A DNA stretch of 64,000 nucleotides from contig MU057989.1 in assembly GCA_013265495.1 (NCBI GenBank), positions 1,443,513-1,507,512 on the forward strand. The letters run 5' to 3'. Positions 1 through 64,000 of this stretch are shown here, in pieces. The position numbers and the translations under genes were made by a program. Position 1 is the first letter of the stretch; the number at the start of each line of letters is the position of its first letter. Source of the stretch: Vicugna vicugna. Its lineage: Eukaryota. Under the pieces are notes generated by a model. It was not told the origin of the DNA and ran no database searches. It saw only the letters and a list, made by a program, of their open reading frames with translations.

Positions 1-204
1 AGCCCCAGGCGGCTGCAGATGGGAGTCAGCAGGGGCCAGCAGAGCTGAGCTGAGCCAGGCTGGGCCAGTGGGAGTAGGATATGGCGGGAAGCCCCAGCCC
101 TGAGGCCCAGATGGACCTGTAGCCTCCTCCAAACACTGCCTGGGGCAGGGCTGGCCCTTAGGGCCTGGCCGGTGTGGCAGCTGATGGACCTGGGTGTCTT
201 CCAG

Positions 205-267
205 GAAACTGTTTGAGCGGGTGAAATGCATCTCTTGCGATCGGCCTGTGGAAATGATGACTGGCCC
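205..267 (+). CDS. C16orf96: C16orf96 ortholog, internal coding exon (end of DUF4795-like region); gene starts upstream of the window
   Basis: ccag|G...CC|gtaagt, 63 nt, phase 2-2; translates KLFERVKCISCDRPVEMMTGP, matching the recalled CxSCDRP motif of C16orf96/QRICH2-type proteins. Confidence 0.85.
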
Positions 268-542
268 GTAAGTTCCCCTAGGGGTCATCTGGGTCCACCC
301 CTCCCATCTGGATTCCTCCCTCACCCTCTAAACCCTGCGGTGCCTGTGGGGTTCTGTATGCATCATGTCATTAGCTCCCCGCCCTGGGCAAGGTACTGGC
401 ATCTTTCTTCACCAGCCGTGTCAGGTACCTTCTGTGTCCAGGGATGGAGTTGGCTCCAAGAGGAAAAAGATGGAAGGAAACAGGAAAAGCTGAACTTGGC
501 GGGGCTTCCTTACACATATTTTTATGGTTTAATACTTCTGTT

Positions 543-1120
543 TATTTATTGAGGTGAAATTCATGTAACATAAAATCAACCGTCTTCAAGTGAACAATCC
601 AGTGCGATTTAGTGCACATTCACCTCTAATTCCAAACTGTTTTCATCTCCCCAGAGGAAACCCCAGACCCATCAGCACTCACTCTCATTCCTCTCCTCCG
701 GCCCCTGACGACCACCAGTCTATTCTCTGTCTCCGTGGATTGGCCCACTCTGGACGTTTCATATGAATGGAACCATACACTATATCGCTTTCGTGTCTGG
801 CGTCTTTCACTGACCATCACATTTTCAAGGTTCATTCATGTTGTCCCGTGTGTCAGCGCTTCATTTCCTTTTATGGCTGAATAATTTTCCATTCTGTGGA
901 CCGGCCACATTGTGTTGATCCATTTACACGTTAAGGGACATTTGGGTTGTTTCCCCCTTTAAGTTTTTGTGAACAGTGCTGCTGGGAACCTGTGTGGACC
1001 TGTATTTGTTTGAACCCGTGTTTTCAGTTCTTTTGAGCATAAACCTTAGTATGCAAGTGCTGAGTCATATGGTAACTCTATGGTTAGCTTTTTGAGGAAC
1101 CACCAAACACTCCAATGGTG
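543..1120 (-). mobile_element. Old L1 (L1M-type) 3' fragment
   Basis: Characteristic reverse L1 3'UTR text (tttattgaggtgaaattc..., ggttcattcatgttg..., tttttgaggaac). Confidence 0.75.
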
Positions 1121-1425
1121 GTTTAAGAGCCACGACCTTGCAGCACCCGCGGCCTCTGCACGGCTGGCCTGTTCCTGGTGGCCGGTGAAGCTCACCACCC
1201 CACACCCGTCCATGTGCATGGAGGGGCTTGGGAGCTATGTCCAGAATTCTTCTTTTAAACCACAGATATCTGGTTGTATCATTATTTATAATATTTTTTA
1301 AAAAAGAAGAAGAAAGGAAACGATCTGAAGTGGTTAATGAGTCACAGTACATTCACATCAGCCAGTAGGGTGAGTTGTAGAGGCCCACCTCACACAGACC
1401 CTCTGAGATGTGGAAATGTTCCGTA

Positions 1426-1569
1426 GCTGCACTGTCCAGTGCAGTAGCCGCTGGCGAGTGCTTGAAAGATGGCCAATGTGGCTGAGAAACTAAATGTTTA
1501 ATTTTACTTTAATTTAGTTCATTTAAATAATTTAAATGAGGCCCGTGGCTGCCACATTGGATGGCACAG
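1426..1569. mobile_element. MER3/MER33-like hAT-Charlie DNA element
   Basis: Imperfect terminal inverted repeats ctgcactgtcca...tggatggcacag around an AT-rich core. Confidence 0.6.
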
Positions 1570-1986
1570 TCATGGAAGAATATTGAATGACCTAGAAGAA
1601 TGTTTGCAATCACTTAAAGGAGAAAACCCAACTGGGATGTGTGTTATGATCCTACTTTTGTTAAAAAAAATAAACATGGAAAAATGCTGGAAGGACACAT
1701 ATCAAATTACTTGTCACGTGGTTACAGTGCTTTCCTCGTTTTTTTGTGCTTTTCTATACTTTCTAAAATGCTGACAATCAATACGCATTACTCTACATTT
1801 TTATTGTGGCTTAACATACATACAGCAAAGTACACAAACATTTATTATACAACCTGGCGAGTTTTCACATGTGTACACACCTTGGGAACCACCACTCCGA
1901 TCAAGATGTAGAACAGCTCCAGCTCCTCCAAAGCCTGATGTTTTACTTTATCTTTGTTTTTATTTTATCTTTTTAATAATTTTTAA

Positions 1987-2112
1987 GGGGAGGAGGTAAT
2001 TAGGTTTGTTTATGTATTTATTTAAAAATTTTTTTAATGGAGGTACTGGGTATTGAACCCCCGGACTTCAGGCATGCTAAGCGCGCACTCTACCACTGAG
2101 CTATACTCTCCC
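1987..2112 (-). mobile_element. tRNA-derived camelid-type SINE (Vic-1-like), copy 1
   Basis: Minus strand reads GGGAGAGTATAGCTCAGTGGTAGAG (A box)...GGTTCAATACCC (B box), then an A-rich tail. Confidence 0.8.
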
Positions 2113-2124
2113 ACTATTTTTATT

Positions 2125-2355
2125 TTTTGTATTGAGGTAAAATGCGTGTAATATAAATTAAGCGTTTTAAAGTGAACAGTTCAGTGGCATTAGTACCTTT
2201 ACAGTACTGTGCAGCCACTCCCTCAATCTAATGCCAGGACCTTTCCGTCCGCCCAGAAGGACACCCCATGCCCGTCGGCAGTCCTCCCTGTCCCCCTCCC
2301 TCCGGCCCCTAGCAGTCTCCAATCTGCATCCTGTTTCTAGGATTCATCTGTTCTG
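2125..2355 (-). mobile_element. Old L1 3' end fragment
   Basis: tattgaggtaaaatg...ttttaaagtgaacagttcagtggcattagtac..., same pattern as 543-760. Confidence 0.65.
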
Positions 2356-2451
2356 ATTTTTATTTTTATAGTCAGAACAGTTGTTCTTTATGACTTACAA
2401 AAAGGCATAGCGGGCTCTGTGCCATGGACCTTTCTGGAGGGAAGGCTGTGA

Positions 2452-2610
<159 letters not shown>

Positions 2611-3350
2611 TGAGCGGGGGGGGGGGTCCGCCCCTCAGAGGTCACCCAGGAACCCAGGCACCGGCAGAGACATAAACTCCAGCCCCCAGATGACTGTCCC
2701 AGGGCACTGCCCGCCATCTGCAAGGGAGATGTCCAGGTGGTGGAGCCACAGGCGGGCTCATGAAATGACCATGGGGAGAGGAACGGACACTTTTATCGGG
2801 CGTCCATAATGGGCCAGGAACTGTTAGGGGAGGGTCTCTCACTTAAATCCCACACCCCCTTGTGAGCTATGGTTGGTAGGCCTGCTTCCTGCTTCTCGCT
2901 GGGAAAAGTGAGTCACAACCCTTGAGGCTTGCTGTGGCCAGGCAGGCTAAACGCTTTGACAGACTTGACCTCGCTGAATCCTTATACCTTCCCTTAGAGG
3001 TCATTCTACTATCACCCCATTTCACAGTTGAACAAACTAAGGCTCAGAGAACTTCAGCAGCCTGCCCCAGGTCACAGCTAGTAAGTGGCAGAGCTGGGCC
3101 CTAAGCCTGTGGGTAGCTGGGCCCTAAGCCTGCGGGTTTCCACCGTGCCAGGCTGGCTCCCTGGGCCCCAGCTCCACCCCATCCTACTGACGTCCCGGGG
3201 CTTCATGGGTGCTTCCTGCACCCAGGCCTGAGGGTGCGTCTGGCCAGGTGAGGGAGTGATGCTGAGCAGCAGCCACAGCCACACGGAGGGGAGAGATGTG
3301 GGGTCTGTGCCTGACGCCCCCACCTTCCCTTGCCTGGCTCCTTGAGATGA

Positions 3351-3863
<513 letters not shown>

Positions 3864-3890
3864 TGACCTGGGGCCTGGGCCGTCCAACAG

Positions 3891-3993
3891 GCCGAGGTAG
3901 ACATCCTGGGAGTGGACGGCATCCTGTACAAGGGCCGAATGAGCAACAAGGACAAGATATGGCCGGTGGCTGGCATGGAGAAGGAGCTGGCAG
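3891..3993 (+). CDS. C16orf96: C16orf96 ortholog, internal coding exon
   Basis: caacag|GCC...G|gtgagg, 103 nt; AEVDILGVDGILYKGRMSNKDKIWPVAGMEKELA, carrying the conserved EVDILGxDGxxYKGR motif. Confidence 0.9.
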
Positions 3994-4879
3994 GTGAGGG
4001 GTGTCAGGCCTGCCCGGTGTCCTGCTTTTGCTGGGCAGCCTGAGGCCCATTGCAATGCAGATGGGACCCAGAGATGGCAACGTCCCTGACTAGGGGGGAG
4101 TCCTCACACAGCCACATGCAAAAATGGGATTCTACTGTATGCCAGATGCTGCATCAGAACAGCATGTGGAAAAGGATGCTGGGGAGGGGTGCCAGTCGGC
4201 CTCCCCAAAGAAGGAATACTGGGCAGTGGTGGGAGAGTTGTGACAAGCTATGCTGGTCCAAGAAGGAGGCCCTGGACTGCTCTCCTGAGGCCTCTGAGGA
4301 GGGGATAAGCTTAGCTAGATGAGGGGGTCAGGTGGGAGGAGAGCGGTCCAGGTGGTGGGAATAGCAGTGCAAAGGCCCTGTGGTGGGTGGAAGGCAGTCA
4401 CAGGAACTCAGGAAGGTAAGTCTACCTGGAGTGGGAAGATTAGGCTGGGCTGGGCGTGATGAGGAAGAGACATGGACAGACCCTGGTGGCCTGTGTCCTA
4501 ACTGTCATGGGTGGAGGAGGGTTGGGCTGGGGGACACATTGGAATCAGTCGCTCTGCTTGCTGCAGTGTTGCAGCCCCCACTCTAGTTCTCTTCTACTGG
4601 GGATGCAAGGACTCAGCTCCAGCACTGGGTCAGCAGCACCAAAAGGGGTACTTTCTCTGCCTGCCCCTTTGAGATTTTCCCCCTTTGGGAAGAGGGGTTC
4701 CGCACACTGTGCTAATGGGGCTGGTCCAGGAGCCCCAAGGTGGCCAGAGGGTTAACTTCTGCCTGTAGTATCCTTCCTCACCCCGCTTTGCCCCCATTAA
4801 CTTGAGAATATAAGACACATAAGAAAAGGAAAGGTGACTCTCGCTGAGGGTGCTGGACAAAGAAGTCAGTGCCCTGCTT

Positions 4880-5260
4880 TAGTGTCCTGGGGCTGCAACA
4901 AATGACCACGAACCAGGCAGCTTAAGACAACAGAAATGAGTTCAGGAGGCCAGAATCCAAAATCAGTGTGTTGACAGGGCTGTCCTCCCTCCAAAGGCCC
5001 TGGGAGGATCCTTCCTGCCTCTTCCAGCTTCTGGGGCTCCAGGCATCCCTGGGCTTGTGGCCCCATCACTCCAGTCTCTGCCTTCGCCCTGGATCTCCTC
5101 GTCTTCTGTCTCTTATTGGGTTTAGGGCCCAGCTTAACCCAGATGCCCTCATCTCAAGATCTTTCACTTAATCTCATCTGCAAAAACCTTTCTTTAAATA
5201 AGGTCACATTCACAGGTTCCAGGGGTACATGTCTTTTGGGGGCTGCCATTCAACCCACTC
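4880..5260 (-). mobile_element. MLT1 (ERVL-MaLR) solo LTR
   Basis: Diagnostic text ggaggccagaatccaaaatcag..., aaataaggtcacattcacaggttcc...attcaaccc. Confidence 0.75.
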
Positions 5261-5739
5261 CCTGGTCTAGGAGGGGAGGACACCATATCGAACACTGTGT
5301 TCTTCCCTAGGGCACAGATGTGGCCCTGGGCATGTTAACAGCTCCTCCTGGATGAGGCTTGGCTGCTTCAGGACCCCGGTCTCCGATGCTGTCAGGAGGG
5401 ACTCAGGCTGGGCTCTGGGGTCACCAGGCAGGATAACAGTGGTGGCTAATATTTAATGAGCCCGACCTCCTGCCAGTCCCTGCTCTGCTTCCTTTCACCC
5501 TGAAACAGCTGACGAGGCATTGCACGGATGAGCAGGTGAGAGCCGCTTGCTGGGAACACACCCTCAGCGGAGGGGCTGGGATGTTCTACACACCTGACCC
5601 TCATCTCCAGTCATCCATCAGACGTTGCCCCTCTCCACCCATCTCCCCCAGGGCTGTCTTCACCAGCATTCGATGAATGGCCTAAAACCCGCTCTGACCA
5701 GTCCCCTCCCAGCCTGGAACCCGTCAAGATGAGTGTGCT

Positions 5740-6195
5740 ATGGCGCTGTAACAGAGTACCACAAACAGTAGTTTAAAACAACCCAAATTTATCTTAATTC
5801 TGGAGGTCAGAAACCCAAAATGAGTCTTACAGGGCCAAAACTGAGGTATCTGCAGGGCTAGTTCCTTCCAAGGCTCAAGGGGAGACTCCGATTCCTGGCC
5901 GGTTCCTTCCAGAGGGCTCCCACATTCCTTAGCTTGCAGCCCCATCTCCTTCTGCCATCTTCTAAGTCATCACTCTGACCTCAGCTTCCGTCCTTATGTC
6001 TCCTTCTCTGACTCTGACCCTCTGGCCTCCACTCCTGAGGACCTTGATTATATTGGGCCCACCCAGAGAATCCAGGATCACTTCCCTATCTCGAGATCCT
6101 TAACTTGATCACGTCTCCAAAGTCCCCTCTGCCGTGTCAGGTGACATACTTACAGGTTCTGGGGATTAGGACAGGGACATCTTGGGGGGCACTGT
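5740..6195 (-). mobile_element. MLT1 (ERVL-MaLR) solo LTR
   Basis: gctgtaacagagtaccacaaac..., gattatattgggcccacccagagaatccagg..., acaggttctggggattaggac. Confidence 0.75.
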
Positions 6196-7744
6196 CCCCC
6201 AAGTCTAGACTCCTTGGCTGATCTTCAGGCCCCTTGCCACCCACCTCCGGCCTCATCTGCTCCCTCCACCCTCACACAACTGCTCTCTCTCAACGATCCA
6301 GGCTCTTCCCCACCGTGGGGCCTCTTGCACGTGCTGTGAGCTCCACCTGGAAGCCCTAGAGAATGCTTCTCATCTGCCAGGGCTCCAGTGCCCCCTCCCG
6401 TTAGGAGCCTCCCAGCTCCCTGTCTTCTGGCTCCTGCAGAGGCGGGAGAGCCATGGAGGAGGTGCTGGAAGGAGCAGGTGTTGGGGTCAGGTGGTGGGTT
6501 CGGGTTTGGGCCTGTGTAGTCCACGGCGTCTGTGGGCCTTGGAGAAGAGTGCTGGCTCAGAGTTGGGTTCCCAGGCCTTGCTGGTTCTCGATTTTGAACC
6601 TGTATCCCAGGCCCACATTCCTCACCTTGAAGGGAAGGAATGTGACAGTCTCATCAGTCAGCTGGTTAGCAGGTGCTACCCCTCTGTGGAGGGGTCCAGG
6701 TGCCAACCAGCAGTCAGAGCGGGCGCCAGGGAGTGACTCTCAACTGGCCATTTGCTCTTACACCAAACCCACAAAGCACACGGGAGGCAGTTCTTAGCCC
6801 AGGTTCAAGGGATGTGACCCAAGCTGTATGGATCCCAAAGGCTAATGGGGAATCAGGGTGGTCAGCTGGGCGCTCCAGGGTGCAGACTATGAGACAGAGT
6901 TAGAGATACAAGAGGTCTGGGATGGGGAGGCACTAACAAAGAGGAGGAAAGACGTGGGGCCAGGCAGAGAGCCCCTCAGACCGTGTGCAGACCTGACAAG
7001 GTCCAGGCCAGCCTAGTGGGGCGCTTCTAAGCGAACACTGCCCAGCAGACGGCCAGGACCTGTGCTCCCCTACTGGCCAGAAGTGCTAACAGCCCCGGAG
7101 GGGCCAACAGCTGGAAGTGGTCAGCTTCCTGTGCTCCTTAAAGCTGAACGGTCAGCTCCTTCTTAAAGGGAGAGCCGAGCGGCAGGCACCTCCTGCTGCC
7201 ACACGGTCCTGGTCACTCAACTGGTCACTCCTGAGCCCTCCTTGGTGCCGGGTGTGTTTTTGATGCCACTGGGGAGACCTGGTGAGGTCAAAATAGAGTT
7301 ACTACCCCCTTAGAGTTTTGACTCCATGAAGGATGGTCAGATGTAAATGAATAAGTAAGTTCAGCGAATGAATGAGATGAAACATGGAAATGGGGGAGAG
7401 AATGATAGGGTGGAGGGGTGACCCTGTGGAGCAGCTGATCTGAAGGACTCTCTGAAAAGGGACATCATGAGGAGACAGCCAGGGAAGGACACAGCCATCC
7501 AAGCAGAAGGAACAGTCAGGGTCCTGCGTGGGAAGGAGCTCTGTGCCCCTGAAACATGTCCAGACCCCTGTGCCCTTCTCTGCCGCCTGGGAGTCCCTCC
7601 CCTCTCCTCCTCCTCCTCCCAGCATGTTCCCAACTCATGCATTGGCCTTTGGTCTGCATGGCCAGTCATGGTGATTCTTGGCTGGACTGGGAGAAGGGGA
7701 CGCCTTGGATTCAAAAGTAAAGGATGGAAACAGACCCCAAAGGC

Positions 7745-8010
7745 CACATAAGGTGACCCCTCCTGTAATGTGTCCAGAACAGGCAAATTGCCAGAGACAG
7801 AAAGCAGATCAGTGGTTGCCAGGGGCTCTGGGAAGGGGAGAATGGGGGGGTGACTGCCTCCTGGGTATGGGTTTCTTTTTGGGGTGATGAAATGTTCTGG
7901 AACCAGGTGGAGATGGTGGTGGCACAACCTGGTGAATGAACTTAACGCCACTGATTGCTCACTCTGCCTGGTTAATTTTATGTGAATTTTAGCTCAACAA
8001 CAACAAAAAA
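7745..8010 (+). mobile_element. Old L1 (L1MB-like) 3' end
   Basis: gtccagaacaggcaaa...cagtggttgccagggg...ggggtgatgaaatgttctggaa..., ending in an A-rich tail. Confidence 0.75.
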
Positions 8011-8422
8011 TGTGCACACACAAAAGCTGAAGGGCAGGAAGGTGAGGGTGGGGGTATTCCGGGAGTCTGGCCGTGGCGGGAATATTTAAAGAACCGCCAG
8101 ACCCGCCAGGCCAGCATTTCTCTTGTAACTTTGTCTCTTTCCTCCCTGACCTGGAGTTACCTTCAAAAAGCCTCTTCCTAATATCTCAGCCTCCAGAAGC
8201 CTTACACTCAAGAAAGTGGGGAGTGAGAAAGGGTCTTCCATGCACAACTGGGTGGGGGTTGGGTGTGTGAAGAGACAGTGTAGGGGCAGCAGTGCGGGGG
8301 TCCCACCAGAGCGAAAGGGCTTTTGAAGGGGCCAGAGAACAGGACGTGGGCCTCCAGGGTGAGGCTGAATTCTGGCAGAGCCCACCCCCACCCCCGTCTC
8401 TTCCCCTTTCTTTTTCACTAAG

Positions 8423-8503
8423 CTGTGAAGGTTCTGCATCCCCCGGCTCGAAACCCATATGAAGGTGTGCACCCAAGTGCCTTATTCGGCTCCATCTACC
8501 CCC
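8423..8503 (+). CDS. C16orf96: C16orf96 ortholog, penultimate coding exon (expected donor reads ATGAGT)
   Basis: Strong pyrimidine tract and taag| acceptor; phase 1-1, 81 nt; (A)VKVLHPPARNPYEGVHPSALFGSIYP resembles recalled human [27 protein letters not shown]; no GT at the phase-compatible end. Confidence 0.7.
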
Positions 8504-9235
8504 ATGAGTATCTGCCTCCCACCTCCCTGGCCCAGCTGGGATTCTGGCAGGGTCTCTGGTGCCCCTAGTCCCAGCCTGGGGCTCTCCTGCCCCACCTCAT
8601 CCATCTCTCATCTTCTCTGCCTGTACCTGGGCCAGTGAAGGTCCCTTGAGTGGCCCCCACCCAGCACCCAGCACCCTGGCCAGGGCCTCCAGCAGTCCTG
8701 GGCTCCAGCTTCCCCTTCAGCCAGGCTTCCTGGCCCAGGCACCATCCCAAGCGTCCAGGTGTCCAGCCGGCTGCAAGGGTTGGATAAGGGAGGGCTCGTG
8801 AGCTGGGTTGGAGGTGACTGAGCTCATGGCTTCCCGGGTTCACATGACCGTGTACCCAGCATCTTTGAGCGCTCTACAGTGTACACTTCCTCCTTCCACA
8901 TCTCACCCAGTCCTATCTCGCCCAGGTGAGGTGGGCACAGCTAGCTCCTTTTAAAGTGGGGAAGCTGAGGCCCAGCCACCTTGAACTGGGGAATCCCAGA
9001 TCCTGGACTCCATGGCCTGTGTCCCCTCGGGTGCTCTGCTCTCCTTTAGAGTCCACCTCTGGTTTCATTTATCTTGGGCTGACGCCCCCTCCTCTAGGAA
9101 GTGTAGGGTGCCTGGGACTGGGTGAGCTGAGGTAGAGTCTTGGGGTGTCTCTCCTTGGTGGGGATGACCCCATCAGGCCAGCCTCTCTCCAGAATGTTCT
9201 TGGGACACATTCTGGGTCTCTCCTGCCCCTCCCAG

Positions 9236-9453
9236 CTTTGCCTCCCCATGCCAGCATGGGATCAGCCGCTTCAGGCCCCCATTCGATGATGCCAGCTCCG
9301 CCACCGTCTCTGCCACCCCTGCCACTGCTGCCACCGCCGATGCCGTCCCTGCAGGATCCCCAGCCGGCCTCAGGGCCTGCCAGGCACCTGAGGCCACTGC
9401 GTCTCGAGTTCCGAGCCAGCACGCAGTCCGCCAAGGAGCCCACCAACCGGTGA
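9236..9453 (+). CDS. C16orf96: C16orf96 ortholog, last coding exon
   Basis: cccag|CT TTG..., phase 1; proline-rich LPPHASMGSAASGPHSMMPAPPPSLPPLPLLPP...EPTNR* (ORF 9145..9453), TGA at 9451-9453. Confidence 0.85.
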
Positions 9454-9684
9454 GCCCTGGGCTTGTGCCCCGACAGCGCCTGCGTCTCCTCCCCGCCCCT
9501 CCCACCCCTGCCTCCGGCGGAGACCACGCCCTGAGCCTGGCCTGGGGAAGGACTTAAGGGAGGGGTCTCCATAAGGAACTCTTTTTGACCCAGTGGCTGT
9601 TTTCACCTGCATATAAATACACACAACACAACCCTTCTCATGCTGTTTCATGGGGGGAACACAGCTTTTGAAACTGAATTCTCT

Positions 9685-9690
9685 ATTAAA
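9685..9690 (+). promoter_or_regulatory. Candidate poly(A) signal (ATTAAA) of C16orf96
   Basis: ATTAAA about 230 nt after the stop codon, followed by T-rich sequence. Confidence 0.5.
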
Positions 9691-12600
9691 CCCATTTAAT
9701 TCCTTGACCAATTTTTAACACAACACAGTTAAAGTGGTTTTAAAAACACTTTCCCTTTTATTTTGCTGAAATGATTTCATCAGAACCCGTTCCAATTACA
9801 GCTAATGCTGCTGTCCATTTTCTTTGGGGACCATTATTTCTACCAGGACCAGCATTCTCATGGGAACCAAATTTTACTGCGTGCATGCTTTTTTGTGTTG
9901 ATTGTTCCCACCAGTAATTACCGTTATGAATTGGATATTTAAATAATCTGATTGTTTGTATTTACTTCTGTTTAATCCATGAGGCGCTTGGAGCAACAGC
10001 CTAGAATCCTCCAGGACTGCTCTGTCCCTGTGAGGACTGGGGCCCTGCACCCTGTTTGGCGTCTCTCTGGTCCTTTGGTTCCCTTGCTAACTGAGCACGA
10101 GCTTGGTGGAACAAAGGGCAAAGCAGGAGGTCAAAGCGTGCTGATTTGGCAGTTCAGTGGCCGGCCTCGGAGCGCAGAGTGCAACCCTCACACCTGCCTC
10201 TCCGGTCCTGCACCCTGGCGTGGTTTCTGCCCCCAGGATGGTTTATTTGTCCCTCCTCTTCCCTCTCACCTTCTCTCTTTGTCTCTTTCCATCCCCTAGC
10301 TTGTCTAGTCGCGCCCTCTACCCCTTGTGTACTCCTGACATTTCTATCACATGCCACAAAGACTAAAAAAATTTTCCCTCTGTGTGGTTTTGGGGCATAG
10401 GCACCCCCCAACATCCACTACAGGCCACTGGGACAGTGGAGCGAGTCAGGGAGTGGAGTGGGACTGAGCTGCCCCAGGGGTCCCCCTGGAGGAGCCAGGG
10501 TGCTGGCATGAAGGAGCCCTTGGGCCTGGCAGTCAAAGGAGTCCTGGACACTGTGTGCCTGCCCCTTCCCGATTGTCCCCCAGTCTTCCCACCCCGCCCC
10601 AGCTCCTCACCTGCGACCCCTCCTGGACCTGACTTCTCTTTTCTTTCTCTAAGGACTGTGTCCAAATGAGGTCAAGCTCTTCCTAACCCAGGTGACCCAG
10701 GTGACCTAAATGTCCATGCCACCTTGGGGGACACTGGCCAGTGCAGCCTGGCCCCACCCCCATATCACAGATGAGTATCTTTGTCAATTTCTCCCCAGAA
10801 TAAAATCTTTCACTTTTCTGATTGTGGATAAAGGTGATTCGGCCCTGTGCTCTCTGCAAGGGGTGGCCTTGCCTGCCCCATATGGGTGGGTGAACCTGCT
10901 GGCCCGTCTTCGGGCCATCACCCCAGGGTCAGTCTCCCAGAGCTCACCACGGCTGAGTCTCAGCAGAGATCCATAGCCTCCCTTCCTCCACCACACATCC
11001 CACAGTAACAGAGTGCCCCATGCTGCCCTGGTCCTGTGTGGTGGGCAGGTCAGGGGCCCAAAGGACAATGGTGTGACTTGCCCAGGGTCATACAGTGACT
11101 CCTCAGCTCTCTGGCCACCTGCCCAGGAGGCCCTAACTTCTTCGGTGCTGCACACAGCTATGAACAGTCCGACTTCCATCCCCTCTCCCATGGCAGAGAA
11201 GGGAGGTGCGGCTGGGTTCGGAGAGACAGAGATGGAGGCTTCTGGGGAGGCACCTTGTGCCAGGTATGGTCAGGCTTGTCTCCTGCAGCCCTGATCCTTG
11301 TGGAACTAACAGGCACCCAGGCCCCACTCTCTCAGCCCCTCATAGCTGCCTTTCCAGCCCATTTCTCAGATTTACCAATGAAATCAGTGCTGGAGTGGGT
11401 TCCTGCAGCCCAGGGAGGGAGTGAGGCCCAGGTAGGTCACTGTGCAACCATTTGCAAACTGACAGGCCTCCTGGGTGCTCTAGAAGGTGGGGAACTGCAG
11501 ACCCAACTGTAGCCAGCCAGGCACAGGCCCGAACATGGCAGTTCTGTCCCCCGTGGGGGTGGTGGGGAAGCCAGCCTTTGGCCTGGTCCCAGGTGGGAGC
11601 TGCAGGCAGAATCCTTGCCAAGGACGTGGCAGAACACCCCCTCCCCTATTCCAGCCCCAGGGGGTGGGACCCACAGGCCTGGGCAGCTGGGAGGGAGGCA
11701 CTGCTCCTACTCCTAGGGCTGCTGCTTCAGGAGAGTGGCCCACCCACCCCATCCCAGCAGGGGAAGGTGCTTGGGGAACAGACAGACCAGGGACGGGGTC
11801 TGTAGAGTTGGACCCAGTGCCCCCACACCCCTAAAAGAGCTGTGTTCTTTTAAGGCTCATTTGAAATACATATATTGCCAAATATAAGCTGTGATTAAGC
11901 AACTAGAGACGTTTCCAAACGCAGGAATTGGAAATAGCCTTGCCTCAAAAGGTCTCCTTTTGGCCAACCCAGGCGGCCTCCCCGACAAGGACACCAGGAG
12001 GTAACTGGAGTCAAAGCCCTGGTCTGTCCTCAGATGAGTCCTGCTATGAAAAGCCCCTCAGAGACCTCCAGGGCCACAGCAGCCCCGCCTGCCGCCGGTT
12101 GGGGGCCAGTCTCGGGAACAGTGTGGTTTTCTGCAGCCGGCCACAGTGTGTTCTCAGAGACCCTGGGGACTTTCAGCAGCCCCGGGAGCATGCACCTTCG
12201 TCCAAGGGAATCTTACAGAACAAGCCCTTCTCTCTAAAACTCTGAAGGAGCCCTGCCTGTCTGCAAAAAGCATTTTAGAGCCTCCATTCACCCTCTACGT
12301 ACCTCCTCCACCCCATGGAACAGGGCATTTACTTCCGCAGCTGCTCCTGGTGAAAAGCAAATCCCCTTCAGAGATTCCAGCAGACTCTGGGACAGGGGTT
12401 GGACATGCACATGTCCGTGGTGGCCAGCGGAGTGGCTGGCCAGCCAAGGCCAGATCGGGCTGTGTCCCCACCATGGTGGTCAGTTTCAACCAGTTGTGCC
12501 CTTAAAGGAAATTGGGCCAGCTATTACAAATTTCCAAGATGAGCCGAGAAAGGCTTTTCATGTAAACTCTCCTGATTTTAAAGTGCTGGTGGACAAATCA

Positions 12601-13704
12601 AAAAGATGTAACACCATGCAAGCCCAACAGCACACATGAGGGGCCTGTAGGTTTGCAAACCCCTGTGATAGCCATGCTCTGATCATTTAACAGCAGACCT
12701 GAAGGGCCACTGTCACCCAGGGAGGCCAGACCTAGGTTCCCACATGCCGCCCTGTGCCCTTTTCAGAAATAACACATGCAGAGCTCCAATCACACTCTTC
12801 CCATCAAATTCATGGATGCAAATGGTGTTCTTTAGGGTGGAATTTTGGAAACACAGTCATCTGGAGTTCGAGTCTGGCAGTCAGGTCTGGGGTGACAAAG
12901 CCTGGAGAGGGTGGACTTTGAGGTGATAAGGCTGGTTTTCTCTGTGTGCTGCTCAGGCAGCTCCCAGGAGGTGCCCGAGAGGAAGGACAGCCGAGGACGA
13001 CTATAAATGTGAGTCTGTTCCGTTCGTGCATCAGTATCTTTGCTTTTCAGCCAGTTTCCACCTGAACATGTAGATGGTTACTGACTCCTTCAGTTTTGCT
13101 TCTGAGCTTCCAAGCTTGGGGAAGTTGAGGAAGTTCCAGGTTCTCAGCGTCACATTCAAGTTCTGGGGCACATGGCATCCACGTGAGCCCCGCTCTGGCT
13201 CCCCTTGTCTTCCCACGTGCTCTTGAAGCCCTTTGCTGGCCCAAGAGATGCTCAGCCTTGCCCGCTGCCCCCTCCTACTCCGGTTCCCACTGCACCTGGG
13301 GCACTAACTAAAAATCAAGGCTCCCGGGCCCTCCTCAGAACAGTTGCCTCAGGCACCCAGGGGTCCCTTATGCTCTGCAGGCTTGGGGGGCATGAGCCTA
13401 TTGGCTCCCAGTTGCTGTGAGGGGCTTGTGTTGGGCGACTCCATCAGAATCACCCAGGAGCTATTTTAATTTTAATAACAGCTACGACATAAGTGACACG
13501 CTATACAGTTTACCCTTTTAAAGTGTATGATTGACTGTTTTTCAGTATATTCACAAGTCGATCACCAGTATGCTGGGGAATGTTTAAGGTGATACTGTCA
13601 GGGCCTCTCCCCAGAGAGCCTGATGCCTTGGGGCCCGGAAGCTCCCAGGACACTCTGCTGTGCAGCCAGCCACGGGAGCCACGGGACAGAGCAGGGGATG
13701 GGGG

Positions 13705-13910
13705 AGATGCTCTCCACTGGGGCGGCCTTGCCCCCCAGTCACATTTCGCTACGTCTACAGACATTTTTGGTTGTCACAACTGGGGGATGCTACTGGCACC
13801 TAATCGCAGGAAGGGGCCAGGAACACCGGTCAATATCCCAGTTTCCAGGGTGCAAGAGGGGCTGGAAAATGTTCCAGCCCCAGGTGTCCAGTGTCCATGT
13901 TAGGAAAGTT
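13705..13910. mobile_element. MER20-like hAT DNA element
   Basis: agacatttttggttgtcacaactgggg...gctactggca is the MER20 core. Confidence 0.7.
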
Positions 13911-14009
13911 GGATTTACAGGAACCTCGAGACCCTTCCAGCTTTAATGAGACACATGGCAACTCCAGGCCCAGCCTACAGTGGCCCCCAGAAACAACTGA
14001 GCACTGAGC

Positions 14010-14141
14010 TAACAGTTAGAAGCAGATTCTGATTCAGTGATCTGGGCTGGGGCCTCAAGCCCTGCATCTCTAACAAGCAAGCTCCCAGGTGATGCCACTT
14101 TGCTACTCAAAGTCTGGGGACCACACTTTGAGTAGCATGGG
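14010..14141. mobile_element. MER5A-like hAT DNA element
   Basis: gcagattctgattcagt...ctctaacaagc...cccaggtgatg...gaccacactttgagtagca. Confidence 0.7.
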
Positions 14142-16320
14142 TGTGGTTCACTAACAGGTCACCTAGGGCTTGCCTGGGGAGGAGCCTCCAGCTTGCAAAT
14201 TCGAGATGGTGCACCATCTTGTGTGGTCCTGATGTGAATGGCCACCTCAGTAACCTGCCCACCAGAGAGCTCAGGTACATTCATCCCCACATGGCAGACA
14301 CCCAGAAACAACTGCTTCTGCAAAGCATTCGACTACACTCAGAGAGGGGTGTGGCAGCTTCCTGAGAATTTTCTTCCATCCAAAAGGATGGAGTAGCTGA
14401 ATGAAGATTCAGGAGACCCAGGAGCACCTCGCTCTTCTCCTCCTGCCCTCAGGCCTCTCCCCACAGGCACCTAGGCAGAGCCAAGCCCCCTCCGGTCTCC
14501 GAGAGGTCATAAGAAAGGTGGGTTTCAAGCTCAGGATACACTTCCAGGACATAAGCAACAGCTCAAGCTGGGGGCACCACAGTCAAGACTTCAGCGGCCA
14601 CTGGGGGACAAACGTAGTCCACAGAGCCTGTCCAGGCTCAGACAGGTGGAGGTGAAGCTGGGCGGTGACATGGCAACCCTAGGGAGCAAAAGCCAGACTG
14701 TCGATGGCAACTGTGGAGACTTCAGTCAAGCAGGGAAACTTCCAAGATGGAACTCTTCAACCCTGGTGCCATCCAGAGGGCCGAGTGCCTGGAAGCTCTC
14801 CTAGATTAGGGAGCGAGGTCTGCCCAAGAGGAGGTACAAGGCCGAGTTGGAGGACTGCTGCAGAGGCCCACGCCTCTTCCTTCGCCAAGGATGCCCTCCA
14901 CAGGTACAGGAAGCCCAGGGCAGTGTAGGGTGTCCCTGGCTTCTCCCTGGGGGGCAAGAGCAGGTTCCTGCTCCAGCCCAGCTCAGGAGCAGCCAGGTAT
15001 CCACTGTCTATTGCCCCTGGGTGGCTCATCTCCTTAGCAACCAAAGATTTGAGCAGAGGGTGGGACTCTGCCCGGCCTTGTCCAGTCCCCCTTGCTAGCC
15101 CCCACAGGCTCTGCGTCCAAACCTATCACAGCTATGGATGCTGTGGCCTGCGCTTCCCCAAGGAAGGGCCCTGCCCCAAGAAGCATGTTCACTGAAGGTT
15201 GGGCTGAGGGTCCAGCTTGCAGCTGGTCACTGAAGGCAGGAAGAAAGGTCTTCATATGAAACCCAAGGAAACTAGAAAGCAGCTGTTAGCCCTGGAGGTG
15301 GGGATCTGTCCAGCTGGGCAGGGGGAAGGGTGGGCAGAGAGGCTGGGGTTCTAGGAACACAGGCCAGGAACTAACTTCATGGGAAAAGCCTGGGGTAGGA
15401 AGATTCCAGAGCATGTTGTGGCTGAAAAGACAGCGACAGACAGGAGCAGTGTGGAGCCAGGCGGTACTGGGGGGTGGGCCTCTGCTCTGGGTTCGGCTGG
15501 CACTCTCCCCCAACACGCTGAGCCAGCTGGCAGCAAAGCTTAGGATACGAGGCAAGACCACAGAGCCTGGTGGTGGGTTGGAACTCTTTCTTCTCCTTTG
15601 TTAAAAGGGGGAAAAGACTGGGAATGGGGTACCCCCCGGGCTCTGGGGGAGACATGCAGGCAGCCCCAGCAGGCAGGCACTGGGGGATGGGTGGGAAGAG
15701 TCCTGGAGTTTCCCACAATCCTTTTCTCTGCAGGGAACAGCAAGGCTGGCTGCCGAGGGGGCAGAGGAGACGGACAGGGCCCTGGGGAGAGGGACAGCGG
15801 GCAAGGGACTTGGGGGCTCACTCTAACATGCAAAGTCCAGCTGCCCCATAAACTAGGTTGCTTCTTGAAGGGCGACATACATATAAATACACAGACACAG
15901 CTACACGCACACATGCGGAGAAGGCTCTGCATTCCCGAGGGTTGGGATCTAGGTCTGCCGGCCCCCAAGGAGCTCCGAGGCAGAAGCCGGCCGAGTCTCC
16001 GCCTCGGCAGTTCTCCGCAGCCCCCCGGGGCAGGGCGGGGTAGGGCAGGCGAGTCCTCTGGGGAAGGCTGCTTGTTCTCTGAAGTTCTGTCCACCAGCAC
16101 CCAGATGACTGGGAACCAAATCCACCACAGCTGGGTGCTGCATGCCTGCTCTGCCAGGCACGCGTGTGGGCAGCCTGTGTGCTGGCACGAGGGTCCGGTC
16201 TCTCCCCTCCAGGGCTCCGGGGAAGGGGGGTGCAGACAGAGGAGGGTGAAGGGGCCCGCAGAGACATCCTCTCCCCCGCCCCACGGGGTCCTGGCCTCCG
16301 GGAGGGGGGAGGGGCCTCCT

Positions 16321-16674
16321 TTATCTCTCGGCCTCCATGGCAGGGTGGGCCCTGGGTTCTGAGGCGGCCTGTTGGGGGACCAGGGGTGGCCAGTCTGACG
16401 CCGGGGAAGGAGGTGCCGGAGTCCACAGGGGCGGCTGCTGCGGCTGGTGATGCTGTGCCCCGCCTGGCGGCGAGGCCGCAGTTGGCCAGCTGGGCGCCGC
16501 GAAGCTGCCGGTGGCGGCATGCGGGAAGTGCGGCGGGGGAGATGTGGCCGTGGCAGCCATCGGGCTGCCGCTGCCTCCACTGTGAAAGCTCTCGGAGGCC
16601 TTGAGACGGGAGAACATGGTGAGGGCATCAGGGAAGTTGGGGGGTGTGGCGGGGGTGTTGGCAGGAGTGCACAT
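16321..16674 (-). CDS. UBALD1: UBA-like domain-containing protein 1, exon 3 coding part
   Basis: ccacag|ATG on the minus strand; MCTPANTPATPPNFPDALTMFSRLKASE...AHPAMEAER*. Confidence 0.96.
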   Translation of the reverse strand: MCTPANTPATPPNFPDALTMFSRLKASESFHSGGSGSPMAATATSPPPHFPHAATGSFAAPSWPTAASPPGGAQHHQPQQPPLWTPAPPSPASDWPPLVPQQAASEPRAHPAMEAER

Positions 16675-16948
16675 CTGTGGGGAGAAGAGGAACAAAGAAG
16701 GGTGAGCTTCCCTTTCTAGGAGGGCCCCGTGCCTCCGCTGCCTCCTAGGGGGAGACCTGTACCCCTTCCCTGGATGCACCCCAAATCCCAGGTGGTCCAC
16801 CAGCCGGGAGCTCAGAAAGGAAAGGTGTGGTGCCCAAGATGGGTGGCCCACTGTACCTGCTGTCCAGCCCCAAGGAAGTCCCATCCCAGGAGCCCCTCCA
16901 CAGCTGAGAGCCACTGCACCTTCCTCAGGCCTGGGCGGCTTCCCCCTA

Positions 16949-17083
<135 letters not shown>

Positions 17084-20000
17084 TTACCCTCAGGACCCCT
17101 GTGGCCCTGCCTACTGAGTAGGAGAGATGAAGTGCCTGTCAGCCCTGGGCAGGTCCAGCGGTCAGGGAAGACCCTCGTGTCATTCCTGCCACCTGGCAGC
17201 CAGGGGCTTCCAAATCATACCTACCTGGTATCGTCACCGTGACGTAGGGGCCTGTCTCATGGGGAAAGACCTCCAGGAGATTTCAACCTGACTGTTACCA
17301 AGTCCATGGTGACAAGTCCCTACTCCTCTCTGAGCCTCAATTTCTTTGTCTCTGAGCCAGAAGATGGCAAAGGCCCCTAGGTGTTGAAGAGTCTGTGACC
17401 CTTCTACCCCTCTCCTGGGCTGAACAAGGGACCCTGCCCTGGTCTGGTCCTCGGTTTCTCCATCCACACCACAGGAGACTGGACTAGGTGGACTGCAGAT
17501 TCCCCTCCCTTGTAGCAGTGACCTCCTAAGATCCACAGTCCTGCTGGGAGAGCCGAAATTAAGTAGGATGGTCTGGGTTTTGCACTCCTGTCCTGTCACC
17601 TGAGCCCTCCTTGGAATGCTCCCAAGATGATGGAGCAGGAGGAAGGCAGAGGTGAGGTTTGCACCCAGGATCCTGAGGAGGGGGTGGCAGCCCATCTAGT
17701 GCTCATCTAGTGGCCCTGGGGGGTTGGGGGGAGGGGCTCCAGGGCGGCCTCCACTGGTGTTGGTGTGTCCTGGTTCAGCCCCTGCAGGAGGGGCGTCCAG
17801 AAAAATAAAGGAACCAGCTGCTCTTGCGAAAGCACTGGGTGAGGGAGCCCGTCAAGTGTGCGAAGGCTCTGCAGGCGCTCTGCTCTGTCCTCTATTGATG
17901 CTCCCTCAGTCTCGCAGCCCCAGCCCAGCCCCGTCTAACACCCTCCCTACTCCCAACACACCAGAAAATCCAGTCTGGCTCCCAGGGCTTACTGTGGGGG
18001 TTTCATTATTAAAGTAAATTCAAATGAATTATTCTGGGAATTTCCTGCTGGAGACGCCCTACCCTGATGTCCCCAAAAACGGGTGTGGAATCTGGGGGAG
18101 GGCCTTGGTCTCTAAGCGCCTCCTTGTGACACGCCCCCCCCCAGGAGACACACCAAACCATTCCTCCCCCAAAAGCAGCTCCAAAGGCCACTGCTGTGTA
18201 TGAGGATTCCAAGGAGAAACGGTTGCCCCTTTCCTGCCTTCTTAATGCTCCCCCAATCATAAAGCACACTGGTTCCCTTCCCCTAGCAGCCTTCTGTCCT
18301 CATCAACACCCAAATCACAGAGAATGTGACCTCAAAACATGGCCTCCAGCTGGACCAGCCCTCAGCCCAAGTATGCTGCCAGCCAGGCGTGGAGGACACA
18401 GAGGGGAATTAGCCATGAGGAACCCTACTCACTCTCAGTAAGAGATCTGAGATCTGAATGTTCAAAACCCATTTCACCTTAAGTGAACCTTCATACTCTC
18501 TGTATCCCCATTTTACACATGATGAAACTGAGACTCAGGGAGCCTGGAGCACAGGGCTCCTACCCTTTGGGGCCACCAGAGCCTCCTAGTCTGCACGCTG
18601 CACCTGCCCCTCCTGAGATCAGAGTTTTTCCCCAAGCATTTCAATCTTCAAAGCTACATTTCCAATTCCTGTGACCAAGCGACACCAACCAATGCTGCCT
18701 GAGTGACTGCCCAGCTGGTACCAGGCTCTGTGACTGGGCTGAGAGTGCCGACAGGCAGGGCCCCTTCCCACCGGACACCTTGCCTTCCCAGCCCCAGGCA
18801 GGGAGGGAGCCATATATGCAGATGTGGGACTCAAGCAAACTGCCATGAATGTGGTTTTGCAAGTTTTGCCACATCCAGCTCTTGAGACAAACGGGCTGAT
18901 TAGGGAGCTTCCTGCAGGGTGGGGCTGCCAGGGTTGGGGGCAGCTGGCCATTCACTCCTTAGAGGTCAACACCCACCCACCCAGGTATAGCTGAGAAAAC
19001 TGAGGCCAGAGGGTGGGACCTGCCCAGAGAGACAAAGTGGCCTCCCATCTTGTGATGTGAGGACCAGCCCGGGGTCAGCTGTTCCCCTAAGACCTCTGGT
19101 AGGAAAGTGAGCAAAGATTCCTCTGGGAGGACTCGCTACCATCTCCCCTCAGTGTCCCAACATTCAGGGAGGATTCTGATCCCTATCCCACATGCAGGAA
19201 ACTCCAGTCTCCTGCCTCTTCCCTGTTCCCCTCGGCGGCCCAAAACTTCCCAAAACTTCCCGGGGCTGGCTCCCCAACGAGAAACTAGGCTCCTAAACCT
19301 GCACTGGGCACAAACTCTACAGGCTGGCTGGGGCTGTAGCCTTACACCTGTGAGAGGCGGAGCTCAGGGGCTCTGGCCTCATCCCTAGATACGACCCTGG
19401 GTTATTTCTGGGGTGGCTGAGTTAGTGAAGGCCAGGTGGCCTCTTGGCAGCACAAGAGCACAAGCCCTGGGCACTACTGCTCCCTGAGTCAGGGAGGCCT
19501 GGGGCATGGGAGCCTGGCTGGCTGAGAGCTACTGAACCGCGTACACCATGCCATGCACTGTGCAGGTAGACTCGTCAGCCAGCACAGAGGGCACAGGACA
19601 CGCATCTAGAGCGGGGTACACAGATGCACACCTGCAGCTGTTGTGTGGGGCTCCAATACACCACCCATACCCTCGTGTGTACGCGCGTGGGAACCGTCTG
19701 CAAAACGGCGACGTGCGTGTGTACACACAGCACACAGCACACACACACCGCACCCGCTCCCAGGGTGGACTGCGTGTTTACACACACGCCAACATGCCCA
19801 CACGTAGCGTGGCGCGTGCGTAAACACAAATGCACATGTACGTGGACACGCGCCGCCCAGCTGCCCAGCAGGCACGCAGACTCTCAGACCCACACACGCC
19901 GGTCGACTCCGCCCGCGGGCCCGGGGCTCCCTCATCCCGACCCCGCGGCTCCCGAGGTGGGGACGACGCGGGTCCAGCTCAGCCCAGGCCTGGGGCGTCT

Positions 20001-20317
20001 TCCTTCCGGCCGTCCGCCCGACTGTCCGTCCGGGCCGCTGTGCCGCCCCGCCCTGGCCGTTACTCGAACAAAAAGTGTGTGTGTTGGTGGGGGGGTCCAC
20101 GCAACCCGATCGACCGGGGACTTGGGGGGCGGGGATTCGGGGCGCTGCGGGGCAGGCTGCCCCTCCCACCCACCCCGAGCCGGCGGCGTTTCCGGGGGCC
20201 GCGTAGACGCGGCCGCGCAGCCGGGCCTGACCCGCACGCCGCGTGTGCGCGATAAAGCCCGGACGCCGGGGCGCGCGACCGCCGGGACACCGGGCCGAGT
20301 GCGCGGGCCTGGCCTCA

Positions 20318-20602
<285 letters not shown>

Positions 20603-20699
20603 TCACGCGTCCACCATTAGCGAGCCGGCTCCGGCTAATACAAATATTTACTGTGCGGCTCTGACTCACCGTGCCTCGCCTCGCTCAGGGCCGCGGGGG

Positions 20700-20720
20700 G
20701 CATGCTGGGAGATGTAGTCC
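20700..20720 (-). promoter_or_regulatory. ZNF143/THAP11-type motif (GGACTACATCTCCCAGCATGC) in the UBALD1 promoter
   Basis: Reverse complement matches the ACTACAnnTCCCAnnATGC promoter motif. Confidence 0.75.
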
Positions 20721-21329
20721 CGCGCCGCTTCCGCCGCACTGGACGGGAGCTGCGGGCCGGGCCCAAGGTATGCCTGAAATTTGGGCGCCTACTGTGTGCA
20801 GAAGCGGGACGTGCACGTTGCTCTGGGGGCATCCGCGCTCCAGTACCGGCACTGACGGGGTTCAGGAGGCGGGGGCCGCAGACCGTGCATGAGTGCAAAC
20901 ACCAGTGAGCGTATTTGCCAAGACCCCAGGACCCCGAACCCCACTGTGGTTAACATCCCTCCTGTGTGGAGTGAATGCATCCTGGGGGAACGGTGGGGGC
21001 TAGGGATTTTGGTACAAATCGGCAGCACTAGGGCCGTAAGGTTCCAAAGATTGGCACACAGTAGATGCCTACAAATACTCGTTCAGTGAATGCATGAATC
21101 TGCCCTTTAGTTTTCTGCCCAAAGTCACCTCCTCAAGGAAGCCTTCGAGTCTTCCCCAACACACAGCGCAAGCTTGTATCACCCACTAGGCCAGGCACAC
21201 AGTAGGCCCGAGGAAAGTCTGAGAAAGGGATGGCGCCCGCGATAGACAGCCTCGACAGCTTTGGGGTGCGCTCTCTGAGATGCTCCGACTTTCCCACGCA
21301 AAATTTCGTGCACTTTGCCGGAAATCTCA

Positions 21330-21700
21330 GCTTTCAGCGTGCGGGCGCCAGGACCGCGCGGAGCCAGTTCCGGGGCGGCCCTGAACTCCTATTCCCAGAA
21401 TGCCCCGGTTTATTTGCATCGTTCCATCCTGAGTGACGTCAAGTGAGTGAGGCAGTGCTTCGGCCTATGGGCGGTCGCGAGGTGTTAGGACCTGGCCATA
21501 TAAGGTAAACAAAGCTGGCGGTCCAATGAGGCGGCGGCGGGGGCGGGTACTGGGTCAGGGTGGGGTGTTGTGGACTGTGTTTACAGCTCCGCACGCGCCG
21601 CTTCCGGTTGACGTCGCGGGTCGGGTTTGTGGGCCCGGCGGGTTTGGAGCGGGAGGGCAGGTAGGGAGGCCGGGAGAGATGTCGGGCCGAAGTCCCGTTC
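21330..21700. promoter_or_regulatory. Second small CpG island with a dense transcription-factor motif cluster
   Basis: TTCCCAGAATGC 21392-21403, ATTTGCAT 21412-21419, TGACGTCA 21434-21441, CCATATAAGG 21496-21505, GTAAACAAA 21505-21513, CCAAT 21523-21527, GC boxes, CTTCCGG 21601-21607. Confidence 0.75.
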
Positions 21701-23739
21701 GGTCACCCCTACTCTTAATGACCTTATCCCCATTCCTCGCGCTCCCTGGTCTCCAGTTTCATTAGTTGAGCAACTATTTCTCGGACCCTTTCCCTGTGCC
21801 TGGCTCTGACCTGGCCCGGGATACAGAGAACAAATTCTAGACGGGTTAGATGGGGGTGGGGGGGGTGGGGGAGCGTGTCGAAAAATCCCAAGGACAGATG
21901 TACAGTTGCACGTGTGGAAAGTGCCCTCAGGAAGCAGGCACGTGTCCTGGAGGTGGTGGGTTAAAGGCCATTGAGGGTTTTAGTACATCTGATCCATTGT
22001 CACCATTAGGATTACTGTGGCTGAGCAGTGTGGAGACCAGATGGTGGCAGAGAGGTCCAGTACGGTTCAGGAGATGTCCTGGGTGTATCTGGTTCCAGGG
22101 GAGTCTGTCCCTGCCCAGCGCCTCAGAATTGGATTGAACGGAGGAAACTGTCCCACATTAAGGGAGTGGGAAGAGAACCTGCAGTGCTCTCCGAGGAGCC
22201 ATTTCTGGGTTCCTCAACTCTTCTAGGGGTTCTGGCTTTGGCTAGTGGGAGGAGGATGATGGAGGACTGGTGGACAGGGACTGAAAGGTCCCAAGGTTAT
22301 GGGGCTGTGGGGGAGGCTGGGGCACCAGGTTAGCTGGGAGAGGGAAGGAGCCCTGAAACTGTCGAACTGCTAAACTGCCTCTAAAGGCTGGGGTTCGGAG
22401 CTTGTCCTCTTCCAGGTGGGTGCCTCAACCCTGGCACAAGTCACGTCCACTTAGGAAATAAGGATTCAACCCCTTTCTGTTATGTGGGGATCATTCAGGC
22501 TCCACTACTTTTTGCAAACCCTTATGGTACCAGGAGATTTTTGCTCTTATTAAGAGTGGCCCCTCACCTTCACAAAGCATCTCAAGCATTAATTAATGTG
22601 GGCAAAATGCTCAGTGCACAGCACGTGGTAGGCAGCTCTGAATGTGGTTACGACTATCACTATTACTCCTGGGAGAACAGCAGGACGTGGAAGGTGAGTA
22701 GGTTCTGGAGTCAAAAAGACTTTGGTGACAGTCTTGACTCTTCCACTTAAGTAGTCTGGTGTTGGGACAAGATCTTCCTAGCTTCAGTTTCCTCATTTGT
22801 AGAACCAAAGGTAAGAAGAGCTCAGAGCTCTCCCAGGACTGCTCTGGGGGTTTAATCCCTGTGAAGTGCTCAGCATGGGCCTGGCGCTTAGAGCACCGTT
22901 TCTAGCACTCACCTTTTTGCTTCCATCTGCACTATTCTAGGCAACGCAAATCGCATTTTACAGATAGGGAAATAGGCTGGAATCAAGCCCTCCTTACGCT
23001 CTTGCCAGTGTTCATAGCCAGTGACAAAGAGCAGGCACACGTTGGGCCAGCAGGGTCCGGGCAGAGCTCACGTGGGGTGGGGAGCTTTTTTTGCTTAGGG
23101 AGGCAGGAAGTACCATCACCCTTTTCCTCACCCTTATCTGGGCACCACTCAGGTACCTGCCCAGACTTGCCCAGCCCAGAAGGAGCTCTTGCAAGCCAGA
23201 TGGCTGGCTAGGATGGGGCAGATGGGGCTAGCAGGAGCGAAGGTCACCCCCTCCGGCCGCCGTGGCCCCCTCAGCTAGCTTATTTTCCCAGGGGCAGTAG
23301 GGAAGGAAAAAACAACCTTGTTTTCTGCCACGATCAGTCTGGCTAGAGAGTGGACTTTGGATTTCTTAGCTCAGATGGGGCCTGACAGCTGGGGCCAGAG
23401 GATAGTGGGAGGAGGGAATAAAGGGCATTTCTGGCAGTGCCTCACCTTCCCTGAGGTCCAGCGAGGTTGAAGGCCTTGCCAAAGTTGGCATAGCCAGTTA
23501 ATGCAGGGCCTCCTTCTCCCTACCTTTATTCCTTCCATCACTCCACAGATGTGTTTATCAGACATCTACTGGATGTCTGGCTCTGGGACCACAAGAAGGA
23601 ATAGGCAGGGATCCTGCTCCCTCAGAAGGCTGGAGAAGAGGTCCAGCCTTGAGAGACTCACACCAGGAAGCCATGAAGTGTGCCTGGGGTCTTTCCTTAC
23701 ATTTCAAAGGACCTATTGCTGGCTGGCTGAGGAACCTTG

Positions 23740-24255
23740 AGATCTAGCCACTGCCTCACTCCTGACCTCTGTTCCTGAACTCTCCTGCCTACTCGATTCT
23801 AGCCACGCTGGCCTTTGAGCTCATGGATCTTACTCAGCTCTTCAGGGCCTGCTACCCCAGGGCCCTTGCCCACACTGTTCTCCCTGCCTGGAACCTGGGC
23901 TGACCTACCCCCTCATAGTTTGCCTGGTTGGCTCTTACTTATATTTTAAGTCCTGGCTTAAATGTCACCTCCTCACAGAAGCCTTCCCTGACTTGCCTAT
24001 CAATAGTAAGTCTCTTATGTTATTTCACTTCATTCCCCCATAGCAGCCACCACATTTTGTATTTATACCCTTGTTCACCTTTTTAATGTCTGTTTCCTCA
24101 CTAGATGTTCCATGTCTGGCAGTTTCACGATTTCCTCACTAGGTGTTCTGTGTCTGGTGGTTTCTCGATTTAATCTCTATTGCCTGGCTCTTTGTCTGGC
24201 TCATTGCCTCTCACATAGCTGCATGGTAACTATTTGTTGAATAAATACATGAATC
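23740..24255. mobile_element. L2 LINE 3' fragment, with an internal 38-bp tandem duplication at 24093-24168
   Basis: aaatgtcacctcctcacagaagccttccctgac..., tatttgttgaataaatacatgaat terminus; tttcctcactag...ga occurs twice. Confidence 0.65.
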
Positions 24256-24719
24256 AGCCAAGGTGTTGACAGTAGAACCAGTATCAAATCAGAAAGGGCC
24301 TGTTTCCCAGCGGGGCATGGATAAGCACAGAAAAATACACCTGAAGTCCAAAGCTCTATTAAGAGGAATGTTTCACTAGTCAAACATCCAGCTCATGGAA
24401 ACGACTGCCCTGGCCCACAATCCATATGGAAGACAAGCTCTTAGGGTTATTTTTCAGGGGGAATGTCAGGGCCCTCAATATTCTCCTTCCTTCCCCCCAA
24501 ACAGGGAGACCAGTAAACTGAAGGCAGTGTTGGTATATTTGAGTGTATATATAATTCAACAGTGTCGTGTGATTCAACAGAAAGAAATTTAAAGGGAAGA
24601 AGCGATGGGGTGGAGGTGTCTTCAAGCCTATCTGGGAGAAAGAGACATGAAACCTGGCACTGGGGCATTCCTGTCTGGGGATGGGGGAGATGTGTGGGAG
24701 GTGGGGGTGGCATTAAAAG

Positions 24720-24915
24720 GAGTGGCCTGGTTCAAATTCCAGCTTTATTACCACTTATCTACTATGTAAGCTGAGTGAGGTACTTCTCTCCCAGCCTCTT
24801 TCCTCTTCTGTAAATTAGAAATGCAAACAGAACCTACAACAGAGAATTTAAAAAGACAGTATTTGCATACCCCCCAACAGCAATGCCTGGCACATAGTAG
24901 GTGCTCAGTAAATGG
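24720..24915. mobile_element. MIR SINE (one of many; others near 2995-3105, 22730-22880, 27650-27770, 49400-49530)
   Basis: ggttcaaattccagct...ttcctcttctgtaaa...gcctggcacatagtaggtgctcagtaaatg. Confidence 0.65.
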
Positions 24916-25877
24916 GGATCTTGTTTGTGGAATCCCAAGAACTGGGATCTCTCTTATAATCTCATAAGTCCCTCACTTCCTTTATTACTTTTGCCTTCCC
25001 AGTTTCCCCTGAAAATAGGAAGTTTGTATTCTGCATTCTGGCCTCTAGAAAGGTGTAGGATTCACTTTAATGTGGACTGTGGTGAATTTACCATCTGAGA
25101 CTCTTAGCCAGCCTCTGCCCTCCCTAGCTCCTTTCTTAGTAGAACAGGCTTATCTTGGGAAGTCACTTTCTTCTTATTACGACCGTTTCTCAACTGAAAA
25201 GGAGGTAAAAAACATTCTTACTTGGCATGCTTACAGACTTTTGTATGAGTCAAAAGCCAGTAAAGTACACTGCAACCTGCGAGGAGGCTTTAACTGTAAT
25301 CCTGATTCTTGTAAACTTGCCTTTAGCACCCTTACATGTGGCCCTTCGGTCTTTATGCCTCAGTTTCCGTATCTGTAAAATGGGGACAGGTCTAGTGCCT
25401 ATGCAGGGCTGGGGGCGGGGGGGGGAGGCTGTAAAATTATTTCTTTAAAGTAATTCTTCTGGACGTGGAACGGGAGATATGCCTAGAGTTCTGGAAAAGA
25501 TGCTTCGCTTCTCTAAGAGCACCGATCAGAGTAATCCTGGATTCCACTCCGCCGCCCCCAGCTCTTTCCAGGTGGCAGGTAAAGGTCTGCCCTCTGCTGG
25601 CCGGGCTAGGAGACTAAACCCTGGGAAGTGGCGAGAACCGTGATAGCTCGAGGAAATAATTTCAGAGAGAGAGTAAATGGAATGCGTTGGGTTCCTAGAA
25701 TGTTTATGTATGAACAGATTATGAAAAGGCTGAAGAGTTATGATGTTAGTCTTGTGCTTGGAATGCATAAGGGAAGGATAATTTGCGGTGCGGTTGATGG
25801 TTCCTCCCCTCTGGATTTAGGTCCAGTTGGTTTGTCCCGGAGCGTTTGTCAACAACTTCAGCGAGCCTGGGCGAGCA

Positions 25878-25896
25878 GCATCCTGGGAAATGTAGT
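25878..25896 (-). promoter_or_regulatory. ZNF143/THAP11-type motif (ACTACATTTCCCAGGATGC) in the MGRN1 promoter
   Basis: gcatcctgggaaatgtagt at the 5' edge of the MGRN1 CpG island. Confidence 0.75.
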
Positions 25897-25899
25897 ACT

Positions 25900-26620
25900 T
25901 GGCGGGATTCATGAGCCTCTGTCCGGCACCCTCGGCGGCGAGGGGACTCCATTTCCCGAGGTGCCTAGGACTCGGGGGGCGGAGAGCCGCCGTGGCGTCG
26001 GGCCGGGAGCCGAACCGGGGGTGGGGGCTCGGAGGCCGAGCGCCCGCGGCCGTGGGCGAGCGTCGGCGCTGCCTGGTCCGGGCCATGTCCTGGTGAGGAC
26101 GCCGCCGCCCCCTTTCCTAGCCTTGGCCCGGCTCGCTGCGCACCATGGGCTCCATCCTAAGCCGCCGCATCGCGGGCGTGGAGGATATCGACATCCAGGC
26201 AAACTCGGCCTATCGCTATCCCCCGAAATCTGGTGAGTGGCCGCGCTGGCGCCGGTCCTAGCCTCCGGCGCGGACAGCGAGGCGCGGGCTGGATCGCTGG
26301 GCGGGCGGCGGGGCTGGGGCGCCGGTCTCTAGGCGGAGGGTGGGCTGGGGGCCCTGCTCGGCCCGCAGCCCTTCCTGCAGCTTCCCTACCCGGAGCTCTG
26401 CGCGCCCTCCACCCGGACCCCGGGGCGTGGGTCGGGCAGGGGGCTGACTGCTTTGTCCCGGCTGGGTGACCTTGGGTCAGTCGAGTCGCCCCTGCGTGCC
26501 TCGGCTTCCTTGGCTGCACAATGGGGAAAACTCCATGGGAAACCCCCAGGGCCAGGGTGAGGTTCTGGGGCGCGACGCTGGCGAGGGCATAGCACGGTGC
26601 CTGCGCTTCCCTTGTGCTTA
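25900..26620. promoter_or_regulatory. CpG island / MGRN1 promoter and first exon
   Basis: CpG-dense sequence surrounding the MGRN1 start codon. Confidence 0.85.
26145..26232 (+). CDS. MGRN1: E3 ubiquitin ligase MGRN1 (mahogunin RING finger 1), exon 1
   Basis: gcaccATGG strong Kozak; MGSILSRRIAGVEDIDIQANSAYRYPPKS + G|gtgagt; Gly2 in an MGxxxS myristoylation-type context. Confidence 0.97.
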
Positions 26621-28719
26621 CAAAGTGGTCGTTGTTATAAGGATTGTCATCACGCCATGTCCGGTTTTCGCTTTCTTTGGTGGCTTCGTTTGAAGACCCA
26701 GCTGGTGGTCCTATCTGGTCAGAGGTTTAGCTCTCCTGTGACCTGGCGCGCGTGTTTGGTGGGTGGGTCAGGGGAATGAGGCTGGGCCCAAGGAGGCATT
26801 ACAGTCGTTGGGAGAGAAGCAGGGAGTTTTTGCTGGAGAACGGGAGAATGGTTGGAGGGGACCTACCAGGTTCTCTGGTCTTCTTTTCTGTGACTGAGAG
26901 GCCTGGGCCACCAGGAAGGAAGTGACTTTCCCAAGGTCTGAGAGGTGGATGGAAGCACATATGGGAGCAGGACTAGGAGTCAGACTCCCATACGCGTTGT
27001 ACCCAGTTTCTGCTGCCACTAACGATGAGGGTGACCTGACCTGGAACTTTAGTTTGGGCTCCTCATTCTCCATCTCCTCCTCTGGTCATTTGCTGGGAAA
27101 AGAGAGAAGAAACAGGATAGGGGATTTGGACACAATGGAGACTTTCAGACTGGGGCCTCTGATCCTGGCTTCTGTAACATCTGATCTGATGTGGTGGTCT
27201 TCTAGGCTTCACAGTTGACCTGCGGGCAGCCCCCAGGCCAGGTTTCCTGGGAGTGTGGTCCAGGACCACCTGCTCTCCCCCTTGGAGAAGGTTGTTTAAC
27301 ATGTGTTTCCCAGGCCATGCCTCAGACCTGCTGTGGCCTACGAACCTGCATTTAAAACATTCTCCAGGTGAGTCTGATGTCCACTCAAGTTAACTGCTCT
27401 GCCCTCATTTTGGAAAGTGAAGGAAGGCAAGTGTCTGGGACCACTGGAAATAAAGAGGGTGGAGACCAGCACAGTTGGGGCAGTCGGAAGGTAATGCTAG
27501 GCAGAGGGCACTCTTTCCTATCTGGCATGGGAGATGTCTGTGTCTGGTGTGGGGACCCCCTGGAGGCTCTGTGGGCTGACATCCCCAGATCTGATGAAGC
27601 AGTTGTTTGAAGTCATCCTCTTCCATCTCTGGTGTTCTTCCAGCCTGGTGATCTTAGGCAAGCTGCTTAGCTCCCAGGTCACGGTTTACTCATCTGTAAA
27701 GTGGGTTAATCCTTCTCCAGTGCCCAGAACAGTGCTTGGCACCTAAGAAGTCCTTGAAAAATGTTAGCTGCTGTAATGGCTTAAGAAGGAAATTAGGTGA
27801 TCAACTCAGACTCTAATAGCAGTTAGCGGTGGGTTGGCAGAGATATCAAAGAGTTTAAAAGGTGGTATCTCCTGTCACCTGGGACTAGAGCAACTTGGTG
27901 TCCCCTCACTTGGGCATTTGGACAAAATCACAAGTACAAGGCACTTACGGCATGGTTTTTGGACTCTGCATGGCATACCTTGTCAATTAGTCAGGACCCC
28001 GTTTTCTGCCAAGCCTTGACACCCCAGTCAGCCACAATTGATTGGCTGGATGGGTGCCATGGGCCCCCTTGGTTCTGCTGTCAGCGAGAGCAGTGCTCTC
28101 CTGGGCCTGTCTAGTCCAAAGGCTGTCCTTTCTGCTTCCTTGTCTCTTGGGCCACCTTGTTCCGGGAGGCAGTTGGGGACCTAAGCAGTGTTCTGGGAGG
28201 CAATGGGGGCCTAAGTATGTTTCCCCAAGGGTGCATTTGGGACTGAATGAAGGTTTGAGATTATTTTAGGGGAGTCCCCCATGAACTGTTCAATTGATTG
28301 TTATCTTTCCAGGTCTCTGTCAATTTGTTGATTATATTAAGGAGAAAGAATGATTGAGTGCTAGTATTTTCTTTAACACCTCTGTAACACTGTCCATTTT
28401 TTTCCCAGCTTTATTGCGATACAATTGACATATACATTGTGTGAGTATAAGGAGTAGAGTGTAATGATTTGGTATTTATGTATACCAGGAAATGATGACC
28501 ACAGTAAGGTTACTTAACACATCCATCACCTCACCATTACCTCTTAGTGTGTGTGTGTGGGGAGGACTTTTAAAATCCCCTGTCCAAATTTTACTTTGAA
28601 ACTTCCAGCAGGCGCCACAGCAGCTTTAATAACGTTTGCTTTGTATTCATTGTATTTATTTATTTTACTCTTAACAGCTTTATTGAGGTATAGTTTTTTT
28701 TTTAAATTTATTTATTTTT

Positions 28720-28829
28720 GGGGGGGGTAACTAGGTTTTGTTTATTTTTTTACTGGAGGTACTGGGGATTGAACCCAGGACTTTGTGCATGCCAAACACA
28801 TGCTCTACCACTGAGCTGTACCCTCTCCC
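28720..28829 (-). mobile_element. tRNA-derived camelid-type SINE (Vic-1-like), copy 2
   Basis: Same A/B-box body as copy 1; flanking imperfect duplication ctttattgaggtata (28678) / ctttattgaagtgta (28835). Confidence 0.8.
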
Positions 28830-29137
28830 TGGGTCTTTATTGAAGTGTAAATTATGTGTGATACAGCTCATTCTTTGTAAACCTACAATCTGGCGATTTT
28901 TAGTAAACTTAGACAGTTGTGCAGCCATCACCACCATCAGTTTTAGACACTTCTGTCACCCCTCAAAGTTTCCTTGCCTTGTGCCCATTTGCAGGCTGTC
29001 TCTGTCCTCACCACCACCCCTACCTCATCACTGATCTGCTTTCTGTCTTTAAAATTTGTCCTTTCTGGACATTTCACATAAATGGACTCATTCAGCATGT
29101 AGTCTTCTTTGTGTCTAGCTTCTTTCACTTAGCAAAT

Positions 29138-29550
29138 TTTTAAAAAATATATTTTCATTGAAGTACAGTTTACAATGTTGTGTCAATTTCTAGTGTACAA
29201 CACAATACTTTAGTCATACAGGAACATACAGACATTCGTTCTCATATTCCTCTTCTCCATAGGTTACTACAAGATATTGAATATGGTTCCCTGTGCTATC
29301 CAGTATAAACTTGCTGTTTATCTATTTTATATGTATTAGTCAGTATCTGCAAATCTCAAACTGCCAGTTTATCCCTTCCCACCCTCTTCCCGTCACCGTA
29401 AGTTTGTTTTCTACGTCTGTGAGTCTGTTTCTGTTTTGTAAATAAGTTCGTTTCTCTCTTTCTCTATTTTGAATTCCACGTATAAGTGATATCACGTGGT
29501 ATTTTTCTTTCTCTTTCTGGCTTACATTGCTGAGGATGACAGTCTCCAGG
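29138..29550 (-). mobile_element. Younger 5'-truncated L1 3' end (artiodactyl-type) nested in the older L1
   Basis: Distinct 3'UTR text (ataggttactacaagatattgaatat...); target-site duplication ttagcaaat at 29129-29137 and 29551-29559. Confidence 0.75.
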
Positions 29551-30496
29551 TTAGCAAATGTTCTTGAGGTTCATCCGTGTTGTACTTTATTGTAGGGATC
29601 TAGTACATTTTGTTTATCTGTTCACCAGTTAATGAACATTTGGGGCGTTTCCACTTTGGGGCTGTTATGAATAATGCTGCTGTGAGCATTTGTGTGGTGT
29701 GTTCGGTTCTCTTTGGTGTATACCTACGAGTGGAATTGTTGGGTCACGTGGTAACCCTGTGTTTAACGTTTTGAGGGACTGCCAGGCTGTTTTCCATAAC
29801 GGCTGCTCCATTTTGCATTTATTCCCATCGGCAGTGTGTAAGGGTTCCAGATTCTTGTCAACACTTATTGCCTACCTTTTTAATTATGGTTGTCCTGGTG
29901 GGTGTGAAGTGGTATCTCACTGTGGTTTTGATTTACATTTCCCTGATGACTGATAATGTTGAGCAGCTTTCTTGTGCTTATTGGCCATTGCATATCGTGT
30001 GTGTGTGTGTGTGTGAACGCGAGGAGGGGAGGGGAGGGAGGGGATGGCTGTTTTAGTCTTGTTCATTTTTTAGAAATTGGATTGTTTTCTCATTGAATTG
30101 TAAGAGTTCTTTATGGATCCTGGATGCAGTGATGCAGTTCATTTATCAACTCTGTGATTTGCGGGTATTTTCTCCCAGTCTGTGGTTTGTCTTTTCAGTT
30201 TCTTAGTGCTGTCTTTTGAGGAGCACAAGTTTTGGGGTTTTTTTTAAACATTTTTTTAATTTTTTAATTTTTTTAAACATTTTTTATTGAGCACAAGTTT
30301 TAAATTTTGGTGAATTCATTTATCGATTTTTTTAAATGGTTAATGCTTCTGGATTTATATCCATAAAATCTTTGCCTCGCTCAAAGTCATAAAGATTTTC
30401 TCCTATTGTTTTTCTTGAAGTTTTATAGTTTTAGCTCGTACATTTAGGTTTGTGAGCCGTTTTGAATTAACTTTTTTTTTTTAATTTTTGGGTTTT

Positions 30497-30625
30497 GGGG
30501 GGTAAATAGGTTTACTTATGTATTTTAAAAAATTATTATTATTATTTTAGTGGGGTTACTGGGGATTGAACCTAGGACCTTGTGCATGCTAAGCCCACAC
30601 TCTACCACTGAGCTATATTCTCCCC
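30497..30625 (-). mobile_element. tRNA-derived camelid-type SINE (Vic-1-like), copy 3
   Basis: actggggattgaacctaggaccttgtgcatgctaagcccacactctaccactgagctata. Confidence 0.8.
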
Positions 30626-33600
30626 GAAGTTAATTTTTTTCCATGTATGGTTTGGAGTGAAGATCTGAGATTTGGGGGGGAGGGTTTTGTAAATGGATTT
30701 TCACTTATTTCCACATCATTTGTTGCAAAGGCCATTCTTTTCTCATCTGTTGCCTTTGCACCTTCATCAGAAATCAGTTGACTGTAAATGTGAGGGTTTA
30801 TTTCTGAGTCACTTTTCCTGCAGTCACTTGCCCCTGTTACACAGCTGGCTGGTCCCCCAGCGGAGGGGCAAAGCGGGTGTTAGGACACTATGGTTGAGCT
30901 CTTTAACAGAAGGCTGGAGAGGAGAGCCCAGAGTGCAGCAGGGACCCACAGGAGTGCCTGGTCGTGGGCGGCTTCTGCCGTGGTTTGGTTATTCCTCCTC
31001 CCACATTATTATTTTTACTTGTGTGTCTCAAAGTGACGTGGGCTGCCTGCCCTGGTGTTTGGGGACAGGTCACTCAACAGAAGTGTCAGGAGGGGTGATC
31101 AGCCCTGTGACCCACCAACCCTGGGAGTGGGGGTGAAATACGCCTCACACCTAAACCTCGTGTGTATCAGGTGTGTGTACTTTCAGAGTGTTTTCACCTC
31201 CTTTATCTCATTGGAGCTTTGCCATGTCCTTGTAACACTAGACTTTTGTCCTCTTTGGCAGAAGAACTAGAAATCAGACTGAGCCCTTTATCTCCCAGCA
31301 CTTGAGCCTGCACACAGTAGGTGTTTAATTAAATGCTTGTGCAGCAGGCCTTACAGAAAGCAAACCCCCTCTCCCTAGTGTCCAAGCTGCTCAGACTGAG
31401 CTGCATCTTATGCCCTAGGGCGTTAGGTGCGGTCCGAGGACTCCTGGGCCTGCTGCCACGTGATGGGGGACCTGAAGCATGTGCGGGAGACTTTGGGTGT
31501 GTCTTTTGTGTTGGTGGCCATCTAGAAACGTCCTCTCGTGAACACTGCTGCCAGTGTTGGGTTTACCTTTTCTACAGTGAGGCCTTGCCGATTCTTTGGA
31601 GGGAAGAACCATGGCAGGCGTTCTAGACGAGGGAGAGCTTTTTGTGTCACCCAGGATATCCTTTGTCACTGGGGATGTTCTGTCTGGGCCCCTGGGTCCC
31701 ATCGCTGTCCCGAGGCAGTGAGCTTGTGCTTTGAGCCCCATGGTCGGTGGCAGTGGGGCAGGGGATGGGGAGAAGGGGCTGCCCCGCACACGGGGGTTTC
31801 ACCTTCCTGCTCGGATCCCTGCACCATCGTCACTGGGAGCCTGCCACCTGTGCTTCTGCTCATGTGAGCTCAGTTTGGATCCTGTCAGTGTGAGAGCTGT
31901 ATAAAAAAGCTGTGTTTTCAGAGGTTCATGTGTTAGATTTTAGGTAAAAACAACAACGAAACAACACAGACAAAACCCCTGTCAGGTGGCCATGGAGGTG
32001 GGCATCTGAGGACCTGTTTCCCTGAAGGAGAAGCCATAGGTTGCTTGGGTTTAGAAGCCTGCCGCCTGCACTTGGGCCTTGTGGCCACTGGGGCTGAGGT
32101 TTGCCCTCTCACCTGCCCTCAGGGTTTTGAGTGACCTGGAGGTCCCCACATCCTTCACCCAGCTCCTGGGCTGAGATGCGCTCTCCTGTTGGCCGGCTGG
32201 CTGGTGGGCCTTTCCTCCTGTGCTGGGATGTTGGCCATGGCGCCGAGGGCCTGGCTGCCCAGGATCAAAGGGTTACATTTGTGCGTGTTTTCTTCCTTAC
32301 AGTTGGGGTGGCTGTTACTGTGCTTACAGCACGCCCTTCCACAGACAGGTGCGCAAGCCGGAGCTCGGTTTAGCACCAGGAGAGCGAGCTCACCATGTGG
32401 GGTTCTTTGCCACCACCCTGCCTGGAGAGCTGCAGTGAGAGGAGCATTGGATTCTGAGTCCAGAGGCCCTATATTAGCGACTTGCCCTGTGGCCTTGAGC
32501 CGGTCATTTGCTCTCTGGCCCCAGTTTCCCGACTCCCTGAGGTTAAGTTAACCTGTGGTCCCCTGGCATCTTTCAGTTTTGATTCTGCAAGTCCATGGGA
32601 GCTGGGCAGGGGGCGGGGCCAAGCCCCCACCCAGCCGAGCTCCATGTTTTTCAGTTCCCTGGAAGTTTCCTGGGAACGTCCTGCCCTTCCTGGATGACCC
32701 TGTGGGCGGTGACCACTGCTGCCTGCCTCACCTCCCAAACCCAGTGTGGGCGGGCAGGCCCTGGCATGGGGCCACATCCAGTGGGCACTTCCCATGTGTG
32801 CTTCCATCAGGCCTCACATTTTCATGTTGTCCTGTAAAATGAAGTGCAGCCGTGCCACCCCCGCCACCCCTGCAGTGTTGGAGTCAGGCTCAGTGAATAA
32901 GGGTGGGTTGTTCAGTTCTGCCAACTGCCCCTAGTCTGCCTGGCTCCCTGGAGCTGGGGAACCAGGCTCAGTCCCTTCCTGTGCCCTGGGGCCCGCACCC
33001 CTGGTGTGGTCATCGGCCTGCGCTCAGAGCTGGGAGGGAGGCGGAGGCTTGGGAATGACTGACACGGGTGCATCTGTCACCCTGTGTCTGCAGTGGTTGG
33101 AAAGAACCCATTTCTCACCCTCTCATCCCACTCGGTGTTGACTCGGCCGACCTCCTGAGACGGGTGCTGGCTCTGTCCGGTCAGCCCTGGTGTCCACTGT
33201 TCTGATAACTGCCACTTTGTGTTACCTGGATCTCCTGCCCCTGTGGTAGCCCTGAGTGACCAGGCTCTGGCGGTGCCTTTAGGGGGAATCGAATGAAGGA
33301 ACGGTACTAAGTTCAGTGCTTTAGAAAAGGTGTGTTCTATACACACACGTGTATATTTACAATTAGAGTGTGCCATACTGAGGAAACGTACAGATCATTA
33401 GCATTCTGCTTGATGAGCTGTCGCCAAGTAGGTGGGTTGAAGGAGTAGAAAGTGGCAGCCCCTGGTGCCCCTGCCCAGTTTCTGTCCCCTCTACCCTGGG
33501 GAGCCCCTCCTGACTCCACTGGAGGGGAGTTTTGCCTGCTTCTGAGCTTGGTGTGAATGGAACTGGACGGTCCTGACTCCAGGCTGGGTGATGAGAGGCC

Positions 33601-35650
33601 CTGGTGCTGTTAGTGGGGCAGTGGGCGATTTCCTGTCGCTGCTGAGCGATGCTCTAGTGTCCGCTGATGCACCGCGTGTTCATCCGCGAATTCGCGTGTA
33701 GGGCGCTGGGGGCGTTCCCGGTTTGGACTCTCATGAGTGGTGCTGCCACGGACACTCCTGTACCCAGCTTTGGTGCCCACGACTCTGATTTCTTTGGGTG
33801 AATTTTGTTTCACTTTTAAAAAAACTGTGGTAAAATACACATAACAGTTACCACCTTACCTGTTTTAAGTGTGCAGTTCAGAGGCATTAAGTACACTTAA
33901 ACTGCTGCGTAGCTGTCACCACCATCATCTCTGTCATCCCCGTAACTCTTCCTCTTGTGAAAATGAAACTGTCCCCACTGAACACTAACTCCCTATCCCC
34001 TCCCTGGCAGCCACCACTCTGCTTTCTGTGTCTGGATCTTGACAACTCTCAATGCCGGGCAGTGGGTTCTGGCCCCCTTGTGCACGTGGGCGGGGTCAGC
34101 GGCTTTTCCGGTTTTGTGGCGGGGCTGGGCCCCTCCCCCTGCCCCCCTGCGCAGAGTTGGGTCCCATGGCCGCTGTGTTCTCGCCAGCACCGGCTAGTGT
34201 CCTGTGTGCGTGTTCTGTTTTGCTGTTTCTTTTCCTCATTAGCCATGGATATCTTGTGGTAGTTTAAGTTTATTTTTCCCTGATGACCAATGAGGCTGGA
34301 CACTTTTTTGTATGTAAATTGCCATTCATTTCTCTTCCACTTTTTGTGAGATCTTTTGTCTACTTAAAATTTTTATATTGGGTTGTCTCTCTTTTCTCAC
34401 TTATTTGCAGGAATGCTTTTCCCAAGTGCCTTTTATTACATTTTGAGTTCTTTGGAGGTTGACTCTGTGGCATTTACACCAACTCGCTTAGGCAGGGATG
34501 GAATGCACTGGAGGCCTAGGGGTGGGGTCTCTGGGACCCAGGGAGGGGAACCAAGCATTGGAAATCGTGATAACCAGAACGCAGAGTCCTCTCTGGCCTC
34601 AACGTCTTGCTGCTGTGACAGGCATGAAGCCGACTTCACCCACTGGGGGCCCTCAAGGATCAAGTCCTGTGGTTCTGGGTCCAGTTCCATGGGGGGCAAG
34701 AATCTAGGGGTGGCCCAGTATGGTCAGGTGTCCACTGAGGCCAACCAGCTGTGTCCAGGGGCTGGGAGCTGTGTGCTCTTGTGGAAGCTGGGGCCCAGTT
34801 CTATGGATTGTGAAGGCTATGTCCAGAAAAGAGATGAAAGCTGGGGAAGACCCCTCACCCCAAGATAGATGGCTACCACACCTTACAGGAACTCAGCAGA
34901 CCAGAGTCTTTGCTTAGTCACAGCTGTTCTCAGCTCAGGTTCTTGCCTCCTTGCAGGGGCGAGCCTTTTATTTGCTATGTCTGCTGTGGTAAGGCTTTCA
35001 CACTGCAGGGAGGTTGGGAAACACGTTTATCACGTGTCTTTTCACCTGTGCAAAGCTCTGTCGAATAATCAGCTTCTGTAGCCTCTGGGCATCCCCAGCT
35101 GTCCTCTATCTGCAGTTTGCAGCCAGGGTGGTTCACTGAGGCCTCATGTTACAGATGGGGACACTGAGGTCCAGGGAAGTGGGGCTATTATGAGTCTCCC
35201 GCCCGAGTGTGGGGGGCAGAGACGCTATTCTGTGTGCACGCGTGACCTTGGCTGAGCGGGAGTGGCTGAGCAGGGACCAGGCTCACAGGCTAAGGGGCTG
35301 TCCCCCCCAGAGGGGTTGTCTCAGGGACCTGGAGATGCTTTCTGAGATCACCACTCTGTGGACGGTGACATTCTGATCTCTGCTGGGTGGTGGGGCTTAG
35401 CAGCAGTGGACGTCAGGAAGCTGGTCATTGGGAATATCTGTCCTGATACAGAATGAGAAGAATTTTCAGCGAGTGGAATCACTGAACTGTTTCCAGCCTT
35501 CTTGCCTTCCCGCTCGCCCTCCACCGAGTGGGAATGGCACTGGGGGTAGCTGAGCGAAATCCACGCCCAGTGTCCCAGGTCCCAGGGCCAGCTGTGTTTC
35601 TTAGGGGGCCCTAGGGTATCCTTATTCATGTCATGGTTTACCCGGCAGGG

Positions 35651-36415
35651 TTATCGTGATTTATAATGAGAAATACATAATTTGGTCTTCATCCGTTTCT
35701 GGCACAGAACTCCACAAACCCTTGGAATTTCCTCAGTGATGAGTGATAAAGTGAAATGGGTGTCTTCCAATAACAAACCCCTTTCAACCACACCTGAGTT
35801 TGTATTAACGTGATGACTTGGAAGCACCTGAGGCCGGGGGCTGGTTGCCAGTGGAGCCAACCATGAGCTTGGAGGGCTGGAGACTGAGGTGCTTACCTGT
35901 AGCCAGTGATTTAATGTCTTGCCTACATAATGAAGCCTCCATGAAGACGCAGAGTGGCCAGGTTTGGAGAGCGTCTAGGTGGGTGAACACATGGAGATGC
36001 TGGGAGGGGGCACGCTCAGGGAGCTGGGGTTTCCGCAGCCCTTCCCACATGCTGTGTCCTTTGCATCTCTTCTGTCTGATTGTCCGAGCCATAGCCTTTT
36101 TAATAAGCTGGTCATCTAGTAAGTGAATTGTTTTCCTGAATTCTGTGAGTCACTGTAGCAAATTAATTGACCCTGAGGAGGGGATCCTGAGAACCTCCTA
36201 TTTATAGCTGGTGCGTCAGAAGCTCACGTGGCCACCTGGAGTTGTGATTGGCGTCTGAAGTGGAGGAGGGTGCAGTTATGTGGGACTGAGCCCTTCACCT
36301 GCGGGATCTGACGCCGTCTCCAGGTAGTGTCAGGACTGAGCTAAATTTGAAGCCTCCCTTCCCTGGTCGTGTGCACTGAGAGCTGGACAGCTGCTTGGTG
36401 GTGTTGAAAACGCAC
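35651..36415. mobile_element. MER21-like ERV solo LTR
   Basis: Recalled MER21 text: aaacccttggaatttcct..., gggggctggttgccag..., gtgggactgagccctt...gggatctgacgc...ctccaggtag. Confidence 0.65.
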
Positions 36416-37039
36416 ATCAGGCTGGCGTAGTTGAGGACGCAGCTCTGGGTCAGCACAGCTTTTGAGTGAGGACGCCACCTTTCTCTGATAGTGTGGTCCC
36501 AAGCGGTTACTTGACCTCTGTGTGAGAACGTGGGCATGGGGTCAGCCCCTCGGAGACCTGGGGGCCAGAGGCGCGGCTTTGTTGGGTGAACGTGGAGGGA
36601 AGGTGGGCGGCTGCTGAAGGTTGAGGTAGGAGGCGAGGGGCGGCAGGCCTGGGAGCCACGCGCAGTATGGGTGGTGGTATGGGTGGGACTCTAGGGGGTC
36701 TGGGGATTGAGTGCAAACATCCCCCTTGCGTTTTAATCAGATCCTTCCAGGGACCACCCTGGCTGGCAGTCTGGTCTGAGGATTCTGAGGGTTTCCTGCC
36801 ACAGGGGCTCTGCCTCTGGAGATGTCTCTTCACTCAGCTCTTGGGCGAAACTAGGAGTGAATGAAGCCATGAAGCTGCCCTGTGGCCCCGGTGGTGGCAG
36901 TGGCAGTGGCTGTCCCCTCAGGGATGCTGGGTGGCACCTGGCCTGCCTAGCTCCTTTCCGTTGTGGGTGTTTCGGAGGTTGGCGGATTTGGGTGCGGATG
37001 CTTCTCCGGGGTCCAGATCTGGACTCTCTGACCCAGTGG

Positions 37040-37390
37040 GTCTGTCTTAGTCCATCTGGGCAGCTGTAACAGAACACCACACTCTGGGTGGCTTGTAAAC
37101 AATAGACATTTATTTCTCATGGTTCTGGGGGCTGGGAAGTCCGTGACAGGGTGCTGGCGGATTCTGTGTCTGATGAGGGCCCTCTTCGTTGTCCGCAGAC
37201 CACTGCCTTCTCTCTGTCCTCACACGGCGGAAGGGGTGAGGGGGCTCTGTGGGCACTAATCCCTTTCATCAGAGCCCATCCTCATGACCTGATCATCCTC
37301 CAGAGAGGCCCCCCTCCCAACACCATCACACTGGGGCTTAGGTTTCCACGTGTGAACGCTGGCAGGAACACAATCATTCACTCTATAGCA
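37040..37390 (-). mobile_element. MLT1A/MST-like MaLR solo LTR
   Basis: tgtcttagtccat...agacatttatttctcatggttctgg...caccatcacactggggc...attcactctatagca. Confidence 0.75.
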
Positions 37391-37754
37391 GGGTCCCAGA
37401 CTCTGGTCTCCTGATAAACTTGGGTTTTAATAAAATTCTGGGTGAGTGCGTAGCTGATGTTTTGGTGGAGAACAGGTTTGAGCCATGGCTTCATCACTAG
37501 CTTTGTGACCTCTGAGCTCAGTTTCCTGCATGGAAAGTGGGGCCGGATCTGTCCCCCCTCAGTGGGTTCCATGGGGAAATTGGGCTGGGGCGCTGACTCG
37601 GGGGCATGGAGGAAGACCCCTGGGGGCTGGGGGCTTGGTGTCTCCTCTCTTTCTGTCTCCTGTCTTACTTTTTTGTCGTTGCCCCCCCCCGCCGCCCCGT
37701 TGTCTTGTCTTTCTGTTTCCCTCTTCTTTGTAGCCCGTCTTGGTCCAAGATTGT

Positions 37755-37922
37755 TCACACATATAGATGCACATATATGAGCACACACACCACGCACGTG
37801 CAAGACACACGTGCGCACACAAGCACATGTGTGTGCAACACACCTACGGACACACCACACACACAGACCACACAGATGTACACGTGCATACGCGTACTCA
37901 CACACGTATACAGGTACACACC
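37755..37922. repeat. Degenerate alternating purine-pyrimidine (CA/TA/CG) low-complexity tract
   Basis: cacacatatagatgcacatatatg...cacgcacgtgc...acacgtatacaggtacaca. Confidence 0.8.
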
Positions 37923-40900
37923 TGCGAGCTGCTCCAGTCCCTTGGATGCATGTGTTCTTCCTTTAGAAAAAAACATACCAGAAGGTACAGAGAGTAATAC
38001 AGGGAACGCCCTCCACTCAGCGTCCACGGTTAGCATTTTTCATATTGTGGATGTGGGCACATCCTTCCGCGTTTGTTTCTTCCTTCCCAACATGTGGGTG
38101 TCCCACCGTCTGCGCTGCGGGGCTGCCTTGTGCTAAGTTCTCACGTCCTCCACGTCTGAGTCGTGTTCCTTCTGTGTCTGCTCCGCGCTGATGTGCGGAG
38201 ACCCGGCCCGCTCCTTTAACTGGTGTGTGGTCCCGTCTCGTCACTGCCACGCTCTGTTTGTCCCTTTGTTTATCGAGGAACGTGTGAGGTGTTTCCATCT
38301 TTCTATGCTGGAAAGTCTTGTATTGATCCGCATATTGTGTGTCTGCAACCAAAATATATACATAAATTAAAATTAGAATCTTAAGAGTGAGAATTTTTCT
38401 TCTGGTTTGCATGGCCATTACAAATACCCAGTTGGTCAAAACATAACAAATATTACAGTTTTCATAAGTGACAAACATAAATACTGAAAATCACTGAACA
38501 TACATCTGATGTGAGTGGATGGGCTGCTTTCCCCGCAGTTAATTCATGTAGTCACAGCTGAATAGAGCCTGTTGCTGGAATGAGACAGGTCAGCATCAAT
38601 TCTGGTTCCGTTTTTCATTTTAACTTGAGAAACTTTTTCATATGAATCAAGTAGATGAGAATTAACATGTTTGATTTAGCAATAGCATCCAATTCCAAAT
38701 TATTTGCCAAAAAAAAAATCACATAAAGATCTAATACCAGAAAAATATTATTGATGATTTACCAGCTAACAACTTACGTCTTTCCAGCTCCTAACAGCAG
38801 CTTTATTGAGACATAATTCACATACTGTAAAGTTTATCCTTTTAAAATGTACAGTTCAGTGTTTTTTTTCCAAGAACATATATGTTCCAGTTTTGTGATT
38901 TCACAACCACTGCCCTAACACATTCTTGTCCCATGTGTTCAGTCTTTTAAAAACAATTTTTCTTGTTTTAAAGTAATACACGTTAATTTAGAAAATGTAT
39001 AAAATACAGTTAAAGACAAAACAAACGAGAACATCTCATCCATTGCCTGTTAGTCCAGAGGTTTTAGTTTGTAGCCTTTGTACCTCTGAAGTTATTAACG
39101 CTTCAGACTGCACTGAGACGTGGGGGGCCTCCCGTGTATAGTTCACCGTTAGGTCGTGGAAGAGCTGTGGAGGAGAAGAAAGCAGAGAAGAGGGTCGGGG
39201 TAGGTTGGGGGACGTTGCCAGTTTTAAAAAGAATGATCAGAAAAGGGATTGTTGAGATAGAAACATGAGGTCAAAGGATCCAGGCAGACTCTTGGGGAAG
39301 AACTTCATTAAACAGACGAAACAGCATGTTAAAAGACCCTGGGGGCAAACGGGGTCTGCACTGTCTAGGGCCTTGCAGGCCAGGGAGGAGTTTGGGACTC
39401 ATTCTAGTGTGACTAGGAAGCCACCAGGAAACTATGAGAATGGGATGTGGGAAACAGACTTTGGGGCTATGGTAGTGGGGAGACCCGGGGAGTGGATTGC
39501 AGTAATCCAGGCAGGAGATGGTGGTGGCATTGACCAGGGTGGTGGCCAGGAAAAAGTATTAGAATCAGGAGCCCTCGGAGGGTCACCCAGACTGGATTTC
39601 AAAGCCTGTGGTGATAGTTACCTCTTGGCGAGTAACAAATTCAAAGTGTAGCCATTTATATTTGATGTTCATTATCTCATTGTTTCTGTGGCCCAGGAGC
39701 TTGGGAGTGCCTTAGTTGTGGGACTGCAGTCAGCTGGGGTCTGCTTCCCAGGTGGTTCCCTCATGGGGCCAGCAGGTCAGTGCTGGGTGGTGGCGAGGGG
39801 CCCCCGCTGGTCACTGCATGGACCCCTCCCTAGGGCTGCTTGAGCGTCCTCACCACATGGCAGCTGGCTTCCCCCAGTGCCTTGGAAGTCTCACTGCATC
39901 ATTTCCAGAGTATCCTGCTGGTGACACCGGTTAGTCCTATTCAGTGTGGGAAGTCTGCCGAGAGACACAAGTACCAGAAGGTGAGAATATGGGGGCCTTC
40001 TTGGAGGAGAGCTGCCTCACCTACTTTCTACTGGTGGAGAAAACCCTGGGGATTTGTTGGCCTTAAAGATCCCCCAGGAGGAGGTTAGGTCAGGATTTTC
40101 CGGGTCAAGGGCCTATCTCCACACGGAAGGCCCTGTAGGGTCGGCCAGGCTGCCATTCCTGGAGCTGCCCTCTCCTGAGCCTTCCCTCCAGACCAGGGCC
40201 ACAGCCTTTGGATCCACCTCAGAGTCTTGGAGCAGCGTGGAGGGCCTGTCAGGGCTGAGGACCAGGCCCCACCACGAATGCTCAACAGTTGGGACCTCAC
40301 TGGCCAGTCTGAGCAGCCACTGGGCTTGCACGTACCCTCTCTCACATGCTGCTGTGGTCCGACTTGTCACCCAGTGCCTGGTGCGTGGGGCTTTCCCTAT
40401 CTGCCCTGCTGTATGTGCCGTGGTAACGACCTAGTCAATCTCGGCAGATGAGGTGGCTCTGAGCTGGGTTCCCCTTAAAGCTTCCTGCCGAGGCATCTCT
40501 CACCTACCTGTGATTTGGGCTAGAGGTTGGGTGGACCAAGGGCCAACCAAGACTGCAGCTGGAGTCCAGAGACCACCAGTGCCCCAGGCCTGGTGCCTTG
40601 CTCCCACCCGCCTTCCAGGGCCAGTGTGGGAACGATCATCATATTAAAATGCACTGATGCTTTCAGTGTGGGCAGTGGGACCATGGCAAATCTCAGGTGA
40701 TTTTGGAAGAGTCCCGGAGCGTCCCTGTATCTCAGTCTTTTCATTAAGAGCACCACGATGGTTCCTGTTCAATGAAAAGGTGTAACACGAAGCAGAACGT
40801 CTGGGCTCTGTCCCTGCCGCACCCGCTCCCGCTGGACTTCCTGGCAGCTTTCTGGGCATGTCCTTTTGACCGTTCTGTGCGTGCTCACAACTCGTGTTAT

Positions 40901-41679
40901 GCGGTTAAGTGTGTGCTGTTACCTTTCAAAAGAGGTTTTGGAATGCGCTCAACGATTGTTCTGTGATACTGGCTTTCAGGTCTGTTGACACTCTTTAGCA
41001 GCTATTGTATGATGTTCCATGAAATCGGGTGTTACATTTACTTAACTAGTCACCACTTTATTCTCTTTCTCTCAGTGTGGTTGGCTGTGTCTGGTTCCTG
41101 GTCCACATGTGGGTTGGGGTTACGCCCTAGCCTGTTAGGTCCTGGCTGTGTTCCCTGCAGGCAGAGCCATCAGGCTGGACTCCTGGTTCTGGGCCTCCCA
41201 GCTTAGGCAGCCATGGCTGTGTCCTCCGTCACCAGAGCTGTGGTTCTCAGGAAGGGCACACAGATCCATGCAGGGCACCCACTGTAGCTGTAAGGGCCCA
41301 GAATTCCCTCTGGTCCACAAAATTCACAGGGTCCTGTGGACGCCTGGCCTTTTTCTGGGTCCTCTGTGCCAGAGAGAAAGGGCGGACCATGGGCAGGTGT
41401 CAGATCAGGAAGCTTGGGAGAGGTGGTCCTTCCAGCATTTCCCCAGCAAGGCTGTGAGCTCAGTTCTTTGAAGCTGACCTGTGTCTGATGCCTTGTATCC
41501 ATTTATTTCTATGAGAAGTGAGAATTTAGTACCTAAGTGTGCCGTGGACATACATCTTCAGTCTTCATGGAGGAGTGGATCAGATGTGAATGAAGTAAAA
41601 ACTCATCCACATAGTTTTAAACTGTGGCATTGCTTGGGGCTCGGATGCGGGGGCTGGTTTAGTCTGTGGGTCAGAGGAA

Positions 41680-42117
41680 GTGTATTCGTTTTCTGTGCTG
41701 TCATAACGGAGTGCCACGGACTGAATGATTTAAAATGGCAGAGTTTATTCTCACAGTTCTAGAGGCCAGAAGTCCAGAATCAAGGTTTCGACAGAGTTGG
41801 TTCCCTCCAAAGCTTCTATGGAGGTGGTTCTCTGCCTCTCCTTGCTTCTGGTGGCTCCAGGCGTTCCTGCCTTGGAGCTGCGTCCCTCCCGGCTCTGCCT
41901 CTGCCGGCACACGGCTTCCTTCCCTGTCTGTGTCCAAATCTCCCTCTTATTCCTTGGAGACACTGGTCCCTGGATTTAGTACCCGCCCCCCCAATCCAGC
42001 CTGACCTCCTATTACCTTGATTACATCTCTGAAGACCCTGTGTCCAAATAAGGTCATGTGCACAGGTACCAGGGGTTAGGATGGGGCCATGTCCTTGTAG
42101 GGGGCACAGTTCAACCT
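41680..42117 (-). mobile_element. MLT1 (ERVL-MaLR) solo LTR
   Basis: tttattctcacagttctagaggccagaagtcc..., ccaaataaggtca...aggtaccaggggttagga. Confidence 0.75.
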
Positions 42118-42349
42118 GCTGCAGATGGAAGTGATGTTGAAGGGGGGTGCTGGATGTGTCCAGCAGGAGGGAGGAGTGGCCCAGGAGAGGGGTGGTGGGG
42201 ATGGGTGCAGAGGTGGGGTGGGCTGGGTGGAAAGGCTGAGGCTGGTGCCTGGAGCCGGCATTTCTCAGGGCTGAGCTTCTCCGCTGTGAGACACTCCCAC
42301 TGGGCTGTGTTGAGCCCCGTCATCTACAGCCGTGTTTCCTTTTAACCAG

Positions 42350-42468
42350 GAAACTACTTCGCCTCGCACTTTTTCATGGGAGGTGAGAAATTTGACACTC
42401 CCCACCCTGAAGGTTATCTCTTTGGCGAGAACATGGATCTGAACTTCCTGGGCAGTCGCCCGGTCCAG
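42350..42468 (+). CDS. MGRN1: MGRN1 exon 2
   Basis: aaccag|GA...CAG|gtgggt, 119 nt; NYFASHFFMGGEKFDTPHPEGYLFGENMDLNFLGSRPVQ. Confidence 0.97.
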
Positions 42469-43944
42469 GTGGGTCTCTGCGGGGCTGGGCACGTGGGCAG
42501 TAGTGACGAGGCCCCTGGCGGTGGTAACAAGGCCCCTGGTGGTGAGCAGGCCCCGAGTCACCCCAAATGAGGCAGAGGTGCCAGCCAGACGTCTGTGTGG
42601 GACGTGTGCCTGAGGCGTGCCCCTCTGAGAGGCCTGCCCCTGGCACTGCCCCCTGGGAGGCTGGATGGCTGAGATGTGCACTTCGTACACTGCTGTCCGT
42701 TCGTTCAGCACACATTTGGCACCTGCTGTGTGCCTAGGACTCTTTCAGGGACTGGGGACAGAGGACAGACTCTGCCCTGTTTAGTGTGAGGGGTTGCAGA
42801 CAATAAAGAAGAGAACGGTAAATTTAAAAAAAGCCATGAATGCCCCCCAAAATTAAATAAAAGTTTTAAAAAAAAAAGGAAATGTTTGATGGATGGAGAC
42901 TAGGGAAGGAGAGAGGTGAGGGCCCATCGGGGTTGCTGAGCAGGGATTGGGTTTTATATCTTGAGGTGATGGTCCTCAGTATGAGCAAGGGGCCAGGTGG
43001 GAGGCCCTCTCAGGAGACACTGGACCCTGTCTGCTGAGGCTGCCGAGTCCAGGGGAGTCCCTGGGTCTGGTGGGGGATGGGTGGTCTCTAGGCTGTTTTA
43101 GCCGTGGAGCAGCTGGTTGACATGAAGTTCTGATCCTTTAACCGATGGGAGGCGAGGGGCCTAGGGCCGAGTGCTGGCCGCTCCCACCCTTGGGGTCAGT
43201 GGGGCCTCCTCGTTGTGCTGAGCTGCCCACCCTCCCAAGTCTATGAGAGCAAGAGCAGAACCTCGCCTTCCACGTCTTCGTAACCTCAGCTCCAGCCCAG
43301 TGCCTGGCTCTTGCAGGTCTCCTGTAAACCTGTCATCTTGTGTAACTTTCACCTTGAGACCATCATAGAGTCTCCTGCAGTTGTAAGAAGTGATGCAGAG
43401 AGACTCCATGTGTGTGCCCTTTACCCAACTTCCCAGCGACAGCGGCTCGTGAGACTCAGTGTCTCAGTGCGTTGTCACGATGCGCACACGCTTCGCACAT
43501 GCCACCAGCTTTACAGCACCTGTGTGTGTGCGTGTGCATGCTCGTATCCCTTCCAGAATCTGTGCTGACCATCTTCCTTGTGTGGAGGGTCCACCTTGTT
43601 CAGAGCAGCAGTGGGACGGCAGGAACACGGCCTGAGAGCCCGAACCCTGACCACTGCCGCCAGGGACCCTCGAGCCACAGGACACTAGCGAGGGGTCCTT
43701 GCTGGAATTGGGGGACCGTGGCCACATGGCCGGAACCCTTTAGGGCACTTCTGGTCCCGGCTCCCCCACGTGCTGGCCGGGTTGTCTGTGGCTTCTTCGA
43801 GGTAGATGAGGATAGTGCCGTCCTGTGGTCAGTGTGAGGGCCCAGCAGTACCAGGCAGGGTTGTGACCGTTGTTCTGATTAAGCCATGTGTTCTCTCCCC
43901 CGCCATGCCCTGGGGGTTACCTGGAGTTGCTGTTTCTCTCCTAG

Positions 43945-44033
43945 TTTCCTTACGTCACCCCTGCCCCCCACGAGCCGGTGAAGACGCTGAGGAGCCTGGT
44001 GAACGTGCGCAAAGACTCCGTCCGTCTCGTCAG
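43945..44033 (+). CDS. MGRN1: MGRN1 exon 3
   Basis: cctag|TTT...AG|gtaacc, 89 nt; FPYVTPAPHEPVKTLRSLVNVRKDSVRLV. Confidence 0.96.
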
Positions 44034-44221
44034 GTAACCCTTCACCCCACCCTGTGGGGCGCTGTGCCCCAGGGCCCTGATGCTTGGGAGGAGAGGTGCT
44101 GAGTGGCCCCCACCCCACCCCCCGTGTGTAGAGTCAAGACTCACCTCCCAGAGCTGCCCCTGCATGAGGGTAGGAAAGGGAGGGGCCAGCAGGATTCGCC
44201 TGTGGAGGTCCAACCCTTAAG

Positions 44222-44420
44222 CCAGGGTCTCAGCCAGGCACCTGTGCCCCAGGGCCATGGGCTGTATCTGGAGACAGTCTTGGTTTTCCCAGCTGGGGAC
44301 TTGTGCCACTGGCATCTGGGGAGCAGAGACCAGGGGTGCTGCTGAGCAAGCACCCTGTAGGGCACAGGACACCCCCACAGCCAAGAATGGTCCAGCCCTG
44401 AATGTCAGTGGGTTAGGAAC
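44222..44420. mobile_element. MER20-like hAT DNA element
   Basis: tctggagacagtcttggtt...actggcatctgg...gcagagaccagggg..., cccccacagccaagaat...ccagccctgaatgtcagt. Confidence 0.65.
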
Positions 44421-44694
44421 TACTTTAAACTTGGAAGACGTGCAGCATCTGGGGCTGCCTCTAAACCAAGGACTCATCTCCCTTCCTGTGGGCAGGAGGC
44501 AAGGGAGGGAGGACCCTGCGTTGTTGAGCCTTATTGTCTAAACAGGAAACAGCCCTGCATTCCTAGAAAGGTGGGACACAGCCAGGAGTTGACTCTGGGG
44601 GCCCCTCGGCGGGGGTGGTGTGTGTGGTGCAGGATGGGGATGCCCTCGCAGACGTGGCCCCTGACCTGCCCCTGTCCCTATGCGTCCTCGGCAG

Positions 44695-44841
44695 GTACAA
44701 AGATGGTGCTGACAGCCCCACTGACGACAGCGAGAAGCCCCGAGTTCTCTACAGCCTGGAGTTCACCTTTGATGCCGATGCCCGGGTGGCCATCACCATC
44801 TACTGCCAGGCGGTGGAGGAGTTCCTGAATGGGACAGCTGT
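44695..44841 (+). CDS. MGRN1: MGRN1 exon 4
   Basis: ggcag|G...GT|gtgagt, 147 nt; YKDGADSPTDDSEKPRVLYSLEFTFDADARVAITIYCQAVEEFLNGTA. Confidence 0.96.
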
Positions 44842-46103
44842 GTGAGTCCCCTGGGGCCTGGCAGAGTAGGGGTGGCAGGCTGGCCCAGCAGTTCTGCTTC
44901 TGTCTGTACATTGTGTTTGAGCTTTCGGGGATTTTATTTGAAATGAAGGCCCTGCTGGCCCCCAAAGTTGGAAGTCTGCAACTTCAGGAGGACCACAACA
45001 GGGCTGCCTCCAGGCTGCTAGGCCAGACCTGGGCAGAATGAGCAGAAATGTGCCCGCTTCCGTCCTGTTGGAGAAAACCCCTTGGAGGCCAGATTTGGTC
45101 TGGAGAGTGGGGCGGTGGCTGAGAACTTGGGCTTTTGAGTTCGTGTGCCAGCAGCCCCTCCCTTAGTGCCAGTCTCAGGCCAGACATGCCAGGGCCCTCG
45201 AGAGCATCCTTTGTCCCAGAGACTGAGGGAGGCCCCAAGGGTAGCAGGTGTGTGTAGGGTGGAGGGGGGCGGGTAAGGGTCATGTGTTGGATTCCGGCAT
45301 AGGGAGATGCCAGAGTTTATCAGGATTAAACATTTGGGCGCTGCTGGACCCAGCCCTTCCTTTCCTGGGGATTTACCTTGGGGATATGCTTGCATGCGCG
45401 GCTAAGGTGTGTGGAAGAGGGTTCCGGAAGCTTTGTTTGGAATAGCAAGATGTCGGAGACCACCAGGTGTCCACTGATGGGGGCCTGACTGAATCACTCA
45501 GAGTAAAGCTGTGGGAGTCCACACAGTGTCCTAGAACACGGCACCTCACCTGCGGTGATTCTGGGACGGCTCTGGGTGCCGCATAGTGAAGGGCAGAGTG
45601 TAGGTGGACTGCTGTTTGAATATTAAAGAAGAGACACCAGCGCACACAGGCATGGTTAGCCTTGGCTTCCCCGGCAGTGATGTGTGAGTTGCGGACAGCG
45701 CAGAGAAGCAGGTGGCTTGGAGCAGGCCTGAGGGCAGGGAGTGGGGGTCCCTTTACTGTGTGCATTTTGGTGTCATATTTATTCAAAAAAGTCAGCAAAC
45801 CATAAACACCAAAGGGAAAAGTGTAGCAAAATCTGGAAAGATAATAGCTGTTGGGCGGGTGTGGGCTCTGGAAGGCCCCGCTGGGTCAGAGCCGGTGCTG
45901 CGAGGGACACGTGGCCATGCAGGCTGGCCTCTGCCCCACCAGAGAGGGGCTGGGGCTTGCGTGGTGGGGACCTGCCAGTCAGGTTTCTCCTGGGTCCCCC
46001 AAGAGGCTGGTGGCTGCCAGCCACGTCTCAGTTCCTGTGCGCTGGGGGGGGACGGGGTGAGACAGAGTGTTTGTCTCACCGTCCTTTCTTGCTGCTTCTT
46101 CAG

Positions 46104-46221
46104 CTACAGCACCAAGAGCCCAGCCCTGCAGTCTGAGACCGTCCACTACAAGCGGGGCGTGAGCCAACAGTTCTCCCTGCCCTCCTTCAAGATCGACTTC
46201 TCGGAATGGAAGGACGACGAG
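46104..46221 (+). CDS. MGRN1: MGRN1 exon 5
   Basis: ttcag|C...GAG|gtagtg, 118 nt; YSTKSPALQSETVHYKRGVSQQFSLPSFKIDFSEWKDDE. Confidence 0.96.
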
Positions 46222-46293
46222 GTAGTGTCCTGGCTGGGCTCCCTTCCCCCGGGCCCCCTGCCTGAATTCCTTCCCTTCAAGCGGGTGACACAG

Positions 46294-46427
46294 CGGGGCC
46301 TGTGCGCTCAGACCCCTCTCGTGGTTGGTGAGTGTCAGGCGGCTGCTGACCGGGGCCTGTGCGCTCAGACCCCTCTCGTGGTTGGTGAGCGTCAGGGGTG
46401 GCTGCTGACCGGGGTCTGTGTGCTTAG
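46294..46427. repeat. 57-59 bp tandem repeat, about 2.3 copies, just downstream of MGRN1 exon 5
   Basis: cggggcctgtgcgctcagacccctctcgtggttggtgag... starts at 46294 and 46351, with a partial copy at 46410. Confidence 0.9.
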
Positions 46428-47074
46428 CCCAGCCGGGCGTGCCAGGATCGTGGAGCATGGTTTGCTCCAGGCCTTGGCTGGACTGGACGATTGCGGATGG
46501 CTGGAGCAGCGGCAGTTAGAGGCTCCTTACTGGGCTTTGGTGCAGTTGTCGGGGCCATGGGACTGCAGCGTGGCAGGACGCCTTCCATCTAGTGGTTCCG
46601 CATAGTTGAGGACGTGGAGGGTGCTCATTGCAGCTCTGTCTGTAATACTAAAATTGGAAACCAACTACGTGTCCACCACGGGGGGGTTGGTTGGTTTACC
46701 GATGTTATGGGAACCACCTGTGTGCATAACACGGGCACCATAGCTCTTCCGTTCTGGGATGAAATGCAGCCCTAAAGCAGCTGATGGAGCTGTGTCTCCT
46801 GGGCTTGGAGCAGAGCATGATGCAGACAAATACCACAAAATCTCATGTATGTGACGGCCACAGACCACACACGCCCTCTCCGCAGGTACATGTGTGTGTA
46901 TGTAATCCTTGAGGAAAAGCCAGAGAAGATTCCCATCAAGCTGAAGACAGTGGCTACCTCTGCAGAGGGTCGTGGTATGAGGAGGAAACACACACACACA
47001 CACACGCACACAATACGTCTACAATGTGAGTGTTCATACTGTGTACACCTCTGACTTATTAAAAAAAACCCAGA

Positions 47075-47360
47075 TTATTAAGGTATAATTTATATACCAT
47101 AAAACTCACCCATTTTCAGTGTGTAATTCAGTGATTTTTAGTAAACCTGTGATCACAGCCATCAGCACAATGCAGTTTTAGGACATTTCTCTCCTCCCGG
47201 CAGGATCGCTCGTGCCCAGTGACAGTTAATCCCTGCTCCCACCCCCAGCCCCTGGTTCTAGTCTGCTTTCTGTCGCCATAGGTTTGCCTGTTCCGGACAT
47301 TTCACGTGGATGGAATCAGGCAGTATGTGACCTTTCGTGTCTGGCTTCTTTCACCTGGCT
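47075..47360 (-). mobile_element. Old L1 3' end fragment
   Basis: ttattaaggtataatttatataccataaaactcaccc...ggacatttcacgtggatggaatc. Confidence 0.7.
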
Positions 47361-50300
47361 GAATTCTCTCTCTCTTTTTTTTTTTTTTTTTTTTTAAAAG
47401 GTAGTCACGTATTATGTTACTAAAATACGCGAGGGGGAAGGATTGGAGGTAGCGGGGCATGGTATAGTGTGGTAGGTTCTGGGTCACGGGGACATCAGCC
47501 GTGAAGGCCTCACCCTGGTGGTTGCTCCCGGCCGTGTGTGCTTGCTGGTTGAGCAACAGAAGCCACCTCTGTGTTACTTCGGTGAGAATATTGGGTGTTC
47601 AGGGAGGGTGTGCGGTCGTTGGAGTCAGAGGCAGAGCTGTCGTTGGAGTCATTGCAGCTCTGTGCAGCAGCCCTGTGCCGTCAGGATGGTCCCATCCCTG
47701 TGGGCACCACCAGTTCAGATGCCCTGCAGGTGTGTCTGGTCCCCCCCCCCCTCCCGTGAATGGGGAGGGAGATGGGGGCTGGGAGGGCAGGGAAGTGAAT
47801 GCTCCTGCCCCTGGTGATCTGTGGGGTGGCCAGGCTGAGGCTGCACCTCAGCTTGGTGACCTCTGTATAGTCCAGTCTCTTGGCATTTTGGCCCCGAAAC
47901 AGACCCCCTGTACATTTGCAGAAGTACTGAGTCAAGCCAATGGTTTGGGTCCCTTGTCCTGGGGGCCTACCTGACTCGTAAGCCCGTCTTGAGTGCTGCA
48001 TAGGGGCACCCCCTTTCCTGCCTCAGTGCGTCAGGGAGCCCGCATCCCTGACTTGTCAGTGTGTGGTGCAATGGGGCTGGCGGGCCGCCACCCTGGGCCT
48101 GTCCAGCCTTGTTATCCCAGGACCCTGTCCTCGTCTTTGCCCTCTCTTGAGTATCACCTCAGCTAATGTGTTCTTGAAACCAGCTCAGTTTCTGTTACAT
48201 GTGTCTTTTTACTGCAGTGGAACCGCAGTGACATGCAGTATACTCACAGTGTATGACCACTGTGCCATTCTAGCACATTCTCATCACCCAGAAGGAAGCC
48301 CTGCACCCACCCATTAAGCAGTCACTCCCCTTCCTCCCTCTATTGCGGGTATTTTTAAATGGAAACGTCATTAGTCATTCCTATAGCTGGGAAACTGCTA
48401 AGCTTTGCCATAAATAGAAGGTTCCAGAAATTAAGCTTACGGAGAGCAGACCAGTGCTGTTACGTCCTGGCATGATGTCATTGCCTGCTGAGGGCGTTGA
48501 AGAGGGTGTTGGCAGGTGGTTGAGACCTGGTGGACACTCTGGATTCAAACCCAGGTTTCTCTTTATCCCAGGGTTTCTCAGGCTCGGTGCTCCTTTGGGT
48601 CCTGGTCATTCTTTGGTGGGGACCGTCCTGATGTCCAGGGAGAGCTGGGGTCATGGTGCCCCTGTCATCTCCACCTCTGTCTCTTGGCCCAGCACTGGGT
48701 CAACCAGTGTAGTCATCCACTGGGTTTACAGAGTCAGCTGAACGAATGCCATGTGTGGGGTGCTGCCCTGGGCTCTGGGATGACACGTGGTCCACACTGT
48801 TCGCGGGAGGCTTCTGGAAGGCTGCTGCAATAGAGCCTTCAAAGCAGCGTCTGTGTCAGGACCTTTCTGATTGCAAGTGACAGAAACACCTCAGTCTGGC
48901 TTAAGAAAACCAGGAATTTATTGGCATAGGTTCTGAAAAAGCTGGATGGCTTGTGGTATCCTCCAGGGGCCTGTGTCTTCAGGACAGGTGTACTGCTTCT
49001 GAGCTGACCACACGCTACTGCTGCCCTGCAGACCAGTGGAGTGACAGGTGTGGTCCTGGCCTGGATCCCAGAGTGCTCAGGTGGACGGTCCCAGGCCCCG
49101 CTCAAGACAAGGGCGTACTGTTCCCCTGGCCAGGCCACATAGACCCAGGGTGGGAGAGGAGTTGTTCCCAGATTTTCCCAAGGAAAGTTGGGGTGCTGCT
49201 ACCTAAGAAGGGCACTCGAATGCTGGGCAGGCAGACAACAGCCATTTGCGCTTTTTCAGTAGGGTTTGAACAGATCACGGCAGGAGGCCCGTGTTGGGTC
49301 AGGCTTGATGAGAAAAGTCTGGAGGACAGAAGTACCAGGTGGCCTTTCCCAGGAGCTGAGAGAGCACAGGTGGGCGAGGCCTGGAGGTGACTCTGACTCT
49401 CACTGTGCATGAAGCATCGGGCAAGTTATGCCACCTCCTCAAGCCTGGCTTTCCCATCTGTCATCTGGAGGTGGAAACAGCCCCTTCCTCTAGGCTGGCT
49501 GTCCAGGTCCACACGGCAGGGGTGTAGAGGGCTCAGTTAGCCCAGGCTCCCCGCTGTGAACCCTGCTGCCCGGGGGGCCGGAGAAGAGAGGCTGGGGTCA
49601 CTGCCTGCTGGTGGAGCCCCCATCACTCCTCCCCAGACCCACGTCTGTTACTCCCCCTGTCAGCTGGCACTGAGGCCACACTCAGCGAACCCGGGAGAAA
49701 GAAAAGGCAAAGCACGCAGCAGCTCTTCGGAGCAGGAGGCCGCCCACGTCTGTGATGATGGCCACGTTCCAGCAACCGGTGGAAGCGCAGGCGGCGGGGC
49801 TGCACAGCACGGGGCACTGCTCCCCTTCCAGCTCTGTCACCCGGAAGGCCGCTCCTGCCCTCGGTTACAGCCTCTCAGGGCAGCGCCTGAGCGCTGCACC
49901 GGGTGTCACTGTCATTGTTACCACTGGGTGACGTTGGATTGGTCGTCGGCAGGATCACTCCATGTGCCCTGACGCAGGGTGGGGAGGGCAGAAACAGCGT
50001 GCAGGGGGCCCTGTCCCCAGGATAGTCATAGATGACATGTGACTCCTGTCTCAGGTGATTTCCCACAACCCTGTGGGTCACTGAAGAGCAAGGCAGGAGC
50101 ACAGAAAGGGGGTCCCTTCCTCTCCCAAGCCCAGGCTTGTGTGGTTCTTGGATAGGCCTGGACACGTCCCCTACCTCTCCGTGTGTAACTGTATGCACAC
50201 ATGTCCCCACCAGGTCAAGGGTGCTGGAGGCCCTACCCTGTGTGGTCCTGCGAGGCCCTCCCCGGCCACCTCCCTCCTTGGCCACCCACCTCCTTGGATG

Positions 50301-51350
50301 CCGCTGTCTGAACACACGCAGCCTCGAGTGGCTGGTGCTCACCGCGTGCTCTCCCAGGCACCACACTCAGGGCCTTTGTGTAGGCATGACTTCTGTCCCT
50401 TTTATGTGGATTGGGTAACTGAGGCTCGAGTTGTAGAGCCAGACCCGAACCCAGTCAGCAGTGCTGAGTCTGCCCTGTCCCAGCACCTGGCCTCTCCAGG
50501 CCCTGCTGCCCGCTGACAGCCAGGGACCTACCTGGCATCTTCTCCACGGCGGGTGTGTTCGGCTGAGCACCTCTCCCCATGGGCTCTGTGTGACCTGCCC
50601 GTGGGCCCCGGGGTGAGCAGACGTGGAGGCTGTGCCCGAGGGGACACGTGGGTTGGGGAGGGGCCTGCAGCTGGCAGGGATCCCCGAGGGTTTTAAGCTG
50701 GAGGAGAAGGAAGAGGGAGAAGAGGTTTCTGGGTGAGCTCGGACGAACCATGTGATCTTTTTCACTTTCCTTTCGTCATTGTTTGGGGTCGAGCCAGGTA
50801 CCTTTCTTCACAAGGTTGAACACGGCATCTCTGTGGTACCCAGTACACCCATGCCCAGGGTACACCCAGCAGAGTCAAAAACGGGCTCAGGCCCAGGCAG
50901 CAACCCTCACCAGAGCCCAGGGCAGCCCAGTGTCCGTGGGCAGGTGAATGGACGATGTCAGGCCGGGCAGGGGTGCTGCTCGTCCTGGAGGAGGACGCGG
51001 CTGCGACCTGGTGATGCTGAGTGAGAGAAGCTGGGCACAGATGACAGTACCGTGTGATCCCATTTCTCTGAACATCCCGTAGGGGCCAGTCCGCACAGGA
51101 AGCAGGGTGGAGGCTCTGGGACTGGATGCCGACTCCTGCTAGGGCTGCCGGAGATGTTCTGGGAACCGTGGTGCTGACGGTCACGTGACCTTAATGGATG
51201 TACCTCATGACACTGAATCTCAGATCACAGATGTGCCGTTTTTATTTGTTTTACCGCAGGGAAGAAAAACGGCATCTGTCTTTCCTCAGCACTTTGTTAC
51301 CGCGACGCCTCCTGCTCACTCTGATCATTCTTGCCTGCTTTTCTCCTCAG

Positions 51351-51417
51351 TTGAACTTTGACCTGGACCGGGGTGTGTTTCCAGTGGTCATCCAGGCCGT
51401 GGTGGATGAAGGGGACG
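51351..51417 (+). CDS. MGRN1: MGRN1 exon 6
   Basis: ctcag|TTG...G|gtgagt, 67 nt; LNFDLDRGVFPVVIQAVVDEGD. Confidence 0.96.
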
Positions 51418-52202
51418 GTGAGTTGCCTTCCCCCCGTTCTCCCTTCCGGGCACGCGGACCCACGTGGAGGGGCCACTTCCCAAGTCCCCTCTCACATCAG
51501 TCGGCCGGGGGCAGTTCACTCCAGAGACAGTGGAAGACGTTGGCTCAGCCCGACAAGCAGGTGTGGGGCTGTGGGGCTAAGGCACCGAGCGCTCCGTCCC
51601 CTCTGGGCAACGCTGCCCCTGAGCCCTCTCAGCTCCCCTTCCAGCTTCTTCTCCTGACTCAGGCACTCCTAGCCAACCTGTCCCCTCCCACTGTGGCAGA
51701 GCCACGCTGACAGCAGCCAGACAGGCCTCCGGTTCTGGGGTCCACCCCGCAGGGAAGTGATGAAGACAGTTAGCAGGGAGTGGCCGGGCCCTGTGCTCTG
51801 CTGCTGGCCTGGTGGATCCCTCCCCGCCCCTCCTCCTCCTGCCAGTCCTGCTGATCTCTCCCTTGCCACCACCACGGGCTTTGGGGGTCCCAGGCCAGGG
51901 TACAGATGCTGGAGCCCTGCCAGGCCCAGGCTTGTCCCCCAGCTCCTTGGCACCGCCGAGAGGTCCCTCCGTTTGCTGAGTGAGAGCTGGCTGTGGGCAG
52001 TCAGCAGTGGCAGCTCTGGGGGACAGTGAGGTGTGGGTCGGAGGGAGCCATAGGGCCCCCCAGGCAGAGGAAAGCGAGATGAGGATGAGCCCTCCAGTGG
52101 GTCTGGACTCTGCCTGCAGGGGAAGGAGAGATGCTGGAGAGAAGCAGCCCAGGGCGGGGGGCCAGGGGCCGGCTCTGACCCCTCTCCCCTCTCTCCTGGC
52201 AG

Positions 52203-52252
52203 TTGTGGAAGTGACCGGCCACGCCCACGTGCTCTTGGCCGCCTTTGAAAAG
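52203..52252 (+). CDS. MGRN1: MGRN1 exon 7
   Basis: ggcag|TT...AAG|gtaagt, 50 nt; VVEVTGHAHVLLAAFEK. Confidence 0.96.
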
Positions 52253-53909
52253 GTAAGTTCCCCCTGCCCCTTACTATCCTGGTGATCCCTCATTTGTCAT
52301 TGTATCCTGCATGCAGTAGGCGCCCCATGAATGCTGGTGGGGTGGACGAGCGTCTGCCATCTGCCTAGCACGGCCCTAGACATGCAGGCTCTCCTGAGGT
52401 CCCCAAGCTGGGGATGCCCTGCATGTAAAGAGGCCATTTACATCGAAGGCTTCACTTACAACTACCTTTATGGTTATATGTGTTTGAACTTAGGATTTGC
52501 CCCTTTTTTCCACGTAGACGTGCATCCCCAGGCCCTTGGCTGTTGACGTTTTGTGGTCATGTTTATGATGTGTGGTAGGGATGTTGGTGGTGAGGACGGT
52601 TAGCCTCACCGCTGGCTCTGCATTAGGGCATCTTGAGTTCTAGGGACAGTCCTTTCGCTGACACTGTTGTTCCTGGGGGCCAGCGAGTTCCCTGTGTCTG
52701 TCCACACAGCGAGCGAGTGCCTGGCTGTATTGGGACAGGATCTCTGCTCGTCGAGAGCCCTGCTGGCCACAGTTGGGCATGTTCCCCTCTCTGAAAGTGC
52801 CACCCCCAGCCCTGCAGTGGTCCTTGACATTGGCTGGCGCTCTGCAGTTGTGAAGTATTTTCAGCACCAGCCTGTAGCCCAGGTGGACAAGGAGCAAGGA
52901 CTCTGTGAGGAGACCAGGCTCAGACTTGTTCTGAACGTCCTGCCGACCCCTGGTCTCCTCGGCCTGGTGTGTATCTGCAGCCCTGAGAGCCTGAAGTACA
53001 GAGCCCAGCTCCTCCCTGTGATCCAGGTCTTTCTGGATCCCCCAGAGTATCAGTAGAGCCGGGCCTGGGCCCCCTCAGGCGAGGCTGGGTCTGTGCACCC
53101 CCTGGTCTCCCAGGGCCATGGTGACGCCAGTGCCCGCGTGGAGGTGGCCCTCTCCCTTTCTGGGCTAGCCAGCTGCGGGCGCCCCAGTTCGGCCTCGTCG
53201 GAGGCGACAGTCACTGTTTCCCCATCATTGTGTTCTGGCGAGGCATTGGGCCATCACTGGCGGACATTCCATTCTGTGCCTCTGGTATAGAGCTCAGTGA
53301 GAAACTGCCTTGTTTTTGGAGTGCAGCGCACTAGAAACTTCCGTCGGAACCGTCAGCCTCACAGGAAACTCTGAGTGTTGTTCTTGATCAACTCAGAAGG
53401 GGTAGCTGGTGAGCGAGAGTGCAGATCTGGTGCCTTGGCTAACTGCGTGGCCTCGGAGCCGGGTGCCTTCCCAGATGCCCCCGGACTGGTCTGCTTTGTC
53501 GTGTCCCCGTGGCTCTTGGAGCCTCGGGCCTTCCTCTGTGCATGGGTGTGCGGTGTCCTTGTGCCATGTTCACGTTAGCCCGGGGAGTTCTTGGAGGGCT
53601 AGAACTGTTGGCTTGCTCTGCTTCTTGCCTCTGGGGGAGCATCTGTCCATCGTCAGATTTTGGCTGATGATGGTGAACTTGAGTGTACTTGGGAACTGCC
53701 TGGGAGAGCTGGATTTTTTAGGTCTGGGTAGGACCTAGGAGACGATATCTTGGAAAGACTCTGGGTGGTTTTGAAGCCACACCTTGAGAAACCCCGGCCT
53801 TGCTCTGAGTCTTCTTGTAGCCCCTCCTTTTTTTCAGCTGTGGCTGTGGGTTGACTGAGAAGAGGACGTCAGCGCAGCCGAGTTAACCTCTGTGTCTTTC
53901 TCCCTGCAG

Positions 53910-53957
53910 CACGTCGATGGAAGCTTCTCCGTGAAGCCTTTAAAGCAGAAGCAAATT
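53910..53957 (+). CDS. MGRN1: MGRN1 exon 8
   Basis: tgcag|CAC...ATT|gtaagt, 48 nt; HVDGSFSVKPLKQKQI. Confidence 0.96.
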
Positions 53958-55125
53958 GTAAGTCCTTCAGAAGAAACATTGTGAGCCCTTTTGATGTGAA
54001 AGGCACACGTGCACACATGACCCAGTAGTCTCTGTGGATTATTCTCCTTGGGCCACCTCGGCCGCTGTGGGCCCTGGGCTCCTAGAGTCAGGGTCAGGGT
54101 CACCTGCATACCCGCCATGTACCTGCGTTGACTGTTGTGGCCCTGAGTCTTGTCTGCCTTGAACTTAGTGAGAGTTCAGTAAATGTTTGCTGAATGAACA
54201 AATGCCGGATGGAGAGAGGAAACAAGAAACAAACGCTGCAGCCTCCCCTCTTCCTATTTACAAGTTGCTGACGATACCTCCGTGTGGGGCAGACTTGGAT
54301 TGACTTAGTCCATATTTGAGAGGAAGGACGGGATACCTTGGAAGCAGTGGGAGCTGTAGACCAGTACAGCCTTTTTCTGGGGTCGGTGATCCCCACGGTC
54401 CAACACCAGGAAGAATTATCCCCAGTGGGCTCCCACTTACGTACTGTGAGGGTTTAGAGGATGGGGTCCCCTGAGCTGTACCTTTGGCTACAGTGGGGTC
54501 TGTTTCAAAAGTCGTGATTATTAGGTTGTCCTTGTGTGAAGCTGGCTCAGGTGTGTCAGCCACAACCCAGGAATGATGTTGGTGAGTTTTTTAAAAGAGA
54601 GGTCAAGAGAACTCTGGCAGATCCAGCTCTTGGGGGTGACAGGAGGGCCAGAGACCCCCGTGATAGCCAGGACCCTGGTGTCAGGAGAGCTGACCTGCAG
54701 GGCTGTGGCTGTCAGGACGGATGTCTGTGGTCTGTGAACTGTAATAAATGCAGTAGCTCAGACCACTTCTGAACACAGTCAGTGTGAGGCCCGGCTCTGG
54801 TCACTCCCGTGGGGCTGGTGACAGGTCCAAAGTGGTTTTCCTCTAGGCTTAGGCTGGGTAAGGTGAGTGTGTAGGGCTTGGCTCCAGGCCCTCTGGAGTG
54901 CGCAGACCCCTGGCCCAGCCCAGTGCCCATGCTGCCTGTGGGCGGGGCAGATGGCTCTTTTCCCCTCCCGTCGCCAGTGATACCTGCTCCCTGGGTTGCC
55001 AACCACGCCTGCCCCAGGACCTGAACCCGGCACCCAGGAGAGGGTGTTGGGCCAGGTGGGTGCAGAGGAGCCCTTGGTGGGGGTGGGGTGGTGGGCAAAT
55101 GCCCAGACACCCCTCTGCTCTCCAG

Positions 55126-55194
55126 GTGGACCGGGTCAGCTACCTGCTGCAGGAGATCTATGGTATTGAGAATAAGAACAACCAGGAGACGAAG
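55126..55194 (+). CDS. MGRN1: MGRN1 exon 9
   Basis: tccag|GTG...AAG|gtacgc, 69 nt; VDRVSYLLQEIYGIENKNNQETK. Confidence 0.96.
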
Positions 55195-56351
55195 GTACGC
55201 ACTCGTGGGGCTGCTGGATGCCGGGCTGAGCTCGCTCCCCAGTGCTCCTCCCACCTGTGAGGAAGCGCGCCCGCGGAGTGACCTGCCCAGGGCCCCCTGT
55301 CCTGACCAGGGGCCTGCAGATGAGCAGATGAACTGGTTTCCTGCCATGCCTTCCCCTGGAGGCCTCAGACTCCAGCACTTTCCCTTAAGCGTTAAGAAGT
55401 TAAACCGAGTCTATGGGCCATTTTGTCCTTTTCCCAGCAAATTCACCGGCTTGTTACCCTCACTGGGTTGCCGGCTGTTAGGTGGGTCAGGGCGGCCTAG
55501 GGACGTGGGGCCCTCCTGCCTCAGGCATAGCCGGTGCCGCCTTGGCCTTTCCCTCCCTTTTCCTTCACTGCACCCGCCAGCCGGCTCAACCTCTGACTCC
55601 TGTGACAGGAACCTGGTGGCCTATAGAGCCAGGGAGTCAACCTGTGCCTTTGTCATCATCTTAAGGCACGAGTGAAACTGCTGCCTCTTCTTAAGAATCT
55701 CTGGAGTCTCATGCCAGCTTCCACGACGGCTGGAACTGGCTGGAAGCCGGTGCTCTCTGCCCGGTTCGTGTGTCTGCACCAGAGGTCGGCCGACTTCCTA
55801 GAGGGCCGGGTCTTTGTCATCCTCAGCCTCATGGGCCCTGCAGCGTCTGTCACTCCTGCTCATCCACCCGGCACCATGGGTGTCACAAAGAAGCAGCCAC
55901 AGACATACAGGAACCCGGGGGCAAGGCCGTGTTCCAGCAAAACTTTGTTTCGGAAACAGGTGGCAGGCTGGACTTGTCCAGTTCGTTTTTAGGCTGTTGC
56001 TGTGTCTTGATCTGGAAGCTACTTTTATTTTCCAGAAATTGCTATTATTTAAGGAAAACATTTCAACAACTTACACTTGCCTGATTTTTCTGTTTGTTTG
56101 TTTTGACCAAGCAAACGCGCCTCCTCGGAGGATTTCTGTCCAGTACCGTCCTCCCACATTGCCTCCTTGGTTCAGAGTGACAGGAGACCTGGGTTCTCCC
56201 AGTTTGGGGGCATGTTAGGGGAGGGGCTGCCCTGCTCCTCGGCCACCTTCTCTGCCCCATGGGCCTCCCTGTGCCACCACATCCCCCCCCCATCTGGCCC
56301 CTGCCTCTGGCCTCGGGAGCCACCGACCCTGGGGCTGCGGTGTTCCCACAG

Positions 56352-56511
56352 CCCTCAGACGAGGAGAACGGTGACAACAGCAGTGAGTGTGTGGTGTGCC
56401 TGTCGGACCTGCGGGACACGCTCATCCTGCCCTGCCGCCACCTGTGCCTGTGCAACTCGTGTGCCGACACACTGCGCTACCAGGCCAGCAGCTGCCCCAT
56501 CTGCCGGCTGC
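56352..56511 (+). CDS. MGRN1: MGRN1 exon 10 (C3HC4 RING finger)
   Basis: cacag|CCC...C|gtgagt, 160 nt; CVVCLSDLRDTLILPCRHLCLCNSCADTLRYQASSCPICRL. Confidence 0.97.
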
Positions 56512-57514
56512 GTGAGTGGGGCTGTGGGTGCGGGGCGGCGGCAGGGAGCGCGCGGCACGGCGGTTGGCATGGGCGAGTGACACCCATGGCCATGGCGGTG
56601 GCACGTTCTGCCTCCCGGAAAGTTAGGCTCAGGCCAAGTGTCCAGGAGGGGCTCCTGGACAGCGTGTGCTGTGAGCCGCACAATTAGTGAGTCAGATCTT
56701 TATTTTAAAGAGTTTGGTGAGAAATTACAGTGAAATGAAAAGTGTGCTGCGTGTAAATGATCAAGGAATTAAATTTGGTTTCCTCGAGCATCCAGACCCT
56801 CTCAGTCAAAAGTCGTCACGTTGGGACTAATTCAGATTAAAATATTCCCTGATAGGATGTAATGGTTCTCCAGGTGTAAATCCTGCTGGTGAGGGATTGG
56901 GTGTTGGGGGGAGAGCGCCCTCCTGTGGGAGCTGAGGGACATTTTCTTTCCCGAGGCAAATGATGGCTTTTTTTTAAAGCAGAGATAAAGACTATCAGAT
57001 TTAAGTCACTTTCAGAAATAATGGATTGGTAGATATAAAACTCTTAAGTATAAAGTTATCTCTTTATGGCTACATTTAGTTCTTGGATTCATGACTGTTG
57101 ACTATAAAACTTCTTTTTTAAAAACAGTTTACAGCTACAATAAAATTATACTTCAAAGCAATTAATCAGCAGACATGGACTTAGGAAACCCTGGAGGGAA
57201 AAAGGAAAGTGTTTTAAAAATAACAAAGCTTAGGTTGATTTTTTTAATGCAAATTTGATCTTTATAACAAAGTGTTCTTTGCCCTATGAATATGTTTAGC
57301 ATACTCAAAAACCTAACTTGGATTCAATAATTCTATATTGGTAACATATCATTTTACTTTGTCTCCCAATTTGATTTACTTCAGTTGTTTTTAGTGAATT
57401 ACATTCCAGGTTAAAGGTATTCTGTTGTTAGTATACACAGTCAGAGTAGACAAACGGAGGGCATTTTAAAGGCATTTGTTAAATCATATATATTTCATTA
57501 AAATTTTTTTCTTC

Positions 57515-58850
57515 TAGTTTTATTGAGATATAATTGACTTACAGAACTGTGTAAGTTTAAGATGTACAATGTAATGATTTGATTTACATACATCATGACA
57601 TGATTATCACAGTTTAATAAACATCTATCATCTCATATAGATACAAAATTAAAGAAATAAAAAAACATTTTTTGTGATGAGAACTTTTAGGGTTTACTCC
57701 CTTAGCAGCTTTCATACGTAACATGCAGCAGTGATTATACTTACCGTGTTGTACATTAGATCTCTGGTACTTATTTATCTTATAGCTGGATGTCTGTACC
57801 TTTTGACCATCTTCGTCCAGTTCCCCCTCCCCGCACACCCACCTCTGGTAACCACAGATCTGATCTCTTTCTGTGTGGTTGGCTGGTTGGTTGGTTTTGG
57901 ATTATAACCGACCTACAACACTGTTTAGTTCCTGTTAAACAACATAGTGATTTTTTTTTCTTGTACATTTGGAAACAATCACAATGAAGTCTAGTTACAC
58001 TTTGTCACCATACAAAGATATTATAGTTATGGATATATATTTACATATGACTGTATTTCCCACACTGTGTGGTTCAAACCTGTGACTCATTTATTTTGCA
58101 ACTGGAAGTCTGAACCTCTTCATCTTACTCACCTATGTCTTTCCTCTCCCCACCTCTGTCTCACCTGGTAACCACGTGCTTGTTCTCACTATCTATAACT
58201 GTTTCTGTTTTGTTATGTTTGTTCATTTATTTTGTTTTTTAGATTCCACTTGTAAGTGAAATCACAGAGTATTTGTCATTCTGCATCTGACCTATGTCAT
58301 TTAGCATAATAGCTTCTAGGTCCTTCCATGTTGTTGCAAATGGCAAGATTGTATCTTTTTCTGGCTGAGTAATAGTCTATTACATGTAAATATGCCACAT
58401 CTTCTTTATTCATTCATCTGTTGACAGGCTCTTAGGTTGCTTTCATATCTTGGCAATTGTAAATAGTGCTGCAAAGAACATGGGGGTGCATGTATCTTTT
58501 CTAATTAGTATTTTTGTTTCTTTTGATAAATACCCAGGGGTGGAATTGCTGGGTCATATGGTAGTTCTGTTTTTTAACTTTTTGAGGAACCTCCATCCTG
58601 TTTTCTGTAGTGGCTGCCCCACCAACATGACATGAGGACTCCCTTTTCTCCACTTCCTCCTCAGCACTTGTTACTTGTTATTTTTCTGACAGTAGTCATT
58701 CTGACAGGTGTGAGGTGTGGTTTTGATTTGCATTTCCCTGATGGTTAGTGATGCTGAACATCTTTTCATGTGCAGTATGGAAAAATGTCTATTCAGATCC
58801 TCTGCGCATTTTTTAATCGGGTTGTTTGTTTTGACGTCGAGTTGCCAGTG
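57515..58850 (-). mobile_element. L1 (L1MA-like) 3' region
   Basis: ttttattgagatataattgac..., ccatgttgttgcaaatggcaagatt..., gttttgatttgcatttccctgatg. Confidence 0.8.
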
Positions 58851-59086
58851 TCTGGGTCAGACTGTGTGCTTTTAGTTGGCTGACAGGTGTAACTTGCAGC
58901 TACATTCACTGTCTGGTGTACAGTCCAGGGTTTGGCAGGTGAGAGGCCGGCTGTGTCCTGCCTGCCACCCCTAGAAGCTCTACTGGAGCTGAAGCCACGC
59001 TGTCTGGGCCTCGCCTGTCTCCCTCCCTCCCTCCCGGGGCTGTTCTGCCTCTGCCTCGGAAATGTGGCTTAGTCCTTCTGCCGCAG

Positions 59087-59196
59087 CTTTCCGGGCCCTT
59101 CTGCAGATCCGAGCGGTTAGGAAGAAGCCTGGAGCCCTGTCCCCCATCTCTTTCAGCCCTGTTCTGGCCCAGAACATGGACCACGACGAGCATTCT
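59087..59196 (+). CDS. MGRN1: MGRN1 exon 11
   Basis: cgcag|CT...TCT|gtaagt, 110 nt; FRALLQIRAVRKKPGALSPISFSPVLAQNMDHDEHS. Confidence 0.96.
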
Positions 59197-61393
59197 GTAA
59201 GTGCCTCTTCCTTCCCGCCTTGGAAGGTGTTGGGGTGGAGAGAAGAGGGGTCTGGAGGAAGCCCCCAGCCATCATGCAGGCCCCGCTTTCGTGTTAGGAC
59301 AGTGTCTGGCTCCTGGTGGGGCGGGTTGGTCAGGAGGCCCTGGTGGTGTGGCCAGGAGGGGGCTGTCCAGGCTGTGCCCTCAGGGCTGTGCCACGCCAGG
59401 ACCCAGACTGTCTGGCCAGCTCCCCTGCTTGCCAGCTCTCTGGGCCTCTGGCTCATTTGTCCAGCAGGCCAGGTGTGGTCCCAGCAGGCAGCTGTCAGGG
59501 TGTTGGGGTGATGCAGTTCAGCCCAATGAGCCCTGGCTTCCGGGATGCTGTTGCTTCTGCCAGTAGCAGATCATGTGATGCAGGGGGCCTTCCTTGAGTT
59601 AGAGCCATGCTGTCTGTCACCTTCACTCCACCAAGCCGGGCAGCCAGGGGGACTCTGTGCTCTTGGGAAGTGAGGTGTCCTCCAAAGGGTGACTGTGACA
59701 TCCTCTGCCCACTCCTGGCCCACCTGTCTCCTGCCTGGGTGCACAGGAGGGCACCCGGCAGCCATCCACCTGGCTTGCTTCCCAAGAAGCTGTGTGTTAG
59801 ACCTTGCTGCAGCAGCCGAGGAAGTCAGACTTGGGCCTCAGGGACCTCGAGAGCAAAATGGGCAGGGACACAGAGACAGGGAGGGAGAGAGACACAGAAA
59901 TGTAGAGAGACATGGAGAGAGGGCAGGAGACAGATGGGGGCAAGGTTAGGAAGGGAGAGCAGAGAGGTGGGCCAACAGGGAGAAAGGAATGGAAAGAGAC
60001 ACACACAGACGGGCATGGGGCCTGCAAGGGTGGACACATGGGGGCAGAAGGACCGAGGATGGACGTGGGGCCGGCCCGGCTCGAGCTCCCGGGTCCCAGC
60101 TGGCTTCGAGCGTTGTCAGCCAGCAAGCCCGTTTTCTTGGCTCTTGATTGAGGTTGTTTGGATCTCGTGATTCTTAAAGGCCCTGCCAGCTGCCTGAAAA
60201 GGGAAGAGAAGCAAAGCCCTTGGGTTGGCACAGCCACAGACAGGCTCCTGCACTTGGCCAGCGGGGGTGGTGTGCTCGGCCCAGCGGTTCTGAACATGGG
60301 GTCTTTTAAAAGTCTGGGAATTTTGTCTAAGACAGATTTCTGGCTTTTCTCTCAAATCTGAAGGTGTGGTCTTGCCACTTGATGGGGCAAAGTTGCCCCT
60401 TGGGGTTGTGGTGCCCATTACCTCACTTCCCCCCTCCCCTGGGCCAGCCACACTGTTTAGCCTTCTGGGCCCCTGTTGACACCAGGCCCTCCAGCCATTT
60501 AACATTAGACTTGATTTCGGAACACAGCAGACTTTCTCCAACAACACGTTTTGGGGGGAGAGGGGACTGGCACTGAGGTGTGATCTGCCCCTGAGGGAGG
60601 AGTCTCGCTCTTGTTTGGAGGAATGGGCCTGGGTGGTGGGGTTTTATTGTTGCCTGTGTGCTCCTCTCCCGGTTTCTGCCCTGGCGTCTGAGGGTCAGGC
60701 AGGACCCTCCTGTGTCTGTCCCTCTTGTCCTGAAAGCCGAGGTGCCTCCCACAGTGCAGGGCAGCCTGGGGCGTGGATGGTAACCTCACACATGCCAGAG
60801 GGTCAGCGCCCCCCCTCTCTGGAGTCTACGATTCCAAGTAAATGGCCCTGTTCTCTGCCATGCTCCCTGCACGAGCAGCCTCCCCGAGGTCCCAGGGAGC
60901 CCAAAGGAGATGTTTTCTCTAGTGAGTCTGTTACGATCACTACAGGGTGGGGGTGATTGGGGGGTTTAGCTCCACTTTTAGGAGTTAGACTTGGTGATAA
61001 GTAGATGAGACCGTGCCGAGCCTCAAAGAGGTGTCCAGGGCCTCAGGGTCCCTTCTCTGTGCCCAGCGGAGCCCACATGTGGGGAGGACCTGGCCACTTC
61101 CATGCCCAGCCTGGCCAGGACCTGCTGCTTGGGGTTACCCAGACCAGGGTGGCCCCCAGGGATGGGGACCAACTCTTTTAAGAGCTGCTTGGATGTGCAG
61201 GCCCAGCCCACCCAGGCCCTGAGGCAGAACCAGTGCTTGGCCAGGTCCCCGTGATTCAATGTGTTGAATTTGCAAAGCGCTGGCTCACGGCATGCCCAGA
61301 GGCCAGCGACCGGGGAGACCCCATCCAGCCAGCTCCAGCTCCAGCACCGCAATGGGGTGGCAGCGGTAAAACCTATGATTTTTATCTTGACAG

Positions 61394-61459
61394 TGTCCCT
61401 TTAAAAAATCAAAGTCGCACCCTGCCTCACTGGCCAGCAAGAAACCTAAAAGGGAAACA
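61394..61459 (+). CDS. MGRN1: MGRN1 exon 12 (66-nt cassette exon, basic NLS-like peptide)
   Basis: tgacag|TGT...ACA|gtaagt, phase 0-0; CPFKKSKSHPASLASKKPKRET, matching the recalled alternatively spliced MGRN1 exon. Confidence 0.92.
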
Positions 61460-62617
61460 GTAAGTGTGTTCGGCCCCATGGCTCCGTCTTTGCCCCGCAC
61501 CCTCATCACTGCACCAGTGACCAGTACGGGAAGTCACTCTCACCCCCAGCTCACGTGTTTGGTTAATTTAATCTGTCAAATCCACTCTCCCCATTCCCAG
61601 TGTCTCTGCCCAGGAAGGGAGTTTTGTGGAACAAGCAAAGCTCAAGGTCTGTCGGCAAAAAGCCAGTCTCGCAGCCCCGCCGGGCAGCAGCGCCGGCCCC
61701 GGGCGCCCCTGCTCGCCAGCTCTGCTTCTGCCCATGGTCTCCTGAGCACCCTTGTTTCCCTTTTTCTTCTTGCTGGCAGTGGGGTGACGGTGGAGGTGGA
61801 ACTCAGGCCGCCGCTCTTGTGCCCACAGCATCCCCGTGCTTCTTGTCCTGCATCCCTGCTCTGCGGGCTGCACTCTTGGTTCTCTCCCACTTGCCCTCCA
61901 TCCCAGGGAGCATGCTGGGGCCAGGCAGGCCTCTGCCGAGCCCCAAGCCCCCTTGGTAGAACGCAGAGAGTCAGGGTCACCGAGGGTCAGCTGAGAGAGG
62001 GGTCTTCTCCTTGTTTCGAGGGGCGGGAGCAGCTTTAGAGTAATTATGTGCCTTTAAACTGAAGGCACGTTGGGAGTGAATGCAGGGGACCCAGGGGGCG
62101 CTTGCTGGGGGCAGGAAGCTGCCCCCTGCAGCCTCCCTGTTCCCCAGGGCCACTCTGTCACCTCCCCAGAAGGCCAGCTGGGCAGGTAGGAGCCCATGTA
62201 AGAGCTGCCCTTCACTTTGTTAATGAAGAGTGAGGGCAGGTGGCCACCCTGCCCAGCCCCACGGTGCCCGAGGCCTGACTGACGTCCACCTGATGTCTCC
62301 ACTCCCCCTTTGCTTTAACCCTAAAGCAAGGCTCAGCCTATTGACTTGATCCACTCCCAGAGCGGGCAGAACTGGTTCTGAGCAGGATGGCCATTAGATT
62401 CACCCGGAGTACGTGTCAGCCCTGCGGCTGCTTGTCCCAGGCCACGGGGCTCACAGCCTGGCCGGGCCCCTGTGCCAGGCAGGGCTCCGCAGGCAGGTCC
62501 TCTCCGGCCTGGATCACGGCGTTCCTGCTGGTTTCTCCCACCTCTGCCATGGCTTCGCTCCCCTCCTGCTCCTGCTGCTCCTCCCACTAACCCTCTCTCA
62601 CTCTCTGCCCCAACCAG

Positions 62618-62635
62618 GCAGGAGTAGAAAGCCAG
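62618..62635 (+). CDS. MGRN1: Candidate 18-nt in-frame MGRN1 microexon (AGVESQ)
   Basis: CACTAAC branch point 62585-62591, pyrimidine tract with TGC, aaccag|GCAGGAGTAGAAAGCCAG|gtaggg, phase 0-0. Confidence 0.55.
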
Positions 62636-62963
62636 GTAGGGGCTGGGGTGGCTTTCTGAGTGCTCTCTTTCCCTCCGTCCTGGGCACCAACTGGGGCACT
62701 TGGGCGTCCAGGGCTGCATGCTGCAGCTGATGGCCGAGGGAGCCCTGAGCAGGGGTGTCTGATGCTGCTCCGGACTTCTTGGCACCCCTTGAGGGAGGGG
62801 GGTATGAGTCCCTAGAAGGCAGAGTGGACAGGACATGATCAGAGAGTAGTTCTGGGGAGTAGACCCTCCCTGGAACACAAGGCCAGTGTCTGGGGCTTTG
62901 TCGCTGTGGGCAGTGGGCAGGGAGCCTGATCGGCCAGTCCCTCACCTGCGCTTGTCCCTGCAG

Positions 62964-63190
62964 AGCTCTGACAGCATCCCGCCCGGCTACGAGCCCATCT
63001 CCCTGCTCGAGGCGCTCAACGGCCTTCGGGCCGTCTCCCCGGCTATCCCCTCGGCCCCCCTTTATGAAGAGATCACCTACTCGGGCATCTCGGATGGCCT
63101 GTCTCAGGCCAGTTGTCCACTCGCTGGGATCGATCGGATCATGGAAAGCAGCCACCAGAAGGGCAAGCCCCGGAGCAAGTCCCCTGACAG
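62964..63190 (+). CDS. MGRN1: MGRN1 exon 13 (contains the PSAP TSG101-binding motif, 63048-63059)
   Basis: tgcag|AGC...AG|gtgagg, 227 nt; SSDSIPPGYEPISLLEALNGLRAVSPAIPSAPLYEEITYSG... Confidence 0.96.
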
Positions 63191-63767
63191 GTGAGGCCAG
63201 GCCAGCATGCCCCCCGGGAAAGGTGCGTGGGACCCTCCAGGTACACATCACCCTTGTTTGTGACCCTGAGGTTGGGCCCACCTCGCTTGGTGATTACAGG
63301 GTCCTCATCACTGATCAGTGACCTTCAGGGCCACACGGTAAGGATCAGTTGTGGTCCCTTGGACACTTGGAGGTGCCTGTGACCAGCCCTGCTGTTTAGT
63401 CTTTCCTCACATGCGTGCTGGTTTTCTAGAAAAGTGTAAAGGAAGTACAGGTTCTATAAAACCAGCCACTGGCCCTGAGCCTTATACGTGTGGCAGAGAC
63501 TCCGAAAATACAAAGGGAAACAGGAGGAAACATGGGGGCCTCTCCTGCTGCTTCCCCAGCGCCCCCACCCCCAAGGCTCTACCCTTTCTCTGGAAACAGT
63601 GCCAGGTGTGGCCTGTGGGTGCAGGTGGCGGGCCTCCTGTTAACACACACACGGGGCAGGGGGTGCTGCTCCTCAGGACTGGCACACTTCCCTTGCTCCC
63701 CCAGAGCCTTGGCTTGGGTGGGGTTGGCGTGGCTCATCCACTTGTCCTCCGCCCTCTCTGTCCCCAG

Positions 63768-63867
63768 CACCCTGCGGTCCCCATCGTCCCCCATCCAGGA
63801 AGAGGACAACGCGGAGGCTCCGCCCCCGCCGAGTGGGGCCGGGCTGGCGCTGAGCAGCTCCCCCGAG
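63768..63867 (+). CDS. MGRN1: MGRN1 exon 14 (gene continues beyond the window)
   Basis: cccag|C...GAG|gtgaga, 100 nt; TLRSPSSPIQEEDNAEAPPPPSGAGLALSSSPE. Confidence 0.92.
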
Positions 63868-64000
63868 GTGAGACCCCCACCCGCGCTCCTCCGTCCTGCG
63901 CTTGTTTCTTCTGTCCCCACTGCCCGCCCGCTGTCCTCCGGACCCCGGGCCCCGCCCCACCACTCCCTCACGAGCCTGCACCGGCTGCTGTGACTTCTGC

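Follow-up and report, generated by a model that had tools for sequence, protein, structure and literature searches.

A candidate 18-nt microexon with SRRM3/4-type splice signals in intron 12 of MGRN1 in Vicugna vicugna

MGRN1 and the splice signals in intron 12

The window, i.e., the whole stretch of 64,000 nucleotides of Vicugna vicugna DNA analysed here, is filled by MGRN1 from about position 26145 to its end. The translations of exons 11, 12 and 14 were identical to camel and alpaca proteins (100%), and that of exon 13 matched them at 97-99%. Exon 12 is the known cassette exon of the gene; presumably the human 66-nt event HsaEX0039140 corresponds to it, the two having been equated by length alone. 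A tblastn match at 55821-56510, considered as a retrocopy, was rejected as it represents exon 10 in over-extended form.

Intron 12 comprises 1504 nt. The candidate exon is located 1158 nt past exon 12 and 328 nt ahead of exon 13 (Table 1). A preliminary description of this region had proposed that its inclusion preserves the reading frame and places the insert 28 residues ahead of the PSAP motif. Both statements were confirmed: exons 11 and 12 end and exon 13 starts in phase 0, the insert contains no stop codon, and 28 residues encoded by exon 13 precede PSAP.

Table 1. Features of the MGRN1 3' region bearing on the candidate microexon (positions in the window).
Feature	Position	Strand	Remarks or basis
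MGRN1 exon 11	59087..59196	+	ends in phase 0; 100% to camel and alpaca peptides
MGRN1 exon 12, known 66-nt cassette exon (CPFKKSKSHPASLASKKPKRET)	61394..61459	+	phase 0; match to camel/alpaca peptides
AG-free, pyrimidine-rich zone of 119 nt 5' of the candidate acceptor	62497..62615	+	AG-gap count
Consensus branch point CACTAAC	62585..62591	+	27 nt from branch A to the last base of the AG
C-rich stretch including CUCUCU repeats and the TGC (62606-62608), plus acceptor CAG	62592..62617	+	direct sequence check
Candidate 18-nt microexon, would encode AGVESQ	62618..62635	+	direct sequence check
Donor CAG/GTAGGG, followed by two G-runs	62636..62649	+	approximate weight matrix
TGCATG, RBFOX-type motif, not conserved	62715..62720	+	sequence and ortholog ORFs
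MGRN1 exon 13, PSAP motif at 63048-63059	62964..63190	+	starts in phase 0

All motifs that had been named previously (CACTAAC, TGC, acceptor, 18-nt exon, donor and TGCATG) are present in the sequence as listed in Table 1, with acceptor, exon and donor in the order CCAACCAG/GCAGGAGTAGAAAGCCAG/GTAGGG. No other AG is present between the branch point and the one ending at 62617. Three further features, not mentioned in the preliminary description, are CUCUCU repeats starting at 62593 and 62601, the G-runs behind the donor and the long AG-free zone in front of the acceptor. AG gaps of this length occur twice among 2647 in the MGRN1 gene span; the AG-free stretches at the genuine acceptors of exons 12 and 13 measure 28 nt and 24 nt, respectively. 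When scored with an approximate weight matrix, the candidate donor ranked first among the 210 GT sites of introns 11 and 12, above the genuine donor of exon 12.

These signals are shared with SRRM3/SRRM4-dependent neural microexons (10.1101/2024.09.17.613571; PMC12871342; PMC7935315), which are 3-27 nt long, keep the frame and feature a UGC, a CU-rich tract, a strong donor and a long AG-free zone. Between branch point and AG, 57/73 and 51/71 SRRM3/4 microexons are reported to have a UGC, and their response tracks donor strength (10.1101/2024.09.17.613571). The candidate has 18 nt, phase-0 flanks and an open frame, a TGC between branch point and 3' AG and, within the limits of the approximate matrix, a strong 5' splice site. 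Unlike in that class, its branch point is close to the AG and the region between them is not extended: the distance is 27 nt vs a median of 45 nt in neural microexons, in which the branch point lies in an unpaired region as a tendency rather than a rule (PMC12871342). Predicted pairing in the branch-point-to-AG region of the candidate was 0.54, and that of the TGC was 1.0. A special RNA structure at this site was rejected, the fold around the candidate being no better than that of shuffled sequences (z 1.15).

Chance expectation and conservation in other mammals

The 37.8-kb gene span was scanned for sites combining a branch point, an AG-free pyrimidine tract, an in-frame exon of 3-27 nt and a good donor. 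The antisense strand and 60 local Markov shuffles served as null; the latter do not mimic pyrimidine tracts, and the filters were set post hoc with the candidate site already known. With these qualifications, the candidate was the sole match on the sense strand with strict and medium branch-point filters (antisense strand, 0; shuffles, 0-0.12 expected), and the loosest filter returned three sense matches, none on the antisense strand and 0.68 expected. Individual motifs are cheap: the chance of a TGC in a comparable interval is 27%, and that of a TGCATG within 150 nt is 6%. Scaled up to a genome, the null expectation of about 0.07 sites per 38 kb would correspond to look-alikes on the order of thousands.

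Two other sites deserve mention. In intron 10 (58108-58257), a second microexon look-alike of 9 nt is present at 58243 (TAG/ATTCCACTT/GTAAGT); it is in frame, lacks a TGC and is preceded by the longest AG-free zone of the gene, exceeding the 119 nt of the candidate. Its T-rich surroundings resemble what we take to be an antisense LINE-1 end. In intron 1, a weak 21-nt in-frame match of the loosest scan (39909-39929) sits inside the alternative first exon of Bactrian camel models (tblastn 39818-39982).

Orthologous sequences were obtained with phmmer, using an open antisense reading frame in intron 12 as the query, such that the DNA of other species is deduced via protein only. The search yielded two spurious antisense ORFs, P0235 and P0236, the latter with nine cluster members. 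P0235 is whale-like, as judged by compatible runs of 75-90 nt with sense-strand read-through ORFs of whales, and the P0236 cluster is probably bat-like (71-nt compatible run for P0239). Two other intron frames used as protein queries gave no match across the exon among 15 candidates, and one match to exon 13 only. Two loci from a metagenome scan (55% identity) were rejected as not orthologous.

Both P0235 and P0236 span the candidate exon without indel, and in both the antisense reading of the branch point is G-L-V. In P0235, both donor bases (GT) and the A of the AG are fixed; in P0236, this holds for the G of either dinucleotide. The remaining AG/GT bases are located at wobble positions and are compatible but hidden. 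Of the TGC, the first two bases are fixed in P0235, and P0236 does not retain the motif at its position. The preliminary description had named lack of conservation of AG, GT and the 18-nt spacing as evidence against the exon. Since the spacing is kept in two lineages, conservation does not speak against it in this way, with the AG and GT bases being partly hidden. At the valine codon of the exon, P0235 has Ala and P0236 likely Ile. Both visible changes are non-synonymous, and selection on the peptide is therefore unsupported.

Between branch point and donor, 32/39 codons are identical vs 172/289 in the flanks (Fisher p 0.008, a post hoc value from comparisons that are not independent). The top 60-nt window starts at 62586 with a score of 0.81, and a flank window at 62721 scores 0.79; of the 36-nt flank windows, 17/371 reach the core mean. 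Visible changes in the core numbered three vs about ten expected in P0236 (Poisson p 0.01) and four vs about eight in P0235 (Poisson p 0.09), values that are optimistic because frameshift steps absorb mismatches. The flanks of neural microexons are described as highly conserved (PMC12871342), whereas those of the candidate are moderately conserved, and indels of about 10 and 17 nt directly follow the donor in two orthologs. A separate block downstream (62700-62790) is conserved about as well as the candidate in P0235 and P0236 and may be a regulatory element or a product of chance.

TGCATG was changed in all three other lineages in which it can be read, i.e., P0235, P0236 and the dog-like P0002; the rodent-like P0102 was left out of this count as it starts inside the motif. 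At this position, P0002 has Cys-Val instead of the Cys-Met of the window. The motif may have arisen in the lineage of the window, possibly by CpG decay of TGCGTG. The proposed promotion of inclusion by RBFOX thus finds no support, and the candidate lacks the conserved downstream UGCAUG that characterizes the RBFOX-activated class.

Annotated proteins and published catalogues

A set of 233 proteins (the best 120 of 422 matches plus 113 cluster members) was inspected for the six-residue insert. It was present in none of the 217 MGRN1 proteins with anchors in both exon 11 and exon 13, which comprise 20 named camelid isoforms, mouse and rat, and whale, bat and rodent models; the sole human entry of the set is without anchors. 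Gene models easily miss microexons, and for this reason missing annotation is taken as moderate evidence.

Three sequences considered as possible counterparts of the exon were discarded. MVRKQ, with which P0074 starts, derives from a donor inside the intron near 62850; the insert in rabbit P0114 scored 21.5 vs 20.1 for shuffles (maximum 25.5); and SRGMD, a five-residue insert in P0094, whose model contains further odd inserts, was dismissed by inspection, unaligned. P0074 itself is a bat-like spliced ORF in which the intronic donor is joined to exon 13. Its cluster mates P0263-P0266 read through the intron, and at about 62835-62850 the window contains no GT at the position of this donor. In seven dog models (P0028, P0032, P0034, P0038, P0040, P0052 and P0062), 25 additional residues are found between exons 11 and 12, which are absent from the other species of the set.

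Mouse Mgrn1 presumably maps to 4.89-4.94 Mb of chromosome 16. None of the five plus-strand rows with a chr16 coordinate starting with 4 in the mouse MicroExonator table (PMC7821500, file 2) lies at that position. MGRN1 is absent from the available supplement tables of PMC4317164, in which APBB1 and ERGIC3 are present, and from the human SRRM4 inclusion table of PMC7935315, which lists ERGIC3 (12 of 19 files of that source). Elsewhere in the same files, six MGRN1 rows refer to exons of 45 nt (HsaEX0039136) and 66 nt (HsaEX0039140). A full-text literature search for an MGRN1 microexon matched PMC11283458 only, and the event may be listed in VastDB or other supplements. The Mgrn1 exon used in that study is described as longer than 27 nt and Srrm4-independent. 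A four-isoform scheme for MGRN1 is given in PMC9331370. For human and rodents, the negatives refer to tables and proteins.

The preliminary description had also suggested that the exon is relevant to the neurodegeneration of Mgrn1-deficient mice. Given that the mouse tables and proteins examined are without the exon, this link is unsupported.

Interpretation

Part of the original proposal is supported: positions 62618-62635 form a potentially splice-competent, in-frame 18-nt cassette of SRRM3/4-type anatomy that exceeds local chance expectation and whose signals are compatible in two further lineages; its RBFOX element is not supported. We tentatively favour, at somewhat less than even confidence, the view that in camel-, whale- and bat-like mammals this segment serves as a cassette microexon that is skipped most of the time. 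Its inclusion, probably at a low level and perhaps in SRRM3/4-rich cells, would extend the tail of MGRN1 by six residues. Being too short for ordinary exon definition and having a C-rich acceptor, the exon would be skipped in most cells, and PTBP1 could bind the CU repeats and add repression. At high levels of SRRM3/4, the UGC in the branch-point-to-AG interval would promote commitment of U2, with the strong donor completing exon recognition; RBFOX would be dispensable. With the insert, the linker that separates the basic stretch of exon 12 from the PSAP motif would become longer, and both of these elements would stay unchanged.

Among known systems, the SRRM3/4-dependent class resembles the candidate as described above. 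The differences are its close branch point, its less conserved flanks and its absence from the human and mouse lists searched, the candidate being predicted from genomic sequence. The 'cryptic' microexons of VastDB, whose PSI is less than 10 in more than 90% of samples and which occur with or without UGC and UCUC (10.1101/2024.09.17.613571), are similar in having correct-looking motifs and little or no annotated inclusion; in contrast to the candidate, which was recognized in genomic DNA, their PSI has been measured. The known alternative exons of MGRN1 (66-nt HsaEX0039140 and 45-nt HsaEX0039136) belong to the same gene and affect the same C-terminal tail, the 66-nt exon being 1.16 kb upstream. 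They are nevertheless other exons of other lengths, and the known neural one is the exon described as Srrm4-independent (PMC11283458). EJC-repressed cryptic microexons (PMC6224609) also arise from a donor close behind an acceptor, which gives a tiny exon. Those, however, are found in the initial 15 nt of an annotated exon of greater length, whereas the candidate donor is at +18 and there is no annotated host exon.

A competing reading, which we consider possible though the less probable one, is that of a pseudo-exon, i.e., a sequence that resembles an exon, is located in an intron of high GC content and slow divergence, and is never spliced above noise. The lack of the insert in 217 annotated proteins, the absence of the exon from the mouse and human tables searched and the nearly equal conservation of the downstream block (0.79 vs 0.81) are all in line with it. 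So are the 9-nt site at 58243, as another textbook look-alike in MGRN1 with a longer AG-free zone, and the expected abundance of such sites genome-wide. However, branch point, acceptor and the best local donor coincide at the candidate and are compatible in two other lineages, and the core has changed less than expected, even if the corresponding values are optimistic.

We regard it as unlikely that the segment is a genuine neural microexon which annotation has missed and which camel-, whale- and bat-like mammals have retained, while it is silent or absent in mouse and human, and that it provides these lineages with an additional neuronal form of a ubiquitin ligase linked to neurodegeneration. 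The proposal in its full form, a pan-mammalian, neuron-specific microexon driven by SRRM4 and RBFOX with relevance to mouse Mgrn1 neurodegeneration, appears very unlikely. The anatomy fits, and Mgrn1 splicing is CNS-regulated according to PMC2394768. Against this, the neural Mgrn1 exon in use is the longer, Srrm4-independent one (PMC11283458), no row is found at the presumed Mgrn1 position in the mouse table, MGRN1 is missing from the SRRM4 inclusion table that lists ERGIC3 (PMC7935315, files available), and TGCATG is lost in 3/3 other lineages. A decay-inducing exon spliced from the real acceptor region, either as a 14-nt form (AG ending at 62621) that reads E-stop at once or as a 184-nt form (donor after 62801) that is out of frame, would escape protein annotation and has a parallel in the cryptic splicing of intron 12 in bat-like P0074, but is highly improbable as the branch point is followed by the AG ending at 62617 before any other AG, the donor at +18 scores 9.0 vs 5.2 for that at +184, and P0235 is without the TAG of the 14-nt form.

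Turning again to the mostly skipped cassette microexon, its consequences for the protein are likely to be small, because the insert consists of six residues, varies between lineages and falls into a tail described as disordered. A review places the PSAP motif in this disordered tail (PMC13161197); the AlphaFold model of alignment A1, with a mean pLDDT of 29, was of too low quality to be used. The mechanism class is already well known, and the candidate alone opens no long-standing question. Loss of MGRN1 causes spongiform degeneration in mice (PMC13161197). If real, the candidate would add one unannotated microexon to a gene linked to this disorder, and it would represent a microexon gained or lost between mammalian lineages that human- and mouse-centred catalogues would miss.
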